From Bacteroidia bacterium (GTDB lineage Bacteria > Bacteroidota > Bacteroidia > NS11-12g > UBA955): a stretch of DNA of 64,000 bases. Location: NCBI GenBank assembly GCA_030158725.1, contig JAOASJ010000101.1, forward strand, positions 26,101 through 90,100, given 5' to 3'. The translations under genes and the position numbers were made by a program. A model generated the notes under the pieces. That model saw only the letters and a list, made by a program, of their open reading frames with translations. It searched no databases and was not told the origin of the DNA. Positions 1-64,000 of this stretch are shown here, piece by piece; the stretch's first letter is position 1, and each line of letters begins with the position of its first letter.

Positions 1-169
1 TATGATAATTATCGCTGCGCATAGGAGAGCGATAATCTCCGTATTTACTTGACCTCGGTTTATTAAGCTTAAGTTGTACTTTGTATTTTATCAAAAGATC
101 AACTACGTATGCCTCTGTACCTTCAGGAACAAATTTTTTAATTTTATTTTCTAATTCAGCTCTAGTCAA
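1..169 (-). CDS. SprT-like domain protein, N-terminal fragment (gene runs off the window start)
   Basis: This is the only open minus-strand frame here. Translation (TTG)TRAELENKIKKFVPEGTEAYVVDLLIKYKVQLKLNKPRSSKYGDYRSPMRSDNYH resembles N-termini of Bacteroidota SprT-like proteins (..V.LKI...R....GDYR...). An in-frame TAA lies two codons upstream of the TTG at 169. The ORF is absent from the track because it has no in-window stop. Confidence 0.45.
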   Translation of the reverse strand, partial: MTRAELENKIKKFVPEGTEAYVVDLLIKYKVQLKLNKPRSSKYGDYRSPMRSDNYH

Positions 170-194
170 TGGTTAAATTAGTCTATTATTAAAA

Positions 195-782
195 TTAAAT
201 TTTATCAGGAAATTGATTTGAATATTCTTCGTATACCAATTCTAGTTCTTTGTACCAATCATCACCATAGTTTCTAACTAAAGGTGTTTTCAAGAATTTA
301 AACATTGGTATATTCATTGATTTACCCAATTTACATGCGTCTGAACAGATGCTCCATTCATGGTAATTGATTGTTTCCTTGCTGCCTACTTTCCCTAAAC
401 GAATAGGATATAAATGACAACTTATAGGTTTGTAAAAATCTATTTCGCCATATAAATGTGCTTTTTCAATTGCACATCCTAATATGTTATTTTCTTTGTA
501 TACAAATACGCATTCTCCAGTTTCAAGGCAAGTAGTGGCCGGATCATCTATTTCGGTGCCCTCATGAAAACCTTCGTCTTTTAAAAGTTTAAGACCCTTT
601 TCTGTCATAAAGGGTTTAATTTTTTCAATATTTGAATTTATGATTTCAATTTCGGACAATGTAATTGGTGCGCCTCTATCACCTTCTATGCAACAGGCGC
701 CTTTGCATTTATTTAAATCACAGATAAATTTTTTTGTGAAAATTTCATCAGAAACCAAAGTTTCTCCGATTTCTATAATCAT
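195..782 (-). CDS. DUF3109 family Cys-rich protein
   Basis: Complete 195-aa ORF. The N-terminal FICDLNKCKGACCIEGDRGAP motif and downstream Cys/His spacing are typical of the DUF3109 family. Its start overlaps the purE stop by 4 nt. Confidence 0.7.
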   Translation of the reverse strand: MIIEIGETLVSDEIFTKKFICDLNKCKGACCIEGDRGAPITLSEIEIINSNIEKIKPFMTEKGLKLLKDEGFHEGTEIDDPATTCLETGECVFVYKENNILGCAIEKAHLYGEIDFYKPISCHLYPIRLGKVGSKETINYHEWSICSDACKLGKSMNIPMFKFLKTPLVRNYGDDWYKELELVYEEYSNQFPDKI

Positions 783-1291
783 TTTTTATCCAAATATTTT
801 TGATAACCTTTATTTTCAAGATCAAGTGCTTTTGAAAGAACTTGTTCTTCAAGAGATTTCATGAATTTTCTAATTTCAATCCATAATTCAGGTTTGCCTA
901 CAGCGATAATTTTTGCGGCATAAATTCCTGCATTTCTTGCTCCATCAATTGCCATAGTGCCAACTGGGATTCCTGGGGGCATTTGGACAATGCTGTGCAA
1001 TGAGTCAACTCCTGATAAAGTAGATGTCTTTATTGGAACACCAATTACAGGTAATTCTGTAATACTAGCAGTCATTCCAGGTAAATGTGCAGCTCCACCT
1101 GCACCTGCTATTATGCATTTATATCCATTTTCTCTTGCTTTTTCAGCAAATTCATACATTCTTTTAGGTGTTCTATGCGCGCTAACAATGGTTAAATCAT
1201 AAGTAACATCCAAAGCGTCTAAAACGATAGCTGCTTCCTTCATTACTGGCAAATCACTATCAGAGCCCATTATAATTAATACATCTTTCAT
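779..1291 (-). CDS. purE: 5-(carboxyamino)imidazole ribonucleotide mutase
   Basis: 170 aa with the class I PurE motifs GSDSDLPVM, SAHRTP and AGGAAHLPGM. Confidence 0.95.
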   Translation of the reverse strand: MKDVLIIMGSDSDLPVMKEAAIVLDALDVTYDLTIVSAHRTPKRMYEFAEKARENGYKCIIAGAGGAAHLPGMTASITELPVIGVPIKTSTLSGVDSLHSIVQMPPGIPVGTMAIDGARNAGIYAAKIIAVGKPELWIEIRKFMKSLEEQVLSKALDLENKGYQKYLDKK

Positions 1292-1312
1292 TTCACAATA
1301 AATTATAAGTTA

Positions 1313-1320
1313 CAAATATA
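1313..1320 (-). promoter_or_regulatory. Bacteroidota -7 box TATATTTG, 21 nt upstream of the purE ATG
   Basis: Exact TAnnTTTG match on the coding strand of purE. Confidence 0.55.
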
Positions 1321-1359
1321 CAATATATCTAAGAGTTGAGTTTGTTCAATTAAGTACTG

Positions 1360-2514
1360 TTACAATTGTTTCATTCCTAAATGCTTCCTTATTTCAGTAA
1401 CTTTATTTCGTATTTCTTCCATGTTTTCGCCAAGTATGGTAATGTGCCCCATTTTCCTTTTGAACTTGGTCTCGGCTTTGTTATAAAGATGAATATAAAC
1501 CCCTTTAATGTTTAAAATCTGATCAAGTCCAGTTATTTCATAAGCCCCTGTAATTCCTTCAAACCCCAATAAATTAATCATAGCAGATGGCTTTATGAGT
1601 TCTGTGTTGCCAAGTGGCATACCCAATAGAATGCGGTTTAGTTGCTCGTACTGACTAGTATAACAAGCTTCTATAGTATGGTGCCCACTATTGTGAGGTC
1701 TAGGAGCAATCTCATTTACATAAATATTTCCTTCTTTGTCCAAGAACATTTCTACTGCAAATATCCCTATACCTTGCATTTTAAAAATACACTCCATAGC
1801 TATTTGTCTAGCTTTTTCTTCAGTGTGTGAATCAATCTCAGCAGGAGAAAATAGAAATTCTACAAGATTTGCTTTAGGGTCAAATTCCATCTCAACTGTT
1901 GGGAAAGTGCAAATTTCACCTTTTTCATTTCTTGCTACAATGACAGCTAATTCAACGGCATTTTCAACAAATTCTTCTAATACCACAGGTTCAGAAAATG
2001 GAATTTGATTATAGGCATCAAGAACTGTTTGCTTGGTGATTAATTCAACTCCCTTCCCATCATAACCGCCTTTTCTTAATTTGGCTGCAATTTTACTGCC
2101 CTTTAATTTGAGTAGTTTTTCAGCCCATTCAGTAGGGTTTTCTGCCAATTCAAAATCGGTAGTAGGTATATTATGGTGTTTGAAAAATAATTTTTGTAGA
2201 CCTTTATCTTGGATAATTTCAAGAATTTTAGGCGATGGAATAATGGTTTTACCAGCAGCCTCTAATTCATGCAAAGCTGTAATATTGATGTGCTCAATTT
2301 CGTAGGTTAAGACATCTGATATCTTTGCTAACTCAAATATTTTTGCAGCATCATTCAATTCTCCATGAATATGAATATCAGAAATGGACGAGGCTGGTGC
2401 ATTCTCGGTTTCTAAAATAGCATACTTAATGTTCCATGGCTTTCCAGCTTCAATTAACATTTTGCCTAATTGACCACCGCCAATTATTCCTATGGTTTTG
2501 TTTGAGGGTAACAT
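1360..2514 (-). CDS. purK: N5-carboxyaminoimidazole ribonucleotide synthase
   Basis: 384-aa ATP-grasp protein with a GIIGGGQLGKM N-terminus and the PRPHNSGHHTIE motif. It sits next to purE. Confidence 0.95.
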   Translation of the reverse strand: MLPSNKTIGIIGGGQLGKMLIEAGKPWNIKYAILETENAPASSISDIHIHGELNDAAKIFELAKISDVLTYEIEHINITALHELEAAGKTIIPSPKILEIIQDKGLQKLFFKHHNIPTTDFELAENPTEWAEKLLKLKGSKIAAKLRKGGYDGKGVELITKQTVLDAYNQIPFSEPVVLEEFVENAVELAVIVARNEKGEICTFPTVEMEFDPKANLVEFLFSPAEIDSHTEEKARQIAMECIFKMQGIGIFAVEMFLDKEGNIYVNEIAPRPHNSGHHTIEACYTSQYEQLNRILLGMPLGNTELIKPSAMINLLGFEGITGAYEITGLDQILNIKGVYIHLYNKAETKFKRKMGHITILGENMEEIRNKVTEIRKHLGMKQL

Positions 2515-2527
2515 ATTAAATCGGCCA

Positions 2528-2535
2528 CAAAAATA
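2528..2535 (-). promoter_or_regulatory. -7 box TATTTTTG, 13 nt upstream of the purK ATG
   Basis: Exact TAnnTTTG match. Confidence 0.55.
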
Positions 2536-2540
2536 GCAGT

Positions 2541-3989
2541 TTATTCTCTAGCTTTAATTTGATAAATGTAATTTATCCCGTATAAATTCATAAATGAATC
2601 AACTTTATACAGATCAAAGTCATTAAGATTCATTGCTTTTTTATCATTATTTAGTATAGCTTCTCTACTATAATTGGTTTGTTCATTTTTTAAATCAGTA
2701 TATACTTTTTTACCCTTGGACAATAAAGATGGAATAGAGTCTGTCTTGATAAAGTGGTATGTTTTATAAAATCCGTTTTGGTAGTTCAATATATTCTCAA
2801 CCAATGGTTTATTAGACCAGATGAAATAATCTTCTTGGTGCTTTTGAGTATAATTTGTTTGCGCGTTTACTTGATTAGTGTTTTCAAATCTTAAAGGAAT
2901 TAAACCAAAAAAAACATTCCATATGAAAATTACCAGAGGAATTAAAAATGCTGTCTTTTTAATTTTTAATTTATATGAAGTCGCAATATATGCTACAAGT
3001 AGCAAAGGTAACATAGCCATAAATTCAGCATTCCCACTTGAAATGAAAGCAAAAGCTAAATGCAATACAATGGCAATTAGGAAAATATTTTTAGAAGAAC
3101 TGCTATTATTGAGATTTTTGGTTTCAATCAATTGTTTTCTTTTTAAAAACAATAAGCCTAATAGAAAAATCTCTAAGAAGATAACGATTAATGTTACTAT
3201 GATATGTTTGAAAGTGAAATGATAGATTAATCCATGCACTTGGAATACTGTTCGGATTGAATTTATAAAAGTTAAAATTAAAGCTTTTAAACTAAAGTCT
3301 ATACCTGCATTACCTTTCTGGTATTCTCCTAGAATAAAATTCAGAAAAGTGTAGTTGTTCGAACTAAAATAATATACCAAGAAATATAAAATTACGCCGG
3401 TAAATAATATTGAGGTATAAAAGATTTTATTGTTTTTGGTGTATTCTTTATTCAATAGCACACCTATATAAATAGCTAGTGTCCACCATATATGCAATTG
3501 ATGGGTACATACTGCCATTACAGAAAAGAAAGCAGACAATCCTATAAATAGATACCGTTTAGGTTGAAAATAATAATAAGTAGAAAGAATTGAAAAAAGT
3601 ATGGGTAACATGTAGGTTTCGGCATCGGTAGCAAACCTCATAAAGCCAAAACATACACCAGCACTCAAACTAAGAAATAAAGCCCCTTCTTTATTTTGCC
3701 CCAAACTCTTTAATAGTTGATTTAGAACCAAAAGACTTAAGGTGGCTGAAATGGCATTTAAAAGATTAAGCGATTGAATTGCTGTAATTGCGGGATTAAA
3801 GAAATGGAGAAATTCATGAAATACACTACCCCAAATATTGAAAAGCAAATGGTGGCTATTGATTAAGTTAAGTCCATGTTTTACGCATGCCGCATAATAC
3901 CAAGAATCTATATTTGCATTTTGGTTTGGTAAACAAATAAATACTATGCCTAATATAATGAAGGCTATATATTCATAATATTTTTTCAA
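2541..3989 (-). CDS. polytopic integral membrane protein with GT-C-like architecture, function unknown
   Basis: 482 aa with about 11-13 hydrophobic segments followed by a roughly 100-aa soluble C-terminal domain. It starts 5 nt after the stop of the GGGP-synthase gene, so it is probably co-transcribed with it. Confidence 0.6.
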   Translation of the reverse strand: MKKYYEYIAFIILGIVFICLPNQNANIDSWYYAACVKHGLNLINSHHLLFNIWGSVFHEFLHFFNPAITAIQSLNLLNAISATLSLLVLNQLLKSLGQNKEGALFLSLSAGVCFGFMRFATDAETYMLPILFSILSTYYYFQPKRYLFIGLSAFFSVMAVCTHQLHIWWTLAIYIGVLLNKEYTKNNKIFYTSILFTGVILYFLVYYFSSNNYTFLNFILGEYQKGNAGIDFSLKALILTFINSIRTVFQVHGLIYHFTFKHIIVTLIVIFLEIFLLGLLFLKRKQLIETKNLNNSSSSKNIFLIAIVLHLAFAFISSGNAEFMAMLPLLLVAYIATSYKLKIKKTAFLIPLVIFIWNVFFGLIPLRFENTNQVNAQTNYTQKHQEDYFIWSNKPLVENILNYQNGFYKTYHFIKTDSIPSLLSKGKKVYTDLKNEQTNYSREAILNNDKKAMNLNDFDLYKVDSFMNLYGINYIYQIKARE

Positions 3990-3994
3990 AAAAA

Positions 3995-4750
3995 TTAAAA
4001 TTCTATTTTAACGCTAAAAGAATCTCTGACTGCAGATATTTGTTCAATAATACTTCTATCGTCTTCAGCACCATTGCCAATAACGATTAAATCGGCACCT
4101 GAGCTAAAAGCTTTTGTTGCTGTATCAATATTCCTTATTCCGCCACCAATAATTAAAGGTAGATTCACTGATTTCATTACTGAAGAAATCATTTTCTCAG
4201 GAATAGGATTTAAAGCACCACTACCTGCATCCATATAAACACATTGCATACCGAGCATTTTGCCGGCCAAAGCGGTTGCTATTGCGATGTCGGATTTATC
4301 AGAAGGAATTGGTTTGGTATTGCTTATATATGAAACACTTGTTTCTTTTCCCCCGTCAATTAATAAGTAAGCTGTAGGAATGATTTCTAAATTTGAGGCA
4401 GCTAAAAGGGGAGCAGCAACTAATTGTTTGCCTATTAAATACTCTGGATTTCTACCACTTAAAAGAGATAAAAACAAAATCCCGTCAGCATTGTTATCTA
4501 TCATGAATTCATTACCAGGGAAAATGTAAATTTTACCAAAGTAATTTTTCTTAATATTTTTTATTGCTTCAGACAAAATCCCTGCAGTAGTAAGGCTTCC
4601 GCCAACGAAAACAAAGTCAACTGAATTTGCCTGGCAGTGGTGTGCAATATTTAGTACACTTTCTTCTGATTGATCTGGGTCAATCAGTACTGCGAGAGCT
4701 TTTTTTCCATCATTTTTAAGTTGATATAGATTAGATAAGAAATTAGACAT
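3995..4750 (-). CDS. geranylgeranylglyceryl/heptaprenylglyceryl phosphate synthase family protein (PcrB/GGGPS)
   Basis: TIM-barrel PcrB/GGGPS signatures: LIDPDQ near the N-terminus, YMDAGSGA, and GGGIRNIDTATKAFSSGADLIVIGN. I place the start at the ATG at 4750 (MSNFLSNLYQLKNDGKKALAVLIDPD), giving a family-typical 251 aa. The track ORF extends to 4960, but that extra 70 codons covers the nrdJ promoter and leader. Confidence 0.85.
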   Translation of the reverse strand: MSNFLSNLYQLKNDGKKALAVLIDPDQSEESVLNIAHHCQANSVDFVFVGGSLTTAGILSEAIKNIKKNYFGKIYIFPGNEFMIDNNADGILFLSLLSGRNPEYLIGKQLVAAPLLAASNLEIIPTAYLLIDGGKETSVSYISNTKPIPSDKSDIAIATALAGKMLGMQCVYMDAGSGALNPIPEKMISSVMKSVNLPLIIGGGIRNIDTATKAFSSGADLIVIGNGAEDDRSIIEQISAVRDSFSVKIEF

Positions 4751-4918
4751 GAACCAAACGAAGATGTATTTATTTACGAGGGTAAAGGTAAAGTAATTTT
4801 TTAAAAAGTCAAGTAAATATTGGTCCTTTTTTGTTTTCAACATTGCTACAATTAAGCGCTGTAAGGGTTTGACGATTTCTGTGGAAAAGTACTTTTTATT
4901 ATGTGCATATGATAGAGT

Positions 4919-4926
4919 TAGTTTTG
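4919..4926 (+). promoter_or_regulatory. -7 box TAGTTTTG, 74 nt upstream of the nrdJ ATG
   Basis: This is the only exact TAnnTTTG match in the 250-bp nrdJ upstream region. Confidence 0.45.
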
Positions 4927-5000
4927 AAGGACTTCTTTGCAAAAAATGCACTGAAGTCATTTTAGTTTAACAGCAAAAATCACACAACAAACGACCATAT

Positions 5001-8000
5001 ATGCAGCAAAATTTTGACCAAATGAAGAAAGGCCTAAAGTTCAATAGGCTAAACACCAAAGACAATGTGTCACCATACGACCAATTTGAGTATGAGTACC
5101 GCACATCTGTCATTAAGAATCCGAATGGCGACATCGTATTCGAAATGAAAAATGTTGAAATACCTTCGGCATGGAGCCAGGTAGCAACAGATATCGTTGC
5201 ACAAAAATATTTCAGAAAAGCAGGTGTTCCTCAAGCGGATGGATCATTGGGAAGTGAAACTAGTGTAAAACAAGTTGCGCATCGTTTGGCTGACTGTTGG
5301 AAACAATGGGGTGAAAAATATGGTTACTTTGCCTCAAAAGAAGATGCTCAAGTTTTCTATGAAGAGTTAGTGTATTCTATATTAGCACAACAATCTGCTC
5401 CAAATTCACCACAATGGTTTAACACTGGGTTGCATTCAACCTATGGTATTAGTGGTAAACCACAAGGTCACTATTATGTAGATCCTGATACTGAAAAATT
5501 AATGCGTTCAACTTCTGCATATGAAAGACCGCAACCACATGCTTGTTTTATATTATCTGTTGATGATGACCTTGTGAACGAAGGTGGAATCATGGATTTA
5601 TGGGTACGTGAAGCTCGTATTTTTAAATATGGTAGTGGTGTTGGAACTAATTTTTCTAAGATTCGTGGTGGAGGTGAAAAACTTTCAGGTGGTGGAACGT
5701 CTTCAGGATTAATGTCATTTTTGAAAATTGGTGACAGAGCAGCAGGCGCAATTAAATCAGGTGGAACAACTAGAAGAGCTGCTAAAATGGTTTGCTTGGA
5801 TATGGATCATCCTGAAATCATGAATTTTATTTCATGGAAAAAAAATGAAGAGAAAAAAGTAGCAGCTTTAATCGCTGCTGGTTACCCAAGTGATTACGAG
5901 GGTGAAGCATATGCAACTGTATCTGGTCAAAACTCAAACAATTCAGTTCGTATCCCAAATAAATTCTTTGAAGCATTAAAACAAAATGGAAATTGGGATT
6001 TGATTGGTAGAGCTAATGGTCAAGTGATGAGTTCAATTCCAGCTACTGAAGTTTGGGATGCAATTGGCGATGCAGCATGGGCTTGTGCAGATCCTGGTGT
6101 TCAATACGATGATACAATCAACGAATGGCACACTTGTCCAGAGGGTGGAAGAATCAATGCTTCAAATCCATGTTCTGAGTACATGTTCTTGGATAACACC
6201 GCATGTAACTTAGCTTCTCTAAACTTAATGAAGTTTTTTGATGCTGATAAATTAGAATTTGATATTGTTTCTTATGAATATGCAATTCGTTTATGGACAG
6301 TAGTTTTGGAAGTTTCTGTTTTAATGGCTCAATTTCCAAGTCAAGAAGTTGCACAATTAAGTTATGATTATAGAACATTAGGATTGGGATATGCCAATTT
6401 AGGCGCTTTGTTAATGGTTTCTGGTATTCCTTATGATAGCCCTAAAGCCAACGCAATATGTGGTGCATTGACCTCAATTTTAACTGGTCAAGCATACGCT
6501 ACTAGTGCAGAAATGGCAGCAGTTAAAGGTTCTTTCAGAATGTATGAAAAGAACAAGAAACACATGATGCGTGTTATTCGTAACCACCGTTATGCAGCCT
6601 ATAATACCCCATTGGCTTATGAAAGCCTAAGTATACCTGCTGTAGGTATCGATCCTCAACATTGCCCAGAAGATTTATTAAGATCAGCTTGCAATGCTTG
6701 GGACAAAGCTTTAATGTTGGGTGAGAAATTTGGATATAGAAATGCTCAATCAACTGTAATTGCTCCAACTGGAACAATTGGATTGGTTATGGATTGCGAT
6801 ACCACTGGTATTGAACCTGACTTTGCTTTGGTTAAATTTAAAAAATTAAGTGGTGGTGGATACTTCAAAATCATCAACCAAGCTGTTCCAGCTGCTTTGA
6901 AAACTTTAGGATATTCTCAACAAGAATCTGATGAGATTATTAATTATGCTAAAGGTCATGCAACTTTAAAAACAGCTCCATTTATTAACCATGAAACTTT
7001 AGCTGCTAAAGGCTTTAATGAAAGCGAGTTGACTATGATTGAATCTCAATTAGAACGCGCATTTGATATTGAGTTCGTATTTAATGTATTTACATTAGGC
7101 GAAGACACAATCAAACGTCTTGGTTTTAATGAAGCTCAATTTAATGATGTTAACTTTAACTTATTAAAAGCATTAGGATTCAAAGCTTCAGAAATTGAGG
7201 CAGCGAATGAATTTGTAACTGGTACAATGACAATCGAAGGTGCTCCTTTCCTTAAAGAGGAACACTATCCAGTGTTTGATACAGCAAACAAATGTGGAAA
7301 TAAAGGAACTCGTTTCTTACATGCACATTCACATATTAGAATGATGGCAGCAGCTCAACCATTCATTTCTGGTGCGATTTCAAAAACCATCAACCTTCCA
7401 AACGAAGCTTCTGTTGAAGATATCAAATCTTGCTATGAAATGAGTTGGAAACTGGGATTAAAAGCTAATGCACTATACAGAGATGGATGTAAATTGTCTC
7501 AACCATTGTCAAACAAATCTGATAAGAAAGTAGATGAGACTGAAACAGTTAGCGATACAGTTGAAATAGTTGAAAAAGCAGTTGGTGTTTCTGGTTCAAC
7601 CCGTGTTGAAGATTTAACTCCTGAAATCGTATTAGAAGCAGCTAGATTAATTATCAATAGCAGCAATAATGCAGCTTTCAAACAACAGTTATCAAATATT
7701 GCTACCCGTAAGGTATTGCCAAATAAGCGTAAAGGATTCACTCAAAAATCAAAAATTGATGGCAACACAGTATTTGTAAGAACAGGTGAATATGAAGATG
7801 GAACATTAGGAGAGATCTTCGTTGATATGCATAAAGAAGGAGCAAGTTTCCGTTCGTTAATGAACTGCTTTGCAATAGCTGTATCAATCGGTTTACAATA
7901 TGGTGTACCATTGGAAGAATACTACGATAAATTTACTTTTAGTAGATTTGAGCCTAGTGGTATGGTTGAAGGACATGCGAACATTAAATCTTCTACTTCA

Positions 8001-8318
8001 GTAGTTGACTTTATTTTCAGATTGTTAGGATTTGAATACCTAAACCGTCAAGAACAATTGCACATTAAACCAAAAATTTCAGATGAAGTTACTCCAGTAG
8101 ATACCAATTTCAATTTAGCACAAAATGAAATTGCACCTACTTTAGTTTCTGAAACAAGTAATACAACTTCAACTGCACCTAAAGCAGTTAAAAAAACTGG
8201 TAATTTGCCTCCAAGTATGGGTGATGCTCCAGCTTGTAAAAGCTGTGGTAACATTACTGTTCGCTCAGGAACATGTTACACCTGCTTAACTTGCGGAACT
8301 ACCAGCGGATGTAGCTAA
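5001..8318 (+). CDS. nrdJ: adenosylcobalamin-dependent (class II) ribonucleotide reductase
   Basis: 1105 aa with a WSQVATDIVAQKYF N-terminal region, the active-site stretch NPCSEYMFLDNTACNLASLNL, and a C-terminal Cys-rich tail CKSCGNITVRSGTCYTCLTCG. Confidence 0.95.
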   Translation: MQQNFDQMKKGLKFNRLNTKDNVSPYDQFEYEYRTSVIKNPNGDIVFEMKNVEIPSAWSQVATDIVAQKYFRKAGVPQADGSLGSETSVKQVAHRLADCWKQWGEKYGYFASKEDAQVFYEELVYSILAQQSAPNSPQWFNTGLHSTYGISGKPQGHYYVDPDTEKLMRSTSAYERPQPHACFILSVDDDLVNEGGIMDLWVREARIFKYGSGVGTNFSKIRGGGEKLSGGGTSSGLMSFLKIGDRAAGAIKSGGTTRRAAKMVCLDMDHPEIMNFISWKKNEEKKVAALIAAGYPSDYEGEAYATVSGQNSNNSVRIPNKFFEALKQNGNWDLIGRANGQVMSSIPATEVWDAIGDAAWACADPGVQYDDTINEWHTCPEGGRINASNPCSEYMFLDNTACNLASLNLMKFFDADKLEFDIVSYEYAIRLWTVVLEVSVLMAQFPSQEVAQLSYDYRTLGLGYANLGALLMVSGIPYDSPKANAICGALTSILTGQAYATSAEMAAVKGSFRMYEKNKKHMMRVIRNHRYAAYNTPLAYESLSIPAVGIDPQHCPEDLLRSACNAWDKALMLGEKFGYRNAQSTVIAPTGTIGLVMDCDTTGIEPDFALVKFKKLSGGGYFKIINQAVPAALKTLGYSQQESDEIINYAKGHATLKTAPFINHETLAAKGFNESELTMIESQLERAFDIEFVFNVFTLGEDTIKRLGFNEAQFNDVNFNLLKALGFKASEIEAANEFVTGTMTIEGAPFLKEEHYPVFDTANKCGNKGTRFLHAHSHIRMMAAAQPFISGAISKTINLPNEASVEDIKSCYEMSWKLGLKANALYRDGCKLSQPLSNKSDKKVDETETVSDTVEIVEKAVGVSGSTRVEDLTPEIVLEAARLIINSSNNAAFKQQLSNIATRKVLPNKRKGFTQKSKIDGNTVFVRTGEYEDGTLGEIFVDMHKEGASFRSLMNCFAIAVSIGLQYGVPLEEYYDKFTFSRFEPSGMVEGHANIKSSTSVVDFIFRLLGFEYLNRQEQLHIKPKISDEVTPVDTNFNLAQNEIAPTLVSETSNTTSTAPKAVKKTGNLPPSMGDAPACKSCGNITVRSGTCYTCLTCGTTSGCS

Positions 8319-8341
8319 TGCACTTTGGATGATATAACATG

Positions 8342-8373
8342 AAAAGGAACATAGAAATATGTTCCTTTTTTTT
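8342..8373 (+). terminator. rho-independent terminator after nrdJ
   Basis: 12-bp perfect stem AAAAGGAACATA / TATGTTCCTTTT with a GAAA loop, followed by a T-run. Confidence 0.85.
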
Positions 8374-8428
8374 GGTCAAACATTTTGACATGTATAGAAG
8401 TTTGAACTTAAACACTTTTTTAAAGTCT

Positions 8429-8436
8429 TAAATTTG
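8429..8436 (+). promoter_or_regulatory. -7 box TAAATTTG, 10 nt upstream of the hydrolase ATG
   Basis: Exact TAnnTTTG match. Confidence 0.55.
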
Positions 8437-8446
8437 TATTCTATAC

Positions 8447-10363
8447 ATGAAAAAACACATCATATTAGTCATTCTTTTACTATTTAGTTTTAAGAATGGG
8501 TACTCTATTTTAACGCCATTAGTTGATTCAATTCCAATGATAGATGGAAGGAAGCTAGCTGCCGACATATACATTCCAAATGGAATGGGAAGTGGTCCAG
8601 TTATCTTAATCCAAACCCCATACAATAGACAAATTTACCGTTTAACTGGATTGCCCTTGGGTGTTGGCGCAAACATTAATACCAGTAATTATGTATTTGT
8701 TGTGGCTGATTGGAGAGGGTTTTATGGATCAAAAAAAGCTGCTTATACTGGAAATCCGGATCGTACGAGAGATGGATATTCAACAGTAGAATGGATTGCT
8801 TCTCAATCTTGGAGCAATGGTAAAGTTGGAACTTGGGGCGCTTCAGCCTTGGGTAAAGTTCAATATCAAACAGCAAAAGGCAATCCACCACATTTAACTT
8901 GTATTTGCCCTTTAGTAGCGGCACCGCAATTTGAGTACAATGAATATTTCCCAAATGGTGCTTTAAGAACTGAATATGTTCAACAACTTGATGTGTTAGG
9001 CTTCGGACTGAGCACTGGATTAATGGCTCATCCTATCAAAGATACCTATTGGAACTTTGTAGAAAGCGCAAATGATTATCCTGACAGCATACAGGTGCCA
9101 TGTTTTATGATTGGAGGTTGGTATGACCACAATACACAGTTGATGATGGATTTCTATAATGATTTGATAACCCGCTCTCCAGTGGCTGTTAGGACAAAAC
9201 ATAAGCTTTTGATGGGTCCCTGGGTTCATGGCGGCCACAGCACAGCAAAAGTTGGCACAGCATCACAAGGTCAATTAAGTTACTCCAATGCACAAAATAA
9301 GAACGATAGCATGGCTATTCAATTCTTTGATTATTATCTTAGAAACATTAATAATAATTGGAATTCAACCCCAACTTACACTTTGTATCAAATGGGAGAA
9401 AATAAATGGTTAAATGAAGCTACTTGGCCTTTAAGTGGAGTCAAGACTTATCGCTTTTATCTTAACAAGAATGGTATATTGGATCAGAATTTACCTGTTT
9501 CAAGTTTCGATAGTTTAAATTACACCTACAACCCTAATGACCCATCACCTACGATTGGTGGTTGTACCCTAAGAAGTGACTTATTACAGGGCCCTTACAA
9601 CCAATTAACTGACATAGAAAGTCGAAGTGACGTAAAGGTATTCAGTTCGGCAATTCTAGCTAAGAATTTGGTGCTTAATGGACGAATTAAAGTCGTATTA
9701 AAAGTTAGTTCAAGTCAATTAGATACTGATTTTGATATTCGGGTGACAGATGTATACCCTGATGGAAAGTCCATGCTGCTAAACGATGCGGTTATGCGTA
9801 TGCGATTCCGTGACGGTTTTACTCAATCTCAAATTTCCATGATGATTCCAGGAAAAGTTTATGATTGTATAATTGAATTACCGACAACCTGTGTAACATT
9901 TTTAAGTGGTCATCAAATTAGGGTTATAATTTCATCTTCAAATTATCCTAAGTATAACCGTAATATGAACAATGGCCAGGCAATGTACCCTGGAAATAAT
10001 ACAGATTCTTTGTTGAATCCATTGAGTTCAATTAATACTATTTTTTGCAATAGCATTAACGCTTCTTATGTTGAATTACCTCTCCTGAATTTTAGCAGCA
10101 ATTTAGCTTCAGTATTAGATAAAAAAGCAGGTTTTATTGTTTTTCCAAATCCCGTGGGGAACAAACTAAAAGTTAGTTTTGGCGACAATTTTAATCCAAA
10201 TATGATTTTACATTTATTTAATCAATTAGGTCAAGAAGTGATGTGTGTTCAAGCGCATTCAAATGAATTTGAAATTGATTTAAGTGCTCAAGAAAGTGGT
10301 GCTTATTCTTTGGGGTATTTTGAAAATGGCAATTGGATGGTTGAAAGCTTTGTAAAAGAGTAA
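8447..10363 (+). CDS. CocE/NonD family (S15 X-Pro dipeptidyl-peptidase-like) hydrolase with T9SS C-terminal sorting domain
   Basis: Signal peptide, an alpha/beta-hydrolase nucleophile elbow GASALG, and a PKYNRN galactose-binding-like C-domain. The last ~80 aa (FIVFPNPVGNKLKV...GAYSLGYF) look like a type A T9SS C-terminal domain. Confidence 0.85.
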   Translation: MKKHIILVILLLFSFKNGYSILTPLVDSIPMIDGRKLAADIYIPNGMGSGPVILIQTPYNRQIYRLTGLPLGVGANINTSNYVFVVADWRGFYGSKKAAYTGNPDRTRDGYSTVEWIASQSWSNGKVGTWGASALGKVQYQTAKGNPPHLTCICPLVAAPQFEYNEYFPNGALRTEYVQQLDVLGFGLSTGLMAHPIKDTYWNFVESANDYPDSIQVPCFMIGGWYDHNTQLMMDFYNDLITRSPVAVRTKHKLLMGPWVHGGHSTAKVGTASQGQLSYSNAQNKNDSMAIQFFDYYLRNINNNWNSTPTYTLYQMGENKWLNEATWPLSGVKTYRFYLNKNGILDQNLPVSSFDSLNYTYNPNDPSPTIGGCTLRSDLLQGPYNQLTDIESRSDVKVFSSAILAKNLVLNGRIKVVLKVSSSQLDTDFDIRVTDVYPDGKSMLLNDAVMRMRFRDGFTQSQISMMIPGKVYDCIIELPTTCVTFLSGHQIRVIISSSNYPKYNRNMNNGQAMYPGNNTDSLLNPLSSINTIFCNSINASYVELPLLNFSSNLASVLDKKAGFIVFPNPVGNKLKVSFGDNFNPNMILHLFNQLGQEVMCVQAHSNEFEIDLSAQESGAYSLGYFENGNWMVESFVKE

Positions 10364-10365
10364 AT

Positions 10366-10968
10366 ATGAACAAATATTTTAAGAACATTGCTTTAACTGT
10401 TTTATTTGTTTTTAGTGCAATATTCATACAGCAATGTCGCGATTGCCCAAGTAAGCCTGTGCAACAGCAAAGAATTTATTCATATAAATTTAATCAAATT
10501 TATAAAATGAATTCAAATGGAGCCTATGTTTATTATGCTCCTGATTCAATACCTATGAATACTCTTGATTCTGTGTTTTTTACTTTTAGACCAGAAACGG
10601 CATTGGTAAGTCATTTTAATTTTAATGAAGGTTTAATGGCCTGTGATCCTGTCTTTCCACAAACCCAAGCCTTGGGAGACAGCCTTAAAATCATTACGCT
10701 TACTCAATTTGATGATCAGCATCCAATCAATTCAGATATTAGCGATTTTTTTAAATTATCTGAAGACTTTTACAATAGCTTTGGGCAGCAATCTAAGTTA
10801 AGCTATCCAATCAGTCAGTTTAAGCGGTTCTCAAATAGCACCAATTTTCTAACCATAGAACTAATTAAAAAACCACAATACAAGAGTCAAAAGCTAAAAT
10901 TGCTTGTATATAAAAATGATCTGGTAAATTCATACAATTTAGAATTACCTGATTTGATTTTTTATTAG
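10366..10968 (+). CDS. hypothetical lipoprotein
   Basis: 200-aa ORF that begins 3 nt after the hydrolase stop. It has a signal peptide followed by Cys (FIQQCRDC). I recognise no family. Confidence 0.55.
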   Translation: MNKYFKNIALTVLFVFSAIFIQQCRDCPSKPVQQQRIYSYKFNQIYKMNSNGAYVYYAPDSIPMNTLDSVFFTFRPETALVSHFNFNEGLMACDPVFPQTQALGDSLKIITLTQFDDQHPINSDISDFFKLSEDFYNSFGQQSKLSYPISQFKRFSNSTNFLTIELIKKPQYKSQKLKLLVYKNDLVNSYNLELPDLIFY

Positions 10969-10970
10969 AC

Positions 10971-11582
10971 TTATAGGTTTAAATATTCATCAATTGTATT
11001 TTCTTCTGTTTCTTCTTCCCATATTTTTGGAGGGTCCGCTTGAGGTCCTTCGTTTTTAAAGAGAAATGAAAGGAGAATTCCTACTATTGCCCCAAAGAGA
11101 TGGCTTTCCCAACTTACACCTTCTTCTAGTGGGAAAACTCCCCAAAGCAATCCACTTTGGAATACTAAGGTAAGCAATGCAAACACCAATATTTTTTTGT
11201 TTTTCCGAATTAGACCACTTACAAAAACAAACAATACCAAAGCATATACTAGGCCACTTGCGCCAATATGAAAAGCAGAACGTGCGAACAACCAAATCAG
11301 CACTCCTGTAAGTAAGTGGCAGATTAAAGTCACTTTTAATGCAATTTCTTTATAAAAATAGAATAGGCCGAATAAACATACAAATAAAGGCAAACTGTTA
11401 GAACTTAAATGCTCTAAATCCTTATGCACAAAGACAGTCGAGAAGATGCCAGATAAATAGTGGAAGTCTCTTGGATAAATAGCTAAGGCTTGTTTTATGT
11501 TTGGCCATATTAAGCCTGAGATAAAAGAGATAATCATCAGGCCTAGGTAAACATAGGGTACTATAAATTTATTTCTTAACAC
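10971..11582 (-). CDS. rhomboid family intramembrane serine protease
   Basis: TM2 H..H...N motif (FVHKDLEHLSSN) and catalytic GASG (HIGASGLVYAL), with about 6 TM segments. The longest ORF reaches 11735 but would then overlap the divergent UbiA gene. The GTG at 11582 gives MLRNKFIVPYVYLGL.., a family-typical short N-terminus. The start remains uncertain. Confidence 0.8.
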   Translation of the reverse strand: MLRNKFIVPYVYLGLMIISFISGLIWPNIKQALAIYPRDFHYLSGIFSTVFVHKDLEHLSSNSLPLFVCLFGLFYFYKEIALKVTLICHLLTGVLIWLFARSAFHIGASGLVYALVLFVFVSGLIRKNKKILVFALLTLVFQSGLLWGVFPLEEGVSWESHLFGAIVGILLSFLFKNEGPQADPPKIWEEETEENTIDEYLNL

Positions 11583-11634
11583 CTGTGATGAACAATTAAT
11601 TTGCAATATAAAATAAATTTCTGAATATTGAATT

Positions 11635-12507
11635 GTGAAAAGCCCAACTGACTTAGTTTTGAGAAACCCCATACATGTTATTCGTCCAATCAATTTGACG
11701 CTTATCACAGCCACTATGTTTGTGGTTTTGTTCAAGTATAAAGATGAATTGGCAACAAATTATTGGTTTCACGCCATATTCTTAATTTTGCCAGCAGTAC
11801 TAAGCGCTGCAGCTGGATATGTAGTCAATGACATTTTTGACATAGAAACAGATAAAGTAAATAAACCAAGTAGCTGCATAGTTGGTCATAGTCTTAGTGT
11901 CAAATCTGCGTGGATTTTATATGCAATATTAACAGTATTATCCTTAGTTGTTTCTTATTTTTTTAGCCAACAATATGCTATAATCAATGTCTCAATTATG
12001 GGATTATTATATCTATATGCTGCAAAATTAAAAGGCATGCCTTTAATTGGCAATATGGTGGTTGCCTTGTGCAGCGCGGCGGTTGTAGCTATCTGTGTTT
12101 TGTTAATTGCATTTGATACCAAACCAGCAATTATGAATTTTACTGGTTATATTATTTTTTCTTTCTTCATTAGTTTAATAAGAGAGCTAGTTAAAGATAT
12201 GCAAGATGTGGATGGTGATTTGGCTGCTGGATTAAAGACTTACCCAATAGTTGCCGGAATTAAAGGAACTAAAATAATGATCTATATTATTACAGGAATA
12301 GAAATAATGCTATGTGGTTTGTATAGCTTTTTAAGCTGGGGCTTAGATTTATATGCAGGATCTGTTTTAATGGGCATAATAACTTTAGGACTCTTGTATT
12401 TCATCAACCATATTTCTAAAACTAAGTCAAAAGAAGAGTATGGAGCATCGAGCAAATTATTGAAGTACATAATGTTTGCAGGCGTAATTAACTTAATCTT
12501 TGCATAA
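11635..12507 (+). CDS. UbiA family prenyltransferase (DGGGP-synthase-like)
   Basis: 290 aa and about 8 TM segments. It carries the first Asp-rich motif NDIFDIETDKVNKP and the second motif KDMQDVDGD. The start is GTG. The stop overlaps the maf ATG by 1 nt. Confidence 0.85.
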   Translation: MKSPTDLVLRNPIHVIRPINLTLITATMFVVLFKYKDELATNYWFHAIFLILPAVLSAAAGYVVNDIFDIETDKVNKPSSCIVGHSLSVKSAWILYAILTVLSLVVSYFFSQQYAIINVSIMGLLYLYAAKLKGMPLIGNMVVALCSAAVVAICVLLIAFDTKPAIMNFTGYIIFSFFISLIRELVKDMQDVDGDLAAGLKTYPIVAGIKGTKIMIYIITGIEIMLCGLYSFLSWGLDLYAGSVLMGIITLGLLYFINHISKTKSKEEYGASSKLLKYIMFAGVINLIFA

Positions 12508-13085
12508 TGCTACCATTTTTCAAAAAGAAGATATTACTAGCTTCTCAGAGCCCAAGAAGGCATCAATTAATTGCCGATAGTGGTTTTGAATTAGAAATAA
12601 TTAAAATAGATGTTGAAGAAGATTTTCATCCTGAACTTAAGGCTGCTGAAATTCCTGAGTATTTAGCGAAAAAGAAAAGCGATGCTTATTCTCAAGAATT
12701 ATTAGATGATTCATTATTAGTTACAGCAGATACAGTTGTATGGGTAAATGGGCATGTTTTAAACAAACCTAGTTCACTATTAGAGGCAAAGGATATGTTA
12801 AAGACCCTGTCTTCAAATGTTCATACAGTTTACACCGGTGTCTGTGTGAAATCTAGAACGAATACAATAGTGTTTTCAGAAGCTACCAATGTTTATTTTA
12901 ATTCACTAAGTGATGAAATGATTGATTATTATTTGCAAAATTATTCTCCTTTAGATAAAGCTGGAGCATATGGAATACAAGAGTTTATAGGATATGTAGG
13001 CATTCAAAAAATTGAAGGATGTTACTACAATGTGATGGGCTTTCCTGTATCTCGATTTATCCACGAAATACAAGCAATGCAATAG
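12507..13085 (+). CDS. maf: Maf family nucleoside triphosphate pyrophosphatase
   Basis: 192 aa with ILASQSPRRHQLI, TADTVV and KAGAYGIQE motifs. Confidence 0.93.
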   Translation: MLPFFKKKILLASQSPRRHQLIADSGFELEIIKIDVEEDFHPELKAAEIPEYLAKKKSDAYSQELLDDSLLVTADTVVWVNGHVLNKPSSLLEAKDMLKTLSSNVHTVYTGVCVKSRTNTIVFSEATNVYFNSLSDEMIDYYLQNYSPLDKAGAYGIQEFIGYVGIQKIEGCYYNVMGFPVSRFIHEIQAMQ

Positions 13086-13111
13086 ATATCTTCATTTTAC
13101 GTTTTACAACA

Positions 13112-14170
13112 ATGAATAAAATTATACTCGTATTAATAGTTTTTTGTAACAGTTTTTATCTCAAGGCTGATTTAGTTTTGGGTATGCATGCAAAAGGAAA
13201 CCACGTGGCTTTTGCATTTAAAAAAACAATAAGAGTTGTTTCTGTTATTAGAGATTCTTTGTTGTTTGAGAAGGAAATTTGCAAGGACACCCATATTGTC
13301 AACTTGATATATCAAAAAGCGAAGTCTTTGGCTATAAGAGATGGTAATGAAAATCCTTTCTTACTAGATAATATTAAAGACTTTACAACAGTTAACTTGA
13401 CTTATTTTAACAATGATTTATGGATAGGATTTCGTTATTATGCAAAAAAGCAAAAGGAATCAATTTGGAAGTATGGGGTAATAAGATTAGATGCTGATTA
13501 TACCTTTAAAAACTTCTATTTATTAAAATTACCAGCCCAACATGCATTTACCTTTCCGCCTTATTTTCCTTTAGAATTTAAGGATAAACAAACCTTGTTA
13601 ATGCCGGATGTTGATTCTGGTAAAATGGTGTTCAGGGAATTTAACATCAGCGAAATCCAAAATGAAATTACTCTAGGTAATATTTTTAAAAAGAATGTGC
13701 AAATGCGACCTTATGTTCAAGTAAAATATCCTCAAGGTATAGTGCTTGATCCCTCTTTTTATTCAATTCAAGGAGACAAATATGAGCGTTATTTTATGTT
13801 TCCTAAACCAGTTTTATTAAAAGACAACAAAAAGGTAGTATTGGATATCTTTGGTTTGAAATATCAATTGAAGACCAATGCTGTACCAAGATTTTCAGAT
13901 GGCTCGTTTTTGTTGTTTAATCGATACATTTCAACTGATACAATTATATTATTGGCAAGCTTTAAAGACAAAGATTCAATAAAATTTTTAGTAAGCATCC
14001 CTGATAAAGAACGCGTTTGGTTGGAAAATTATAGTATAAACCAAGAACTTTATACTTTTGATTATCTTAAATCTCCTTCATATGATACCTATTTCATCAT
14101 TCAAGAAAGGCGGATAATTACTTTAAATTTAAATGACAAAGTTTCTAAAATAAAAATTCTCACTTATTAG
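13112..14170 (+). CDS. hypothetical secreted protein
   Basis: The ATG at 13112 gives a clean signal peptide (MNKIILVLIVFCNSFYLKA). The upstream part of the track ORF (from 13019) overlaps the maf 3' end. I recognise no family. Confidence 0.6.
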   Translation: MNKIILVLIVFCNSFYLKADLVLGMHAKGNHVAFAFKKTIRVVSVIRDSLLFEKEICKDTHIVNLIYQKAKSLAIRDGNENPFLLDNIKDFTTVNLTYFNNDLWIGFRYYAKKQKESIWKYGVIRLDADYTFKNFYLLKLPAQHAFTFPPYFPLEFKDKQTLLMPDVDSGKMVFREFNISEIQNEITLGNIFKKNVQMRPYVQVKYPQGIVLDPSFYSIQGDKYERYFMFPKPVLLKDNKKVVLDIFGLKYQLKTNAVPRFSDGSFLLFNRYISTDTIILLASFKDKDSIKFLVSIPDKERVWLENYSINQELYTFDYLKSPSYDTYFIIQERRIITLNLNDKVSKIKILTY

Positions 14171-14194
14171 GAGGACATTAGGCGATAAAATTGA

Positions 14195-14202
14195 TATTTT
14201 TG
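14195..14202 (+). promoter_or_regulatory. -7 box TATTTTTG, 13 nt upstream of the PKD-protein ATG
   Basis: Exact TAnnTTTG match. Confidence 0.55.
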
Positions 14203-14215
14203 TTGTCTATAGATT

Positions 14216-15307
14216 ATGAAGAGAATTTACCTTTTGTTGTTTTGTTTGATTGCTTCGGCAACTATTCAAGCTCAAACACCTTGTCAACTGTCATTGGATT
14301 CAATATATTTAGACCAGGCGGCAAGTAATTGTAACCATTTGTACTTTAAGTATAAAGTTTCAGGAGGTACAGCAAGTTCATATAATTGGACTTATGGTGA
14401 TGGCAATAGTTGCGCTTGTTACAAACCTAAAAATTTTTACACCAAAAACGGCACTTACCAAGTTTGTGGAAGAATTCAAGATGCAAATGGATGCAAAGAC
14501 TCATTGTGTATTACAGTGAATGTTAATTGCACAAATCCTTGTGATTTAAGTGAAATAGGTATTTATTCATTTGATACGGTAAGTTACAATTGCAATGAGT
14601 ATGAATTTGTTTCTTTTGTAAGTCCAAATGCCAAACGAATAGTATGGGAATTTGGAGATGGAGATTCATCCAACAGCAAATATTCTTTACACACTTTTCA
14701 AAAAAACGGGAATTATAAAGTTAGATTAATCGTTCAAGATTCAATCTCATGCGGAGATACTGCTAATCTGAGTATAGATATCAATTGTGATCAAAAAGCA
14801 CCATGTGATTTTCATATCAATAGAATAGATACTAGTTCAAAAGGAAATTGTAAAACCAAAGGTTTTGATTTGAGTTGCAATAAAACCCCAATAGAAGTGA
14901 AATGGAATTATGGGGATGGCAATTCAGAAACATCAGGAAAGCAGGTTCAACATTCTTATAAAGATACAGGGAACTATAATGTTTGTGCAATAGCAACAGA
15001 TAGTTTTGGATGTTCGGATACTCTTTGTATATCAATAGCTATAAAATGTCCAAAGTCAAGTGGTATTCATTTTACTTCAATTGATAGATCAAATATTTAT
15101 CCATCTCCATTTTCAAGTTATCTAAATGTAAAACTTGAATCAGATGCTACTATTATTGTATATGATCAAAAGCAGTCACTAGTATACGAATCAGATTTTA
15201 AAGATGGAATTGCTACTTTAGATTTAAGTAAATTAAGCAGCGGACTGTATTTTATATCAATAAAAACTTTCGAAGTGGTTCAGTTTTATAAAATAATAAA
15301 GGAATAA
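14216..15307 (+). CDS. PKD-repeat protein with T9SS C-terminal sorting domain
   Basis: Signal peptide and three ~90-aa Cys-framed repeats carrying the PKD motifs WTYGDGNS, WEFGDGDS and WNYGDGNS. The C-terminus (IYPSPFSSYLNVKL...GLYFISIKT) looks like a T9SS C-terminal domain. Confidence 0.85.
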   Translation: MKRIYLLLFCLIASATIQAQTPCQLSLDSIYLDQAASNCNHLYFKYKVSGGTASSYNWTYGDGNSCACYKPKNFYTKNGTYQVCGRIQDANGCKDSLCITVNVNCTNPCDLSEIGIYSFDTVSYNCNEYEFVSFVSPNAKRIVWEFGDGDSSNSKYSLHTFQKNGNYKVRLIVQDSISCGDTANLSIDINCDQKAPCDFHINRIDTSSKGNCKTKGFDLSCNKTPIEVKWNYGDGNSETSGKQVQHSYKDTGNYNVCAIATDSFGCSDTLCISIAIKCPKSSGIHFTSIDRSNIYPSPFSSYLNVKLESDATIIVYDQKQSLVYESDFKDGIATLDLSKLSSGLYFISIKTFEVVQFYKIIKE

Positions 15308-15922
15308 TTAAATACTGTAAGGAACCCTTGCCGTTAATGATCTGCCAAGGGTTATTTCATCGGTGTACTCTAATTCACTTCCAACAGAGATGCCCTTGCT
15401 TATTGTACTTATTTTGAGGTTGAATTTTTGTAATTTTCTTGCCAAATAAAATGCAGTTGTATCACCTTCGATATTGGCATTTAAAGCAATGATAATTTCT
15501 TCTGCTTCATTTTCACTTAATCGATTCACTAGGGCCTCTATATTTAATTCTTCTGGACCTACTCCATCAATTGGCGAGATTAATCCTCCTAGAACGTGGT
15601 ATAGGCCGTTAAATTGAGCAGTATTTTCTATTGCCATAACATCCATCATGTCTTCAACTACACAGATGATGCTTTTGTTGCGGTTTACGCTGTTACAGAT
15701 GCTGCAAATAGGCGTATCGCTGATATTACAACACACAGTACATTGCATTAACTCTGTTTTTAATTTAAATAAAACATTAGAGAGATTTTCGGCTTCCTCA
15801 TTGGGACGCTTCAATAGGTACATTACCATTCTTAAGGCACTTCGTTTACCAACTCCTGGAAATCCAGAAAGTGCTTCAACTGCGTTCTCTATTGTTTTTG
15901 AAGAAAAATTCAAGTTGGGCAA
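15308..15922 (-). CDS. recR: recombination protein RecR
   Basis: 204 aa with a helix-hairpin-helix GFPGVGKRSALR, a C4 zinc finger CTVCCNISDTPICSIC, and a Toprim region VVEDMMDVMAIE. The start is TTG. Confidence 0.93.
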   Translation of the reverse strand: MPNLNFSSKTIENAVEALSGFPGVGKRSALRMVMYLLKRPNEEAENLSNVLFKLKTELMQCTVCCNISDTPICSICNSVNRNKSIICVVEDMMDVMAIENTAQFNGLYHVLGGLISPIDGVGPEELNIEALVNRLSENEAEEIIIALNANIEGDTTAFYLARKLQKFNLKISTISKGISVGSELEYTDEITLGRSLTARVPYSI

Positions 15923-16006
15923 AATTACAAAATTAATCCAAGGAGAGACATTGGTTTTTTGTAATTTTTCTAATTGGAAGCTAATTGCTGTTAAATTCTT
16001 GGAAAT

Positions 16007-16573
16007 CTAATATACAAAGTCAAATCTTCCAGTAATTAATTTGTAATAGATACTGGAGTTGAAATCATATTTAAACTCAGCGTCACAGAAAACCAAATTG
16101 TAGGAACTGTTCCATTGATTGTATTGGACATGTAAAATTTCTTTGCCTGTTGACTTTGCAAATAACTTTGTGCTACCTAAGCTGTTGCCAATTAATTGCA
16201 AATAAGCATTGTAATTTTTTGCTCCAGATAAGGAGTTGCAAATTTGGAAATTATTGCTTTTCCCTGGTATAAAAGGCGCCAAAGTAATAATCATTTGGTC
16301 ATTTTGATTGCTGGTATAAGTTACGGTTAATTGGTCGTTAATTTTAGAAATAACAGGATTGCTTGACCCGAAATTAAGTTCGAAATTTAACAAGCTTATA
16401 CAATCAGTATTATTTACATTTGGGTTACAATTAGGGTTGGTAAATACTGGCCCAGCAGGTGTAATTACAGTATTGTTAGATTTAACCGTTGCAGGCCTTG
16501 AATCTTGTATGTTGTCACAAGAATTCAAAAACATTGCCAAGAGTATAAATATCGTTGAGTTTTTTAAATTCAT
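16007..16573 (-). CDS. hypothetical lipoprotein
   Basis: 188 aa with a lipobox-like LNSC. It is the last gene of a tightly packed three-gene minus-strand unit. Confidence 0.55.
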   Translation of the reverse strand: MNLKNSTIFILLAMFLNSCDNIQDSRPATVKSNNTVITPAGPVFTNPNCNPNVNNTDCISLLNFELNFGSSNPVISKINDQLTVTYTSNQNDQMIITLAPFIPGKSNNFQICNSLSGAKNYNAYLQLIGNSLGSTKLFAKSTGKEILHVQYNQWNSSYNLVFCDAEFKYDFNSSIYYKLITGRFDFVY

Positions 16574-16578
16574 ATTAA

Positions 16579-17322
16579 TTAAAAAGCGGCACCAATGCCA
16601 ATTGATAGGTTCAAAGTTCGGGCTTTCGAAAGGTAAAAGTTCAGATTTGTTTCGTTAAAATCTTCAATGTTCATAAAGCGTGTATTGGAAGTTGTCCAAA
16701 AATTAAATGGAATATTAAACGCAATGCTTTTTTGGATGAAAATATTTTTATTAATAAATCTTTTACTGCCAAATTCTAAGTTCAAAGATGATGTGTATTG
16801 AGTTTGATATAAACTAGTGCCATTTGGATTGCTTCCAATCAAATATAACATATTATCTTTTATGATTTTTTGTAAATTTAATGTGTAACCTATTTTGGTG
16901 TAGAAACCAAGAGGGGCAAGGGAACCACTAGCAAGGTTATAATATGATTTTGCAATTGAAAAATAGGTATTTCTGTATTCAACAGATCCTTCGATAGGCG
17001 AACTATAAGCGGTATTACTAAATGCAAGTCTGTTGTTTTTGTTTTCTACGAATGGATAATAAGAACTTGAGTATATTGTATTTTTACTGTTTCCAAATCC
17101 CAAGGTGATTGAACCTCTTCTGCTTAAAACACGCTCATAAGAAATGCCAATACTAGGTCTTAATAATTGCAAGAGAAAGTCTTCAGACGTAGCAAGATTA
17201 GATTGTATTTTGATGGCCGCCGCATTTTTAGATCCTAAGTAACCAGGTATACTTTTTCCATTGCTAGCAAATGAATAGAAATTAATTGAAAAACAAACAA
17301 ATAATATAAATTTCTTAATCAT
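16579..17322 (-). CDS. hypothetical outer-membrane beta-barrel protein
   Basis: 247 aa with a signal peptide, alternating hydrophobic pattern, high Y/N/S/G content, and a C-terminal ...SIGIGAAF aromatic terminus. Its start overlaps the M48 gene stop by 8 nt. Confidence 0.55.
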   Translation of the reverse strand: MIKKFILFVCFSINFYSFASNGKSIPGYLGSKNAAAIKIQSNLATSEDFLLQLLRPSIGISYERVLSRRGSITLGFGNSKNTIYSSSYYPFVENKNNRLAFSNTAYSSPIEGSVEYRNTYFSIAKSYYNLASGSLAPLGFYTKIGYTLNLQKIIKDNMLYLIGSNPNGTSLYQTQYTSSLNLEFGSKRFINKNIFIQKSIAFNIPFNFWTTSNTRFMNIEDFNETNLNFYLSKARTLNLSIGIGAAF

Positions 17323-19597
17323 TTCTTTTGGTTTTTAATTGGTGAAAAAGTGAATAAATTTGACTATTTACATAGTCATTCCTTTTGTATTTCATGTTTA
17401 ATTGTTTGCTCGTTACATATATAATTTTGCCAGATTCAATATCAAAAACTATAGACGAAAGATATAATCTATGTTTTTTATGTAATTGAGCGTATAAATA
17501 AAAAGGAAATACTGGAAATGCTATTAAACTATAGACCAATGCTATTGCATTAAATTCTTGATTTTCGATGGTATATGTAATTCCAGATAGGCATATTTTA
17601 GAACAACCTTTGTCTTTTGTGATACTAGTGGCTTCTCGAGAATTAAAGAGTTCTAAATCGGAAGAAGAATTGTTGATTCTTTCAGTAAGCCATTCCATAA
17701 TAATGGCGTATTGGTTCATAGTCTCTGTGCTAAGATGCGCCTTGTCTAAGAGGTTTAATGCTTGAGCATTTATACCATTTAATTGCGCCATTTCAATAAA
17801 CTTATTGGACAGCAAAAGTTCTTGTTGTTCGTTGAAAATTAGATTTTGTTTGGTCTCTCTTCCATAAACTGTTTTACTAAAAGAGGGATTAACTATAATC
17901 AAAGAATCTATCCCACCGACAACCCCAAATTTTTTCTGTTTTCTTTTGTCTTTTCCGTCTAAAAATAAACCAAACTCATTTTCTTCTTTTTCTGATTCAT
18001 CCTTATCTCGAAATTTATTATAAGATGATTTAAATTGGGATTTAAATTCTTTATTTTTGAACAGCTCTACGAATGCAAATTGATAGTACTGTTTAAATTT
18101 ATTATTAGATGTTTCTTCATCATCATCTGAGCTTTCTTCTTCTTGCTTTTTCTTTTTTAGTTTTAGCTTATCAACTTTGCTTAAGCCAGTTGTATTGCTG
18201 ATGCTTACAGTATCGGTTTTTACAATTGTGTCAATTTGCTCTTTAAATTTACTTAAACTAAAATTGCTGTTTTTGAATAAGTCATCGCAAGCCAATTCAA
18301 ATAGTTTTTTTGCGAATGAATCGTTCTTGTTTTTTTGGTAAGCTTTCCAAGTTTCTCTAATGCTTAAAATACTTAGTTCATCCTCGTTTAACTTATTAAA
18401 GAAATAAGAAACATTATAGTAAGCCCCTTCATCTGTTTGCTTGAATTCCTCATTCTTGCTGCTCTCATCTGAGTTCGAAGTGCTTTGAGCCTTTTTGGCT
18501 TTAGCATAAATACAATAAGCGCTTACTAAAGTTGAGAAGCTGGTATCGTGGTATATATTTCTATATAAGTATGATAAATAGTAGGCTTTTTTATATTGCG
18601 CATGGTTGAATAAAATATAAAATAGTTCTATTCTTGCTTGTTGTTGAATAGATTTAAAATACTCTTCACCTAGAACATAGAGTGCTCCATTTTTTTCTTC
18701 GTCCTCCAGTATTGATTCTACTTTCGTTTTTCTTTTTCTGATATTAGGGTGGGTTGATTCTTCGTCGTCTTCTGCCTCATCAGCACTAATTTCTTTTGCT
18801 TTTTTAGGTGCGTAACTAACAGGAAATTTATAAGAGCTATCTTGAAATTCTTTTAGGCTCCATTCAATCTCATCATAGGGTAAATAAGAGAACAACAACA
18901 TATCAAAACTGCTCAATGCAGCTTGTTTATTGTAGGGTGTTTTTAGGAACATTTTAACACCTTCCACATCAGCTTCAAATTCATTGTCTTTTGAATAGCT
19001 GTATATCTCTTGTATTCTTTCGTCAAAATCTAAAACCTTAAATTTTCCTTTTCCTTCTAAAACATCATTTTTCCTTTTGTAACTTTCTAAGCTATGCTTT
19101 TGTGTATAGTGTGCAATTTCATGGCAAAGAATATATGCAAGTTGAGCTTCATTTTCTAGCTGACTAACTAGTCCAACGGTAACGAATATTATCCCTTGAT
19201 TGGTAGAAAATGCATTGACACTATATGATTTTAAAACATAAAATCTCAATTCTTTTCTTAATTTTGGGTTCTTTTCTAGAACTTTATCTGCTACTTTATT
19301 AATATAAATGCTAAGTGGGTCTCCATAAAGAACTTTACCACTAAATAAGATCTCGTCAATACCAAAATTTGAATTAATTGCAAATTCGTTTTCTAATTTC
19401 TTTTCACTTCTTGAAATGTTTTTCTTAGAGATTTTGCTTTTGTCTGTTTGTACTTTTTCACCACTTAATTTTAAGAAATCATCTGGAATTTCACCTGCGC
19501 ATCTTAAAGCTTGATATTGAATTGGATTTTGACTCAGTAAAGAGCCTACAATAAATATGTAAAAACAAAAAAGTAGTATTTTCTTTGATTGAATCAT
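17315..19597 (-). CDS. M48 family metallopeptidase, long form with acidic/basic low-complexity linker
   Basis: 760 aa with a signal peptide, the zinc motif CHEIAHYTQKH (HExxH) with downstream NEFEAD, and STHPNIRKR. There is a central KKKKQEEESSDDDEE low-complexity stretch and a hydrophobic segment near the C-terminus. Confidence 0.8.
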   Translation of the reverse strand: MIQSKKILLFCFYIFIVGSLLSQNPIQYQALRCAGEIPDDFLKLSGEKVQTDKSKISKKNISRSEKKLENEFAINSNFGIDEILFSGKVLYGDPLSIYINKVADKVLEKNPKLRKELRFYVLKSYSVNAFSTNQGIIFVTVGLVSQLENEAQLAYILCHEIAHYTQKHSLESYKRKNDVLEGKGKFKVLDFDERIQEIYSYSKDNEFEADVEGVKMFLKTPYNKQAALSSFDMLLFSYLPYDEIEWSLKEFQDSSYKFPVSYAPKKAKEISADEAEDDEESTHPNIRKRKTKVESILEDEEKNGALYVLGEEYFKSIQQQARIELFYILFNHAQYKKAYYLSYLYRNIYHDTSFSTLVSAYCIYAKAKKAQSTSNSDESSKNEEFKQTDEGAYYNVSYFFNKLNEDELSILSIRETWKAYQKNKNDSFAKKLFELACDDLFKNSNFSLSKFKEQIDTIVKTDTVSISNTTGLSKVDKLKLKKKKQEEESSDDDEETSNNKFKQYYQFAFVELFKNKEFKSQFKSSYNKFRDKDESEKEENEFGLFLDGKDKRKQKKFGVVGGIDSLIIVNPSFSKTVYGRETKQNLIFNEQQELLLSNKFIEMAQLNGINAQALNLLDKAHLSTETMNQYAIIMEWLTERINNSSSDLELFNSREATSITKDKGCSKICLSGITYTIENQEFNAIALVYSLIAFPVFPFYLYAQLHKKHRLYLSSIVFDIESGKIIYVTSKQLNMKYKRNDYVNSQIYSLFHQLKTKRND

Positions 19598-19654
19598 GTA
19601 GGTTAAAAAAGTTGTAACAATATTAATGTAATTTTAAACGACTAGCAAATGGGT

Positions 19655-20803
19655 CTATGGCCGGTCGAAAAAATACTCAATGCCTTTTGTGTCAATCACA
19701 CCAACATTCCCATTGTATACGATGTAGGCATATCCATTGTTAAATCTGTAAGCCATAGAATATTTAGCTTTAATAATAGTTTGACAATTTTTATTGACAT
19801 AACCCCAATTTCCTTCCTTATCTCTGAAGGGTAAAAGACCATTTCCAAATTCACCTACTTGGGTTGGTTTTTGCTGAAATTGACCCTGAACATAATAGTT
19901 ACTATCTACAATTCTTATGTCAGACATATAATAACCGATTGCTCCAATAAATAATGAATCTTTTAAATGTCTTGCACTGGCATACAATGGAGACGTTCGT
20001 TTCTTTTTATCAATAAAATAGTAATCCCAACCAATTTCATTTTGTGTTTTAATAATTGCTTTTCCATCAATAAATTCTTTTTCTAAAGCAATATATTCAG
20101 AATAATCTAGGGAGTCAATTATGAAATGACTTAAAATTATTTTACCTGTACTATCTATAAACTCCAAAAAAGTAGTTTTGATTATTTCTCCAATAGAGTT
20201 TCTTTGCTTGGTTACATAAACTGGTGCAAGTCCCTCACTAAAAATCCCGGCAGCTTTAACAGAATCGGGCAAAACCAATGTTTTACCGTATTGATTTATG
20301 TAAAAATACTTTCCCTTGGAAATTGCCATTATCATACCTGATTTGAAATAAAGACTTGATGTATCGAAGTCTGGTTTTCTAATCCAATTTCCTGAGTGAT
20401 CGATTATGCCTAGTTTTTTATTTATTGCCACAACTGCCAAACCTTCAGAGAAGTTTTCAGCAGCATCATAAGCTTGGTCTATTGCCACTTTTCCTGAATC
20501 ATTTATGTAGTAACAATTTCCTGAAGCGAATAGAACTGGGCAGCGGTTATCGACGAAAGTTCCATAGTGTTTTATAGCTGGAGTGACAATGTTTCCAGTT
20601 TTATTTATGCCATAAAAAAAAGAGTCTTTTTTCACGAAAGCAAGATTGTTGGTGAAAAAATCAGCAAAATCGTATTGGGCTTTAACTTTTATAACTCGAT
20701 TGGTATCGCAATAACCCCATTGTTTATTGATTCTAAAAGGAATGAGTTGCCCATAACATGAATAAGAGCTAATTACAATTATAAGACAGATTATTGAACG
20801 CAT
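19655..20803 (-). CDS. WG-repeat (KWG) containing secreted protein
   Basis: 382 aa with a signal peptide and repeated units of the type ..WGY.D..G..vI...YD.a..F..GLA.V. Confidence 0.75.
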   Translation of the reverse strand: MRSIICLIIVISSYSCYGQLIPFRINKQWGYCDTNRVIKVKAQYDFADFFTNNLAFVKKDSFFYGINKTGNIVTPAIKHYGTFVDNRCPVLFASGNCYYINDSGKVAIDQAYDAAENFSEGLAVVAINKKLGIIDHSGNWIRKPDFDTSSLYFKSGMIMAISKGKYFYINQYGKTLVLPDSVKAAGIFSEGLAPVYVTKQRNSIGEIIKTTFLEFIDSTGKIILSHFIIDSLDYSEYIALEKEFIDGKAIIKTQNEIGWDYYFIDKKKRTSPLYASARHLKDSLFIGAIGYYMSDIRIVDSNYYVQGQFQQKPTQVGEFGNGLLPFRDKEGNWGYVNKNCQTIIKAKYSMAYRFNNGYAYIVYNGNVGVIDTKGIEYFFDRP

Positions 20804-20839
20804 TTCGGATACAAGACAAGTATTTTTATATTTCGTTGC

Positions 20840-21241
20840 TTATTTTATGTCAGAACATATTTCAACCAAAACTCCATTGGTGCTTTTGGGGTGAGCAAAG
20901 GCAATTTCTTTTTGATCGGCTCCTGGTTTTGCTTTTTGATGAATCATTTCAAAACCTTCTAATTGAAGGCGTTTTATTTCATTATTGGTATCATCTGAGG
21001 CAAATGCAATATGGTGTATACCTTCACCTTTTTTCTCAATAAATTTTGAAATTGGACTTTCTGTGTTTGTCGCTTGTAATAACTCGATTTTTGTTTCACC
21101 TATCATGAAAAAACTGGTAATAACACCTTCACTTTCAACGGATTCTGTTTTGTATGGTTCACAATTTAACAGTTTACTGAACAATTTATTTGATAATTCT
21201 AAATTCTTAACTGCTATTCCGATGTGCTCAATTTTATTCAT
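20840..21241 (-). CDS. mce: methylmalonyl-CoA epimerase (VOC/glyoxalase fold)
   Basis: 133 aa. IEHIGIAVKNLE, ELLQAT, GEGIHHIAF and NGVLVEIC are typical of MCE. Confidence 0.88.
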   Translation of the reverse strand: MNKIEHIGIAVKNLELSNKLFSKLLNCEPYKTESVESEGVITSFFMIGETKIELLQATNTESPISKFIEKKGEGIHHIAFASDDTNNEIKRLQLEGFEMIHQKAKPGADQKEIAFAHPKSTNGVLVEICSDIK

Positions 21242-21390
21242 TCAACAAAATTGAATGAAAACATGCGCAAAACCAAATTCAAACTGAAGTGTTGTATCTG
21301 TTGTACTTTCAAATGTGTTTAAGCGTATAGTTATAGATAGTCTCAATATCAATTTTTACATTTTTTAATTGAGATTTATTAACTTTGACT

Positions 21391-21398
21391 TACATTTG
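21391..21398 (+). promoter_or_regulatory. -7 box TACATTTG, 28 nt upstream of the iscS ATG
   Basis: Exact TAnnTTTG match. Confidence 0.55.
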
Positions 21399-21426
21399 CA
21401 CCTTAGAATTAGTCTAAATAAGAATT

Positions 21427-22641
21427 ATGATAAATCTGCCAATATACCTGGATAACAATGCTACCACTCCAATGGACCCTAGGGTTTTGGAAGCAATGTT
21501 GCCGTTTTTTATAGAGAATTTTGGAAATGCTGCCAGTAGAAATCATGCTTTCGGTTGGAAAGCTGAGGAGGCTGTTGATTATGCTAGAGAGCAAATGGCT
21601 GCCCTAATAAATGCTGATTCTAAGGAAATCATTATCACCAGCGGTGCGACAGAATCAAATAACTTAGCATTGAAAGGTGTATTTGAAATGTATGCTGAAA
21701 AAGGCAATCATTTTATTACGGTAGAAACCGAGCATAAGGCAATATTAGATACTTGTAAACACCTTGAAAAACTAGGTGCTGAGGTTACTTATTTACAAGC
21801 TGCAGAGGATGGATTAATCACTGTTGAACAAGTAGCTGCTGCAATCAAACCAAATACCGTATTAGTTACGGTTATGTATGCAAACAACGAAATTGGAGTA
21901 ATTCAACCAATAAAAGAAATCGCTTCTTTGTGTAAAAGCAAAGGAATTTTATTTCATACCGATGCGACCCAAGCAGTTGGAAAAATAAAAGTTGATGTTA
22001 TTGGAGATGGTATTGATATGATGAGTTTTTCTGGCCACAAGATGTACGGACCAAAAGGTGTTGGTGTTTTGTATGTTAGAAGAAAAAATCCAAGAGTTAA
22101 GGTTACGGCACAAATGGATGGTGGTGGACATGAAAGAGGTATGAGAAGTGGTACCTTAAATGTTCCTAGTATTGTTGGTCTAGGCAAAGCATGTGAATTA
22201 TGCCGTTTGGAAATGGACGCTGACACTGCTAGGATCAGCAAAATGAGAGACAGATTAGAAACTGAATTGCTAACTATCGAGGAATCTTACATCAACGGAA
22301 ATACGGAGCATAGACTGCCTCATGTAAGCAATATGTCTTTTAAATATGTTGAAGGTGAAGGTCTAATAATGGGTGTTAAAAATATTGCAGTTTCTTCAGG
22401 ATCAGCTTGCACAAGTGCTAGTTTGGAACCTAGTTATGTTTTAAAAGCCCTAGGTTTAGATGATGAATTAGCTCATTCTTCATTGCGTTTCGGTTTAAGC
22501 CGTTTTACAACTGATGAGGAAATTGACTATGCAATTAACCATGTAAAAGAAGCAGTAAATAAATTGAGAGAAATGAGCCCACTATGGGAAATGTTCAAAG
22601 AAGGAATTGATTTGAAAACAATTCAATGGGCAGAACACTAA
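21427..22641 (+). CDS. iscS: cysteine desulfurase IscS
   Basis: 404 aa with the PLP-Lys motif [12 protein letters not shown], the active-site loop SSGSACTS, and an IscS-type C-terminus. Confidence 0.95.
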
Positions 22642-22672
22642 TATTTTAAAAAAACAATAAACAAATACAAAC

Positions 22673-23089
22673 ATGGCATATTCAGATAAAGTAATAGATC
22701 ATTACAGCAATCCAAGAAATATTGGAACTTTAGATAAATCAAGCAAGCAAGTTGGAACTGGCCTTGTAGGTGCTCCAGAATGTGGCGACGTAATGCGACT
22801 TCAAATTGAGGTTGATGAGGTAACAGGAATCATTAAAGATGCTAAATTTAAGACTTTTGGTTGTGGAAGCGCTATTGCTTCTTCTAGTTTGGCAACTGAA
22901 TGGTTAAAAGGGAAATCAGTTGATGATGCTCTTAAAATTGACAACATGGATATCGTTGAAGAACTAGCCTTGCCGCCAGTTAAAATTCACTGCAGTGTTC
23001 TAGCAGAAGATGCTATCAAATCTGCTATCAATGATTACCGAGTTAAGAATGGACTTAGCCCGATTGAAGACAACAAAAAACATTACTAA
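22673..23089 (+). CDS. iscU: Fe-S cluster assembly scaffold IscU
   Basis: 138 aa carrying the three conserved Cys contexts GAPECGDVM, FGCGSAIASSS and KIHCSVLAEDA. Confidence 0.95.
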   Translation: MAYSDKVIDHYSNPRNIGTLDKSSKQVGTGLVGAPECGDVMRLQIEVDEVTGIIKDAKFKTFGCGSAIASSSLATEWLKGKSVDDALKIDNMDIVEELALPPVKIHCSVLAEDAIKSAINDYRVKNGLSPIEDNKKHY

Positions 23090-23101
23090 TAGTATAATAT
23101 T

Positions 23102-23437
23102 ATGTCAGCAGGAATCACTATTTCGGAAAATGCCACCAAGAAAGTGCACCAATTAATGTCTGAAGAGAAAATGGGACCAGACTACTTTGTCCGTGTTTCA
23201 GTAAAAGGTGGAGGTTGCAGTGGATTAAGTTATGATTTAGATTTTGACAATGAATCTAAGGAGTCTGATCAAGAATTTATAGTAGGAGATGTTAAAATAG
23301 TATGTGACTTAAAAAGTTATTTATATTTAGCAGGTACTGAATTAGATTTTACAGATGGTTTAAATGGAAAAGGTTTTAATTTTATCAATCCAAATGCCAA
23401 AAGAACATGTGGCTGTGGAGAAAGTTTTGCCGTTTAA
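23102..23437 (+). CDS. iscA: HesB/IscA family Fe-S cluster insertion protein
   Basis: 111 aa with GGGCSG and the C-terminal CGCGESF motif. Confidence 0.9.
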   Translation: MSAGITISENATKKVHQLMSEEKMGPDYFVRVSVKGGGCSGLSYDLDFDNESKESDQEFIVGDVKIVCDLKSYLYLAGTELDFTDGLNGKGFNFINPNAKRTCGCGESFAV

Positions 23438-23449
23438 GCATTAATTAAT

Positions 23450-24181
23450 ATGTCGAGAATATTCAAAAAGCTAAGTATTGTACTTGGCTTTTTTATTTTA
23501 AGCTTGAATCTAAATGCTCAATATGTTTATAGATATAAAGCATTTTTAGATCCTGCATTTGCAATCGGAAATGGTATAGTATTTACTGGTAGTCTATTGG
23601 CTCAAAAACAAGTTAAGCCTTTAGATGATAAAGTTATTTTGGCTTTGAACAAACAAGATATAAATAGATTTGACAGAATAGCCTGTAACCAATGGAGTCC
23701 AAGAGTGGCTAAAGTGAGTGATGCCTTGGCTTTAGGAACAGGTTTAATGTATTCTTACTTTTTGTTTAAACCAGAGACGCAAAAAGAAAGTATTAATATT
23801 GCCGGTGTTGCATTTCAAAGTTTGTTATTGTCTCAATCACTTTCAAACGCACTGAAATTGGGCCTTAGAAATAGACCGTATTTGTATAATCCCCAGGTAA
23901 ATATGGAGGAAAAAAGGAAAGTTGATGCGAGGATGTCGTTCTTTTCCGCCCACACTTCAACTGTGTCATCCCTATGCTACAGTTTTGCTTTGGCTCACAA
24001 CACATATTTCCCCGACAAAAAACAAACAGGAATTTGGATAGGTGCAATAACAATTCCAGCTATCGAAGGATTCCTTAGAGTAAAGGCTGGTAAGCATTAC
24101 CCAAGTGATGTAATTACTGGTTACTTGGTTGGTTTAGGTTCTTCATTAATTATGCATTATTTGCATAAGCAAAGACAATAA
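23450..24181 (+). CDS. PAP2 family phosphatase (membrane)
   Basis: 243 aa with the three PAP2 motifs KLGLRNRP, SFFSAHTS and KAGKHYPSDV. Confidence 0.85.
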   Translation: MSRIFKKLSIVLGFFILSLNLNAQYVYRYKAFLDPAFAIGNGIVFTGSLLAQKQVKPLDDKVILALNKQDINRFDRIACNQWSPRVAKVSDALALGTGLMYSYFLFKPETQKESINIAGVAFQSLLLSQSLSNALKLGLRNRPYLYNPQVNMEEKRKVDARMSFFSAHTSTVSSLCYSFALAHNTYFPDKKQTGIWIGAITIPAIEGFLRVKAGKHYPSDVITGYLVGLGSSLIMHYLHKQRQ

Positions 24182-24182
24182 A

Positions 24183-24206
24183 AAAAGCCCCAATAAAGGG
24201 GCTTTT
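24183..24206. terminator. bidirectional hairpin terminator between convergent genes
   Basis: Stem AAAAGCCCC / GGGGCTTTT with an AATAAA loop. It is A-rich on one side and T-rich on the other. It lies between the PAP2 stop (24181) and the lipoprotein stop (24226). Confidence 0.8.
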
Positions 24207-24225
24207 AAAATATCTGAAAGAAAGT

Positions 24226-24759
24226 TTATTTAGCGCTCGCTTTAACGGTCCAAACTGCTTTTACATTTAAACTCTTAGCTGGCAAAGCAGCTGAATTAGT
24301 TCCTTTGATTCTATATGTAAAAGTTGTAGCCTTAAGATAGTTTGCTAAATTCTCAGTGCTATTAATGTCTAAGCTTAAAGAATTCTGATTATCTAAGATT
24401 GGGTTTTTAGAAGCAATAAGCACTTCTGGGTTGCCATCTGCAGCAATATAGAATTCAATGTTTTCAACATCGTTAAAATTTGAAATAGAATCATTTGTAA
24501 ATGAAATAGTAACAGATTTTAGCTTTAATTCATCTAGTAAATCTAAAGATGTGTTGTTCTTTTCTAGTTCAGCTTTTAAATCAGATGTCAATACAGATTC
24601 ACCAAAAGTTTGAGGTCCTACATTGTTAAGGGCTACTGTTTCAATTGTTGCTTCTGTAGGGTAGTCAAAATTTACTGTGGTAATTTTACTTAAACATCCG
24701 CCCATGCTAATGAATGAGCTGATTAAGATAACTGAGAATAATTTAATTGTGTTGTTCAT
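24226..24759 (-). CDS. hypothetical lipoprotein
   Basis: I place the start at the ATG at 24759 (MNNTIKLFSVILISSFISMGGC). The GTG at 24780 used by the track overlaps the -7 box TAACTTTG. I recognise no family. Confidence 0.55.
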   Translation of the reverse strand: MNNTIKLFSVILISSFISMGGCLSKITTVNFDYPTEATIETVALNNVGPQTFGESVLTSDLKAELEKNNTSLDLLDELKLKSVTISFTNDSISNFNDVENIEFYIAADGNPEVLIASKNPILDNQNSLSLDINSTENLANYLKATTFTYRIKGTNSAALPAKSLNVKAVWTVKASAK

Positions 24760-24779
24760 GATAATTTTTAAAATTGCCA

Positions 24780-24787
24780 CAAAGTTA
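24780..24787 (-). promoter_or_regulatory. -7 box TAACTTTG, 20 nt upstream of the lipoprotein ATG at 24759
   Basis: Exact TAnnTTTG match. It overlaps the GTG used by the ORF track. Confidence 0.5.
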
Positions 24788-24826
24788 GGGAAAATATTAA
24801 TTTTCCAAACTCAATTGTATATGATT

Positions 24827-25273
24827 CTAGTTAGGTAAAAGTTCCCTTAGTGCTTCGTTGATAGATTTTCCATCAGTTTTACCACCTAATTGCTTCATAG
24901 CCAATGGCATTACTTTTCCAACTTCTTTCATACTTGTTGCACCACTTGCTTCAATTATCTTTTTTAATTCGATAATTAATTCGTCTTTTCCCATTGCAGC
25001 AGGTAAATAAGTTTCAATAACCTTTAACTCTTCTTGCTCTTTTTGGGCCAAATCTGTTCTATTTTCTTTTAAGAATATTTCTATACTGTCTTTGCGTTGT
25101 TTGGCCATTTTTTGCATGGCTTTGATTGCAATTTCATCGGAAATCTCTTTAGTTCCTGTTTCAGTTCCTGCCAATAAGAAAGCAGATTTTATAGCTCTGA
25201 TAGCTCTTAATCCAACTTCATCTTTGGCCTTCATCGCATCGATGAGGTCTTTATTTATTTTTTCAACTAACAT
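24827..25273 (-). CDS. GatB/YqeY domain protein
   Basis: 148 aa with a family-typical N-terminus (INKDLIDAMKAKDEVGLRAIRAIKSA). It abuts the comA stop with no gap. Confidence 0.88.
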   Translation of the reverse strand: MLVEKINKDLIDAMKAKDEVGLRAIRAIKSAFLLAGTETGTKEISDEIAIKAMQKMAKQRKDSIEIFLKENRTDLAQKEQEELKVIETYLPAAMGKDELIIELKKIIEASGATSMKEVGKVMPLAMKQLGGKTDGKSINEALRELLPN

Positions 25274-26059
25274 TTACTTATTAATTAAAGATTTATCAAG
25301 GAAGAAATCAAAACTATCACCTCTTAAACCTAATCTCAAAGTTTCAAGAGCTATTAGTTCAGATGGTGCAATATTTCCTAAATTGATATTAGCACCATAA
25401 AGTTTTATGAACCAAACTTGTTGAGCTTTTTGTGGAGCTTCCCAGATTATTTTCTCCAATGGGATTTTTCTGATTATTTCGGCTACTAATCCAGAACGTA
25501 CTTCTCCAGAACCTCTAAAAACTCCTACAGTTCCACTTTCACGTGCTTCAGCAATAACCTTCCAAACACCTGCTTGAATCTCTTTTTCCATCATATCTAT
25601 CCATTCATATGGAGGTATGATTTTTTCAGCATCTTTAGAACCTACTTCCGAGATAACAGTATAATCTTTTGCCAAAGTTCTAATAAACTCACATTTTTTA
25701 TCGTGTTCAATTTCCATTGAACCATCGCTAACTTCAACATGATCAACGCCGTAATAGTCTAGGACTCTTCTATAATCGTCAAACTGGTTTCTTATAGCAT
25801 ATGCTTCGAAGAGGGTACCGCCAAAATAAACCTTGAACCCAGCCTTCTTGTAATGGGCAATTTTTTCTTTTAATTTTGGAGTAACATAAGAGGTACCAAA
25901 CCCAAGTTTCAAAAGATCAATTAGATGACTTCCGTGTTCAATCAAATCTAATGATTCTCTAATGCTTAGACCTTTGTCCATAACCATTGTTAATCCATTT
26001 TCCCTTGGTTGAACAGGTCTTTCAGGTAATTGAGTTAGTTTAAATATATCGTTGTTCAT
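25274..26059 (-). CDS. comA: phosphosulfolactate synthase (ComA family)
   Basis: 261 aa. LPERPVQPRENGLTMVMDKGL, the DLLKLGFGTS region, and the EVSDGS and ISEVG(S)K blocks are typical of (2R)-phospho-3-sulfolactate synthase. Confidence 0.85.
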   Translation of the reverse strand: MNNDIFKLTQLPERPVQPRENGLTMVMDKGLSIRESLDLIEHGSHLIDLLKLGFGTSYVTPKLKEKIAHYKKAGFKVYFGGTLFEAYAIRNQFDDYRRVLDYYGVDHVEVSDGSMEIEHDKKCEFIRTLAKDYTVISEVGSKDAEKIIPPYEWIDMMEKEIQAGVWKVIAEARESGTVGVFRGSGEVRSGLVAEIIRKIPLEKIIWEAPQKAQQVWFIKLYGANINLGNIAPSELIALETLRLGLRGDSFDFFLDKSLINK

Positions 26060-26065
26060 ATTAAG

Positions 26066-27508
26066 TTATTGGTAAATTTGTATCATGTTCTTGAACTCTT
26101 CATCTTCATCGATGAGCGTGTGACAAAACAATTTAACACTCTCTAAAGTGTCTTCAAAATTATGAATTAATCTTGACATGATAACTTCTTTGTTTTTATT
26201 TGAAGGATTTTGATCGTATTTAATTACGTTTAGAACGCAATTTAAATCATCCCTACACTCTGGAATAGTTTGTATTTCAAAGATCAAATCTTCCAATAAA
26301 CTATCCATTTCAGAAATGTACAATACCGAAGCAAGTTCTTTCCAATTTTCAATTATAAGTTCTTTATTATCAAACTTTAATTCGTTGTAAATTGCTTCAA
26401 TTTCTTCATTCCTTTCTAAATCTGAAAAACAACTAAGGATACCTTTCAAAGCAGCAAAATCACTTTTGTCTTCTTTGTAAACTTTTTCAAAATAAGGAAG
26501 TGCTTTTCTCGCTTGTTTTTCAGTCAAGAAAGAATATCCAATTAAGTAATTATATTCAGGTAGAATATCTTCAAGACCTTGCGCCTTTTTTATGTAGTTT
26601 CTCGCTAATACAGGCTCTTCAATGCCTAAATAGCATCTTGCAATACAAATATAAGGATATACATCTCCGTTGTTTTTAATACACTGCAAGTAGTTTTCAA
26701 TAGCTTTGTTGTATTCTCCTTTGTTTTCATATAATCCAGCCAAATTAAAGAATGCATTTTTAGAATCTTTGTTTGCCAAACTTGAGTATTCATAAGCCTC
26801 GAGAGCTAGTTCTTTCAAGTCGGTCATTTCATAAATCCTACCCAATTGATACCAGGCTAAATACGAATAAGGGTTAGAATCTATGATTTTTTTAAAGTAT
26901 AATGTAGCTTGATCAAATAGGCTATTGCTTATAAAATTCAAGGCCAATTGATTATATAAAATCTCATTTTCAGGATATCTTTTCAATCCCTTTTCTATTA
27001 TTTTGTTTGCCTTTGCTACTTCTTCGTTTTGAGATAGTAACTGACCATAACTGTTATAAACATCTACAACAAATTCTTCATCTTCAAATTCAGCAAACTC
27101 TAATGCAAGAATAAAGGACTCCTCTGCTTCAGATGGTCTATCTAAATCACACATAATTTCACCTTCCATTTTGTGAATTACTGCATTGTATGGCTCTAAA
27201 GATTTGGCAAGGACAATTAATTTTAATGCCTCTTCATAATTACTGCCCATACAAAGGATACTTGCTTTTTCAACTAAAAAATCAACTTTATTAGGATATA
27301 AATAAAGACCATGATTAATAATTGTCATCTGATCTTTGTGCTGATTGTTTAAGAAAAAATGGTAAGACAAAGCTTCTATTTCTTCTTCGCTAAAAAATAT
27401 AGATTGGTCAGAGTTTAATTGATTGAATTTTTTTAGGGTTTCATCAATGTCTGTTTGACTGAAAAAGTCTTCACTCCCTGCTTCATTATCATCAAAATCA
27501 TCAAACAT
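26066..27508 (-). CDS. tetratricopeptide repeat protein
   Basis: 480 aa with multiple 34-aa TPR-like units (A..Y...L...P....A...LG..Y). It is the first gene of the unit with comA and yqeY. Confidence 0.8.
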   Translation of the reverse strand: MFDDFDDNEAGSEDFFSQTDIDETLKKFNQLNSDQSIFFSEEEIEALSYHFFLNNQHKDQMTIINHGLYLYPNKVDFLVEKASILCMGSNYEEALKLIVLAKSLEPYNAVIHKMEGEIMCDLDRPSEAEESFILALEFAEFEDEEFVVDVYNSYGQLLSQNEEVAKANKIIEKGLKRYPENEILYNQLALNFISNSLFDQATLYFKKIIDSNPYSYLAWYQLGRIYEMTDLKELALEAYEYSSLANKDSKNAFFNLAGLYENKGEYNKAIENYLQCIKNNGDVYPYICIARCYLGIEEPVLARNYIKKAQGLEDILPEYNYLIGYSFLTEKQARKALPYFEKVYKEDKSDFAALKGILSCFSDLERNEEIEAIYNELKFDNKELIIENWKELASVLYISEMDSLLEDLIFEIQTIPECRDDLNCVLNVIKYDQNPSNKNKEVIMSRLIHNFEDTLESVKLFCHTLIDEDEEFKNMIQIYQ

Positions 27509-27524
27509 AATACAATTTAATAAA

Positions 27525-27532
27525 CAAAAGTA
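27525..27532 (-). promoter_or_regulatory. -7 box TACTTTTG, 16 nt upstream of the TPR-comA-yqeY unit
   Basis: Exact TAnnTTTG match. Confidence 0.55.
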
Positions 27533-27606
27533 GGAATTGACAGTCCAACTTATTCCATAACTTATTCACTACAAATATAAGTTAAAGATCACTTATTTTT
27601 GCAATA

Positions 27607-30498
27607 TTGAAACATCTTTTCTTATTTTATAGTTTGTGCTTTATAGCATTGAATTCTTGGGGTTTAACTGTCGAGAAGCAGGCAAGTTGGCAGCAAAAAA
27701 CGAGAATGAACATTGAAGCTTTATTAGACCCTGAAAATAAAGAGCTAAAAGCACATGTAGTCCTCCAGTATGAGAACAATTCTCCTGACACTTTGAATTA
27801 TATTGTTTTTAATGTTTGGGGCAATGCGTTTAGAGATCAAAATACTGCTTACGCAAAGCAATTATTAAGTCATGGAGAAGATGAGTTCTATTTTAGCCAA
27901 AAAAACGAAAAAGGCTATATGGATTCACTTAAATTCTTTGAGAAAGGGGTGATTTTAAAATGTAAAATAGATAGCCTGAACCCAGATATTCTGTATGTTT
28001 TTTTAAATCAGGCCTTGCTTCCAAATCAATCGATAAGCATAGTTTATTCCTACAATTATAAAATCCCTAAGCTATTATCAAGAGGAGGTTATAGCAAAGA
28101 TATCTTGGCCTTAACCCAATGGTATCCAAAGCCTGCAGTATATGATGTCAACAAATGGAATCCAATGCCTTATTTGGAGCAGGGTGAGTTTTATAGTGAG
28201 TATTGTGAAAATATTTCTGTTACTATTAAACTACCTAGAGAATATGTAATGGCTGCTACAGGTAATTTAACAAATAATAAAAATTCTTTAGGTAAAAATG
28301 GCCAAAGTTTGAAGGAGTTAACCTACACAGAAAATAATATTCATGATTTTGCTTTTTTTGCCAGTAAAAATTTTAATTTGATGAGCCAAAAAGTCAAATT
28401 GAAAAATGGAGACTCGGTAATGATAGAGTTGTATACAACAGATTCTTTTCCAAATGAAAAGAAATATGCTAAGAATAGTAATGTATTATCTTATATTGAA
28501 TTTGCTCTAAATTCTTACAATTCAATAGGTCGATACGCATATAAAACTTGTAAAGTTGTAATAGGTCCTCAAAATGCAGGAGAAGGTATGGAATACCCTA
28601 CAATTACAATCTGTAAAGACAATACAGCAGAAACAATATTTCATGAGGTAGGCCATAATTGGTTTTATGGAATGATTGGAAATAATGAAAGAGCGCATCC
28701 TTGGATGGATGAGAGTTTAAATACATACTTTAGTACCAAATTTGTTTATCAATTTGACGATAAAAATTCTCAAGATGTAATTATTGACAAGCAATTTTTC
28801 CAAAAACAGAGAAGTTCTGATTATGCCTTAAAACACAGTATGTTATTAAGTTATCAATTAACAGAAGTACAAGGAGTTAGGCAAGCAATTACATTGCCAT
28901 CTGATCAATTAAACAGTTATAATTATGGCATATTGTTGTATGCTAAAGGGCCACTTTTGTTTGCGTACCTAAACCAGTTTTTAGGTGATAGTATATTTAT
29001 GGCCTGTAACAACTATTATTTTGAAAAGTGGAAATTTAAACACCCTTTACCTAATGATATGAAAGCTTGTTTTGAAGCTGTATCTGGTCAAAATTTAGAT
29101 TGGTTTTTCAATGAATTACTAATAACAGACAAGCCAATTGATGTTGTTTATAAGCATGGCAATTATTTCATAAAAGGACTGCCATTGTTGGATTCTATAT
29201 GGTCAAATAAACGAACTATAAATCCTAATCCTTATGGCTTTTTGACTGAAAGTAACTTCAGTAATAATGGACAAAAGAAAACTTTGTTGTCTTTAAGAAT
29301 TCCAATTGGATTGCCCTCTTATCATGCCTTGATCAGTATGGATTTAATGCCAATTTTAGGGTATAATTACTACGATAAACTATATGCAGGATTTGTATTT
29401 AACCATCATTTTTTAAATGTAAAAAAGCTTCAATTTATAGCCATGCCTTCTTGGTCATTTACTCAGAAAAAGTTAATTGGATATACAAGGATTTCTAGTA
29501 GTATTTATAATAGCAATAATCGTTTATCTAGTATTGTTTTAGGGGTTCAAGGACAAACTTTTTCCTTGTCAATGGCGTCTCAAATAAATCAATATTATAG
29601 AATTAATCCTTTTATAAAATTTAATTTGATGTCTAAAAATATTAGTAAACAATTGGAAGAAAAATATATAATTTTAAATTTCATTAATACTGGAATAAAT
29701 CAAAAAACTTATCATGATACTAAGGACAGTATTGTTCAATTTCCAACATATTTGAATTGGAATTATTTAAAAGCATCGTATGTATATGATAACCATCATC
29801 CAATAAATAGAATTGGGTTTAAATGGAATTCTGAATACGGCTACAATTATGTGACAGGAAATGATAATTCTCAATACGCTAAAACATGGATAAACCTGGT
29901 TTATAAATACAAGTATGACAAAGGCAGAAAGTACTTCAGATCGGAGTTCTTTGGTGGTGTATTTTTGAAAAAGACAAGTGGGTTGGATGTAAGGATGTTT
30001 AGCGTTGCTAATAATGGCAATAATGATTATTTGTTTCAAGAAGCGTTACTTGGTCGCTCAGAGATTAGCACTGGCAATATCCTTTTAAGTAATCAATTAA
30101 TTTCAGGTGGAGGAAATATGAGAAATTTAATTCCGGTATCTTCAAGTGATAGATGGATGTTGGCTTTGAATAATGATGTTAATTTACCAGGTATTATTCC
30201 TTTGAAAATTTATCTAGACTTGGCCTATTTTGGTTATACCAATATAGTTAACCAAAATCAAATATTAACTAAACCAGATTTGTATTATACGGCTGGTTTG
30301 TCTTTAGAGTTATTTCACAATACCTTAGAAATCTTTGTTCCATTGGTTTATTCAAAACAATTTAAAGGGTATAGCAATTGGAATTATAATACGTTTAATT
30401 CTATTGGATTTAAATTGAACCTGAATCAGTTGGAGCCTACTAGATTAATCAGCAATTTAGTATTAGAGAATAAATTTAAAATTCAAGACAGCTTATAA
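27607..30498 (+). CDS. M1-family (gluzincin) metallopeptidase with large beta-rich C-terminal half
   Basis: 963 aa with a signal peptide and the gluzincin motif HEVGHNWFYG...WMDESLNTY (HExxH-X18-E). The C-terminal ~450 aa are Y/N/G-rich with an alternating hydrophobic pattern. The start is TTG. Confidence 0.8.
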   Translation: MKHLFLFYSLCFIALNSWGLTVEKQASWQQKTRMNIEALLDPENKELKAHVVLQYENNSPDTLNYIVFNVWGNAFRDQNTAYAKQLLSHGEDEFYFSQKNEKGYMDSLKFFEKGVILKCKIDSLNPDILYVFLNQALLPNQSISIVYSYNYKIPKLLSRGGYSKDILALTQWYPKPAVYDVNKWNPMPYLEQGEFYSEYCENISVTIKLPREYVMAATGNLTNNKNSLGKNGQSLKELTYTENNIHDFAFFASKNFNLMSQKVKLKNGDSVMIELYTTDSFPNEKKYAKNSNVLSYIEFALNSYNSIGRYAYKTCKVVIGPQNAGEGMEYPTITICKDNTAETIFHEVGHNWFYGMIGNNERAHPWMDESLNTYFSTKFVYQFDDKNSQDVIIDKQFFQKQRSSDYALKHSMLLSYQLTEVQGVRQAITLPSDQLNSYNYGILLYAKGPLLFAYLNQFLGDSIFMACNNYYFEKWKFKHPLPNDMKACFEAVSGQNLDWFFNELLITDKPIDVVYKHGNYFIKGLPLLDSIWSNKRTINPNPYGFLTESNFSNNGQKKTLLSLRIPIGLPSYHALISMDLMPILGYNYYDKLYAGFVFNHHFLNVKKLQFIAMPSWSFTQKKLIGYTRISSSIYNSNNRLSSIVLGVQGQTFSLSMASQINQYYRINPFIKFNLMSKNISKQLEEKYIILNFINTGINQKTYHDTKDSIVQFPTYLNWNYLKASYVYDNHHPINRIGFKWNSEYGYNYVTGNDNSQYAKTWINLVYKYKYDKGRKYFRSEFFGGVFLKKTSGLDVRMFSVANNGNNDYLFQEALLGRSEISTGNILLSNQLISGGGNMRNLIPVSSSDRWMLALNNDVNLPGIIPLKIYLDLAYFGYTNIVNQNQILTKPDLYYTAGLSLELFHNTLEIFVPLVYSKQFKGYSNWNYNTFNSIGFKLNLNQLEPTRLISNLVLENKFKIQDSL

Positions 30499-30510
30499 TT
30501 TATTGAATAA

Positions 30511-30542
30511 AAAAAACCGTCAGCAATTAGCGGACGGTTTTT
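30511..30542. terminator. bidirectional hairpin terminator between the M1 peptidase gene and the H1-like gene
   Basis: Stem AAAACCGTC / GACGGTTTT, flanked by an A-run and a T-run. It lies between the stops at 30498 (+) and 30565 (-). Confidence 0.8.
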
Positions 30543-30564
30543 CAGAGAGGTTAAAAGTAATATT

Positions 30565-30918
30565 TTACTTTTTAGCTGATTTTTTAGCTTTAGCTTTAGG
30601 AGCAGCTTTTTTAGCTTTAGCTTTAGGAGCAGCTTTAGCCTTTGGAGCAGCTTTTGCTTTAGCTTTAGGAGCAGCTTTAGCTTTTGGAGCAGCTTTCGCT
30701 TTAGCTTTAGGAGCAGCTTTAGCTTTTGGAGCAGCTTTCGCTTTAGCCTTAGGAGCAGCTTTAGCCTTTGGAGCAGCTTTTGCTTTAGCTTTAGGAGCAG
30801 CTTTAGCCTTTGGAGCAGCTTTAGCTTTAGCTTTTGGAGCAGCTTTAGCTTTTGCTTTCGCTTTCGGTGCTGCTTTTGTAGCTTTTGCTTTTGCAGCTGG
30901 TTTTTTTGATGTTGCCAT
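30565..30918 (-). CDS. histone H1-tail-like Lys/Ala/Pro repeat protein (putative nucleoid-associated protein)
   Basis: 117 aa: MATSKKPAAKAKATKAAPKAKAKAK then alternating AAPKAKAK and AAPKAK units, ending KKSAKK. It has an ATG start, lies 26 nt downstream of the SET gene on the same strand, and is followed by a hairpin terminator. The composition is like the eukaryotic H1 C-terminal domain, chlamydial Hc1/Hc2 and AlgP. Confidence 0.75.
   Translation of the reverse strand: MATSKKPAAKAKATKAAPKAKAKAKAAPKAKAKAAPKAKAAPKAKAKAAPKAKAAPKAKAKAAPKAKAAPKAKAKAAPKAKAAPKAKAKAAPKAKAAPKAKAKKAAPKAKAKKSAKK
30590..30850. repeat. 42-bp in-frame tandem repeat array (about 5 regular units plus degenerate flanks) inside the H1-like gene
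   Basis: TAGGAGCAGC recurs at 30624, 30666, 30708, 30750 and 30792, spaced exactly 42 bp apart. Each unit encodes KAKAKAAPKAKAAP on the minus strand. Confidence 0.9.
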
Positions 30919-30944
30919 ATTTATAAATATTAAATTGGGTTTTT

Positions 30945-31328
30945 TTATTTGTTTAGATCTGAGTGCATATCACCATAATCTATGGTAATTTCTTCACCTG
31001 CTTTTATCGTTTTTAATGCCTTATAGATCATTACTCCGTCTTTTATTTTTTTTATGTAATCTGCATTCGGTTTTGCTGAATGGTTGTATAAAGATCCAAA
31101 TCCTAAAACGATTGCGACATTTTTTTTACTTGTATTCCAAACGAATGTATAGTTTTCTAAAATGTGCCCAACCAAAGTCTGATGTTCCTTATAACTCAAC
31201 TCGATTACAGGGCAAATTTCAATAAGATCACCTTTCTTTAAAACTTTAGATGTAAACACACCGCGACCCTTGTGTCCTGCATTAGATACAAATAAATTTG
31301 TATTACTTATGTTATACTCCTTTTTCAC
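30945..31328 (-). CDS. SET domain protein-lysine methyltransferase
   Basis: 127 aa with a GTG start. SET signatures are GHKGRGVFTS, LYNHSAKPNA (NHSCxPN-like) and AGEEITIDYG (GEELxxDY-like). A -7 box lies 18 nt upstream. Confidence 0.85.
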   Translation of the reverse strand: MKKEYNISNTNLFVSNAGHKGRGVFTSKVLKKGDLIEICPVIELSYKEHQTLVGHILENYTFVWNTSKKNVAIVLGFGSLYNHSAKPNADYIKKIKDGVMIYKALKTIKAGEEITIDYGDMHSDLNK

Positions 31329-31346
31329 TCAATTAATTTAATGCGT

Positions 31347-31354
31347 CAAAAATA
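31347..31354 (-). promoter_or_regulatory. -7 box TATTTTTG, 18 nt upstream of the SET gene start
   Basis: Exact TAnnTTTG match. There is no second box between the SET gene and the H1-like gene. Confidence 0.55.
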
Positions 31355-31527
31355 TGAAAGTTTCTCAAACTATTGCTATTTCTATAATATATCTATTCAC
31401 ATTTTATCAAATAAGTAATTATTATAAAGTCAAATTAGTTGACTAATAATTTTTATTTTCAATAATTTTTGAATGAGTTATTGACATTACATTGATGGAA
31501 TTATTCAATAATGATGCGATTAATTAA

Positions 31528-32043
31528 CTAAAAACTATTTATTACGTTTTTTATCATAACGAAATCATTCATTAGATATGATTCTCCAATATCAAAATCT
31601 TCTACAGATTCAATAGTGAAACCGTTTTTAAAATAGAAGTTTATTGCTTTGAAATTTTGACGATTTACTGTTAATTTTAATTTGTAATTATGGATATTAT
31701 ATAAACCATTTATCACATTAATTATTTCATGCATGACATTGCTGCCAAGGTTCTGTCTGTGCTGCTCTGGAAGAATATAGAATTTATGAATAAAGTATGT
31801 GCTAATGTCTTGTTGACTCAATGAAACGAATCCTAGAAATTCAGATTGATTTTTAATAAAATAAAAGTCTTGACCATTTTTAATTTGCAATTTTAATGCA
31901 TCATTTGAATAGAACTTGTTCAACATATATTCAATCTGATTGATGCTTATAATTTCTATGTAATATTTTTTCCATATCAATTCAGCCATCTCTGCAATTT
32001 TAGATAGTTCTTCTTCTTTTGTCTTTATTATTTTGATTTCCAT
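31528..32043 (-). CDS. GNAT family N-acetyltransferase
   Basis: 171 aa with an acetyl-CoA binding-like segment (ILPEQHRQNLGSNVMHEI) and a C-terminal INFYFKNGF motif. Confidence 0.8.
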   Translation of the reverse strand: MEIKIIKTKEEELSKIAEMAELIWKKYYIEIISINQIEYMLNKFYSNDALKLQIKNGQDFYFIKNQSEFLGFVSLSQQDISTYFIHKFYILPEQHRQNLGSNVMHEIINVINGLYNIHNYKLKLTVNRQNFKAINFYFKNGFTIESVEDFDIGESYLMNDFVMIKNVINSF

Positions 32044-32064
32044 TTCTCGCTTAAGATTCTTTCA

Positions 32065-32072
32065 CAAATATA
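32065..32072 (-). promoter_or_regulatory. -7 box TATATTTG, 21 nt upstream of the GNAT ATG at 32043
   Basis: Exact TAnnTTTG match. Confidence 0.55.
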
Positions 32073-32122
32073 ATTTTATTCTTGCTTTAAACTTTTATGT
32101 AATTTAGTTCGAAATGTTCTTT

Positions 32123-32130
32123 TATTTTTG
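32123..32130 (+). promoter_or_regulatory. -7 box TATTTTTG, 27 nt upstream of the GNAT ATG at 32158
   Basis: Exact TAnnTTTG match. Confidence 0.55.
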
Positions 32131-32157
32131 AATCAAAATTATAATACAATTAAATCG

Positions 32158-32604
32158 ATGAGCAAAGTTGAGTGCAAACTAATAGAATTCGGATCTGAGG
32201 AATATAAACATAGTATAGAGTTAAGAAGGAAGGTTTTACGTAAACCTCTAGGCTTGGACTTTACACCTAACGATCTAAATGCAGAGCATGATCAGTTTCA
32301 TTTTGCTATTTTTGATAATGGAATTTTAATTGGTATTTTGTTGCTAAAGACAATGAAAGATATTAGCCCAAGTATTTTAAAAATGCGCCAAGTGGCTATA
32401 GATCCTGAGTATCAAAGTAAAGGTTTCGGAAGTATACTTGTTAGATTCTCAGAACAATGGGCAATTGAAAGTGGATTTAATTTGATTGAGTTAAATGCTC
32501 GAAATACTGCTGTTCAGTTTTATAAGAATTTAGATTATAAAGAAATCGGCAATGAATTTTTAGAAGTGAATATACCACACATTAAAATGATTAAAAATTT
32601 CTGA
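32158..32604 (+). CDS. GNAT family N-acetyltransferase
   Basis: Motif A is RQVAIDPEYQSKGFGSILV, with a downstream AVQFYKNLDY. I prefer the ATG at 32158 because the track's TTG at 32128 lies inside the -7 box TATTTTTG (32123..32130). Confidence 0.85.
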   Translation: MSKVECKLIEFGSEEYKHSIELRRKVLRKPLGLDFTPNDLNAEHDQFHFAIFDNGILIGILLLKTMKDISPSILKMRQVAIDPEYQSKGFGSILVRFSEQWAIESGFNLIELNARNTAVQFYKNLDYKEIGNEFLEVNIPHIKMIKNF

Positions 32605-32657
32605 TTTTAGTACATATGTAGTACGATAAAATTAAGTTTTTTTTGCAATTTCGTAAA

Positions 32658-35066
32658 ATGAAATATGCATTAGTTATATTAAGTATTATTTTTTCATTTG
32701 AGTTACTTGCTCAGGAAAATGCTATAGACTATATCATTCCTCAAGTTAATAACCACAAAGTATTATATCTTTCTAGTTCTGACGTTTTAGAAGGTGACAT
32801 TACAACCATTCAAACAGAATTTCAATCTCAGGAATTCAAGTACTTCTCAGAATTTAATGCTGATGGTTCGACATTATATAAATTTGTGCATTATGAAGGT
32901 TCTTTATTTTCAACAGAACAATATGCATATTTTTTAAAGTTTAATGGTAATTCTGCTCAATTATTTGGATATAGTGACTATAAATTAAAGAACAATTTAT
33001 TTTTTGATGATGTTGTTAATGAGGATTATAGTGCATTAAATAATCAAACCATTTACAAAGTTCCAAACGAAAGTTATCAAAGTCAAAATTGGTCTTTTCA
33101 AGATCCTAATACTCAAAAGCAGGTCAATGGAAGCTCTTATTATAAGACAATGAATATTGGTGATTATGAAAGAAAAATTCTTGTAGTTGAATTTACTTCT
33201 GGTTCAAAAACTAGAAAAGAATATTATTTGAAGTACTACGGATTAATTGCCATTCAAGAACCTGATAGAAAATTTTATATAAATGATTTTGATAATTTTA
33301 GTTTATACACCAAATCATTTTTAGATGATAAGGGTGAATATAAAACTAGGACTTATGCATGGGACTTAATAGAACATTTTAGAGATGTAAACATAGGTGA
33401 TTCTTTTTTTAATCTCGATGGTAAAAATAAACGAGTTTTTGAAAAATCTAAAGACTCAATTTTAGGTTTATTTGAACACATGATGCTTCGCAATCCTGAA
33501 TTACAGAACCCTTATAAGTACATGTTAAGTATAGTGCTATATTCAGGTTCTTTAAGAATTTTTGATGAAGCTGAATCTCAAAAAGTCACTGCTTATCAAT
33601 ATGAAACCATTATAGATGAATTGTATCATTATTATTTTATTAGACCATATCCAGATGCTATTTCACAATATAATTTAAGCACCTATGTTACCAATATTTC
33701 CGAATCATTCTACCAGAATTTTTGGAAGATGGATTATTGTTTTCTGAAGACCTTACCACTAAAGAATTCATTTGAACGTTCATACAAAGCATACTTGTGT
33801 AAGCCTAGGGTAGAAAGTATCTTGAAATTTGAATCCAATATTGATAATGTAAACAAATGTATACTCTTTGCGTATGTTTCTGATTATTATAAATTGCTAG
33901 AAGATGAAGGCAATGAATATTTTTATTTAGTAAAATCAGTCGAATACTATAAGTATTTATCTACAGCGGATAAGGACTTGAACATTGATTATATGCGAGC
34001 AGTAATGAGAGATTTGGCGGAATTGAAACCTAAGGATGAAGATGTGCTTAATAGAGCCATTGCTGCAACTAATGATTTAAAAGATTATTCAAATTCTGTT
34101 AGGATTGCAGAAAATGGAATCAGCCATAAACTTGGCATAGGAATTAATTTTGCTTTGCTTTATGCAGAGGCTGCATTTCAAGACGATTTAAATAAACCAT
34201 CTTTAAGAAAGGCAATGGATATTTTGTCGCCAAATTTGAATCTATTGTCTCTAGCACAATTAAATGACTATCTTAAGTTTTGTCGAGCACTTGGGTCTGA
34301 ATATGATTGCAAAAAGGCAGAATCTCTTTTATCAAAAGCAAAGAAAAAGGAACAAAGCGAAGCGAGAAAAAATTCAAATGGAAGTAATAAATCATATGGA
34401 AGTAATAATCGATCTGTTAATTTAGCACTTTTATTTAATCCATTTGCCGGAGCCAATATAACTGGTAATGGAGGTTTCCTTAAATTTCTTCCAATGTCTG
34501 CTGAATTAAGAACTGGTAAAATAGTTCATGAATTCCGTTACAATATGTTTTTTGGTGGTGACTTTAAAAATAGGTTTGTAGGTGGAAAGTTAGATAATGA
34601 GGCCGATGTCAACAATAAATGGAAAAATTTACATGGAGCCGATTACAGCTATGGAATTATTTTTGTCAAAAATGACAAAGGGTATAATGGCCAAGAATGC
34701 ACCAGTGGTGGAGGCGGACTTCAATTTTTATATGGCGCGTTTCAGTCAGACAAAGAAACAACAAATGTGACTATTAATGGAGCATATGGAACAATTAATG
34801 TGACCCCTAATATCAAAAGATACGAAGCAATCTTAAATTTTAAATACATCTATTTTGATTGGAAGTCGCATTTTTCTGCAACAATGTTCTATGGGTTCGG
34901 ATTAGGAATGAGAGAAATAACGTATAACAATAGTGTTTTTAGCGAAAGCACTTTAAAAGATAAAGATAAGACTGTTTTTGAGGACCAACGTTTCACTCAA
35001 AAGAATTGGGAAGGTGCCTACTTCACCTTAAGGTTAGGATTTAGAATAGGATTTACTATTTTTTAG
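32658..35066 (+). CDS. hypothetical secreted/outer-membrane protein (helical N-terminal part, beta-barrel-like C-terminus)
   Basis: The ATG at 32658 gives a signal peptide (MKYALVILSIIFSFELLAQ). The C-terminal ~220 aa are G/Y/N-rich with an alternating pattern and end in ...LRLGFRIGFTIF, an OMP-type terminal Phe. I recognise no family. Confidence 0.6.
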   Translation: MKYALVILSIIFSFELLAQENAIDYIIPQVNNHKVLYLSSSDVLEGDITTIQTEFQSQEFKYFSEFNADGSTLYKFVHYEGSLFSTEQYAYFLKFNGNSAQLFGYSDYKLKNNLFFDDVVNEDYSALNNQTIYKVPNESYQSQNWSFQDPNTQKQVNGSSYYKTMNIGDYERKILVVEFTSGSKTRKEYYLKYYGLIAIQEPDRKFYINDFDNFSLYTKSFLDDKGEYKTRTYAWDLIEHFRDVNIGDSFFNLDGKNKRVFEKSKDSILGLFEHMMLRNPELQNPYKYMLSIVLYSGSLRIFDEAESQKVTAYQYETIIDELYHYYFIRPYPDAISQYNLSTYVTNISESFYQNFWKMDYCFLKTLPLKNSFERSYKAYLCKPRVESILKFESNIDNVNKCILFAYVSDYYKLLEDEGNEYFYLVKSVEYYKYLSTADKDLNIDYMRAVMRDLAELKPKDEDVLNRAIAATNDLKDYSNSVRIAENGISHKLGIGINFALLYAEAAFQDDLNKPSLRKAMDILSPNLNLLSLAQLNDYLKFCRALGSEYDCKKAESLLSKAKKKEQSEARKNSNGSNKSYGSNNRSVNLALLFNPFAGANITGNGGFLKFLPMSAELRTGKIVHEFRYNMFFGGDFKNRFVGGKLDNEADVNNKWKNLHGADYSYGIIFVKNDKGYNGQECTSGGGGLQFLYGAFQSDKETTNVTINGAYGTINVTPNIKRYEAILNFKYIYFDWKSHFSATMFYGFGLGMREITYNNSVFSESTLKDKDKTVFEDQRFTQKNWEGAYFTLRLGFRIGFTIF

Positions 35067-35126
35067 ATTTTAATCCATAATTTCTTATACTCATCAGATT
35101 TTTGTGCTCAATTTGCTGAATTTTCT

Positions 35127-35134
35127 TAAATTTG
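35127..35134 (+). promoter_or_regulatory. -7 box TAAATTTG, 25 nt upstream of the M16 peptidase ATG
   Basis: Exact TAnnTTTG match. Confidence 0.55.
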
Positions 35135-35159
35135 GCATCCTTTTATTATTTTTATAGAA

Positions 35160-38084
35160 ATGAAAAACATCAGTCTGTCGTTGCTTTTATTACTCTCTTT
35201 GGGATTAAAGGCTCAGGTTAATTATGCCACTTATGGCAATAACACACACGGTAAGTATACTTACACCGTTGTTTCGGGTGACCCAACAAAATCAAGGTGG
35301 TATGTGTTGCCTAATGGTTTAACTGTCATATTATCGGTAAATAAAGACCAACCACGTGTTCAAACATTGGTTGCAACGAAAGCTGGTAGTAAGAACGATC
35401 CTTCAGACAACACTGGCTTAGCCCACTATCTAGAACATATGTTGTTTAAAGGTACCGACAAATATGGTTCTTTAGATTTTGCTAAGGAAAAAGTTTATTT
35501 AGATCAAATTGATGCACTATATGAATTGTACAACAAAACTAAAGATGACACCAAACGTCGTCAGATATACAGACAAATTGATAGTATTAGTGGCTTAGCT
35601 TCAAAATTCAGCATTGCTAATGAGTTTGATAAGATGTGTCAAGGCATAGGTGCTCAAGGCACAAATGCATTTACAAGTGTTGAACAAACGGTATATGTTA
35701 ATGATATCCCATCAAACAGAATTCACCAGTGGTTGGAAATCGAAGCGGAGCGTTATAGAAATCCAATTTTGAGATTATTCCACACCGAATTAGAAGCAGT
35801 ATATGAAGAGAAAAATATTTCTTTAGATAATGATGGTGAAGAAGCATTCGAAAAATTATATGCAAGTTTGTTCCGTACCCATCCTTATGGTACCCAAACA
35901 ACAATTGGTACAGTTGAACATTTGAAAAATCCTTCTTTAATTAAAATTAGAAATTATTTTAACACCTATTATGTGCCAAATAATATGGCCATAATCATGG
36001 TCGGTGATTTTAACCCAGAAGATGTAATTGAAATGATAGATAAGCATTTTAGTTATATGCAATCTAAGCCAGTTCCAGCTTTTACTTTTAAACCTGAATT
36101 TCCAAGAGGTAGACCTGATAGCATAAGTGTTGTTGGTCCAGATGCAGCCAATATCATGATGGGATGGCGTTTTGACGGTGTTTCATCTAAGCAAGCTACA
36201 ATGGTAAGGTTGGTAGATTTGATTTTAAGCAATAGCAAAGCAGGTTTGATAGATTTGAATTTGGTAAAAGATCAAAAAGTTCTATCTGCAAGTTCTTCAC
36301 CTGATTTCATGAAAGACTATAGCGTTCATATTTTTACAGGAAAACCAAAAGAAGGTCAATCTTTGGAAGAGGTTAGGAATTTATTATTAGCACAAATAGA
36401 AAAGATTAAAAAGGGTGAATTTGACGAGGAATTATTAAAAGGCATTATTGCCAATAATATGGTTGAAGACATAAATAAATTTGATAATAATGACGGGGTT
36501 GCATATTCATTATTAGATGCTTTTGTAACAGAAAGAAAATGGAGAGATGTGCTTAATATCAATTTTGAAATGAGCCGAATCACCAAAAAAGAAATTATAG
36601 ATTTTGTAAATGAATATTATACCAATGGGTATTCTATTGTATACAAAAGAACTGGTGAAGATACCAAACAGGATAAAATTGAAAAACCAAGTATAACTGA
36701 GGTTGAATTAAATAGAGATAAATCATCTCAATTTGTAATTGATATACTAGAGGAAGAAACCGATAGCATTCATCCTATGTATTTGAATTTTGATAAAGAT
36801 ATCGATAGAGGAAAAGTAGGTAAAGCTGATCTTTTATATAAATTGAACGATAAAAATCAATTGTTCACTTTGTATTATGTTGTTGATATGGGTAAATTAA
36901 ACAACAAAAAATTACCATTTGCTTTAGAGTATTTACAATACTTAGGAACAGATAAGTTTACAGCGTCAGAATTGAGTATGAAATTTTATAAACTTGCTTG
37001 TAACTTTGGTATTTCAACAGGAGAAAAAAGAAGTTATGTTTATTTAAATGGACCTCAGCAGAATTTTAATGAAGCCTTGGCTTTATTTGAAGACCTATTA
37101 ATGAATGCAAAACCAGATGCTTCTGCACTTAAGGATTATGTTGGTAGAATTTTGAAATCTAGAAGTGATGCTAAATTAAACAAGCGCTCTGTATCATCTG
37201 CTTTAAGCACTTATGCTTTATATGGTAAAGTTAATCCTAGAACCTACACACTAAGTAATGCTGAATTAAATGCAATGACTGCTTCAGAACTTGTAGCTTT
37301 AATTAAGAACCTTTGCACGCATAAGCATCAAATCATGTACTTTGGACCTGAATCAAAAAGTACTATTGAAACAACATTGATTGCAAAGCATAAAATGCCT
37401 GCAGAATTTATTGCTACACCAATAGCATATGAATTTAAGCCATTGACCTTTACTAATAATACTGTTTTCTTCACTCATTTTGAAATGGTTCAGGCTGAGA
37501 TTAATTGGAGATCTGGTGCTCAAGTATTCGACATCAATAAAATGCCAAGTATTCGCGCATTTAATGAGTATTTTGGTGGTGGAATGAGCAGTGTTGTATT
37601 CCAAGAAATAAGAGAATCAAGAGCATTGGCTTATTCTACATATTCTGTATACAGTCAAGCTTCTGAGAAAGGTAAATTTGACGTTGCACTTGCTTATGTT
37701 GGAACTCAAGCGGATAAATTGAACGATGCCATCACAGCAATGAACGAGTTGTTAAATAATATGCCTACTAATGAAGAAAGTTTCAATCAGGCAAAACAAT
37801 CTATTTTAAGCAGTATTGAGGCAGAGAGAATTATCAAAGGGGATGTGTTCTTTTCATACTTAGGTGCCTTAGATATGGGAATCAATTATGATTATAGAAA
37901 AATGCTTTATGAAGCAATTCAGAAAATTACATTTAATGATGTAAAAGCATTTCAAGAGCAAAATATCAAAGGTAGAAAATGGGCGATAGCAATAGTTGGA
38001 TCTAAAGACAAGATTAAAGAATCAGATTTGAAAAAATATGGTGAATTAAAACTTGTTACTTTAGAAGAGATATTTGGATATTAA
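35160..38084 (+). CDS. M16 family (insulinase/pitrilysin-like) zinc peptidase
   Basis: 974 aa with a signal peptide, the inverted zinc motif HYLEHMLFKGT (HxxEH), and a duplicated M16 architecture. Confidence 0.9.
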   Translation: MKNISLSLLLLLSLGLKAQVNYATYGNNTHGKYTYTVVSGDPTKSRWYVLPNGLTVILSVNKDQPRVQTLVATKAGSKNDPSDNTGLAHYLEHMLFKGTDKYGSLDFAKEKVYLDQIDALYELYNKTKDDTKRRQIYRQIDSISGLASKFSIANEFDKMCQGIGAQGTNAFTSVEQTVYVNDIPSNRIHQWLEIEAERYRNPILRLFHTELEAVYEEKNISLDNDGEEAFEKLYASLFRTHPYGTQTTIGTVEHLKNPSLIKIRNYFNTYYVPNNMAIIMVGDFNPEDVIEMIDKHFSYMQSKPVPAFTFKPEFPRGRPDSISVVGPDAANIMMGWRFDGVSSKQATMVRLVDLILSNSKAGLIDLNLVKDQKVLSASSSPDFMKDYSVHIFTGKPKEGQSLEEVRNLLLAQIEKIKKGEFDEELLKGIIANNMVEDINKFDNNDGVAYSLLDAFVTERKWRDVLNINFEMSRITKKEIIDFVNEYYTNGYSIVYKRTGEDTKQDKIEKPSITEVELNRDKSSQFVIDILEEETDSIHPMYLNFDKDIDRGKVGKADLLYKLNDKNQLFTLYYVVDMGKLNNKKLPFALEYLQYLGTDKFTASELSMKFYKLACNFGISTGEKRSYVYLNGPQQNFNEALALFEDLLMNAKPDASALKDYVGRILKSRSDAKLNKRSVSSALSTYALYGKVNPRTYTLSNAELNAMTASELVALIKNLCTHKHQIMYFGPESKSTIETTLIAKHKMPAEFIATPIAYEFKPLTFTNNTVFFTHFEMVQAEINWRSGAQVFDINKMPSIRAFNEYFGGGMSSVVFQEIRESRALAYSTYSVYSQASEKGKFDVALAYVGTQADKLNDAITAMNELLNNMPTNEESFNQAKQSILSSIEAERIIKGDVFFSYLGALDMGINYDYRKMLYEAIQKITFNDVKAFQEQNIKGRKWAIAIVGSKDKIKESDLKKYGELKLVTLEEIFGY

Positions 38085-38101
38085 TATCGAAAATGTATAA
38101 C

Positions 38102-38134
38102 AAAAAAGGCTATCCATTTGGATAGCCTTTTTTT
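38102..38134. terminator. bidirectional hairpin terminator after the M16 peptidase gene
   Basis: 14-bp stem AAAAAAGGCTATCC / GGATAGCCTTTTTT with an ATTT loop. It lies between convergent stops at 38084 and 38156. Confidence 0.85.
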
Positions 38135-38155
38135 ATTTTTAAAATGGGAAATGTT

Positions 38156-38581
38156 TTACAATCTTCCCCAAGGAATTCCAGCCAGAATTAACAATAAGGC
38201 TATACCAAAGAATATAAGACTTGTCTTTTTAACTTTTGCAGCAGTATCTGAATTTTTCACTTTACTATATCCTATGTGAACAAGAGTTATTGCAGCAAGC
38301 ATTAAAATGAAATGCTCTACAGCAATTTTTCTTAAAAATCCTGTTTTCATAACATGACCCATGCCTTCAGAGAAAGCTTTAAGTCCAAATGGACTATCTC
38401 CAAAATACAACATCAAACCAACGAGCAATTGAATGTCACAAAAAATCATAAATACCAAACCTGGTAGTTTACTTGATTTGCTTATTGAATTGTTTAACAA
38501 AGGAATGAGAATTGCCAATATTCCGGCAACCAATACCAACCAACGGGTATGAGAATGTGTGCTAACTAATAATGAGTACAT
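38156..38581 (-). CDS. hypothetical membrane protein (4 TM)
   Basis: 141 aa with four hydrophobic segments. It has its own -7 box 17 nt upstream, and a terminator hairpin lies just downstream of its stop. I recognise no family. Confidence 0.55.
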   Translation of the reverse strand: MYSLLVSTHSHTRWLVLVAGILAILIPLLNNSISKSSKLPGLVFMIFCDIQLLVGLMLYFGDSPFGLKAFSEGMGHVMKTGFLRKIAVEHFILMLAAITLVHIGYSKVKNSDTAAKVKKTSLIFFGIALLLILAGIPWGRL

Positions 38582-38598
38582 AAATTGATTTTGAATTA

Positions 38599-38606
38599 CA
38601 AAAGTA
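38599..38606 (-). promoter_or_regulatory. -7 box TACTTTTG, 17 nt upstream of the ATG at 38581
   Basis: Exact TAnnTTTG match. Confidence 0.55.
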
Positions 38607-38645
38607 ATTTAAAGCACTTAATAGAAAAGACTTTTTTTAATTGAA

Positions 38646-40400
38646 TTATTTAATTGACTGGCTAATAATGGAATGGATCTGTTCAATAATTTTTATCTTA
38701 CTTAATCCTTCATTTTGATTGAGAATTTCCATACTTCCATGGCCAACAAAATGATCTTTAATTGATATCGAATGAATTTTAGCCTTGCAATTTGTCTTAG
38801 AAGCCTCTAACATAATTGTGCTTGCAACTCCACCTATTCCTTGTCCTTCTTCTACAACGATAATATCGTTATATTGATTAAAAACCTTATTTAAAAAGTC
38901 AATATTTAAAGGTTTTACAAAACGTAAATCGTAATGAGAAATATTCAATTCATCTGCAACTTCAATGCATCTAGTGCCGATTGTACCAATGCTTATTAGG
39001 GCTGTATTGTGGCTGTTCTCATTTAAAATTACAGAACTTCCAATTTCTAATTTTTCAAATGGACTTTCAATAAAAGCTTCATCTGCTTCACCTCTTGGAT
39101 AGCGAATGATTATTGGCCCATTTTTGTATAATGAAGCTGTGTAAATTGCATTTCTTAATTCAATTTGATTTCTTGGTGAAATTATACACAAATTAGGTAT
39201 TGTTTGTAAGAATGCTAAATCAAATACACCATGATGCGTTGGACCATCTTCACCAACCAAGCCAGCTCTATCAATTGCAAAAATTACTGGCAAATTTTGC
39301 AAGGCAACATCATGAATTAATTGGTCATAACCCCTTTGTAAAAATGTTGAATACAAACAACAAAATACCGTCATACCTGATGCCACCAAACCTGCTGAAA
39401 ATGTAATGGCATGTTGCTCTGCAATACCAACATCAAAAACTCTGTTAGGGAATTTTTCTTGCATAAAATGCAATGAACTTCCTGAAATCATTGCTGGTGT
39501 AACGGCGACAATATTTTGATCTTCTTGAGCCAATTCTAACAACGTTTTCCCAAAAATATCCTGATATTTAACTCGAAAATCTTTTGGTTTGGTGTTTTTC
39601 CCTGATAATTTATCGAACTTAGAAGTACTGTGCCACTTAGTTTGCTCTAATTCTGCTGGCTCATATCCTTTGCCTTTTAAAGTTTTTATATGAATTATCT
39701 TTGGTCCTGCAATGGATTTACTGGATTCCAAAACCGCAAGCAAATCATTTAAATTGTGACCATCTATTGGTCCAAAATATTGAAAACCTAAATCAGTAAA
39801 AAAGTTCTCCTTTTTGAATTCCAGTTGTTCAAGATATTCTCCAAGAGCACCTTGACTTGGGTCAATTCCAATATGATTGTCATTAATGATAATGCAAATA
39901 TTACAATTAGATGTTCCTGCGTTATTTAATGCCTCAAAAGCCTGCCCTGCACTTAATGCACCATCACCAATAACGGCAATGTGTTGTCTACTTATATTTT
40001 TTAGAATAGCTGCTTGAGCATAACCTAAAGCTGCAGAAATAGAAGTGGAAGAATGCGCTGTGCCAAATGGATCAAATATACTTTCGGACATTTTAGGAAA
40101 TCCACTAATGCCATCATATTGCCTTAAGGTGTGAAAATTAGATTTTCTTTTAGTCAATATTTTATGAGCATATGCTTGGTGACCTACATCCCAAATTAAT
40201 ATGTCTTTTGGGGTATCAAATACTCTGTGAAGCGCTACGCTTAATTCAATAACTCCAAGATTGGCGGCAAAATGTCCACCGTATTCAGCAATCTGTTCAA
40301 TTAGATAATTTCTAAGCCAATTTGAATATTCATTTAGAACATTTAATGGCAGTTCTTTTAGTTGTTGAGGACTATCTATTTCTTCAAAGCTTTGAATCAC
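38646..40400 (-). CDS. dxs: 1-deoxy-D-xylulose-5-phosphate synthase
   Basis: Motifs GGHFAANLG, IWDVGHQAYAHKILT and GDGALSAGQAFEALN, plus a transketolase-like C-terminal half. I prefer the GTG at 40400 (M)IQSFEEIDSPQQLKELP, which matches usual Dxs N-termini. The -7 box TATTTTTG (40405..40412) lies inside the longer track ORF that reaches 40481. Confidence 0.93.
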   Translation of the reverse strand: MIQSFEEIDSPQQLKELPLNVLNEYSNWLRNYLIEQIAEYGGHFAANLGVIELSVALHRVFDTPKDILIWDVGHQAYAHKILTKRKSNFHTLRQYDGISGFPKMSESIFDPFGTAHSSTSISAALGYAQAAILKNISRQHIAVIGDGALSAGQAFEALNNAGTSNCNICIIINDNHIGIDPSQGALGEYLEQLEFKKENFFTDLGFQYFGPIDGHNLNDLLAVLESSKSIAGPKIIHIKTLKGKGYEPAELEQTKWHSTSKFDKLSGKNTKPKDFRVKYQDIFGKTLLELAQEDQNIVAVTPAMISGSSLHFMQEKFPNRVFDVGIAEQHAITFSAGLVASGMTVFCCLYSTFLQRGYDQLIHDVALQNLPVIFAIDRAGLVGEDGPTHHGVFDLAFLQTIPNLCIISPRNQIELRNAIYTASLYKNGPIIIRYPRGEADEAFIESPFEKLEIGSSVILNENSHNTALISIGTIGTRCIEVADELNISHYDLRFVKPLNIDFLNKVFNQYNDIIVVEEGQGIGGVASTIMLEASKTNCKAKIHSISIKDHFVGHGSMEILNQNEGLSKIKIIEQIHSIISQSIK

Positions 40401-40404
40401 CTTG

Positions 40405-40412
40405 CAAAAATA
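40405..40412 (-). promoter_or_regulatory. -7 box TATTTTTG, 4 nt upstream of the proposed dxs GTG
   Basis: Exact TAnnTTTG match located inside the longest dxs ORF. Confidence 0.5.
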
Positions 40413-40515
40413 GGTAAAATGGGGGTTTTTATTAAATTTCTCGACTATTCTTGATATAACTTTAGGGCCCATAATTACCAAACAAATTCCTTTTTGTCAA
40501 ATATCCGATAAATTG

Positions 40516-40523
40516 TACTTTTG
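40516..40523 (+). promoter_or_regulatory. -7 box TACTTTTG, 4 nt upstream of the E1 dehydrogenase ATG at 40528
   Basis: Exact TAnnTTTG match. Confidence 0.5.
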
Positions 40524-40527
40524 CACT

Positions 40528-42924
40528 ATGTCACCAACTATGGCACAAGACAAACAGAACATGGATTTTGAAGCTTTTAAAGCTGAGGTATTAAGCGATT
40601 ATAAACTGGTTTATGAAAGCCGCCAAGCAAGTTTATTGGGCAGAAAAGAAGTATTAACTGGAAAGGCCAAGTTTGGTATTTTCGGTGATGGCAAAGAAGT
40701 TGCCCAAATTGCAATGGCTAAGGCATTCAAAAAGGGTGATACAAGAAGTGGATATTACCGTGATCAAACTTTTATGTTTGCTACGGGTATGAATACCATT
40801 CAACAGTTTTTTGCTCAATTGTATGCCCACACTGATGTTGATGCTGAACCAAATAGCGCTGGAAGAAGTATGAACGGCCATTTTGGATCAAGACAATTAG
40901 ACGACAATGGCAATTGGCTTCCACAAACAGACCGTTTCAATTCATCGTCAGATATTTCTCCAACTGCTGGACAAATGCCTAGATTATTGGGATTGGCACT
41001 AGCTTCAAAATTATATAGACAAAATCCTGACTTACATTCTTTCACTGATTTTTCACAACAAGGCAATGAAGTTGCTTTTGGTACTATTGGAAATGCAAGT
41101 ACAAGCGAAGGCGGATTTTGGGAAGTAATAAATGCAGCCGGCGTTTTACAAGTGCCTATGGCAATGAGTGTATGGGATGATGGATATGGAATTTCCGTTC
41201 CTGCAAAATACCAAACCACTAAAGAAAATATAAGCACTTTATTAAAAGGTTTCCATAGTGGTGCAGATGGATTAGGTGTCGATATTTACAATGCTAAGGG
41301 TTGGGATTATCCTGAATTGTGTAAAGTATACCAAGATGCAATTGAGCATTGCAGAACTTTACATAGACCAGTTTTAATTCATATCAATGAAGTTACTCAG
41401 CCACAAGGACACAGTACTTCAGGTTCACATGAAAGATATAAATCAAAAGAAAGATTACAATGGGAATTGGATTTTGATTGTATTAAAAAAATGCGTGAAT
41501 GGATTGAAGAAAATAAATTAGCAAGCAGCGCAGAATTAGATAAAATTGAGAACGAGGCAATCGAATATGTAAATACATGTAAGAAGAATGCTTGGGAAGC
41601 TTTCTTAGCACCTATGAAGAAAGATTTAGCTGATGTATTAGAACTGCTTTCTAAAATCTCAGATCCTTCAGCTGAAGAAGCAATAAAAACGTTAAAATCC
41701 ACAAAAGATGCCATTAGAAAGGATATAGGAATGGCTATTCAAAAGGTGCTTATTGCTACGATTTCAAATCATGTAGATGGCAGAGCTCAATTGAAAGATT
41801 ATTACGATGTATTTATAAAAGACAACTATGATAGATATTCATCTCATTTGCATAGTGCATCAAATGCCCGTGTTGAATCAATTCCTGAAATTAAAGCTGA
41901 ATATGCTGATGATAAATTAGTTGATGGTAGAGAGGTCGTTCTTGCTTGTTTTGATGCTGCTTTAGAACGCGATCCTAGAGTATTTGCATTTGGTGAAGAT
42001 GTAGGAACTATTGGTGATGTGAATCAAGGATTTGCAGGAATGCAAGAGAAGTACGGAGAAATTAGAGTTTCAGATACAGGGATTCGTGAATTAAGTATAA
42101 TTGGACAGGGAATTGGAACTTCATTAAGAGGTCTAAGACCTATTGCAGAAATACAGTATTTGGATTATTTGTTATATGCGCTTCAAATTATGAGCGATGA
42201 TATAGCAACCTTACAATACAGAACAAAAGGTGGTCAGAAAGCACCAATCATTATAAGAACTCGTGGTCATAGACTAGAAGGTATTTGGCATAGTGGTTCA
42301 CCAATGGGAATGATTATTCATGCTGTAAGAGGCATGCATGTTTGTGTTCCAAGAAATATGACTCAAGCTGCAGGTATGTATAATTTGCTTTTAAAAGCAG
42401 ATGAACCAGCACTTGTTATTGAATGTCTGAATGGCTATAGATTGAAAGAAAAAATGCCAAGTAATATTGGTGATTTTACTGTTCCATTAGGTGTTCCAGA
42501 AATCTTAAGTTCAGGTAATGATGTAACTATCGTTGGATATGGAAGTACGCTTCGTGTTATTCAAGATGCCATTAAAAAATTAGAAGAACAAGGCATAAGC
42601 TGCGAACTAATTGATGTTCAGACTTTATTGCCTTTTGATACCAATCATATAATTGTTGAATCAATTAAGAAAACCAACAAGGTTGTATTTATTGATGAGG
42701 ATGTTCCAGGGGGAGCTACTTCATATATGATGCAAAAAGTATTGGAAGAGCAAAATGCATATCTATACTTGGATGCTAAACCTTTGACAATAACTTCTAA
42801 GGCACATAGACCTGCATATGGAACTGATGGAGATTATTTCTCTAAACCTAATGCAGAAGAGATTTTTATTCGTATTTATGAGTTGATGAACGAATACAAT
42901 CCTAATAAATATCCTAACTTTTAA
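40528..42924 (+). CDS. 2-oxoacid dehydrogenase E1 component, fused alpha/beta subunits (TPP-dependent)
   Basis: About 798 aa. The N-terminal half is E1-alpha-like with a TPP-binding region, and the C-terminal half is E1-beta/transketolase-pyrimidine-binding-like (FGEDVG..GDVNQGF, GIRELSIIGQGIG). I prefer the ATG at 40528 because the track's TTG at 40513 overlaps the -7 box. Confidence 0.88.
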   Translation: MSPTMAQDKQNMDFEAFKAEVLSDYKLVYESRQASLLGRKEVLTGKAKFGIFGDGKEVAQIAMAKAFKKGDTRSGYYRDQTFMFATGMNTIQQFFAQLYAHTDVDAEPNSAGRSMNGHFGSRQLDDNGNWLPQTDRFNSSSDISPTAGQMPRLLGLALASKLYRQNPDLHSFTDFSQQGNEVAFGTIGNASTSEGGFWEVINAAGVLQVPMAMSVWDDGYGISVPAKYQTTKENISTLLKGFHSGADGLGVDIYNAKGWDYPELCKVYQDAIEHCRTLHRPVLIHINEVTQPQGHSTSGSHERYKSKERLQWELDFDCIKKMREWIEENKLASSAELDKIENEAIEYVNTCKKNAWEAFLAPMKKDLADVLELLSKISDPSAEEAIKTLKSTKDAIRKDIGMAIQKVLIATISNHVDGRAQLKDYYDVFIKDNYDRYSSHLHSASNARVESIPEIKAEYADDKLVDGREVVLACFDAALERDPRVFAFGEDVGTIGDVNQGFAGMQEKYGEIRVSDTGIRELSIIGQGIGTSLRGLRPIAEIQYLDYLLYALQIMSDDIATLQYRTKGGQKAPIIIRTRGHRLEGIWHSGSPMGMIIHAVRGMHVCVPRNMTQAAGMYNLLLKADEPALVIECLNGYRLKEKMPSNIGDFTVPLGVPEILSSGNDVTIVGYGSTLRVIQDAIKKLEEQGISCELIDVQTLLPFDTNHIIVESIKKTNKVVFIDEDVPGGATSYMMQKVLEEQNAYLYLDAKPLTITSKAHRPAYGTDGDYFSKPNAEEIFIRIYELMNEYNPNKYPNF

Positions 42925-42929
42925 TTAAG

Positions 42930-43982
42930 TTAGAATTCTTCTTCTTCGCTGGTTTCGCTTAATTTAATTACGCGCTTTTTGGTGTATTTATTTCTAATAA
43001 ATATATATACTCCACAAAGGGTAACTGTTAAAATAAACAGGATACTTAGTTGTGCAGATAATCTCCCTTGTAAAGGAAGGGCAATTACTATTATAGATAC
43101 CAAAGCTTGCAGAGAAGCATAAATAATTGAAATATTAACGTGTTTATATTTGCCAACGTGTACCAATTTTTTAAACAGGAAATCACGGTGAGGAACAAAT
43201 ATATTTTCTCTTAACAATAACTTGAAAATAACTGTAAGTCCTGCATCAATACCAAAAACAGAGAACAGTAGGAGGTAAGCAAAATTTCCTGTTTTGAAAA
43301 TTAAATTCATCATCAAATAAAGTATTATAAATGCCAGTGCGATACTTCCTGTATCGCCAGCAAAAACAATAGCTTTTCGCCTTAAATTTAATCCTAGAAA
43401 TATTGAAATGCCGATTATATAAGTGTATAAGAATTCGTTTTTAATAAATGTTACTTCATTGCCTTGTAAATCTACAGAGTTTGAATTTAACCAAAGGAAG
43501 CTGAGCATGATAACAAGTGTATTTAAACCGAGCATTCCATTGATTCCATCCATGAAATTGAATGCGTTTAACACACCAATACCTAAGATAACAATGGCAA
43601 TAATTAAAGGCCATTTTTCAATTAAAACATAACTAAAAGGCAATTCAATTGCCATTAATACCAAGGCAAAAATTTGGAAAATAAGTCGAATAAAATGTTT
43701 GATGAAAAATAAATCATCCATATAACTCACCAATCCGATTAAAAGCAACCCGATAATGAAATACCCCTTTAATGTATAAGGAAACGCAATACTGTATACT
43801 AATAGCCCAAATAAAACAAATATTCCAAATCCTGTAATTGTTCTATTAACGTGAGAACTTCTTCCAACAGGATGGTCATAAATTTTATAAAAATGCGCAA
43901 TCTTTATATACATCAAAGTGAATATAATAAAGCACACAGGTGCAATCAAATAATAATAAAATTCGAGTGCTGTTTTATTCAT
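42930..43982 (-). CDS. glycosyltransferase family 4 (MraY/WecA-like polyprenyl-phosphate HexNAc-1-phosphate transferase)
   Basis: 350 aa and about 10 TM segments. It carries the YMDDLF and NAFNFMDGINGM motifs. Its start overlaps the stop of the acyl-CoA ligase gene by 8 nt. Confidence 0.85.
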   Translation of the reverse strand: MNKTALEFYYYLIAPVCFIIFTLMYIKIAHFYKIYDHPVGRSSHVNRTITGFGIFVLFGLLVYSIAFPYTLKGYFIIGLLLIGLVSYMDDLFFIKHFIRLIFQIFALVLMAIELPFSYVLIEKWPLIIAIVILGIGVLNAFNFMDGINGMLGLNTLVIMLSFLWLNSNSVDLQGNEVTFIKNEFLYTYIIGISIFLGLNLRRKAIVFAGDTGSIALAFIILYLMMNLIFKTGNFAYLLLFSVFGIDAGLTVIFKLLLRENIFVPHRDFLFKKLVHVGKYKHVNISIIYASLQALVSIIVIALPLQGRLSAQLSILFILTVTLCGVYIFIRNKYTKKRVIKLSETSEEEEF

Positions 43983-45852
43983 ACATCTTTTCTATCCAAA
44001 TTTTATAACGTTCTTCAATCACTTTTCTTTTCTGCTTCAAAGTTACAGTCAATTCTCCAGTATCTACAGAGAAAGGTTTGCGCTTTACCACAAAATCTCT
44101 AATTCTTGCATAATTAGATAAAGATTGAGATAATTTCTTAATGTCTTCTTGAATCCAATTCTTGATTTTTTCGTCTTCAATCACATCATTTTCATCTTCG
44201 AAAAATTGTTTATTTAGTCCAAAAAAGTCTTTTAAATTGTCTTCTTTAGGAATTACAATGGCAGTCACGAATTCTTTCTTATCTCCAATAATAAAGATTT
44301 GTTCTATTTTATCACTTTGCAAATAAGTGTTTTCAATTGGAGTAGGATATATGTTTTTGCCTAAACTGGTTTTGAGCATGTTTTTATATCTATCCGTTAT
44401 TTTTAAATAACCCCTATCAAACTTACCAATATCACCAGTATGGAACCAACCTTCAGAGTCCATAACTAGGGCTGTTTCACTAGGATTGTTGTAGTACCCC
44501 AGCATGATATTTGGGCCTTTACATAGAATTTCTCCTTCAGCACTTTCAAAATCAGGTTTGAAACTATTATAGGTTTGAACAGTAATTAATTCTTTAGTTT
44601 CAATATCTTGTATCGCTACTTGTTGCCTAGGTGCAACTCTTCCACTTGTGCCATGTATTTGTCGATCAAATTCATTAACAGTGACAAATGGCGATGTTTC
44701 AGTTAAACCAAATCCTTGCTGGCATCTAATACCAATATTTCCAAAAAATTCACCAACGTGTTGAGGTAGTGCACCACCACCAGAAACGAGCAGTTTTAGC
44801 TTACCACCTAACTTGGCTTTTATTTTACTAAATACAAGCTTTTCAGCCAATTGATGTTGCAAAGTTAAAAGAGGTCCGATTGATTTCTTCTCTTCCTTTT
44901 TAATTCTATACTTTTCTCCAATACTAAGACTCCATAAAAATATTTTTGCAGCCATTCCGCCTTTAGAGAGTGCGTTACCTTTTATCCTTGCCTCAAGTCT
45001 TTCAAGCAGCCTAGGAACACAAGTCATAATACTTGGAGTAGCCTCAGTAAAGTTTTGAGATATTTTTTCAATACTTTCAGCAAATGCTATTTGTGCACCA
45101 ATAAAGCTTGGTAAGTAATAGCCTGCCATGCGCTCGTATACATGGCTTAAAGGTAAGAAGGAAAGAAATCTATCTTCTTTATTGATTGAAGGGCAGAGGT
45201 CTTTCGCATCATAACAATTGCTCATGAAATTATAATGACTTAACATAGTGCCCTTAGGTACACCTGTTGTGCCACTTGTGTAAATAAGAGCCGCCAAATC
45301 ATTGTGTTGAATGGTTGGAAGTATTTTGTTTATCTCAGCTTCTAATCCAGGCCATAAATCTTCTCCAATACTTTTTGCTTTTTCTATAGAAATAATCTTC
45401 TCGTTTTCGCTATTGGATTCAAATGTTGTAAATACTTTTTGAATCTTAGGACATTGACTTTCTACTTTTTGAAATTTCTTAAGTAAGAAAGGGTTACCAA
45501 TTAATACGGCTATACTTTCACTGTCATTTAAAATAAATGCAGTTTCATCAGGTGTAAGAGTTGGATAAATAGATACATTAACTGCACCTAATTTTTGAAG
45601 TGCTTGGTCAAAGTATATAAATTCAGGACAATTATCTAAAATTATGGAAAGCTTGTCGCCTTTTTTTACCCCAATATGGTGCAGGTAGGCGGCCCATTGA
45701 TTAATGTTTGAAATCGTCTCCTTATAACTAATATTTTTATAATCATTCCCAACTTTCTCCATTAAAAATACATGGTCTGGGTTGTGAATTTTATATGCTG
45801 AGTTTAATAGAAATTCATGAAGTGATCCAAAATCAGGGTCTTTTATTTCCAT
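43975..45852 (-). CDS. long-chain fatty acid-CoA ligase (AMP-binding enzyme family)
   Basis: 625 aa with the AMP-binding P-loop IYTSGTTGVPKG, then GFGLTETS and WFHTGDIG motifs. It starts 1 nt after the stop of the upstream GT2 gene. Confidence 0.9.
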   Translation of the reverse strand: MEIKDPDFGSLHEFLLNSAYKIHNPDHVFLMEKVGNDYKNISYKETISNINQWAAYLHHIGVKKGDKLSIILDNCPEFIYFDQALQKLGAVNVSIYPTLTPDETAFILNDSESIAVLIGNPFLLKKFQKVESQCPKIQKVFTTFESNSENEKIISIEKAKSIGEDLWPGLEAEINKILPTIQHNDLAALIYTSGTTGVPKGTMLSHYNFMSNCYDAKDLCPSINKEDRFLSFLPLSHVYERMAGYYLPSFIGAQIAFAESIEKISQNFTEATPSIMTCVPRLLERLEARIKGNALSKGGMAAKIFLWSLSIGEKYRIKKEEKKSIGPLLTLQHQLAEKLVFSKIKAKLGGKLKLLVSGGGALPQHVGEFFGNIGIRCQQGFGLTETSPFVTVNEFDRQIHGTSGRVAPRQQVAIQDIETKELITVQTYNSFKPDFESAEGEILCKGPNIMLGYYNNPSETALVMDSEGWFHTGDIGKFDRGYLKITDRYKNMLKTSLGKNIYPTPIENTYLQSDKIEQIFIIGDKKEFVTAIVIPKEDNLKDFFGLNKQFFEDENDVIEDEKIKNWIQEDIKKLSQSLSNYARIRDFVVKRKPFSVDTGELTVTLKQKRKVIEERYKIWIEKMYE

Positions 45853-45853
45853 A

Positions 45854-47830
45854 TTATAGACTATTTAATGTTGCGAAGTTATTCGAAAAAAAGACTTTTG
45901 CAAGACAATTTAAGTCATTCTGCCAATGATAATTTAAAGCATAATTGAAATTGATACCTGAAATTAGCTGAGCGTCTAGTTTTCTATTACTTAACTCTTG
46001 ACCTATGCTGAAAACTCCATTGGAAATTTTTGGTAATTTATCTAGGTCTTGCACGCCCTGATATGAAACCCATGTCATTTTTCCCATTAAACATTTGTAC
46101 CAATGTCTAAAAATTAATATCATGAACTTAGGTTTTAGAATTAAAATAGGCATAAGAACAATAAAGACTCCACACATGATTAAATCAAAGTATCTTTTTT
46201 TCTTTTGTACCTCTTTACTGCTCAGTGCCGGAGCTATATTTACACTATAAAATTCACCTGTTGTATTCTTTGAATTACTTCCAATAATGTGTGCCCCCAT
46301 CTCAGGCATAATTTTGTATTTAATCCCTTTTATACTTGTTTGTCCCATTATATCCATTATTTCTGCACTAGAGATGTCTTTTGCACAAAAAATGATTTCA
46401 TTGGCCTTATAGATTTCGATAAGTAAGGATAAATTTTTAATGCTTCCAATCCAATCTCCTTTTGCATTTTCATTTTGGGGTTTTATAAACCCTAATAGTT
46501 TAAATCTGTTGGGATAATTTAGTAAGATATTTTTTACCCTTTCACATTCTTCTTTATTGCCCACAATAAATACTTGTGACATCTGACTTGCAGATGTGTC
46601 AAAATGTTTAAATTTTATAAAGTGATAAGCCACTCTAATAAAAACACAAGCAAGCAAACTCCAAGTTGATCCCAATAAAATTAAAGCTCTTGAAAATCTT
46701 AAACTTTCTGGTAACAAGGCATAAATCGCAAGCAATATAAAACTACCTAGAAAGACACCCTTAATGGTTTTGCCTAATTTAAATGGCTCCTTGTATCCTC
46801 CAAGAATATAAACCCCACTTAACCACATTAAGATATAAATAGGCACATGTACTTTTATATAGATAGGAGGATAAAAGCCACCAACTACAAATTTATTATA
46901 GATTTCCCAGTACCTCATTAGGCCGTAATACCCTATAAAAATTAGCAGAAAGTCGAAAGTGAAAATCTTAAGCGCATTGATTGTACGAATCATTAACGCC
47001 ATTGTAGCTCTTGCAAATATTGCCAATTTAATGCATACACTAAACCACCAACCTTGTTGTTTAGTGAAATGCTTATCTGCAAATTTGGCCATTGCTAAGT
47101 AAAATATCTTTACATAATTTACACTGTGTTTCTTGGTACTTTCTCCTTTGTAATGTATGATTGTTGTATCTGCGAAATAGTAATTACTATACCCTGCTTT
47201 TACAATTCTGTAACTTAAATCAATGTCTTCCCCATACATGAAAAAAGACTCATCTAATAATCCCACTTCGTCAAGTACGGATTTTTTAATCATCATAAAA
47301 GCCCCACTAAGAATATCTGCTTTATGGGTTTCATGTTCATTTAAGTAACTTAGATGATAGGCTCCAAATCGTTTAGATTTTGGAAATAATTTTGCCAAGC
47401 CAGACATTTTGTAAAATGCAACTGCCGGCGTTGGTAGTCCTCTTTTGGATTCAGGAAGAAAATCACCTCGACCATCAATCATTCTTACGCCTAATGCCCC
47501 AGCTTCGGGCGTATTGTCTAGGAATTGAACTGTTTTTGTTAAAGTGTCTTCAGCAACTACTGTATCAGGGTTTAACAACAAAACATTTCTCCCTTTAGAA
47601 ATCAAAATTCCTTGGTTATTTGCTTTACTAAAACCTAAATTTTCTGTATTTGCAATAAGAACAACATCTTTGAATTTTTCGCTGACCATCGCGCAAGATT
47701 CATCTGCAGAATTATTGTCAACCACAATAACTTCAATTTGAAGGTCATGAATCGCTTTATAAACGGATAACAATGTTTGCTCAAGTAAAGCTTTGACATT
47801 GTAATTAACTATAATAATTGATAAATCCAT
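45854..47830 (-). CDS. family 2 glycosyltransferase fused to a membrane and WbaP-like (degenerate sugar-transferase) C-terminal region
   Basis: 658 aa. The N-terminal ~230 aa form a GT2 domain (LSIIIVNYN, VVDNNSAD, GAFMMIKK, EDIDLSYR). These are followed by several TM segments, a Rossmann/CoA-binding-like stretch (VFIVGNKEECERVKNIL), and then KKRYFDLIMCGVFIVLMPILIL...GKMTWVSY, which resembles the ends of a Bac_transf domain with the middle missing. Confidence 0.8.
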   Translation of the reverse strand: MDLSIIIVNYNVKALLEQTLLSVYKAIHDLQIEVIVVDNNSADESCAMVSEKFKDVVLIANTENLGFSKANNQGILISKGRNVLLLNPDTVVAEDTLTKTVQFLDNTPEAGALGVRMIDGRGDFLPESKRGLPTPAVAFYKMSGLAKLFPKSKRFGAYHLSYLNEHETHKADILSGAFMMIKKSVLDEVGLLDESFFMYGEDIDLSYRIVKAGYSNYYFADTTIIHYKGESTKKHSVNYVKIFYLAMAKFADKHFTKQQGWWFSVCIKLAIFARATMALMIRTINALKIFTFDFLLIFIGYYGLMRYWEIYNKFVVGGFYPPIYIKVHVPIYILMWLSGVYILGGYKEPFKLGKTIKGVFLGSFILLAIYALLPESLRFSRALILLGSTWSLLACVFIRVAYHFIKFKHFDTSASQMSQVFIVGNKEECERVKNILLNYPNRFKLLGFIKPQNENAKGDWIGSIKNLSLLIEIYKANEIIFCAKDISSAEIMDIMGQTSIKGIKYKIMPEMGAHIIGSNSKNTTGEFYSVNIAPALSSKEVQKKKRYFDLIMCGVFIVLMPILILKPKFMILIFRHWYKCLMGKMTWVSYQGVQDLDKLPKISNGVFSIGQELSNRKLDAQLISGINFNYALNYHWQNDLNCLAKVFFSNNFATLNSL

Positions 47831-47951
47831 TTATGACACTTTGCACAATTAAAAGGCGAAGCTAATAATTTTTTTAATATTCAAGCCTATTGAAACACAG
47901 AAGAATGGATAATTAATGCTGAATAAGTAAAATTTATTCTATTTACAGTAC

Positions 47952-48989
47952 TTACTCAGATTTTTTGGCCAGTTTAAATGCTAGATTGCTGCTTGACCAA
48001 TATTCTATTTTACCCTCTTTTTCGAAAATAAGAAAGGCTTTAAGGGAAGGATTGTTTTGAATAAAACTGATAGATTTGTTTAGACCCAAAGCCATACAAG
48101 TGCTTGCATAGGCGTTTGCCTCTATTGCACTTGGCGCTAAAACGGTAGCACTTAACAATTCGTTTTTTGCCGGAAAACCAGTCAGTGGGTCAATAAATTG
48201 ACTGTATCTTTTACCTTGACTAAAATGAAAATTTTTCAAACTACTAGCACTTGCTAGGCTGTAATTCTTTAATGGTAGAGTGCAAAATTCAATTTGTTTA
48301 AGGCTATTTATCATTGGTTTTTCCACTATGATTGGCCAATAAGAATCATGTCCATTATTGCCCTTAACCCTTATTTTACCTCCAATATTGATATAATAGT
48401 TCTTTAAATGATATGTTGAATCAAACATATTAGCTATGGCATCTACAACTTGACCTATTGACAACAAATTATAATTTACTTGTTGGTTTACATTAAGCTT
48501 ATTGACTTTAAGATTCAAAAAATCTACTTTGTATCCAAAGTCTAAACCTTTTAAATTGTTTATGTAGTCACCATTAAAACTCATAGGGAAAACCTGCTTC
48601 TCTCCAACGCCCCAATAGTTATACAATTCTCCTAATCCGGAATTAAATGCCCCTGCACTCTCTAAATGCAATCTTCTTGAAATGGAATCTAAATCGGAGA
48701 AGTATGGTTTAAATTTTAGAAACTTTTGATATTCTGTAGTACTTAATTCAATATTGTGGTTAAACTTATATAAAATAGAATTGGAATCAATTAGACTAAG
48801 AACAGCAATGTAGTTGTTTAGAATGCTGTCTATTTCCATTTTATAATCTTTATTGCTTTTGTATGCTATTTCATACTTAGAATCCATTGTTTTTCCTTTT
48901 AAAACAATAAATCCCTCAATAGATTTAGGTTTATTCTTGCAAGAACTTAAAACGAAAATGAGGCTAAAAAATAGTGCAATATTTCGCAT
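47952..48989 (-). CDS. apbE: FAD:protein FMN transferase (ApbE family lipoprotein)
   Basis: 345 aa with a lipobox LSSC. YINIGGKIRVKG and FIDPLTGFP...ATVLAPSAIEANAYASTCMALG are typical ApbE blocks. Its ATG overlaps the upstream gene's stop (TAATG). Confidence 0.8.
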   Translation of the reverse strand: MRNIALFFSLIFVLSSCKNKPKSIEGFIVLKGKTMDSKYEIAYKSNKDYKMEIDSILNNYIAVLSLIDSNSILYKFNHNIELSTTEYQKFLKFKPYFSDLDSISRRLHLESAGAFNSGLGELYNYWGVGEKQVFPMSFNGDYINNLKGLDFGYKVDFLNLKVNKLNVNQQVNYNLLSIGQVVDAIANMFDSTYHLKNYYINIGGKIRVKGNNGHDSYWPIIVEKPMINSLKQIEFCTLPLKNYSLASASSLKNFHFSQGKRYSQFIDPLTGFPAKNELLSATVLAPSAIEANAYASTCMALGLNKSISFIQNNPSLKAFLIFEKEGKIEYWSSSNLAFKLAKKSE

Positions 48990-50011
48990 TACTTAATAAG
49001 AAAATCAGTGCTTTGTTTCATCACCTTGCCGAAAATGTAATCTTGTATTTGAACTACTTCTTTTCCATTTTCATTAATAAACGCATAGAAAGTCTCTATA
49101 TCAAATTGCAATGGGTTACCTTGTTCATCAAATTGAATATTAGAGTCTCGTTTTATCCCTTTCTTATATATTCTTAAACTAACAAGCTTGTCTTTTTTAT
49201 CCAAAACTTTAATCACCAATAAAGGATTTGTATTGTAAATTGAGTCAATTTGTTTAGCATTTAAATCAATTGGAAAACCTTCAAATGATAAGTTCTCCCA
49301 GAGTTTTAAATATGTTTTTAAGTGGTTTAGATTAACTTCAATGTTGTTTTTTAACAGTAGATTTTCTGAATATAATAAAGGTTCTTTCCCAGAATTATCA
49401 ATGCTAAAAGATGATTTGCTGTTTTCAGACCATTTTAAATCAATCTTTTTTATTTCAGAATCTTTAAGTGCAAAAATATTCTTACTTCTCCAACCATCTT
49501 TTTTGGTAAAAAATCTTGCATTTAGAAAACCATTGAATCCAGGAATATGACAAACATATGGCTCTTCGCCTTTTTCCATCATAAAATATGTGCCCATTTC
49601 ATCACTGGTATTTCCCCCAACATAAAACACTTTTGAGAGATTTCCATTTTCGTAAATTTCAACCTTAGTTCCATTTAGCGCAAGGTCTTTCTTTACTGGG
49701 TTAATTTCATGTTTAGATACAGGTCTTTTAACACGTATTTTTTTCAAGCCATCAAATAAAATCTCTATTTGATAATTGCTAGCAACGAAACTGTCGTTAA
49801 CTGTCCAATTGTCTTTATCTTTTTTAGTTAATAGAACATATTCTTTAGTGAATTTGTTGCTTAAAAAAACTTTGTCAATTTTATCTGTTGACTTAAATTC
49901 AAATTCACGTTCATCATTTGAAAGAGTGTTTCCATTATTTCTTCTTAAGAAAAAAAACAATAGTAAAACCGTAATGATGGCGCCAAATAAAATGATGGTT
50001 TTCTTGTTCAT
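48989..50011 (-). CDS. DUF4340-like membrane-anchored protein
   Basis: 340 aa with an N-terminal TM anchor followed by a beta-rich soluble region. The DUF4340 assignment is by resemblance only. Confidence 0.5.
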   Translation of the reverse strand: MNKKTIILFGAIITVLLLFFFLRRNNGNTLSNDEREFEFKSTDKIDKVFLSNKFTKEYVLLTKKDKDNWTVNDSFVASNYQIEILFDGLKKIRVKRPVSKHEINPVKKDLALNGTKVEIYENGNLSKVFYVGGNTSDEMGTYFMMEKGEEPYVCHIPGFNGFLNARFFTKKDGWRSKNIFALKDSEIKKIDLKWSENSKSSFSIDNSGKEPLLYSENLLLKNNIEVNLNHLKTYLKLWENLSFEGFPIDLNAKQIDSIYNTNPLLVIKVLDKKDKLVSLRIYKKGIKRDSNIQFDEQGNPLQFDIETFYAFINENGKEVVQIQDYIFGKVMKQSTDFLIK

Positions 50012-50060
50012 AAATCTAACTAATTAAAGTTTGACAATATTAACGTTCAAATTGCTGCTG

Positions 50061-51551
50061 TTAACGGCTATAATTTGGAGCTTCCTTAGTTATTTTTATA
50101 TCGTGTGGATGGCTTTCTTTAATCCCAGCATTGCTAATTTTTACAAATTGTGCAGTCTGAAGATCTTCAATTGTTGCTGCTCCACAGTAACCCATACCAG
50201 CTCTAAGACCTCCAACATATTGGTATAAAACTTCACCCACTTTACCTTTGAATGGCACAGTTCCAACTATACCTTCTGGTACCAATTTAGAAATTTCTTC
50301 TTCAGCATCTTGAAAGTATCTGTCTTTACTTCCTTCTTTCATGGCTTCAATACTTCCCATACCGCGGTATGACTTAACCATTCTGCCTTCGTATATGCTT
50401 GTTTCTCCTGGGCTTTCTTCAGTGCCGGCAAACAAACTACCAGCCATAATTGTGCTAGCACCTGCAACAATAGCTTTAACTAGGTCGCCACTGTAGCGAA
50501 TACCACCATCAGCAATAATAGGAACGCCTGAACCTTGTATTGCTGCAGCACTATCCATAACAGCAGATAATTGAGGAACCCCAATACCAGCTATTATTCT
50601 AGTAGTACAAATACTTCCTGGTCCAACACCAACTTTAATGGCATCTGCTCCAGCTTCAACTAGGGCTTTGGCGGCGTCACCGGTTGCAACATTACCTACA
50701 ATTACATCTAATTTTGGAAATGCTTTTTTAATTTTCTTAAGTTCGGTTACAACACCTTTAGAGTGACCATGAGCTGTGTCTAATGTAATAACATCAACTT
50801 CTGCATCAACTAAAGCTTTTACCCTTTCAAGAGTATCAGCTGTTATTCCTACAGCAGCGCCAACCAATAATCTACCGTAATTGTCTTTACAAGCTTTTGG
50901 GTGACTTTTTACTTTTTGAATATCTTTATAAGTAATAAGGCCCATTAATTTGCCTTTCTTATCTACAATCGGTAGCTTTTCAATTTTATGTTTTTGTAAA
51001 ATAGCTTCAGCTTTTACCAAATCAGTTCCAATTTCACTTGTAACCAAGTTTTTCTTGGTCATTACATCTTTGATTTTCTTGCTGGTATTCTTTTCAAACC
51101 TTAAGTCTCTATTGGTGATGATTCCAATTAATAGATGTTTGGCATCGATAATTGGAATTCCTCCAATATGATTGTCCTTCATCAATTTTAAAGCATCTTT
51201 AAGGGTTCCTTCACCTGTTAAGGTTATAGGATTTTGGATCATGCCACTTTCACTTCTTTTAACTTTGACAACCTCTTTAGCTTGTTGTGCAATCGTCATG
51301 TTTTTATGGATGATACCAATTCCACCTTCTCTTGCCATAGCAATTGCCATAGTGCTACCAGTTACAGTATCCATAGCAGCTGAGATGATTGGAATATTGA
51401 TGTAGATATTACGTGTTAACTTGGTTCTAGTTACAACATCTCTTGGCAAGATTTCGCTGTAACGCGGTAAAACAAGAACATCGTCAAAAGTCAGGCTGTC
51501 GCCTTTAATTTTGTTCGAGAAGTCAATTGGGGATTTTTTTGGACTAGCCAT
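50061..51551 (-). CDS. guaB: IMP dehydrogenase
   Basis: [10 protein letters not shown] near the N-terminus, a CBS pair, the catalytic loop [11 protein letters not shown], and GGIRYSGD. I prefer the ATG at 51551 because the track start at 51593 (TTG) lies upstream of the -7 box at 51581..51588. Confidence 0.95.
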
Positions 51552-51580
51552 GCAAATAATTGTTATTGTTATTTGCGGTG

Positions 51581-51588
51581 CAAAAGTA
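51581..51588 (-). promoter_or_regulatory. -7 box TACTTTTG, 29 nt upstream of the guaB ATG at 51551
   Basis: Exact TAnnTTTG match. Confidence 0.55.
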
Positions 51589-51687
51589 CACAAATAAATC
51601 TAAAATCGCAAGTTTTAAAAATTCTTCAAATTAGTAAAAAAATAAATTTACATCTAAATGATTTCTAGATTAATAAACCTATTAAAT

Positions 51688-53355
51688 CTATTTTTCGAGT
51701 TTTACAGAAATTAAACTAAACAATACTTTGTTTTTTCTTGAACTTATATGAATCATTTCATTTTCACTAACATTCATGAAGTCTGCATAGGAATTTCTTC
51801 TAGCTATGGTATTATATTCTTTAAATAATTGCAGGCTAGAAGCTTTATTGTTTAAGAACATTTGACCTCCACTTGATTTTGTCAAAATATAAAGTTTATC
51901 ACCAGTGTAAAGTGAAGTGTAATCTTTATAGACATAAGCAGTTGTTTCAACATGATGGAAAATGTATCCAAAGTTCTCAATTTCTCCTTCAGGACTAACT
52001 TTAAATGAAATGATATCACCATAAACATAATAAGTTACAGTATGTGTTGTTGTTCTTCCTTTCGAATCTGTTGTAGTGTAGGTTACAGTATAGGTATAAT
52101 ATTTTTGGCCAACTACTACCAACTCGTTGCTATCGTTATAATGACAAGAACCGAGTCTAACAAACATATGTAGATAGTCAGGGACTTCTGTCTTCTTAAC
52201 TTTCTTTGATTCTTTTTTGTCTTTGTTTGCACGCTTTTCTTTTTTAGCGTTAGACTTACTAGACTTGACAGTTGGCGGTTTTAAACTGTTTATTTCTTTT
52301 ACTAAATCGATGCCAAATAGACTTTTGTTTTCTGCCAATACCTCAGCAGTTTTAATATTTACCTGTTGGGTGAACAATCCTTTTGAGCCATATTTTCCAC
52401 TGCCCAATAAACCCACTACGGCAACATTTCCTGTGTTAGGGTTTAGTTTCATCATAGCTGAATAAAAATATTCTCCATTGGCAAAAGTTAAATCTGTAGC
52501 TTCACCATTAGGCCTAATGATTTTCATTACAAGCTTGCTGTTATTGCCATCTTCGTCGCCGTCGATGTCCCCGAATACATAACGGCTCTTTTTGGTGGTA
52601 GTGGCTTGTTCAAATCCTAAAATGCACATGTTTCCCTCATTGTCAAATGTTTGATCAATAATTTCTGTAGTGCCTTTTCCCATTTTAACATTCTTTCCAA
52701 CATTAATTAATTTAAAATCTGAATCAATTAACCAATAAGAAAATGTATGGTTTTTTTGTTCAGCAGCAGCTTTTTTCTCTCTTCTACTTCTGCTAATATT
52801 AGTCCTGTCGGCAGTAATGAGCATCTTTGAAAAGTCGTCAGTAATTGATACCTTAAAAATACAGCCTATTTTGCTTTCTTTTTTGGTAATCATTGTTTCA
52901 CCTATTTTATATGGTTTGCCAACAGGTGCAAAATTTTTCAATTCATACATTTGAGCAAAAAGATATTGCTTTCGAGCTTTTCTATTATTAAAATAAAACA
53001 ACGCACAAAGTTTATCGCCATAACGGCCTATTTTTAAAGTTTGTACATCTTTCCCTTCAAATTCTGCAGGGATTGTAGCCACAGACTTTACATTCATTTT
53101 AGCATCTAATTTGAATATTTTGAAGTCGTATTTTAATCTACTATAAAATCCAAAGAAATTTGTATAGGCTCTGTCTCCTTTTTGTGCAACTACATAGTAG
53201 TTATCGCCAATTTTTATTGCATTCTGATAGAAATAGGGTCTGTCTTTTTTTTCAGGTCTAAATTCAGTTCCTGTAAGTTCTTTTATTGCATTGTTTTTTT
53301 GAGAAAAAACATTTGAAATGCATAATGCACAAAGTAGTAATAATATATTTTTCAT
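51688..53355 (-). CDS. hypothetical secreted protein with internal Lys-rich linker
   Basis: 555 aa with a signal peptide, a beta-rich sequence, and the internal stretch KPPTVKSSKSNAKKEKRANKDKKESKKVKK. It starts 7 nt after the upstream OMP gene. I recognise no family. Confidence 0.55.
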   Translation of the reverse strand: MKNILLLLCALCISNVFSQKNNAIKELTGTEFRPEKKDRPYFYQNAIKIGDNYYVVAQKGDRAYTNFFGFYSRLKYDFKIFKLDAKMNVKSVATIPAEFEGKDVQTLKIGRYGDKLCALFYFNNRKARKQYLFAQMYELKNFAPVGKPYKIGETMITKKESKIGCIFKVSITDDFSKMLITADRTNISRSRREKKAAAEQKNHTFSYWLIDSDFKLINVGKNVKMGKGTTEIIDQTFDNEGNMCILGFEQATTTKKSRYVFGDIDGDEDGNNSKLVMKIIRPNGEATDLTFANGEYFYSAMMKLNPNTGNVAVVGLLGSGKYGSKGLFTQQVNIKTAEVLAENKSLFGIDLVKEINSLKPPTVKSSKSNAKKEKRANKDKKESKKVKKTEVPDYLHMFVRLGSCHYNDSNELVVVGQKYYTYTVTYTTTDSKGRTTTHTVTYYVYGDIISFKVSPEGEIENFGYIFHHVETTAYVYKDYTSLYTGDKLYILTKSSGGQMFLNNKASSLQLFKEYNTIARRNSYADFMNVSENEMIHISSRKNKVLFSLISVKLEK

Positions 53356-53362
53356 CTGTTTT

Positions 53363-54085
53363 TTATAGTAATATGCCTAAAGATAAATCAATCTGCATGG
53401 TAATTTGATTGTGTTTTACATCTATTTGAGTAATGATACTTTTCGAATTTATATCATCCCATGTGTATTGATTCAATTTTTTGATATTATCCTGATTTAC
53501 GCCAAAACCAAGTTCCATACCAAATGTAAATCTTGATCCGAATTGTCGTTGATTACCCCAAACTAAAAATAAAGATTTATAAGAGCAAGCAACATCAGAT
53601 TGTGTTGCATAAGTATCCATAATTGAACTTGGTACATATAAATTAAAATCTGATTTAAATGAACGTGTGTTTAATTGAAGACCAATATATCTGCCATGAT
53701 TGATATATTTTCCATATTTATAATATTTGGGAAATATGCTAAATCCTATACCCTTTTTAGAAGCAATATACTCAGTCCCAAAAGGAGCATTAAAGTGTGC
53801 CTCTCTGTATTCTTCCCAGATTGCGCTTTTGTTGGTTTTAACATTTGCACCTACTTCTAGACCAAATTTTTCTGTAAATTTCCTTTCATAACTTGCACCC
53901 ATATAGCCCATAAAACTTGGAGCCAAACGAATTCTTATCAAGTTATTTACACCTTTAACTCTTCCATCATTTAGGAAGGAGCTTATGTTGTTGCTAGGTT
54001 CATCGCTTTTAGATTTGTTTTTTTGCGCATTCACTGAAAATGCTGAAACAACAAATAGCATGGCTAGTAAAACTTTATTTGTCAT
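53363..54085 (-). CDS. hypothetical outer-membrane beta-barrel protein
   Basis: 240 aa with a signal peptide (MTNKVLLAMLFVVSAFSVNAQ) and an alternating beta-strand pattern. A -7 box lies 4 nt upstream of its ATG. Confidence 0.55.
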   Translation of the reverse strand: MTNKVLLAMLFVVSAFSVNAQKNKSKSDEPSNNISSFLNDGRVKGVNNLIRIRLAPSFMGYMGASYERKFTEKFGLEVGANVKTNKSAIWEEYREAHFNAPFGTEYIASKKGIGFSIFPKYYKYGKYINHGRYIGLQLNTRSFKSDFNLYVPSSIMDTYATQSDVACSYKSLFLVWGNQRQFGSRFTFGMELGFGVNQDNIKKLNQYTWDDINSKSIITQIDVKHNQITMQIDLSLGILL

Positions 54086-54089
54086 GTAG

Positions 54090-54097
54090 CAAAAGTA
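54090..54097 (-). promoter_or_regulatory. -7 box TACTTTTG, 4 nt upstream of the ATG at 54085
   Basis: Exact TAnnTTTG match. Confidence 0.5.
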
Positions 54098-54257
54098 CTG
54101 AAAACATTTTTAATTATACATTTTTAAGCATTTAAGCGTTCAAATGCTTTCTTTTATGCTTGAAACAGTGATTTTTATTTTGACTTAAATTCCGATTTCT
54201 CTAATGTTTTCTTTGTGTTAATTTTTAAGATAGTTTTTGATTCCAATTCTTAACTAT

Positions 54258-54265
54258 TAGATTTG
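54258..54265 (+). promoter_or_regulatory. -7 box TAGATTTG, 9 nt upstream of the pssA ATG at 54275
   Basis: Exact TAnnTTTG match. Confidence 0.55.
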
Positions 54266-54274
54266 TCGTCAACA

Positions 54275-54964
54275 ATGAATTTAGTCAAACACATTCCCAA
54301 TATGTTTACTCTAGGAAACCTATCTTGTGGTACTCTAGCAATAGTAAACATTTTTAATGATGAGCCTAAAACTGCAGTATATCTAGTTTTACTGGCAGCA
54401 GTTTTAGATTTTTTTGATGGCTTTTTAGCAAGGTTGTTGAAAGTTAGTGGCGAATTGGGTAAACAATTAGATTCATTGGCCGACTTGGTAACTTTCGGAC
54501 TAGCGCCAGCATGTTTGCTGTATTCGTTATCCTATAATATCCATGGTATATACCGTTATTCTTTTTTGCTTTTGGCTGTATTTTCTGCTTACCGTTTGGC
54601 TAAATTCAATTTGGATACCCGTCAAACAACCTCGTTTATAGGTGTGCCAACACCAATTACTGGAATCACAGTTATGTCAATGGCCATGATAGACGGCGGT
54701 TTTTTCTATGAATTAGTTTTTGATTATGAATATGGTTATTTGGTTTTTTGTGCTGTTGTATCAATGTTATTGATTAGTGAAATAAAATTACCATCCTTGA
54801 AAATTAAGAAAGGTCCTATTTCAAATTACTATCAACACATATTCTTATTGCTAGTAGGTATAGTCTCATTGTTGTTATTTCAATGGCTTTGTATACCTAT
54901 ATTTTATGCTTTTTATGTTTTGTCATCTATTATAATTAATTTCGCAGCAAAAAAATCATCATGA
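54275..54964 (+). CDS. pssA: CDP-diacylglycerol--serine O-phosphatidyltransferase (CDP-alcohol phosphatidyltransferase family)
   Basis: Carries the CDP-OH-P motif DFFDGFLARLLKVSGELGKQLDSLADLVTFG (DG..AR...G...D...D). I prefer the ATG at 54275 because the track's TTG at 54263 lies inside the -7 box TAGATTTG. Confidence 0.85.
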   Translation: MNLVKHIPNMFTLGNLSCGTLAIVNIFNDEPKTAVYLVLLAAVLDFFDGFLARLLKVSGELGKQLDSLADLVTFGLAPACLLYSLSYNIHGIYRYSFLLLAVFSAYRLAKFNLDTRQTTSFIGVPTPITGITVMSMAMIDGGFFYELVFDYEYGYLVFCAVVSMLLISEIKLPSLKIKKGPISNYYQHIFLLLVGIVSLLLFQWLCIPIFYAFYVLSSIIINFAAKKSS

Positions 54965-55215
54965 AATTTTCTGTAGAAATAGAAGTAATGCCTCGTAAAG
55001 AGCTTTTGGATCCTCAAGGAAAGACAGTTACTGTTGGCTTGCATAATGTTGGATTCACTGGCATTGATAACGTGAGAGTTGGTAAATGTATCACTTACCA
55101 AACTACTGCAGCAACTGAACAAGATGCTTTGAAGGAAGCTGATGAAGCTAGCAGAAAATTGCTTGCTAACTTGGTAATGGAAAGTTATTCCATCAAGGTA
55201 ACCCCAATTTCTTAG
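54961..55215 (+). CDS. purS: phosphoribosylformylglycinamidine synthase subunit PurS
   Basis: 84 aa with family-typical VEIEVMPRKELLDPQGKTV and LANLVMESY. It overlaps the pssA stop by 4 nt. Confidence 0.9.
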   Translation: MKFSVEIEVMPRKELLDPQGKTVTVGLHNVGFTGIDNVRVGKCITYQTTAATEQDALKEADEASRKLLANLVMESYSIKVTPIS

Positions 55216-55219
55216 GTTT

Positions 55220-56452
55220 ATGCTCGATCTTGCCATTATTGGTGGGGGTGCTGCCGGTTTTTTTGCAGCAATAAATGCCAAAAGAAAGCATCCCAATTTA
55301 AAGGTTGAGATTTTCGAAAAAAGTAAAACTGTTCTAGGTAAAGTTAGGATCAGTGGAGGCGGGCGTTGCAATGTAACCCATGCCTGCTTTGACAACCGAT
55401 TGCTGGTTTCTTATTACCCCAGAGGGAATAAAGAACTGTTATCTGTATTTGAAAGATTTAATACAAAGGATACTGTAAAATGGTTTGAATCAAGAGGAAT
55501 AGTCTTGAAGTCTGAAGCTGATGGACGCATTTTTCCAATAACTGATAATTCTGAAACCATAGTAAATTGTTTTCTTGATGAATGTGATGAATTAAAAATT
55601 CCAATTAAGACATTACGCAGTGTTAAATCCATTGAAAAAAATGGAGTCTTTCAATTAAATATAAACGACGAAATCGTTGAAGCCCGTCAAGTATTAGTAG
55701 CAACAGGAAGTAGTGATGCTTTTTGGCAAATACTAAAAGGCTTGGGTCATAAAATTATAGAACCTGTTCCATCATTGTTTACTTTTAATATTGAAAATGA
55801 TTTCATAGCTGAACTGATGGGATTAAGTGTTCCTAAAGCTAGTGTGAAGTTGTTGTTAGACAAGTCGCAATTAAAGGAAAGTAGACTTTCACAATCAGAC
55901 TTAACCCAGTCCGGTCCTTTGTTAATAACCCATTGGGGCTTAAGTGGTCCTGCAATTTTGAAACTGTCTTCCATTGCTGCACGGATGCTTAATCAATTAC
56001 AGTACAGATTTGAAATATCTGTAAGTTTGAGTAATTTAAAAGTTGAGGATACCTTAGATTTTTTATTGAAAATAAAAGCGGAGCATCCCAAGAAGCAAGT
56101 AGTAAATACGCCTCTGTTTAATATACCCCAACGCTGGTGGCAAAGGATTCATAGTTTAACTTTCGTAAATACATTTAATACTTGGTCGGACGCATCTAAA
56201 AAAGATCTATTAAAATTTGCTGAAAATCTATCTGGTTTTCAATTAGAAGTAGATGGCAAAAGCACATTTAAGGATGAGTTTGTAACTGCTGGTGGGGTAG
56301 ATTTGAAGGAAGTAGATTTTAAAACCATGCAGAGTAAAATTATTCCCGGACTTTATTTTGCTGGAGAAGTATTGAATATTGATGCACTTACAGGTGGATT
56401 TAATTTCCAAGCAGCTTGGAGTGAAGCTTGGGTAATAAGTGATAATTTGTGA
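55220..56452 (+). CDS. BaiN/HI0933 family NAD(P)/FAD-dependent oxidoreductase
   Basis: 410 aa with the dinucleotide fold IIGGGAAGFFAAI, then ISGGGRCNVTH, and a C-terminal TAGGVDLKEV...FAGEVLNIDALTGGFNFQAAW. Confidence 0.88.
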   Translation: MLDLAIIGGGAAGFFAAINAKRKHPNLKVEIFEKSKTVLGKVRISGGGRCNVTHACFDNRLLVSYYPRGNKELLSVFERFNTKDTVKWFESRGIVLKSEADGRIFPITDNSETIVNCFLDECDELKIPIKTLRSVKSIEKNGVFQLNINDEIVEARQVLVATGSSDAFWQILKGLGHKIIEPVPSLFTFNIENDFIAELMGLSVPKASVKLLLDKSQLKESRLSQSDLTQSGPLLITHWGLSGPAILKLSSIAARMLNQLQYRFEISVSLSNLKVEDTLDFLLKIKAEHPKKQVVNTPLFNIPQRWWQRIHSLTFVNTFNTWSDASKKDLLKFAENLSGFQLEVDGKSTFKDEFVTAGGVDLKEVDFKTMQSKIIPGLYFAGEVLNIDALTGGFNFQAAWSEAWVISDNL

Positions 56453-56464
56453 TAAAATAAAAAT

Positions 56465-56484
56465 GGGTACTATTTCTAGTACCC
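56465..56484. terminator. hairpin terminator between convergent genes
   Basis: 8-bp stem GGGTACTA / TAGTACCC with a TTTC loop, A-rich upstream and T-rich downstream. It lies between stops at 56452 (+) and 56509 (-). Confidence 0.6.
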
Positions 56485-56508
56485 ACTTTCTAATTTAATA
56501 GAATTCTA

Positions 56509-57654
56509 TTAATTAGTTATTGTTGCGCTTTCATATCTTGCTCTGCTGTTAAACCCAAATGAAACCCCAAATCTATATCCAGTACTACTTGGGACAAAGT
56601 AGGCATTTACAGGAATATTTAGTTTTCCTGATTTAAAGGTTTTGCCTAATGCAAAAACAAAGGAAGGGTGGAACGAGAAGGTTCCTCTGCTGTCCATTCG
56701 ACTTTCAATAAACGGTTTACTGCTCATTGAGCTTGTGTCTTTTGCCAAATGCCAATTATTTTGATTGTCATAAAATCCATTAGATGATTTTATAATTGAT
56801 AGTGAAGGGCCAAAGGCAAACTCCCATCCATTTTGATTGTTTCTCATGCCATTTAAAAGGGTAATACTAGGAATAAATAACCCTTGATCAAGTCCTGTTA
56901 ACATTGGAACTACCTCAAATAATGCTTGAAAATTTCCTTGATTTAAATATTGTTTTTCAAATTGATAACCAAATTGAAACATTAAAGGCATTGCTGCAAA
57001 TCCGCCTTCTTTTTTTGGAGCAGCTAGCAGAGTAGCTGTGCTTCCGGTAAAAAAGGTTAAACCCATTCGAGGACCATCCGCTCTTAAGCGATTTGTGTAA
57101 GGGTTGTTTCTTTGTTCGTCAAAAATGAAGCTCTTTGTTAACGTATTTACCTCTTCTGTGTTATTAGGTATTGCATACATTTCATTAAGAGTTATGCGAA
57201 TCATAGTTGGAATAGATGATGGCAGATTTAGAAATTCTTTAACTATTTCCTTGTCATATCCTTTTGTTTTTGTGTCATAGACTTTGAAAATAACTACAAT
57301 TCTATCTGCGACGTTTGAAATACTTCCGGTAAATACCTTTTCACATTCTAGTTTTTTCGCTATTTCATCAATACAGAATGTGCTAAAACAATTATCGTAT
57401 TTCAAATTGTCCCTTTTAGCAATGTACTCAAGGTCATATGGGTCAATTAAAGAGTAGATATTAAGTTTTCCTAATTCTAGTCTGGTAAGGGCAGTTATAG
57501 AAGATGCTGTGGTATTTGCTCCAGCAGTTTGCATAATGCTTTTTGTGTCAATTTCAATCAATGCAACCTTTGTTTTTAAATTGCTTTGAGAAAAGGCATT
57601 GTTAAAGTTTAACAATGATAAAAAGGTAATTGCGAAAATGAATTTAGTGTTCAT
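56509..57654 (-). CDS. hypothetical outer-membrane protein (TolB-N/CsgG-like N-terminal module plus beta-barrel-like C-terminus)
   Basis: 381 aa with a signal peptide. The N-terminal ~150 aa have the pattern VALIEID...LTRLELGKL..Y.LID...C....C..EIAKKL..EKVF.GSI......IV..FKVYD..T. The C-terminal half is G/F/S-rich. The family assignment is tentative. Confidence 0.5.
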   Translation of the reverse strand: MNTKFIFAITFLSLLNFNNAFSQSNLKTKVALIEIDTKSIMQTAGANTTASSITALTRLELGKLNIYSLIDPYDLEYIAKRDNLKYDNCFSTFCIDEIAKKLECEKVFTGSISNVADRIVVIFKVYDTKTKGYDKEIVKEFLNLPSSIPTMIRITLNEMYAIPNNTEEVNTLTKSFIFDEQRNNPYTNRLRADGPRMGLTFFTGSTATLLAAPKKEGGFAAMPLMFQFGYQFEKQYLNQGNFQALFEVVPMLTGLDQGLFIPSITLLNGMRNNQNGWEFAFGPSLSIIKSSNGFYDNQNNWHLAKDTSSMSSKPFIESRMDSRGTFSFHPSFVFALGKTFKSGKLNIPVNAYFVPSSTGYRFGVSFGFNSRARYESATITN

Positions 57655-57851
57655 GACTTTGTAAAAATTTATTGATGCAAAATTGCGTTGGGTTCAGAAT
57701 AGTATTTTATCTATTATTAATTTACTATCGAGTGATATTATTATATTATGTGTATTAATAAAACTTTGTACTATGATTTAGGTCTTGAAGTTGTGATTTT
57801 TAATTTTATTTTAATTATAATTGCATAAAATAATAAAGTTATTACATTGAA

Positions 57852-58859
57852 ATGGCAAAAAATAATAATAATTATCAAGAAAAATGGAATGAAATTTTAA
57901 GTCAGCATGTTCCAAGTAATCTTTCATTGGCCAAAGAAATCAGCGAATTGCTGGATGTAAGTTTGGATAGTGCCTATCGAAGACTGAGGAATGATACTGA
58001 ATATACCTTAACTGAAGCTGCAATGATTGCAAATCATTTTAATTTGCCCTTGGAAGCCTTGAATAATGAGTTGCATTCTGTGGTTAGTTTCAAAACCAAT
58101 CAGTTAAATAACGATGTTGAATCCTATAAACATTATTTAGAAAACATGTTGCTAAATGTGAAAAGATTAAGCCAATTTGAAAGTTCACATATTTATTTTG
58201 GTGCTGAAGACATTCCAGTTTATTACCATTATAGTCAAGAAAATTTAATGAAGTTTAAAATTACTTATTGGTTGAAATCATTAATGATGGTTAAAGATTT
58301 TCAAAATAAGAATTATGGGGAAATAGAAATTTCAGAGGAAATTTTATCGTTAGCGCGCGAGATTTTTTCTGCTTTTTCAAAATTAAATTCAACAGAGATA
58401 TGGACAACTGAGACCGCAAAAAGCACCATTAAACAAATTCAATTTTATTGGGATGCAGGATTCTTTAATTCAATTGAAGATGCCAATAAAGTAGCAGATG
58501 ATTTGACTTCTTGTATTCAACATATTCAAAAACAAGCAGAAGCTGCTTATATGTTTTCAAGTAACGGCACCATGGTCAATGCTAAATACAATCTATTTAT
58601 TAGTGATGTAATGATTGGTACCAATAGTATTTTGGCTAAAACGGAAAGCATCTCAGCTTCATATATCAGCTATAGCACATTTAATTTCATGTCCACAAAT
58701 AATATTGGTTTCAATGCTCAGAATGAACAATGGATGAATAATTTAATGGCACGATCAACTTTAATCAGTGGAGTTTCTGAGAAGCAAAGAAATCAGTTTT
58801 TTAAAGGAGTTTTTAAGCAAATCAATGAATTAAAACAGTACTTCATTGATAATTTATAA
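57852..58859 (+). CDS. putative helix-turn-helix transcriptional regulator
   Basis: 335 aa. The N-terminal LSLAKEISELLDVSLDSAYRRLRNDTEYTLTEAAMIANHF reads as an HTH. The remainder is an unrecognised helical domain. Confidence 0.55.
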   Translation: MAKNNNNYQEKWNEILSQHVPSNLSLAKEISELLDVSLDSAYRRLRNDTEYTLTEAAMIANHFNLPLEALNNELHSVVSFKTNQLNNDVESYKHYLENMLLNVKRLSQFESSHIYFGAEDIPVYYHYSQENLMKFKITYWLKSLMMVKDFQNKNYGEIEISEEILSLAREIFSAFSKLNSTEIWTTETAKSTIKQIQFYWDAGFFNSIEDANKVADDLTSCIQHIQKQAEAAYMFSSNGTMVNAKYNLFISDVMIGTNSILAKTESISASYISYSTFNFMSTNNIGFNAQNEQWMNNLMARSTLISGVSEKQRNQFFKGVFKQINELKQYFIDNL

Positions 58860-58870
58860 CTCGATTAATT

Positions 58871-59980
58871 CTAGATCTTTCCAACATTTCTCTCCAAATT
58901 AATCTTTAGATATAAGGAATAACTGTATTGGAATCTGCCATATTCCTTGTCATAAAAAGGTTCAAGTCTAAAGTCTAAAAACATTCCTTTTTTCAATGCT
59001 TGAGTATACATAAATCGAGACATAATCATGTGTCTATATTGGCGGTGCTCATATACATTATAATAATTGTAATTGTTGTAAATCTGCGTTCCAACAGGAG
59101 ATTGATATTCACGTCCTGCCCAATAATTAAACATTACTTCTATTCCTTTATGTAAGAAGGACAAAGTGTGCCATGATGCATTGCCATTTTTAAATGGCTG
59201 AGTTATAGTTGGAGAAAAATCTTCGCAATGCAACCAATAGTTTTCAGTTTTTATAGTAAATCCATTTGCAGATTTAAAGTATAACTTACCACCTATAGCT
59301 GTATTAACTCTTGAAAAAATAGGGGTAGGATTGCCATTAAGTTGCCCACCTCTATGTGCTAAAGTGCCTTGAAATGGAATAGAAAAGTAGATATTCTTAT
59401 TATTGATTATTTGCTTTTCTGATAGAATTCCTACAGTAAATTTCTCTTGATTTGTGCTGGTTCTGTAAGTTGGCTCGTTCCAAACTAGGAAATTATTGAA
59501 GTAAAAAGTTTTACTTTTATAAATGCCTTGCATACCATTTTCAATGCGATGTGTTATTGCTCTATCAATATTATACATAGGCTCAATAAAACCATAATTT
59601 GTAGTTCCTTGAAGCATGCCCAAGTTATATCGCCATTTGTTTTTGAATATAGAAACACTAAATACAGGTTGAACTGCGACAAAACCTGTACTTCCATAAT
59701 CTTGTCTTGTTTGAATTCCACCTTTTAGTATAACATCATTGTAAGGTTGATAGCTTAAATGAGCCTGTAGCATTGAACCAAAAAAAGTTTGTCCTTTTTC
59801 AATCAAATCAAAATATTCAGTATTTCTGTAATAATTGAAAAATTCTAGGTTTAATTTGAGCGTTTGAGTGTCACCTTTAATCAGCGTGTCTTTTTGATCA
59901 AATACTTGGTTTCTTAATTGGGCATTTGAATTAATAATTAAACCAAAAACTAAAAAAGTTAAAAGTGATTTTAATTTCAT
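58871..59980 (-). CDS. hypothetical outer-membrane beta-barrel protein
   Basis: The ATG at 59980 gives a signal peptide (MKLKSLLTFLVFGLIINSNAQ). The track's TTG at 60007 lies inside the -7 box TACATTTG (60005..60012). The sequence is Y/N/G-rich and alternating. Confidence 0.55.
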   Translation of the reverse strand: MKLKSLLTFLVFGLIINSNAQLRNQVFDQKDTLIKGDTQTLKLNLEFFNYYRNTEYFDLIEKGQTFFGSMLQAHLSYQPYNDVILKGGIQTRQDYGSTGFVAVQPVFSVSIFKNKWRYNLGMLQGTTNYGFIEPMYNIDRAITHRIENGMQGIYKSKTFYFNNFLVWNEPTYRTSTNQEKFTVGILSEKQIINNKNIYFSIPFQGTLAHRGGQLNGNPTPIFSRVNTAIGGKLYFKSANGFTIKTENYWLHCEDFSPTITQPFKNGNASWHTLSFLHKGIEVMFNYWAGREYQSPVGTQIYNNYNYYNVYEHRQYRHMIMSRFMYTQALKKGMFLDFRLEPFYDKEYGRFQYSYSLYLKINLERNVGKI

Positions 59981-60004
59981 TTTAAAAGGGTTTGAATGAG
60001 TTTT

Positions 60005-60012
60005 CAAATGTA
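60005..60012 (-). promoter_or_regulatory. -7 box TACATTTG, 24 nt upstream of the ATG at 59980
   Basis: Exact TAnnTTTG match. Confidence 0.5.
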
Positions 60013-60060
60013 ATAATTTGGAACGATTATTGATTTCTTTAGATTATAATCCTTTTACCA

Positions 60061-60903
60061 ATGAATATTAAGCCATTTTATTTTACTTTAACTTTATTAA
60101 GTTCCCTTATTCTAACTGGAGCTGCATTGAGTTCTTTTACTGTAGATCCCTTAAGTTCAGCGGTTAATGCAGATGAGGCTTTTAAGTATAGAAAAATCAC
60201 AAACAATGCTTTTACCAACAATGAAAAGCTTGAATTTAGAGTTCACTATGGTTTGATAAATGCTGCTTCTATTGTTTTTGAAGTTGGACCAGCTTTGGTT
60301 CAAAAATATGACCGTAAATGCTTTAATGTAAAGGCTGAAGGTAAAACGCTTAAGTCATTTGATTGGGCCTATAAAGTGCGTGATAGATTTGAAACTTTCA
60401 TAGATGCCGAAGCAATGGCGCCAATAAGTTATAATAAAAGTGTTCAAGAAGATAAATATACCGACAACGATCTTGTAACCTTCAAACACAATTCTAAAAA
60501 ACTATTTGGGGTAAAAGGGATGCTCGATATGCCAGTATATACCCATGATGTTATTTCATCAATTTATTATGTTAGAAACATTGATTTTACAAAGTCTAAG
60601 GTAGGAGATAAGTTTCCATTGGATGTATATTTAGACAACAAAATTTACAATTTAGGATTTAAATATGCCGGTAAAGAGACTATTACAACTGATATTGGAA
60701 AAGTTAAATGCATTAAATTAGTCCCAACATTAATTGTAGATAGAGTTTTCAAAGACCAAGAGGACATGACTGTTTGGATCAGTGATGACGAAAATAAGAT
60801 ACCAATTCGAATTAAAGCGAAAATTATGGTAGGTTCTATTAAAGTTGATTTGACGTCTTATAGTGGCTTAAAAAACGATTTTAAAGCACTAATAAAAAAG
60901 TAA
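60061..60903 (+). CDS. DUF3108 domain protein
   Basis: 280 aa with a signal peptide. GEKLEFRVHYGLINAA and the later ...IPIRIKAKIMVGSIKVDL resemble the DUF3108 family. Confidence 0.65.
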   Translation: MNIKPFYFTLTLLSSLILTGAALSSFTVDPLSSAVNADEAFKYRKITNNAFTNNEKLEFRVHYGLINAASIVFEVGPALVQKYDRKCFNVKAEGKTLKSFDWAYKVRDRFETFIDAEAMAPISYNKSVQEDKYTDNDLVTFKHNSKKLFGVKGMLDMPVYTHDVISSIYYVRNIDFTKSKVGDKFPLDVYLDNKIYNLGFKYAGKETITTDIGKVKCIKLVPTLIVDRVFKDQEDMTVWISDDENKIPIRIKAKIMVGSIKVDLTSYSGLKNDFKALIKK

Positions 60904-60904
60904 T

Positions 60905-62377
60905 CTAGTTCAGTGTATAACTGGTGCCATCTTTACCATCTTTAAGTTCAATACCTATTGAAGATAGTTCATTTCTGATTTGATCTGAAACGCTATAGTT
61001 TTTCTGAATCTTTGCTTCATTTCTCATTTTAATGAGCATGTGCATTAACCCGTCAATTTTATCTGAATTTACTTCTTGTTCTAATTTTAATCCTAAAATG
61101 TCAAAAACAAATGAATTGTAATTTTTTTGTAAAATTTCCAATTCTTTAGCGCCTATTTTTAAATTACCAGCTGAAAGATTGTTAATGGTTGTTACCATTT
61201 CAAATAAATTAGCAATTAAAATTGGGGTGTTTAGGTCCTCATTAATAGCATCATAGCATTTTTCTACCAATTTCTCTATTTCAACTTCGTTGGTTTCACT
61301 CGGGCCAATCTTCTTAAGTGTTTCAGACGCGCTTAAGAGTCTGTTTAATCCTTTTTCTGAAGCTTGAAGAGCGGCATTACTAAAATCTAAAGTGCCACGA
61401 TAATGGGCTTGTAAAATGAAGAACTTTAAAGTCATTGGTGAATAAGCTTTCTCTAAGAGTGCATTTTTTCCTGAGAAAAATTCATCTATAGAGATGCCAT
61501 TGTTTAAGGATTTAGCCATTTTTTGCCCATTAACAGTAATCATGTTATGGTGCATCCAATATTTAGCTGGCTGTTTTCCTCCACATGCAATTGATTGAGC
61601 AATTTCTGATTCATGGTGTGGAAATAGCAAATCCATGCCACCACCATGAATATCAAATGTTTCGCCCAAGTATTTTTTACTCATAGCAGAGCATTCGATG
61701 TGCCAACCTGGGAAACCTTTACCCCACGGACTATTCCATTGCATAATATGTTCTTCACCTGCCTTTTTCCAGAGTGCAAAATCATTTGAATTTCTTTTTT
61801 CGTCTTGCCCTTCTAATGTTCGAGCATCATTTCCGGCACCAGCAATCAGGTCTTCAATTATTCTACCAGAGAGCTTTCCATAGTCATGATGTTTGCTGTA
61901 ATTCAAAACATCAAAATACACAGAACCATTGACTACATAGGCAAAGCCATTATCAATGATTTCTTGAATCATTTCAATTTGTTCTATGATGTGGCCACTT
62001 GCTCTAGGTTCTATAGATGCTGGTAAAACATTCATTGAATGCAACATTTGATGGTAACTATCTGTATAAAATTGAGCAATTTCCATTGGTTCAAGTTGCT
62101 CTAATTTCGCTTTTTTAGCAATTTTATCTTCTCCAGCATCGGCATCGTTTACAAGATGCCCGACATCGGTTATATTTCTTACAAATCTTACTTTAAATCC
62201 TAAGTGTCTTAAATATCTATGTAAAACATCGAAAACAACTGGTCCTCGGGCATGGCCCAAATGAGGAAATCCATAGACTGTTGGACCGCAAACATAAATG
62301 CCTACAAATGGAGCTTTTTGTGGTTCAAACGACAAGGTTTCACGCTTGTATGTATCATATATTTTAAGTGCAGTCAT
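60905..62377 (-). CDS. cysS: cysteine--tRNA ligase
   Basis: 490 aa with HIGH-type GFPHLGHAR, the zinc and anticodon regions, and the KMSKS-type KMAKSL motif. Confidence 0.95.
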
Positions 62378-62393
62378 GTCTTTTTAAAGAATG

Positions 62394-62401
62394 CAAAACT
62401 A
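62394..62401 (-). promoter_or_regulatory. -7 box TAGTTTTG, 16 nt upstream of the cysS ATG
   Basis: Exact TAnnTTTG match. Confidence 0.55.
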
Positions 62402-62415
62402 ACAAAAAAAAATCC

Positions 62416-62423
62416 TATTTTTG
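62416..62423 (+). promoter_or_regulatory. -7 box TATTTTTG, 16 nt upstream of the PPIase ATG at 62440
   Basis: Exact TAnnTTTG match. Confidence 0.55.
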
Positions 62424-62439
62424 TAAGCTTATTAAATTT

Positions 62440-64000
62440 ATGACATTCAATATGAGACGAATTGTATTGCTGGCAATACTGCTTCAACCAACCTTGTTTT
62501 TGCTAGCTGGTAAACCAACAAAAGACACTACTTTGTTTAACTATGGTAACAAAACGGTTACAACCAAAGAGTTTTATAAAGGTTTCTCTAAAAATAAAGA
62601 TAAAGGATATGTATCAAAAGCTTCAGAGGTAGACGAATACCTTGAACTTTACAAAAAATTCAAATTGAAGGTACAAGATGCTTATGACCAAGGATTAGAT
62701 ACCACAGAAGATTTTAAAACGGAGTTAGCTACTTACAGAAAACAAATTGCAAAACCATATTTAACAGACAAAGTTGTTAACGAGCAATTGGTGAATGAGG
62801 CCTACGAGCGTATGAAATACGAAGTAAAAGCTAGTCATATTTTGATTGTAGTTAGACCTTTTGCCTCTCCTCAAGATACTTTAATCGCTCTTAACAAAAT
62901 CATTTCAATCCGCAATAAAATTGACAGTGGTTTAAGTTTTGAAAACGCAGCAGTTGAATTCAGTGAAGATCCTTCAGCACCAAACAATCAAGGTAGCTTA
63001 GGGTATTTTACGGCTTTTCAAATGATTTATGAGTTTGAGAATTATGCATTCAATACACCAGTAGGGAAAATTTCAAGAGTATTTAGAACTGAATTTGGAT
63101 ACCATATTGTAAAAGTTTTTGATAAAAGATTATCTAAAGGTGAGATTTCTGTTCGCCAGATTAAAATTGAAATGAATCCAAATCCTTCTCAAGAAGAGGT
63201 GTTGGAGGCGGAAGCCAAAATCAATGAAGTATACAAAAAACTTCAAAATGGCGAAAAATTTGTTTCTTTGGTTCAACAATATTCAGAAGACGCTTCTAGT
63301 GTTTTGAAGAATGGTGAGCTGCCTTTGTTTTCAATGACAAGTGTTAGATACCCTGAAAATTTCAAGAATACTGCTTTTAGTTTGTTAAAAGATGGTGACT
63401 ATTCTAGCCCAATTCAAACAGCAAATGGCTTCCATATTTTGCAAAGAATTTCTTTGAAACCTATTGATTCTCTTAGTAAAATCAAAGGAAGTATCTTAAA
63501 TAAAATAAGTCGTGATAGTAGACAATATAGAAATACTTTAGCTGTGTATGAGAAAGCTAAGAAAATGTACAAGTTTAAAGAAAACAAGAAGTATAATGCT
63601 ATCTTGCTTAAATACATTGATGATGCCTTGTTAATTGGTGAATTGAAAGAGGATAGTGTAAAAATGAAATCTCCTGAATCATCTGTTAGCTTATTTGCAT
63701 TGAACAAAGCTAAGAAGACTTACACAGTAAAAGATTTTACTAAATGGTTGGTAGAAGTTCAAAAACCAAGCAATTCAAAATCTAAGTCAAGCGTAATCGA
63801 GCAATACTATCAAGCTTTTAGACTGCAAAATATTATGGAATTTTACGAGAATGACTTGGAAAATACCAATGACACATTTGCTGCTTTGTACAAAGAATAT
63901 AAAGAAGGAATCTTGTTGTTTACCTTAACAGATAAAAAAGTTTGGAGCAAAAGTGCGGAAGATACCGTTGGATTAAAAAACTTTTACAATGAGCATTCAA
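62440..64000 (+). CDS. SurA/PpiD-like parvulin peptidyl-prolyl isomerase (3' end beyond the window)
   Basis: The frame stays open from the ATG at 62440 (an alternative ATG is at 62452) to the window end, which is why the ORF track misses it. It has a signal peptide MRRIVLLAILLQ and two PPIC-type blocks (ASHILI...EFSEDPSAPNNQGSLGYF...GYHIVKV and a second NGFHILQ). Confidence 0.85.
   Translation, partial: MTFNMRRIVLLAILLQPTLFLLAGKPTKDTTLFNYGNKTVTTKEFYKGFSKNKDKGYVSKASEVDEYLELYKKFKLKVQDAYDQGLDTTEDFKTELATYRKQIAKPYLTDKVVNEQLVNEAYERMKYEVKASHILIVVRPFASPQDTLIALNKIISIRNKIDSGLSFENAAVEFSEDPSAPNNQGSLGYFTAFQMIYEFENYAFNTPVGKISRVFRTEFGYHIVKVFDKRLSKGEISVRQIKIEMNPNPSQEEVLEAEAKINEVYKKLQNGEKFVSLVQQYSEDASSVLKNGELPLFSMTSVRYPENFKNTAFSLLKDGDYSSPIQTANGFHILQRISLKPIDSLSKIKGSILNKISRDSRQYRNTLAVYEKAKKMYKFKENKKYNAILLKYIDDALLIGELKEDSVKMKSPESSVSLFALNKAKKTYTVKDFTKWLVEVQKPSNSKSKSSVIEQYYQAFRLQNIMEFYENDLENTNDTFAALYKEYKEGILLFTLTDKKVWSKSAEDTVGLKNFYNEHS

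Follow-up and report, generated by a model that had tools for sequence, protein, structure and literature searches.

A conserved two-gene unit joining a minimal SET-domain protein to a lysine-, alanine- and proline-repeat protein in low-GC freshwater Bacteroidota, a candidate writer-substrate pair

On the minus strand of the window, the whole 64,000-nt stretch of DNA analysed here, a gene for a putative SET-domain lysine methyltransferase is followed at a short distance by a gene whose product consists almost entirely of lysine, alanine and proline (hereafter KAP), and the pair lies between a promoter-type box and a hairpin terminator (Table 1). A preliminary description of this DNA had reported the GTG-start ORF with three SET signatures, the nearly pure K/A/P ORF of 117 aa downstream of it, the same-strand gap free of a TAnnTTTG box and the one -7 box ahead of the pair, and all of these are present where it placed them.

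Table 1. Features of the SET-KAP locus, with positions counted from the first nucleotide of the window.
Feature	Position	Strand	Description
Minimal SET-domain lysine methyltransferase gene (putative activity)	30945..31328	-	GTG start, 127 aa, Pfam PF00856
Lys/Ala/Pro-repeat (KAP) protein gene	30565..30918	-	ORF, 117 aa; conserved orthologues with conserved start and end
Tandem 42-nt (14-codon) repeat array in the KAP gene	30586..30854	-	TRF: period 42, 6.3 copies, 93% match
-7 promoter box TATTTTTG, Bacteroidota-type TAnnTTTG	31347..31354	-	18 nt ahead of the SET start codon
SET-KAP spacer	30919..30944	-	26 nt, without -7 box and without terminator
Hairpin terminator with flanking A-run and T-run	30511..30543	.	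RNA fold; common to the convergent M1-peptidase gene ending at 30498

The assignment of the 127-aa protein to the SET family, which the preliminary description had based on motifs, is borne out by the profile search it proposed: Pfam SET (PF00856) matches over profile positions 1-105 of 105 with E=2.3e-16 and 60.5 bits, against a curated cutoff of 22.4 bits. The three signatures read G21RGVF25, N82HSAKPN88 and G111EEITIDYG119; the SAM-binding GxG, the NH(S/C)xxPN motif and the catalytic tyrosine of an ELxxDY-like motif (E112EITIDY118) are all present, and residues R22, G23, V24, F25, Y81, N82, H83, N88, E113 and Y118 are unchanged across 34 homologues. Profile matches to structures in the PDB were best for Set7 of S. 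pombe (5h6z, 1.4e-26) and vSET of PBCV-1 (1n3j, 1e-23), with 4rz0 also matched. An AF2 model (pLDDT 89.6, pTM 0.81) has the SET beta-fold, superposing in Foldseek on Set7 (5h6z) with a TM-score of 0.82 and an rmsd of 2.0, and on vSET (3kma) with 0.74 when normalised by the query and 0.89 when normalised by the target. The protein is basic (pI 9.2), has a single cysteine and falls in the range of ~120-130 aa of SET proteins that consist of the core only, without Cys-rich pre-SET or post-SET regions; its nearest relatives are likewise minimal SETs, and homologues from Methanosarcina are 45-50% identical to it. It is a bona fide minimal SET domain which, judging by its motifs, is apparently catalytically intact.

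KAP has the composition A54 K44 P14 S2 T2 M1, such that K, A and P together account for all but five of the 117 residues (112) and lysine alone makes up 38% (44 residues), with a pI of 11.6. It opens with MATSKKPAAKAKATK..., continues as (AAPKAKAK/AAPKAK)n and closes with ...KKSAKK; five in-register repeat units encode an identical AAPKAKAKAAPKAK, their differences being confined to codon position 3. The orthologues, 79-129 aa in length, all open with a conserved MAT(T)KK and turn lysine-rich at their end, directly before the terminator, and codon differences in their N-terminal 25 codons are 17 synonymous vs 4 non-synonymous. KAP therefore has the low-complexity, basic, Lys/Ala/Pro-dominated character of bacterial H1-like proteins of the Hc1/Hc2 and AlgP type. 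Profile-detectable homology to Hc1, Hc2 or AlgP was not found, and searches of Pfam (including Hc1/HC2) and NCBIfam gave no match at E<=1, an absence that is uninformative for a sequence of such biased composition. A phmmer search of 5.8 billion proteins likewise retained only three matches after composition-bias correction, namely two extensions of ribosomal L21 and a protein of 79 aa for which Pfam gives no annotation; owing to this correction phmmer is unsuited to the family, which was surveyed by a DNA-pattern scan instead. The same K/A/P repeat also occurs as tails on ribosomal proteins S2, L21 and L30, topoisomerase I, Obg and MarR, a distribution that fits with polyanion binding.

The layout of the locus is that of an operon, with both genes on one strand, a short spacer, a promoter upstream, a terminator downstream and neither in between, and this layout is kept in nine aligned loci. 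Since a scan for sigma-70 promoters and simple terminators is unsuited to Bacteroidota promoters and overlooked the hairpin because of its bulged stem, we relied on RNA folding and on the positional conservation of TAnnTTTG. The TATTTTTG box is the sole minus-strand TAnnTTTG between 30565 and 31354; a single occurrence is not significant by itself because 126 such boxes are present in the window where 114 would be expected, which is no significant enrichment. In eight of nine diverged loci, however, a box is kept at a distance of 22-28 nt ahead of the SET start. The spacers measure 24-49 nt in the nine loci, all of which carry CCAATTT 13-17 nt ahead of the KAP ATG (at 30932..30938 in the window); none has a TAnnTTTG in the spacer or in the final 150 nt of SET, and the simple scan gave no terminator in the spacer of the window. 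Downstream of KAP the hairpin folds at -16.7 kcal/mol (z = -7.15; 0 of 200 shuffles equally stable), in agreement with the terminator of the preliminary description, and the A-run and T-run on its flanks make the bidirectional action proposed there plausible. A hairpin with a T-run, of differing stem sequence, follows KAP in all eight loci retaining downstream sequence, L007 being left out of this count as its sequence ends 10 nt past KAP. These features support a conserved unit of promoter, SET, spacer, KAP and terminator, which is probably read as a single mRNA.

Among relatives, KAP lies directly after SET in 25/25 loci with a SET identity of at least 64%, comprising seven genome loci, the loci L082-L089 and L215, and nine metagenome loci; each of L082-L089 and L215 has SET followed by KAP, as do 7/7 of the genome loci with downstream sequence. 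Such a recurrence argues that the pairing of the two ORFs is not due to chance. Conversely, when standalone MAT(T)KK K/A/P genes were sought in metagenomes by the DNA pattern of the repeat alone, SET was found directly upstream in 9/9, and the linkage is thus strict in both directions inside the clade. Beyond it the association ends: KAP is lacking at the nearest SETs outside the clade, the phage-encoded L081 (56% identity) and L213 (55%), and at all of the more distant SETs (0/72 loci). For at least one further standalone gene of K/A/P type (L105), moreover, the surrounding 3.7 kb contain no SET. The survey of SET neighbourhoods envisaged in the preliminary description consequently upholds the joining of a writer gene and a lysine-rich partner in one operon, with conserved architecture and linkage, but as a trait of one low-GC freshwater clade and not of Bacteroidota SET genes in general. 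A convergent M1-peptidase gene lies downstream in all KAP-linked loci, while the upstream neighbours vary, being a GNAT pair in some and PMT_2-like/LMWPc genes in others. The idea that the GNATs form an acetyl-writer cluster with the pair was rejected, as they are generic, fall below all NCBIfam cutoffs and occur in only a subset of loci.

A sister SET clade (Algoriphagus and others) has a different small partner, ‘PIG…KIGPK’, in 8/8 loci, and this tight design of SET and partner persists in varied gene contexts; a split with a bootstrap value of 100% unites the KAP-linked and sister clades. Because the sister clade has its own obligatory small downstream partner, the combination of SET with a dedicated small partner is a property of the subfamily; because that partner is not H1-like, chromatin need not be the common theme.

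We suggest, with a probability of about 0.5, that the pair is a two-gene operon of low-GC freshwater Bacteroidota (Chitinophagales-like) in which SET methylates KAP, a protein that coats polyanions. From one promoter to one terminator, the 127-aa SET and then the 117-aa polycation of AAPKAK(AK) units, predicted to be intrinsically disordered, would be expressed together; the 44 lysines of KAP would enable it to coat nucleoid DNA, or possibly RNA or some other polyanion, in the manner of the C-terminal tail of H1, and the co-expressed SET, with S-adenosylmethionine, would mono-, di- or tri-methylate these lysines. Such methylation would keep the charge and could tune binding strength, condensation or protease resistance, effects of the kind that methyl-lysines are reported to have in the K/A/P repeats of mycobacterial HBHA and HupB. 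The genes, their arrangement and their strict linkage are matters of observation; that KAP is a DNA-binding or chromatin protein we infer, and the transfer of methyl groups to it, the most conjectural step of all, is suggested by the linkage (25/25; 9/9 in the reciprocal direction) and by analogy with known systems.

Several such systems invite comparison. The best profile and structure matches, PBCV-1 vSET (1n3j/3kma) and S. pombe Set7 (5h6z), have the same size as the SET protein described here and likewise no Cys-rich pre-SET or post-SET regions; their substrates are histone H3 K27 and K37, and neither has a linked substrate gene. The two prokaryotic precedents cited in the preliminary description are as it gave them (PMC3980110; PMC10117894). 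In Chlamydia pneumoniae, cpnSET is reported to bind Hc1 and to methylate it in vitro (Murata et al. 2007, via PMC3980110, PMC10117894), a combination (with Hc1/Hc2) of a bacterial SET enzyme and a lysine-rich, H1-like bacterial protein as seen here. The chlamydial SET and Hc genes, however, are not described as an operon in either of these sources, Hc1 belongs to an established family (Pfam Hc1/HC2) instead of being a pure K/A/P repeat, with KAP giving no profile match to that family, and cpnSET is larger and also discussed as a secreted effector, whereas the lineage of the window belongs to free-living Bacteroidota. Go1-SET of Methanosarcina mazei methylates the chromatin protein MC1-alpha (Manzur & Zhou 2005, via PMC3980110), and thus shares an endogenous prokaryotic chromatin protein as substrate as well as membership of the ~125-aa minimal SET family, the comparison being one by description and the 45-50% identity being that of Methanosarcina homologues; MC1 differs in being folded and methylated at one lysine, and no K/A/P or small basic ORF was found beside SET in the Methanosarcina loci examined. 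Ala/Pro/Lys repeat tails that bind polyanions and the nucleoid are known from the mycobacterial proteins HBHA and HupB/LBP, where heavy lysine methylation is a feature: the repeats of HBHA bear 20-26 methyl groups (PMC8467707), and methylation of the HBHA and HupB/LBP repeats reportedly makes them less prone to proteolysis (Pethe et al. 2002; PMC8467707; PMC10665949). There the repeat extends as a tail from a folded domain, the phylum is Actinomycetota, and neither PMC8467707 nor PMC10665949 describes a SET enzyme or a writer gene linked to the repeat protein. Pseudomonas AlgP, linked to the spacing of polyphosphate granules (PMC9239181), also has low-complexity Lys/Ala/Pro repeats like the H1 tail, but it possesses an N-terminal domain and no SET partner is described for it.

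That the K/A/P ORF is an untranslated tandem DNA repeat, or that the true gene is the antisense ORF 30503..30988 (+) with an Ala/Leu/Gly/Phe repeat, we consider hardly credible, although the antisense frame is open at every locus and shares its wobble positions with the KAP frame, gene callers took it in L083-L085, and an exact-sequence look-up of six KAP orthologues found none in a collection of 15 billion proteins. With the antisense frame open throughout and its wobble positions shared, variation at the third codon position carries less weight as evidence for the KAP frame; such openness arises automatically, on the other hand, from GCN, AAR and CCN codons. The argument for coding rests on the conserved ATG and non-repetitive N-terminus MAT(T)KKPAAKAKATK, the conserved lysine-rich end and stop before the terminator, a promoter and terminator oriented for the KAP strand, and the in-frame translation of the identical repeat in bona fide proteins elsewhere, while the antisense ORF would have to begin in the terminator and run into the 3' end of SET; the ORF thus behaves as a real gene. 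It is also unlikely that the adjacency merely reflects gene order inherited in one lineage without functional coupling. Inherited synteny does contribute to the linkage signal, given that the positive loci form a single SET clade, all keeping the convergent M1-peptidase neighbour, and that distant SETs are without KAP. Within the same genome pairs, however, SET is 68-93% identical as against 37-71% for the M1 peptidase and 45-72% for GNAT, and even where flanking proteins have diverged to ~37-43% identity and upstream genes have been replaced, the spacing of the pair, its promoter box and its terminator persist; the sister clade, moreover, repeats the tight design in varied contexts.

A stronger contender, possible if still on the improbable side, accepts co-transcription and denies the writer-substrate relation: KAP would be a polycation of the nucleoid, the ribosome or polyphosphate and SET would act on another protein (ribosomal, HU, EF-Tu-like), or KAP would tether or activate SET on the nucleoid. 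KAP-type tails on many unrelated nucleic-acid-binding proteins with no SET nearby are consistent with this, as are the reported organisation of polyphosphate granules by the H1-like AlgP (PMC9239181), the basic nature of SET itself and the different kind of protein serving as partner in the sister clade. Methylation of KAP is favoured instead by the strict reciprocal linkage, the standalone MAT(T)KK-KAP family being seen only beside SET, by the fact that a 38%-lysine protein is the most obvious lysine-methyltransferase substrate at hand, and by precedent, SETs that act on H1-like or chromatin proteins being already known. Among the bacterial SETs that have been characterised, the majority are nucleomodulins directed at the host (PMC3980110, PMC10117894), and the solved structures nearest to this SET are those of histone H3 methyltransferases; SET could therefore be an effector against eukaryotic histones, for instance those of protist grazers or of hosts, like the SET effectors of Chlamydia, Legionella, Burkholderia and Bacillus anthracis, with KAP as an accessory (such as a chaperone or mimic). 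We regard this as very unlikely, because the lineages behind the loci are free-living ones known from freshwater and marine metagenomes, the SET gene sits among housekeeping-type neighbours with no secretion genes seen beside it, no N-terminal hydrophobic signal was seen in its 127-aa product, and a dedicated intracellular polycation next door would be unexpected for an effector. A reading as an anti-phage defence system is without support, since neither SET nor KAP nor the Algoriphagus partner matched any PADLOC model; scanning the window for Rfam families and tRNAs also gave nothing.

A full-text literature search found no published description of a SET/K/A/P operon, and the author of the preliminary description was likewise aware of none in Bacteroidota; the pair is probably a new form of the prokaryotic pairing of SET with chromatin proteins. 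The bacterial SET enzymes characterised so far are nearly always regarded as effectors against host histones, and the deliberate modification of their own chromatin proteins by bacteria is still ‘under discussion’ (PMC10117894). In free-living bacteria, a SET enzyme encoded next to an H1-tail-like protein with 38% lysine is a candidate for an endogenous writer-substrate pair that lends itself to direct testing, and it bears on the origin of H1-type tails as well as of SET writers. More tentatively, and at somewhat less than even odds, both clades could represent a Bacteroidota-specific minimal-SET subfamily hard-wired to small, disordered, lysine-bearing partners (the KAP branch and the ‘PIG...KIGPK’ branch), an endogenous writer-substrate system that marks a nucleoid protein. 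If true, this would be the first ‘histone-tail plus SET’ module known to be genetically encoded by bacteria that live free, and a model for the pairing of a lysine-rich tail with a SET writer before, or in parallel with, eukaryotic chromatin. The sister-clade partner opens a route to genetics, since Algoriphagus species are represented by named strains. KAP-type genes are prone to being mis-called in antisense or to be absent from protein databases, which renders modules of the SET-KAP type invisible to protein-based surveys. A phage, for its part, has apparently captured the SET writer alone.

The minus strand at 30565..31354 reads exactly as the preliminary description had it in ORFs, motifs and spacer: a SET-domain lysine methyltransferase gene (SET) precedes one for a Lys/Ala/Pro-repeat protein (KAP), the backbone of which is a 42-nt unit in 6.3 copies (93% match). 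When the SET alignment was run against GTDB genomes, one for each species, 595 loci were confirmed; the survey used the best 80 of them. The pairing, which the preliminary description proposed to count across SET neighbourhoods, recurred within a close clade: among the eight closest of the best 80 loci (SET 68-92% identical, GC 29-36%; MAGs labelled Bacteroidia, Bacteroidota or Chitinophagaceae), a K/A/P ORF directly follows SET in 7/7 with downstream sequence, the eighth contig stopping at SET, and likewise in the close-clade loci reached via the protein collection (L082-L089 and L215). It did not recur in the remaining 72 of the best 80 (SET at most 50% identical; Algoriphagus, Saprospiraceae, Patescibacteria, Methanosarcina and others), where no K/A/P ORF lies nearby, nor is one linked to the intermediate SETs of loci L081 (56% identity) and L213 (55%).

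Coordinates of features in the window and in comparison loci (L handles)
Feature	Position	Strand	Details
SET ORF	30945..31328	-	GTG start, 127 aa; motifs GRGVF, NHSAKPN, GEEITIDYG
SET-KAP spacer	26 nt	-	between both ORFs
CCAATTT	30932..30938	-	in spacer
KAP ORF	30565..30918	-	117 aa; A54 K44 P14 S2 T2 M1; pI 11.6
TAnnTTTG box TATTTTTG	31347..31354	-	sole TAnnTTTG on minus strand over whole SET-KAP unit
Hairpin terminator	30511..30543		between KAP and M1-peptidase gene; fold -16.7 kcal/mol, z = -7.15
M1-peptidase-like gene	ends 30498		convergent to SET-KAP pair; 963 aa
Antisense ORF, rejected	30503..30988	+	Ala/Leu/Gly/Phe repeat, opposite KAP
GNAT acetyltransferase genes	31528..32043; 32128..32604	-; +	divergent pair just upstream of operon
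807-aa ORF	32643..35066	+	no NCBIfam match; ~42-45% identity in L002, L003, L006
TAnnTTTG near ORF starts	27594-27601; 32065-32072; 35127-35134; 14195-14202; 8429-8436		examples
PIG/KIGPK partner	L009 and L010 4371-4643; L011 4372-4665; L214 2916-3182; L216-L218 2501-2800; L219 747-1004		directly after SET
Acidic-basic family	L094 4278-4973		87 others among L093-L212
Phage-like block	L081 141-3485		small same-strand genes, SET among them

Nine diverged loci were compared in architecture (the window, L001-4, L007, L008, L082 and L086). A TAnnTTTG box lies 22-28 nt ahead of the SET start in eight of the nine, and the spacers between SET and KAP (24-49 nt) hold neither such a box nor a terminator. 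All nine spacers contain CCAATTT at a distance of 13-17 nt from the KAP ATG, in deeply diverged genomes; it may act in translation initiation, in RNA processing or as a regulatory site inside the operon. A hairpin with a T-run follows KAP in the 8/8 loci retaining downstream sequence (the L007 contig stops 10 nt past KAP), its stem sequence varying among lineages.

Such linkage could be pure synteny: the convergent M1-peptidase gene is retained in all positive loci, and vertical inheritance therefore adds to the linkage signal. However, the genomes are deeply diverged, the peptidases of L002, L003, L004 and L008 being 37-42% identical to that of the window and their SETs 68-84%, and upstream neighbours have been exchanged, with the GNAT pair in the window and, among comparison loci, only in L001-3 and L006, and a PMT_2-like gene in L007, L008, L082-L089 and L215 (with LMWPc in L082-L089 and YkuD in L215). 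The SET-KAP pair, its spacing and its signals outlasted both, and synteny on its own is an unlikely explanation. Nor is it credible, beyond a very slight chance, that the K/A/P ORF goes untranslated. Taken for a gene in the preliminary description, it holds up as one, with start and end conserved across relatives: each related locus has an orthologue (79-129 aa) after SET, always with the N-terminus MAT(T)KK(P/T)A..KAKATK and a C-terminal lysine run just ahead of the hairpin terminator. Codon differences among four relatives in the non-repetitive 25-codon start number 17 synonymous and 4 non-synonymous, the latter all one same S/T change; the peptide is the same in five in-register repeat units, whose codons vary at third positions only, with the caveat that the antisense frame is open in all loci and has the same wobble positions.

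The antisense ORF as the true gene was rejected on four grounds: its start sits inside the terminator and its end enters the SET 3' end; promoter and terminator signals belong to the KAP strand; the N-terminus and stop of KAP are conserved; and bona fide proteins elsewhere contain the identical repeat, read in frame. Gene callers sometimes chose the antisense frame, as in L083-L085, where the called genes are on the opposite strand, and the exact KAP sequences were not found in a collection of 15 billion proteins; protein-based surveys would therefore miss the operon.

For a reciprocal test, DNA able to encode APKAKAKAAPKAKA was sought in contigs from metagenomes and viruses; at least 123 loci matched. 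Among the matches listed, at least 10 are standalone MAT(T)KK K/A/P genes, with SET immediately upstream in 9/9 whose contigs extend 150 bp or more in that direction, and this standalone family was found only beside SET. In the remaining listed loci (at least 113) the repeat lies inside other proteins, with no SET on the locus. At least 88 listed loci form a marine family (several contigs are labelled marine metagenome) that begins MKVIKKTKEYVVYQKGSGRYAVK... and carries a long acidic (EEAP)n block and then a basic (KAKAAP)n block in one chain; L094, the single member tested, had no Pfam match. In diverse metagenome contigs the APKAKAKAAPKAKA repeat is an N- or C-terminal extension of other proteins, and looks like a portable polyanion-binding tail. 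Since it is found on ribosomal proteins (S2 in L111 and L129, L21 in L172, L30-like in L108 and L203), topoisomerase I (L157), Obg (L169) and MarR (L103), the repeat is a widespread, putative polyanion-binding module. A different standalone K/A/P-like gene, in L105, lacks a SET in the 3.7 kb ahead of it.

The enzyme assignment was borne out by the profile search, the 127-aa protein aligning to Pfam SET along the whole profile (E=2.3e-16, 60.5 bits, cutoff 22.4). The best PDB matches of a 34-homologue profile were S. pombe Set7 (5h6z, 1.4e-26) and chlorella-virus vSET (1n3j, 1e-23), and the confident AlphaFold2 model (pLDDT 89.6) superposes on Set7 with a TM of 0.82. Residues of SAM binding and catalysis (GRGVF, Y81-N82-H83, N88, E113, Y118) are invariant in the family alignment; the protein has one cysteine and is free of Zn-cluster modules. 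On this profile, predicted-fold and invariant-residue evidence it belongs with the minimal SETs vSET, Set7 and Go1-SET. The protein collection holds ~970 homologues. The Methanosarcina homologues compared are 45-50% identical to the window SET; within this genus, the M. mazei enzyme is reported to methylate the chromatin protein MC1-alpha (PMC3980110).

Another partner is found in a sister clade, where a conserved 85-99-aa protein directly follows SET in 8/8 loci (three Algoriphagus species, L214 and L216-L219), the two genes overlapping or lying up to 12 nt apart, amid varying flanks. It has invariant PIGxxVP and KIGPK motifs, falls into just 16 clusters in 5.8 billion proteins, and matches nothing in Pfam or PADLOC. 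A neighbour-joining tree was built from 46 SETs; rough and partial in sampling, it gives the KAP-linked and PIG-linked clades 100% bootstrap each, and 100% also to their union, L081 included, against all sampled partner-less SETs. Because both partnered clades, jointly supported at 100%, carry small downstream genes, a dedicated downstream partner appears to be a trait of this Bacteroidota subfamily, judging from sequence, which raises the prior for functional coupling, e.g., of writer and substrate.

The observed gene identities, architecture and linkage suggest a mechanism. By established SET chemistry, SET would carry out SAM-dependent methylation of lysine epsilon-amines; KAP, from its composition and the proteins sharing its tail, would bind nucleic acid or another polyanion; and its lysines could be the SET substrate, given the linkage and the analogy with cpnSET-Hc1, Go1-SET-MC1-alpha and HBHA, whose K/A/P repeats bear 20-26 methyl groups (PMC8467707). 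To this full chain we assign a probability of about 0.5. The main rival, that the genes are co-expressed but SET is aimed at some other target or KAP serves as a tether, is a possible if doubtful reading, and SET as a host-directed effector is highly improbable. Each element is already known: SET enzymes, H1-like K/A/P proteins in bacteria, and prokaryotic chromatin proteins that a SET enzyme methylates; in full-text searches and the reviews consulted we found neither a conserved operon of minimal SET and pure K/A/P polycation in free-living Bacteroidota nor the broader pattern of partner-linked SETs. With KAP as the putative substrate of SET, the operon offers a direct test of whether bacteria carry chromatin marks of their own, which is an open question.

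Outside the KAP clade, the nearest SET is that of L081; it adjoins DpdA/queuine-tRNA-ribosyltransferase-like and QueE-like radical-SAM genes (PHROG matches), and the locus may represent a phage that took up the SET writer. In the window, the first GNAT has a weak likeness, far under cutoff, to PaiA (spermidine/spermine acetyltransferase), and the start of the 807-aa ORF resembles a signal peptide by eye. TAnnTTTG has no overall enrichment in the window; many ORF starts have one a few to ~30 nt upstream, a placement that would fit Bacteroidota-type promoters whose leaders are very short.
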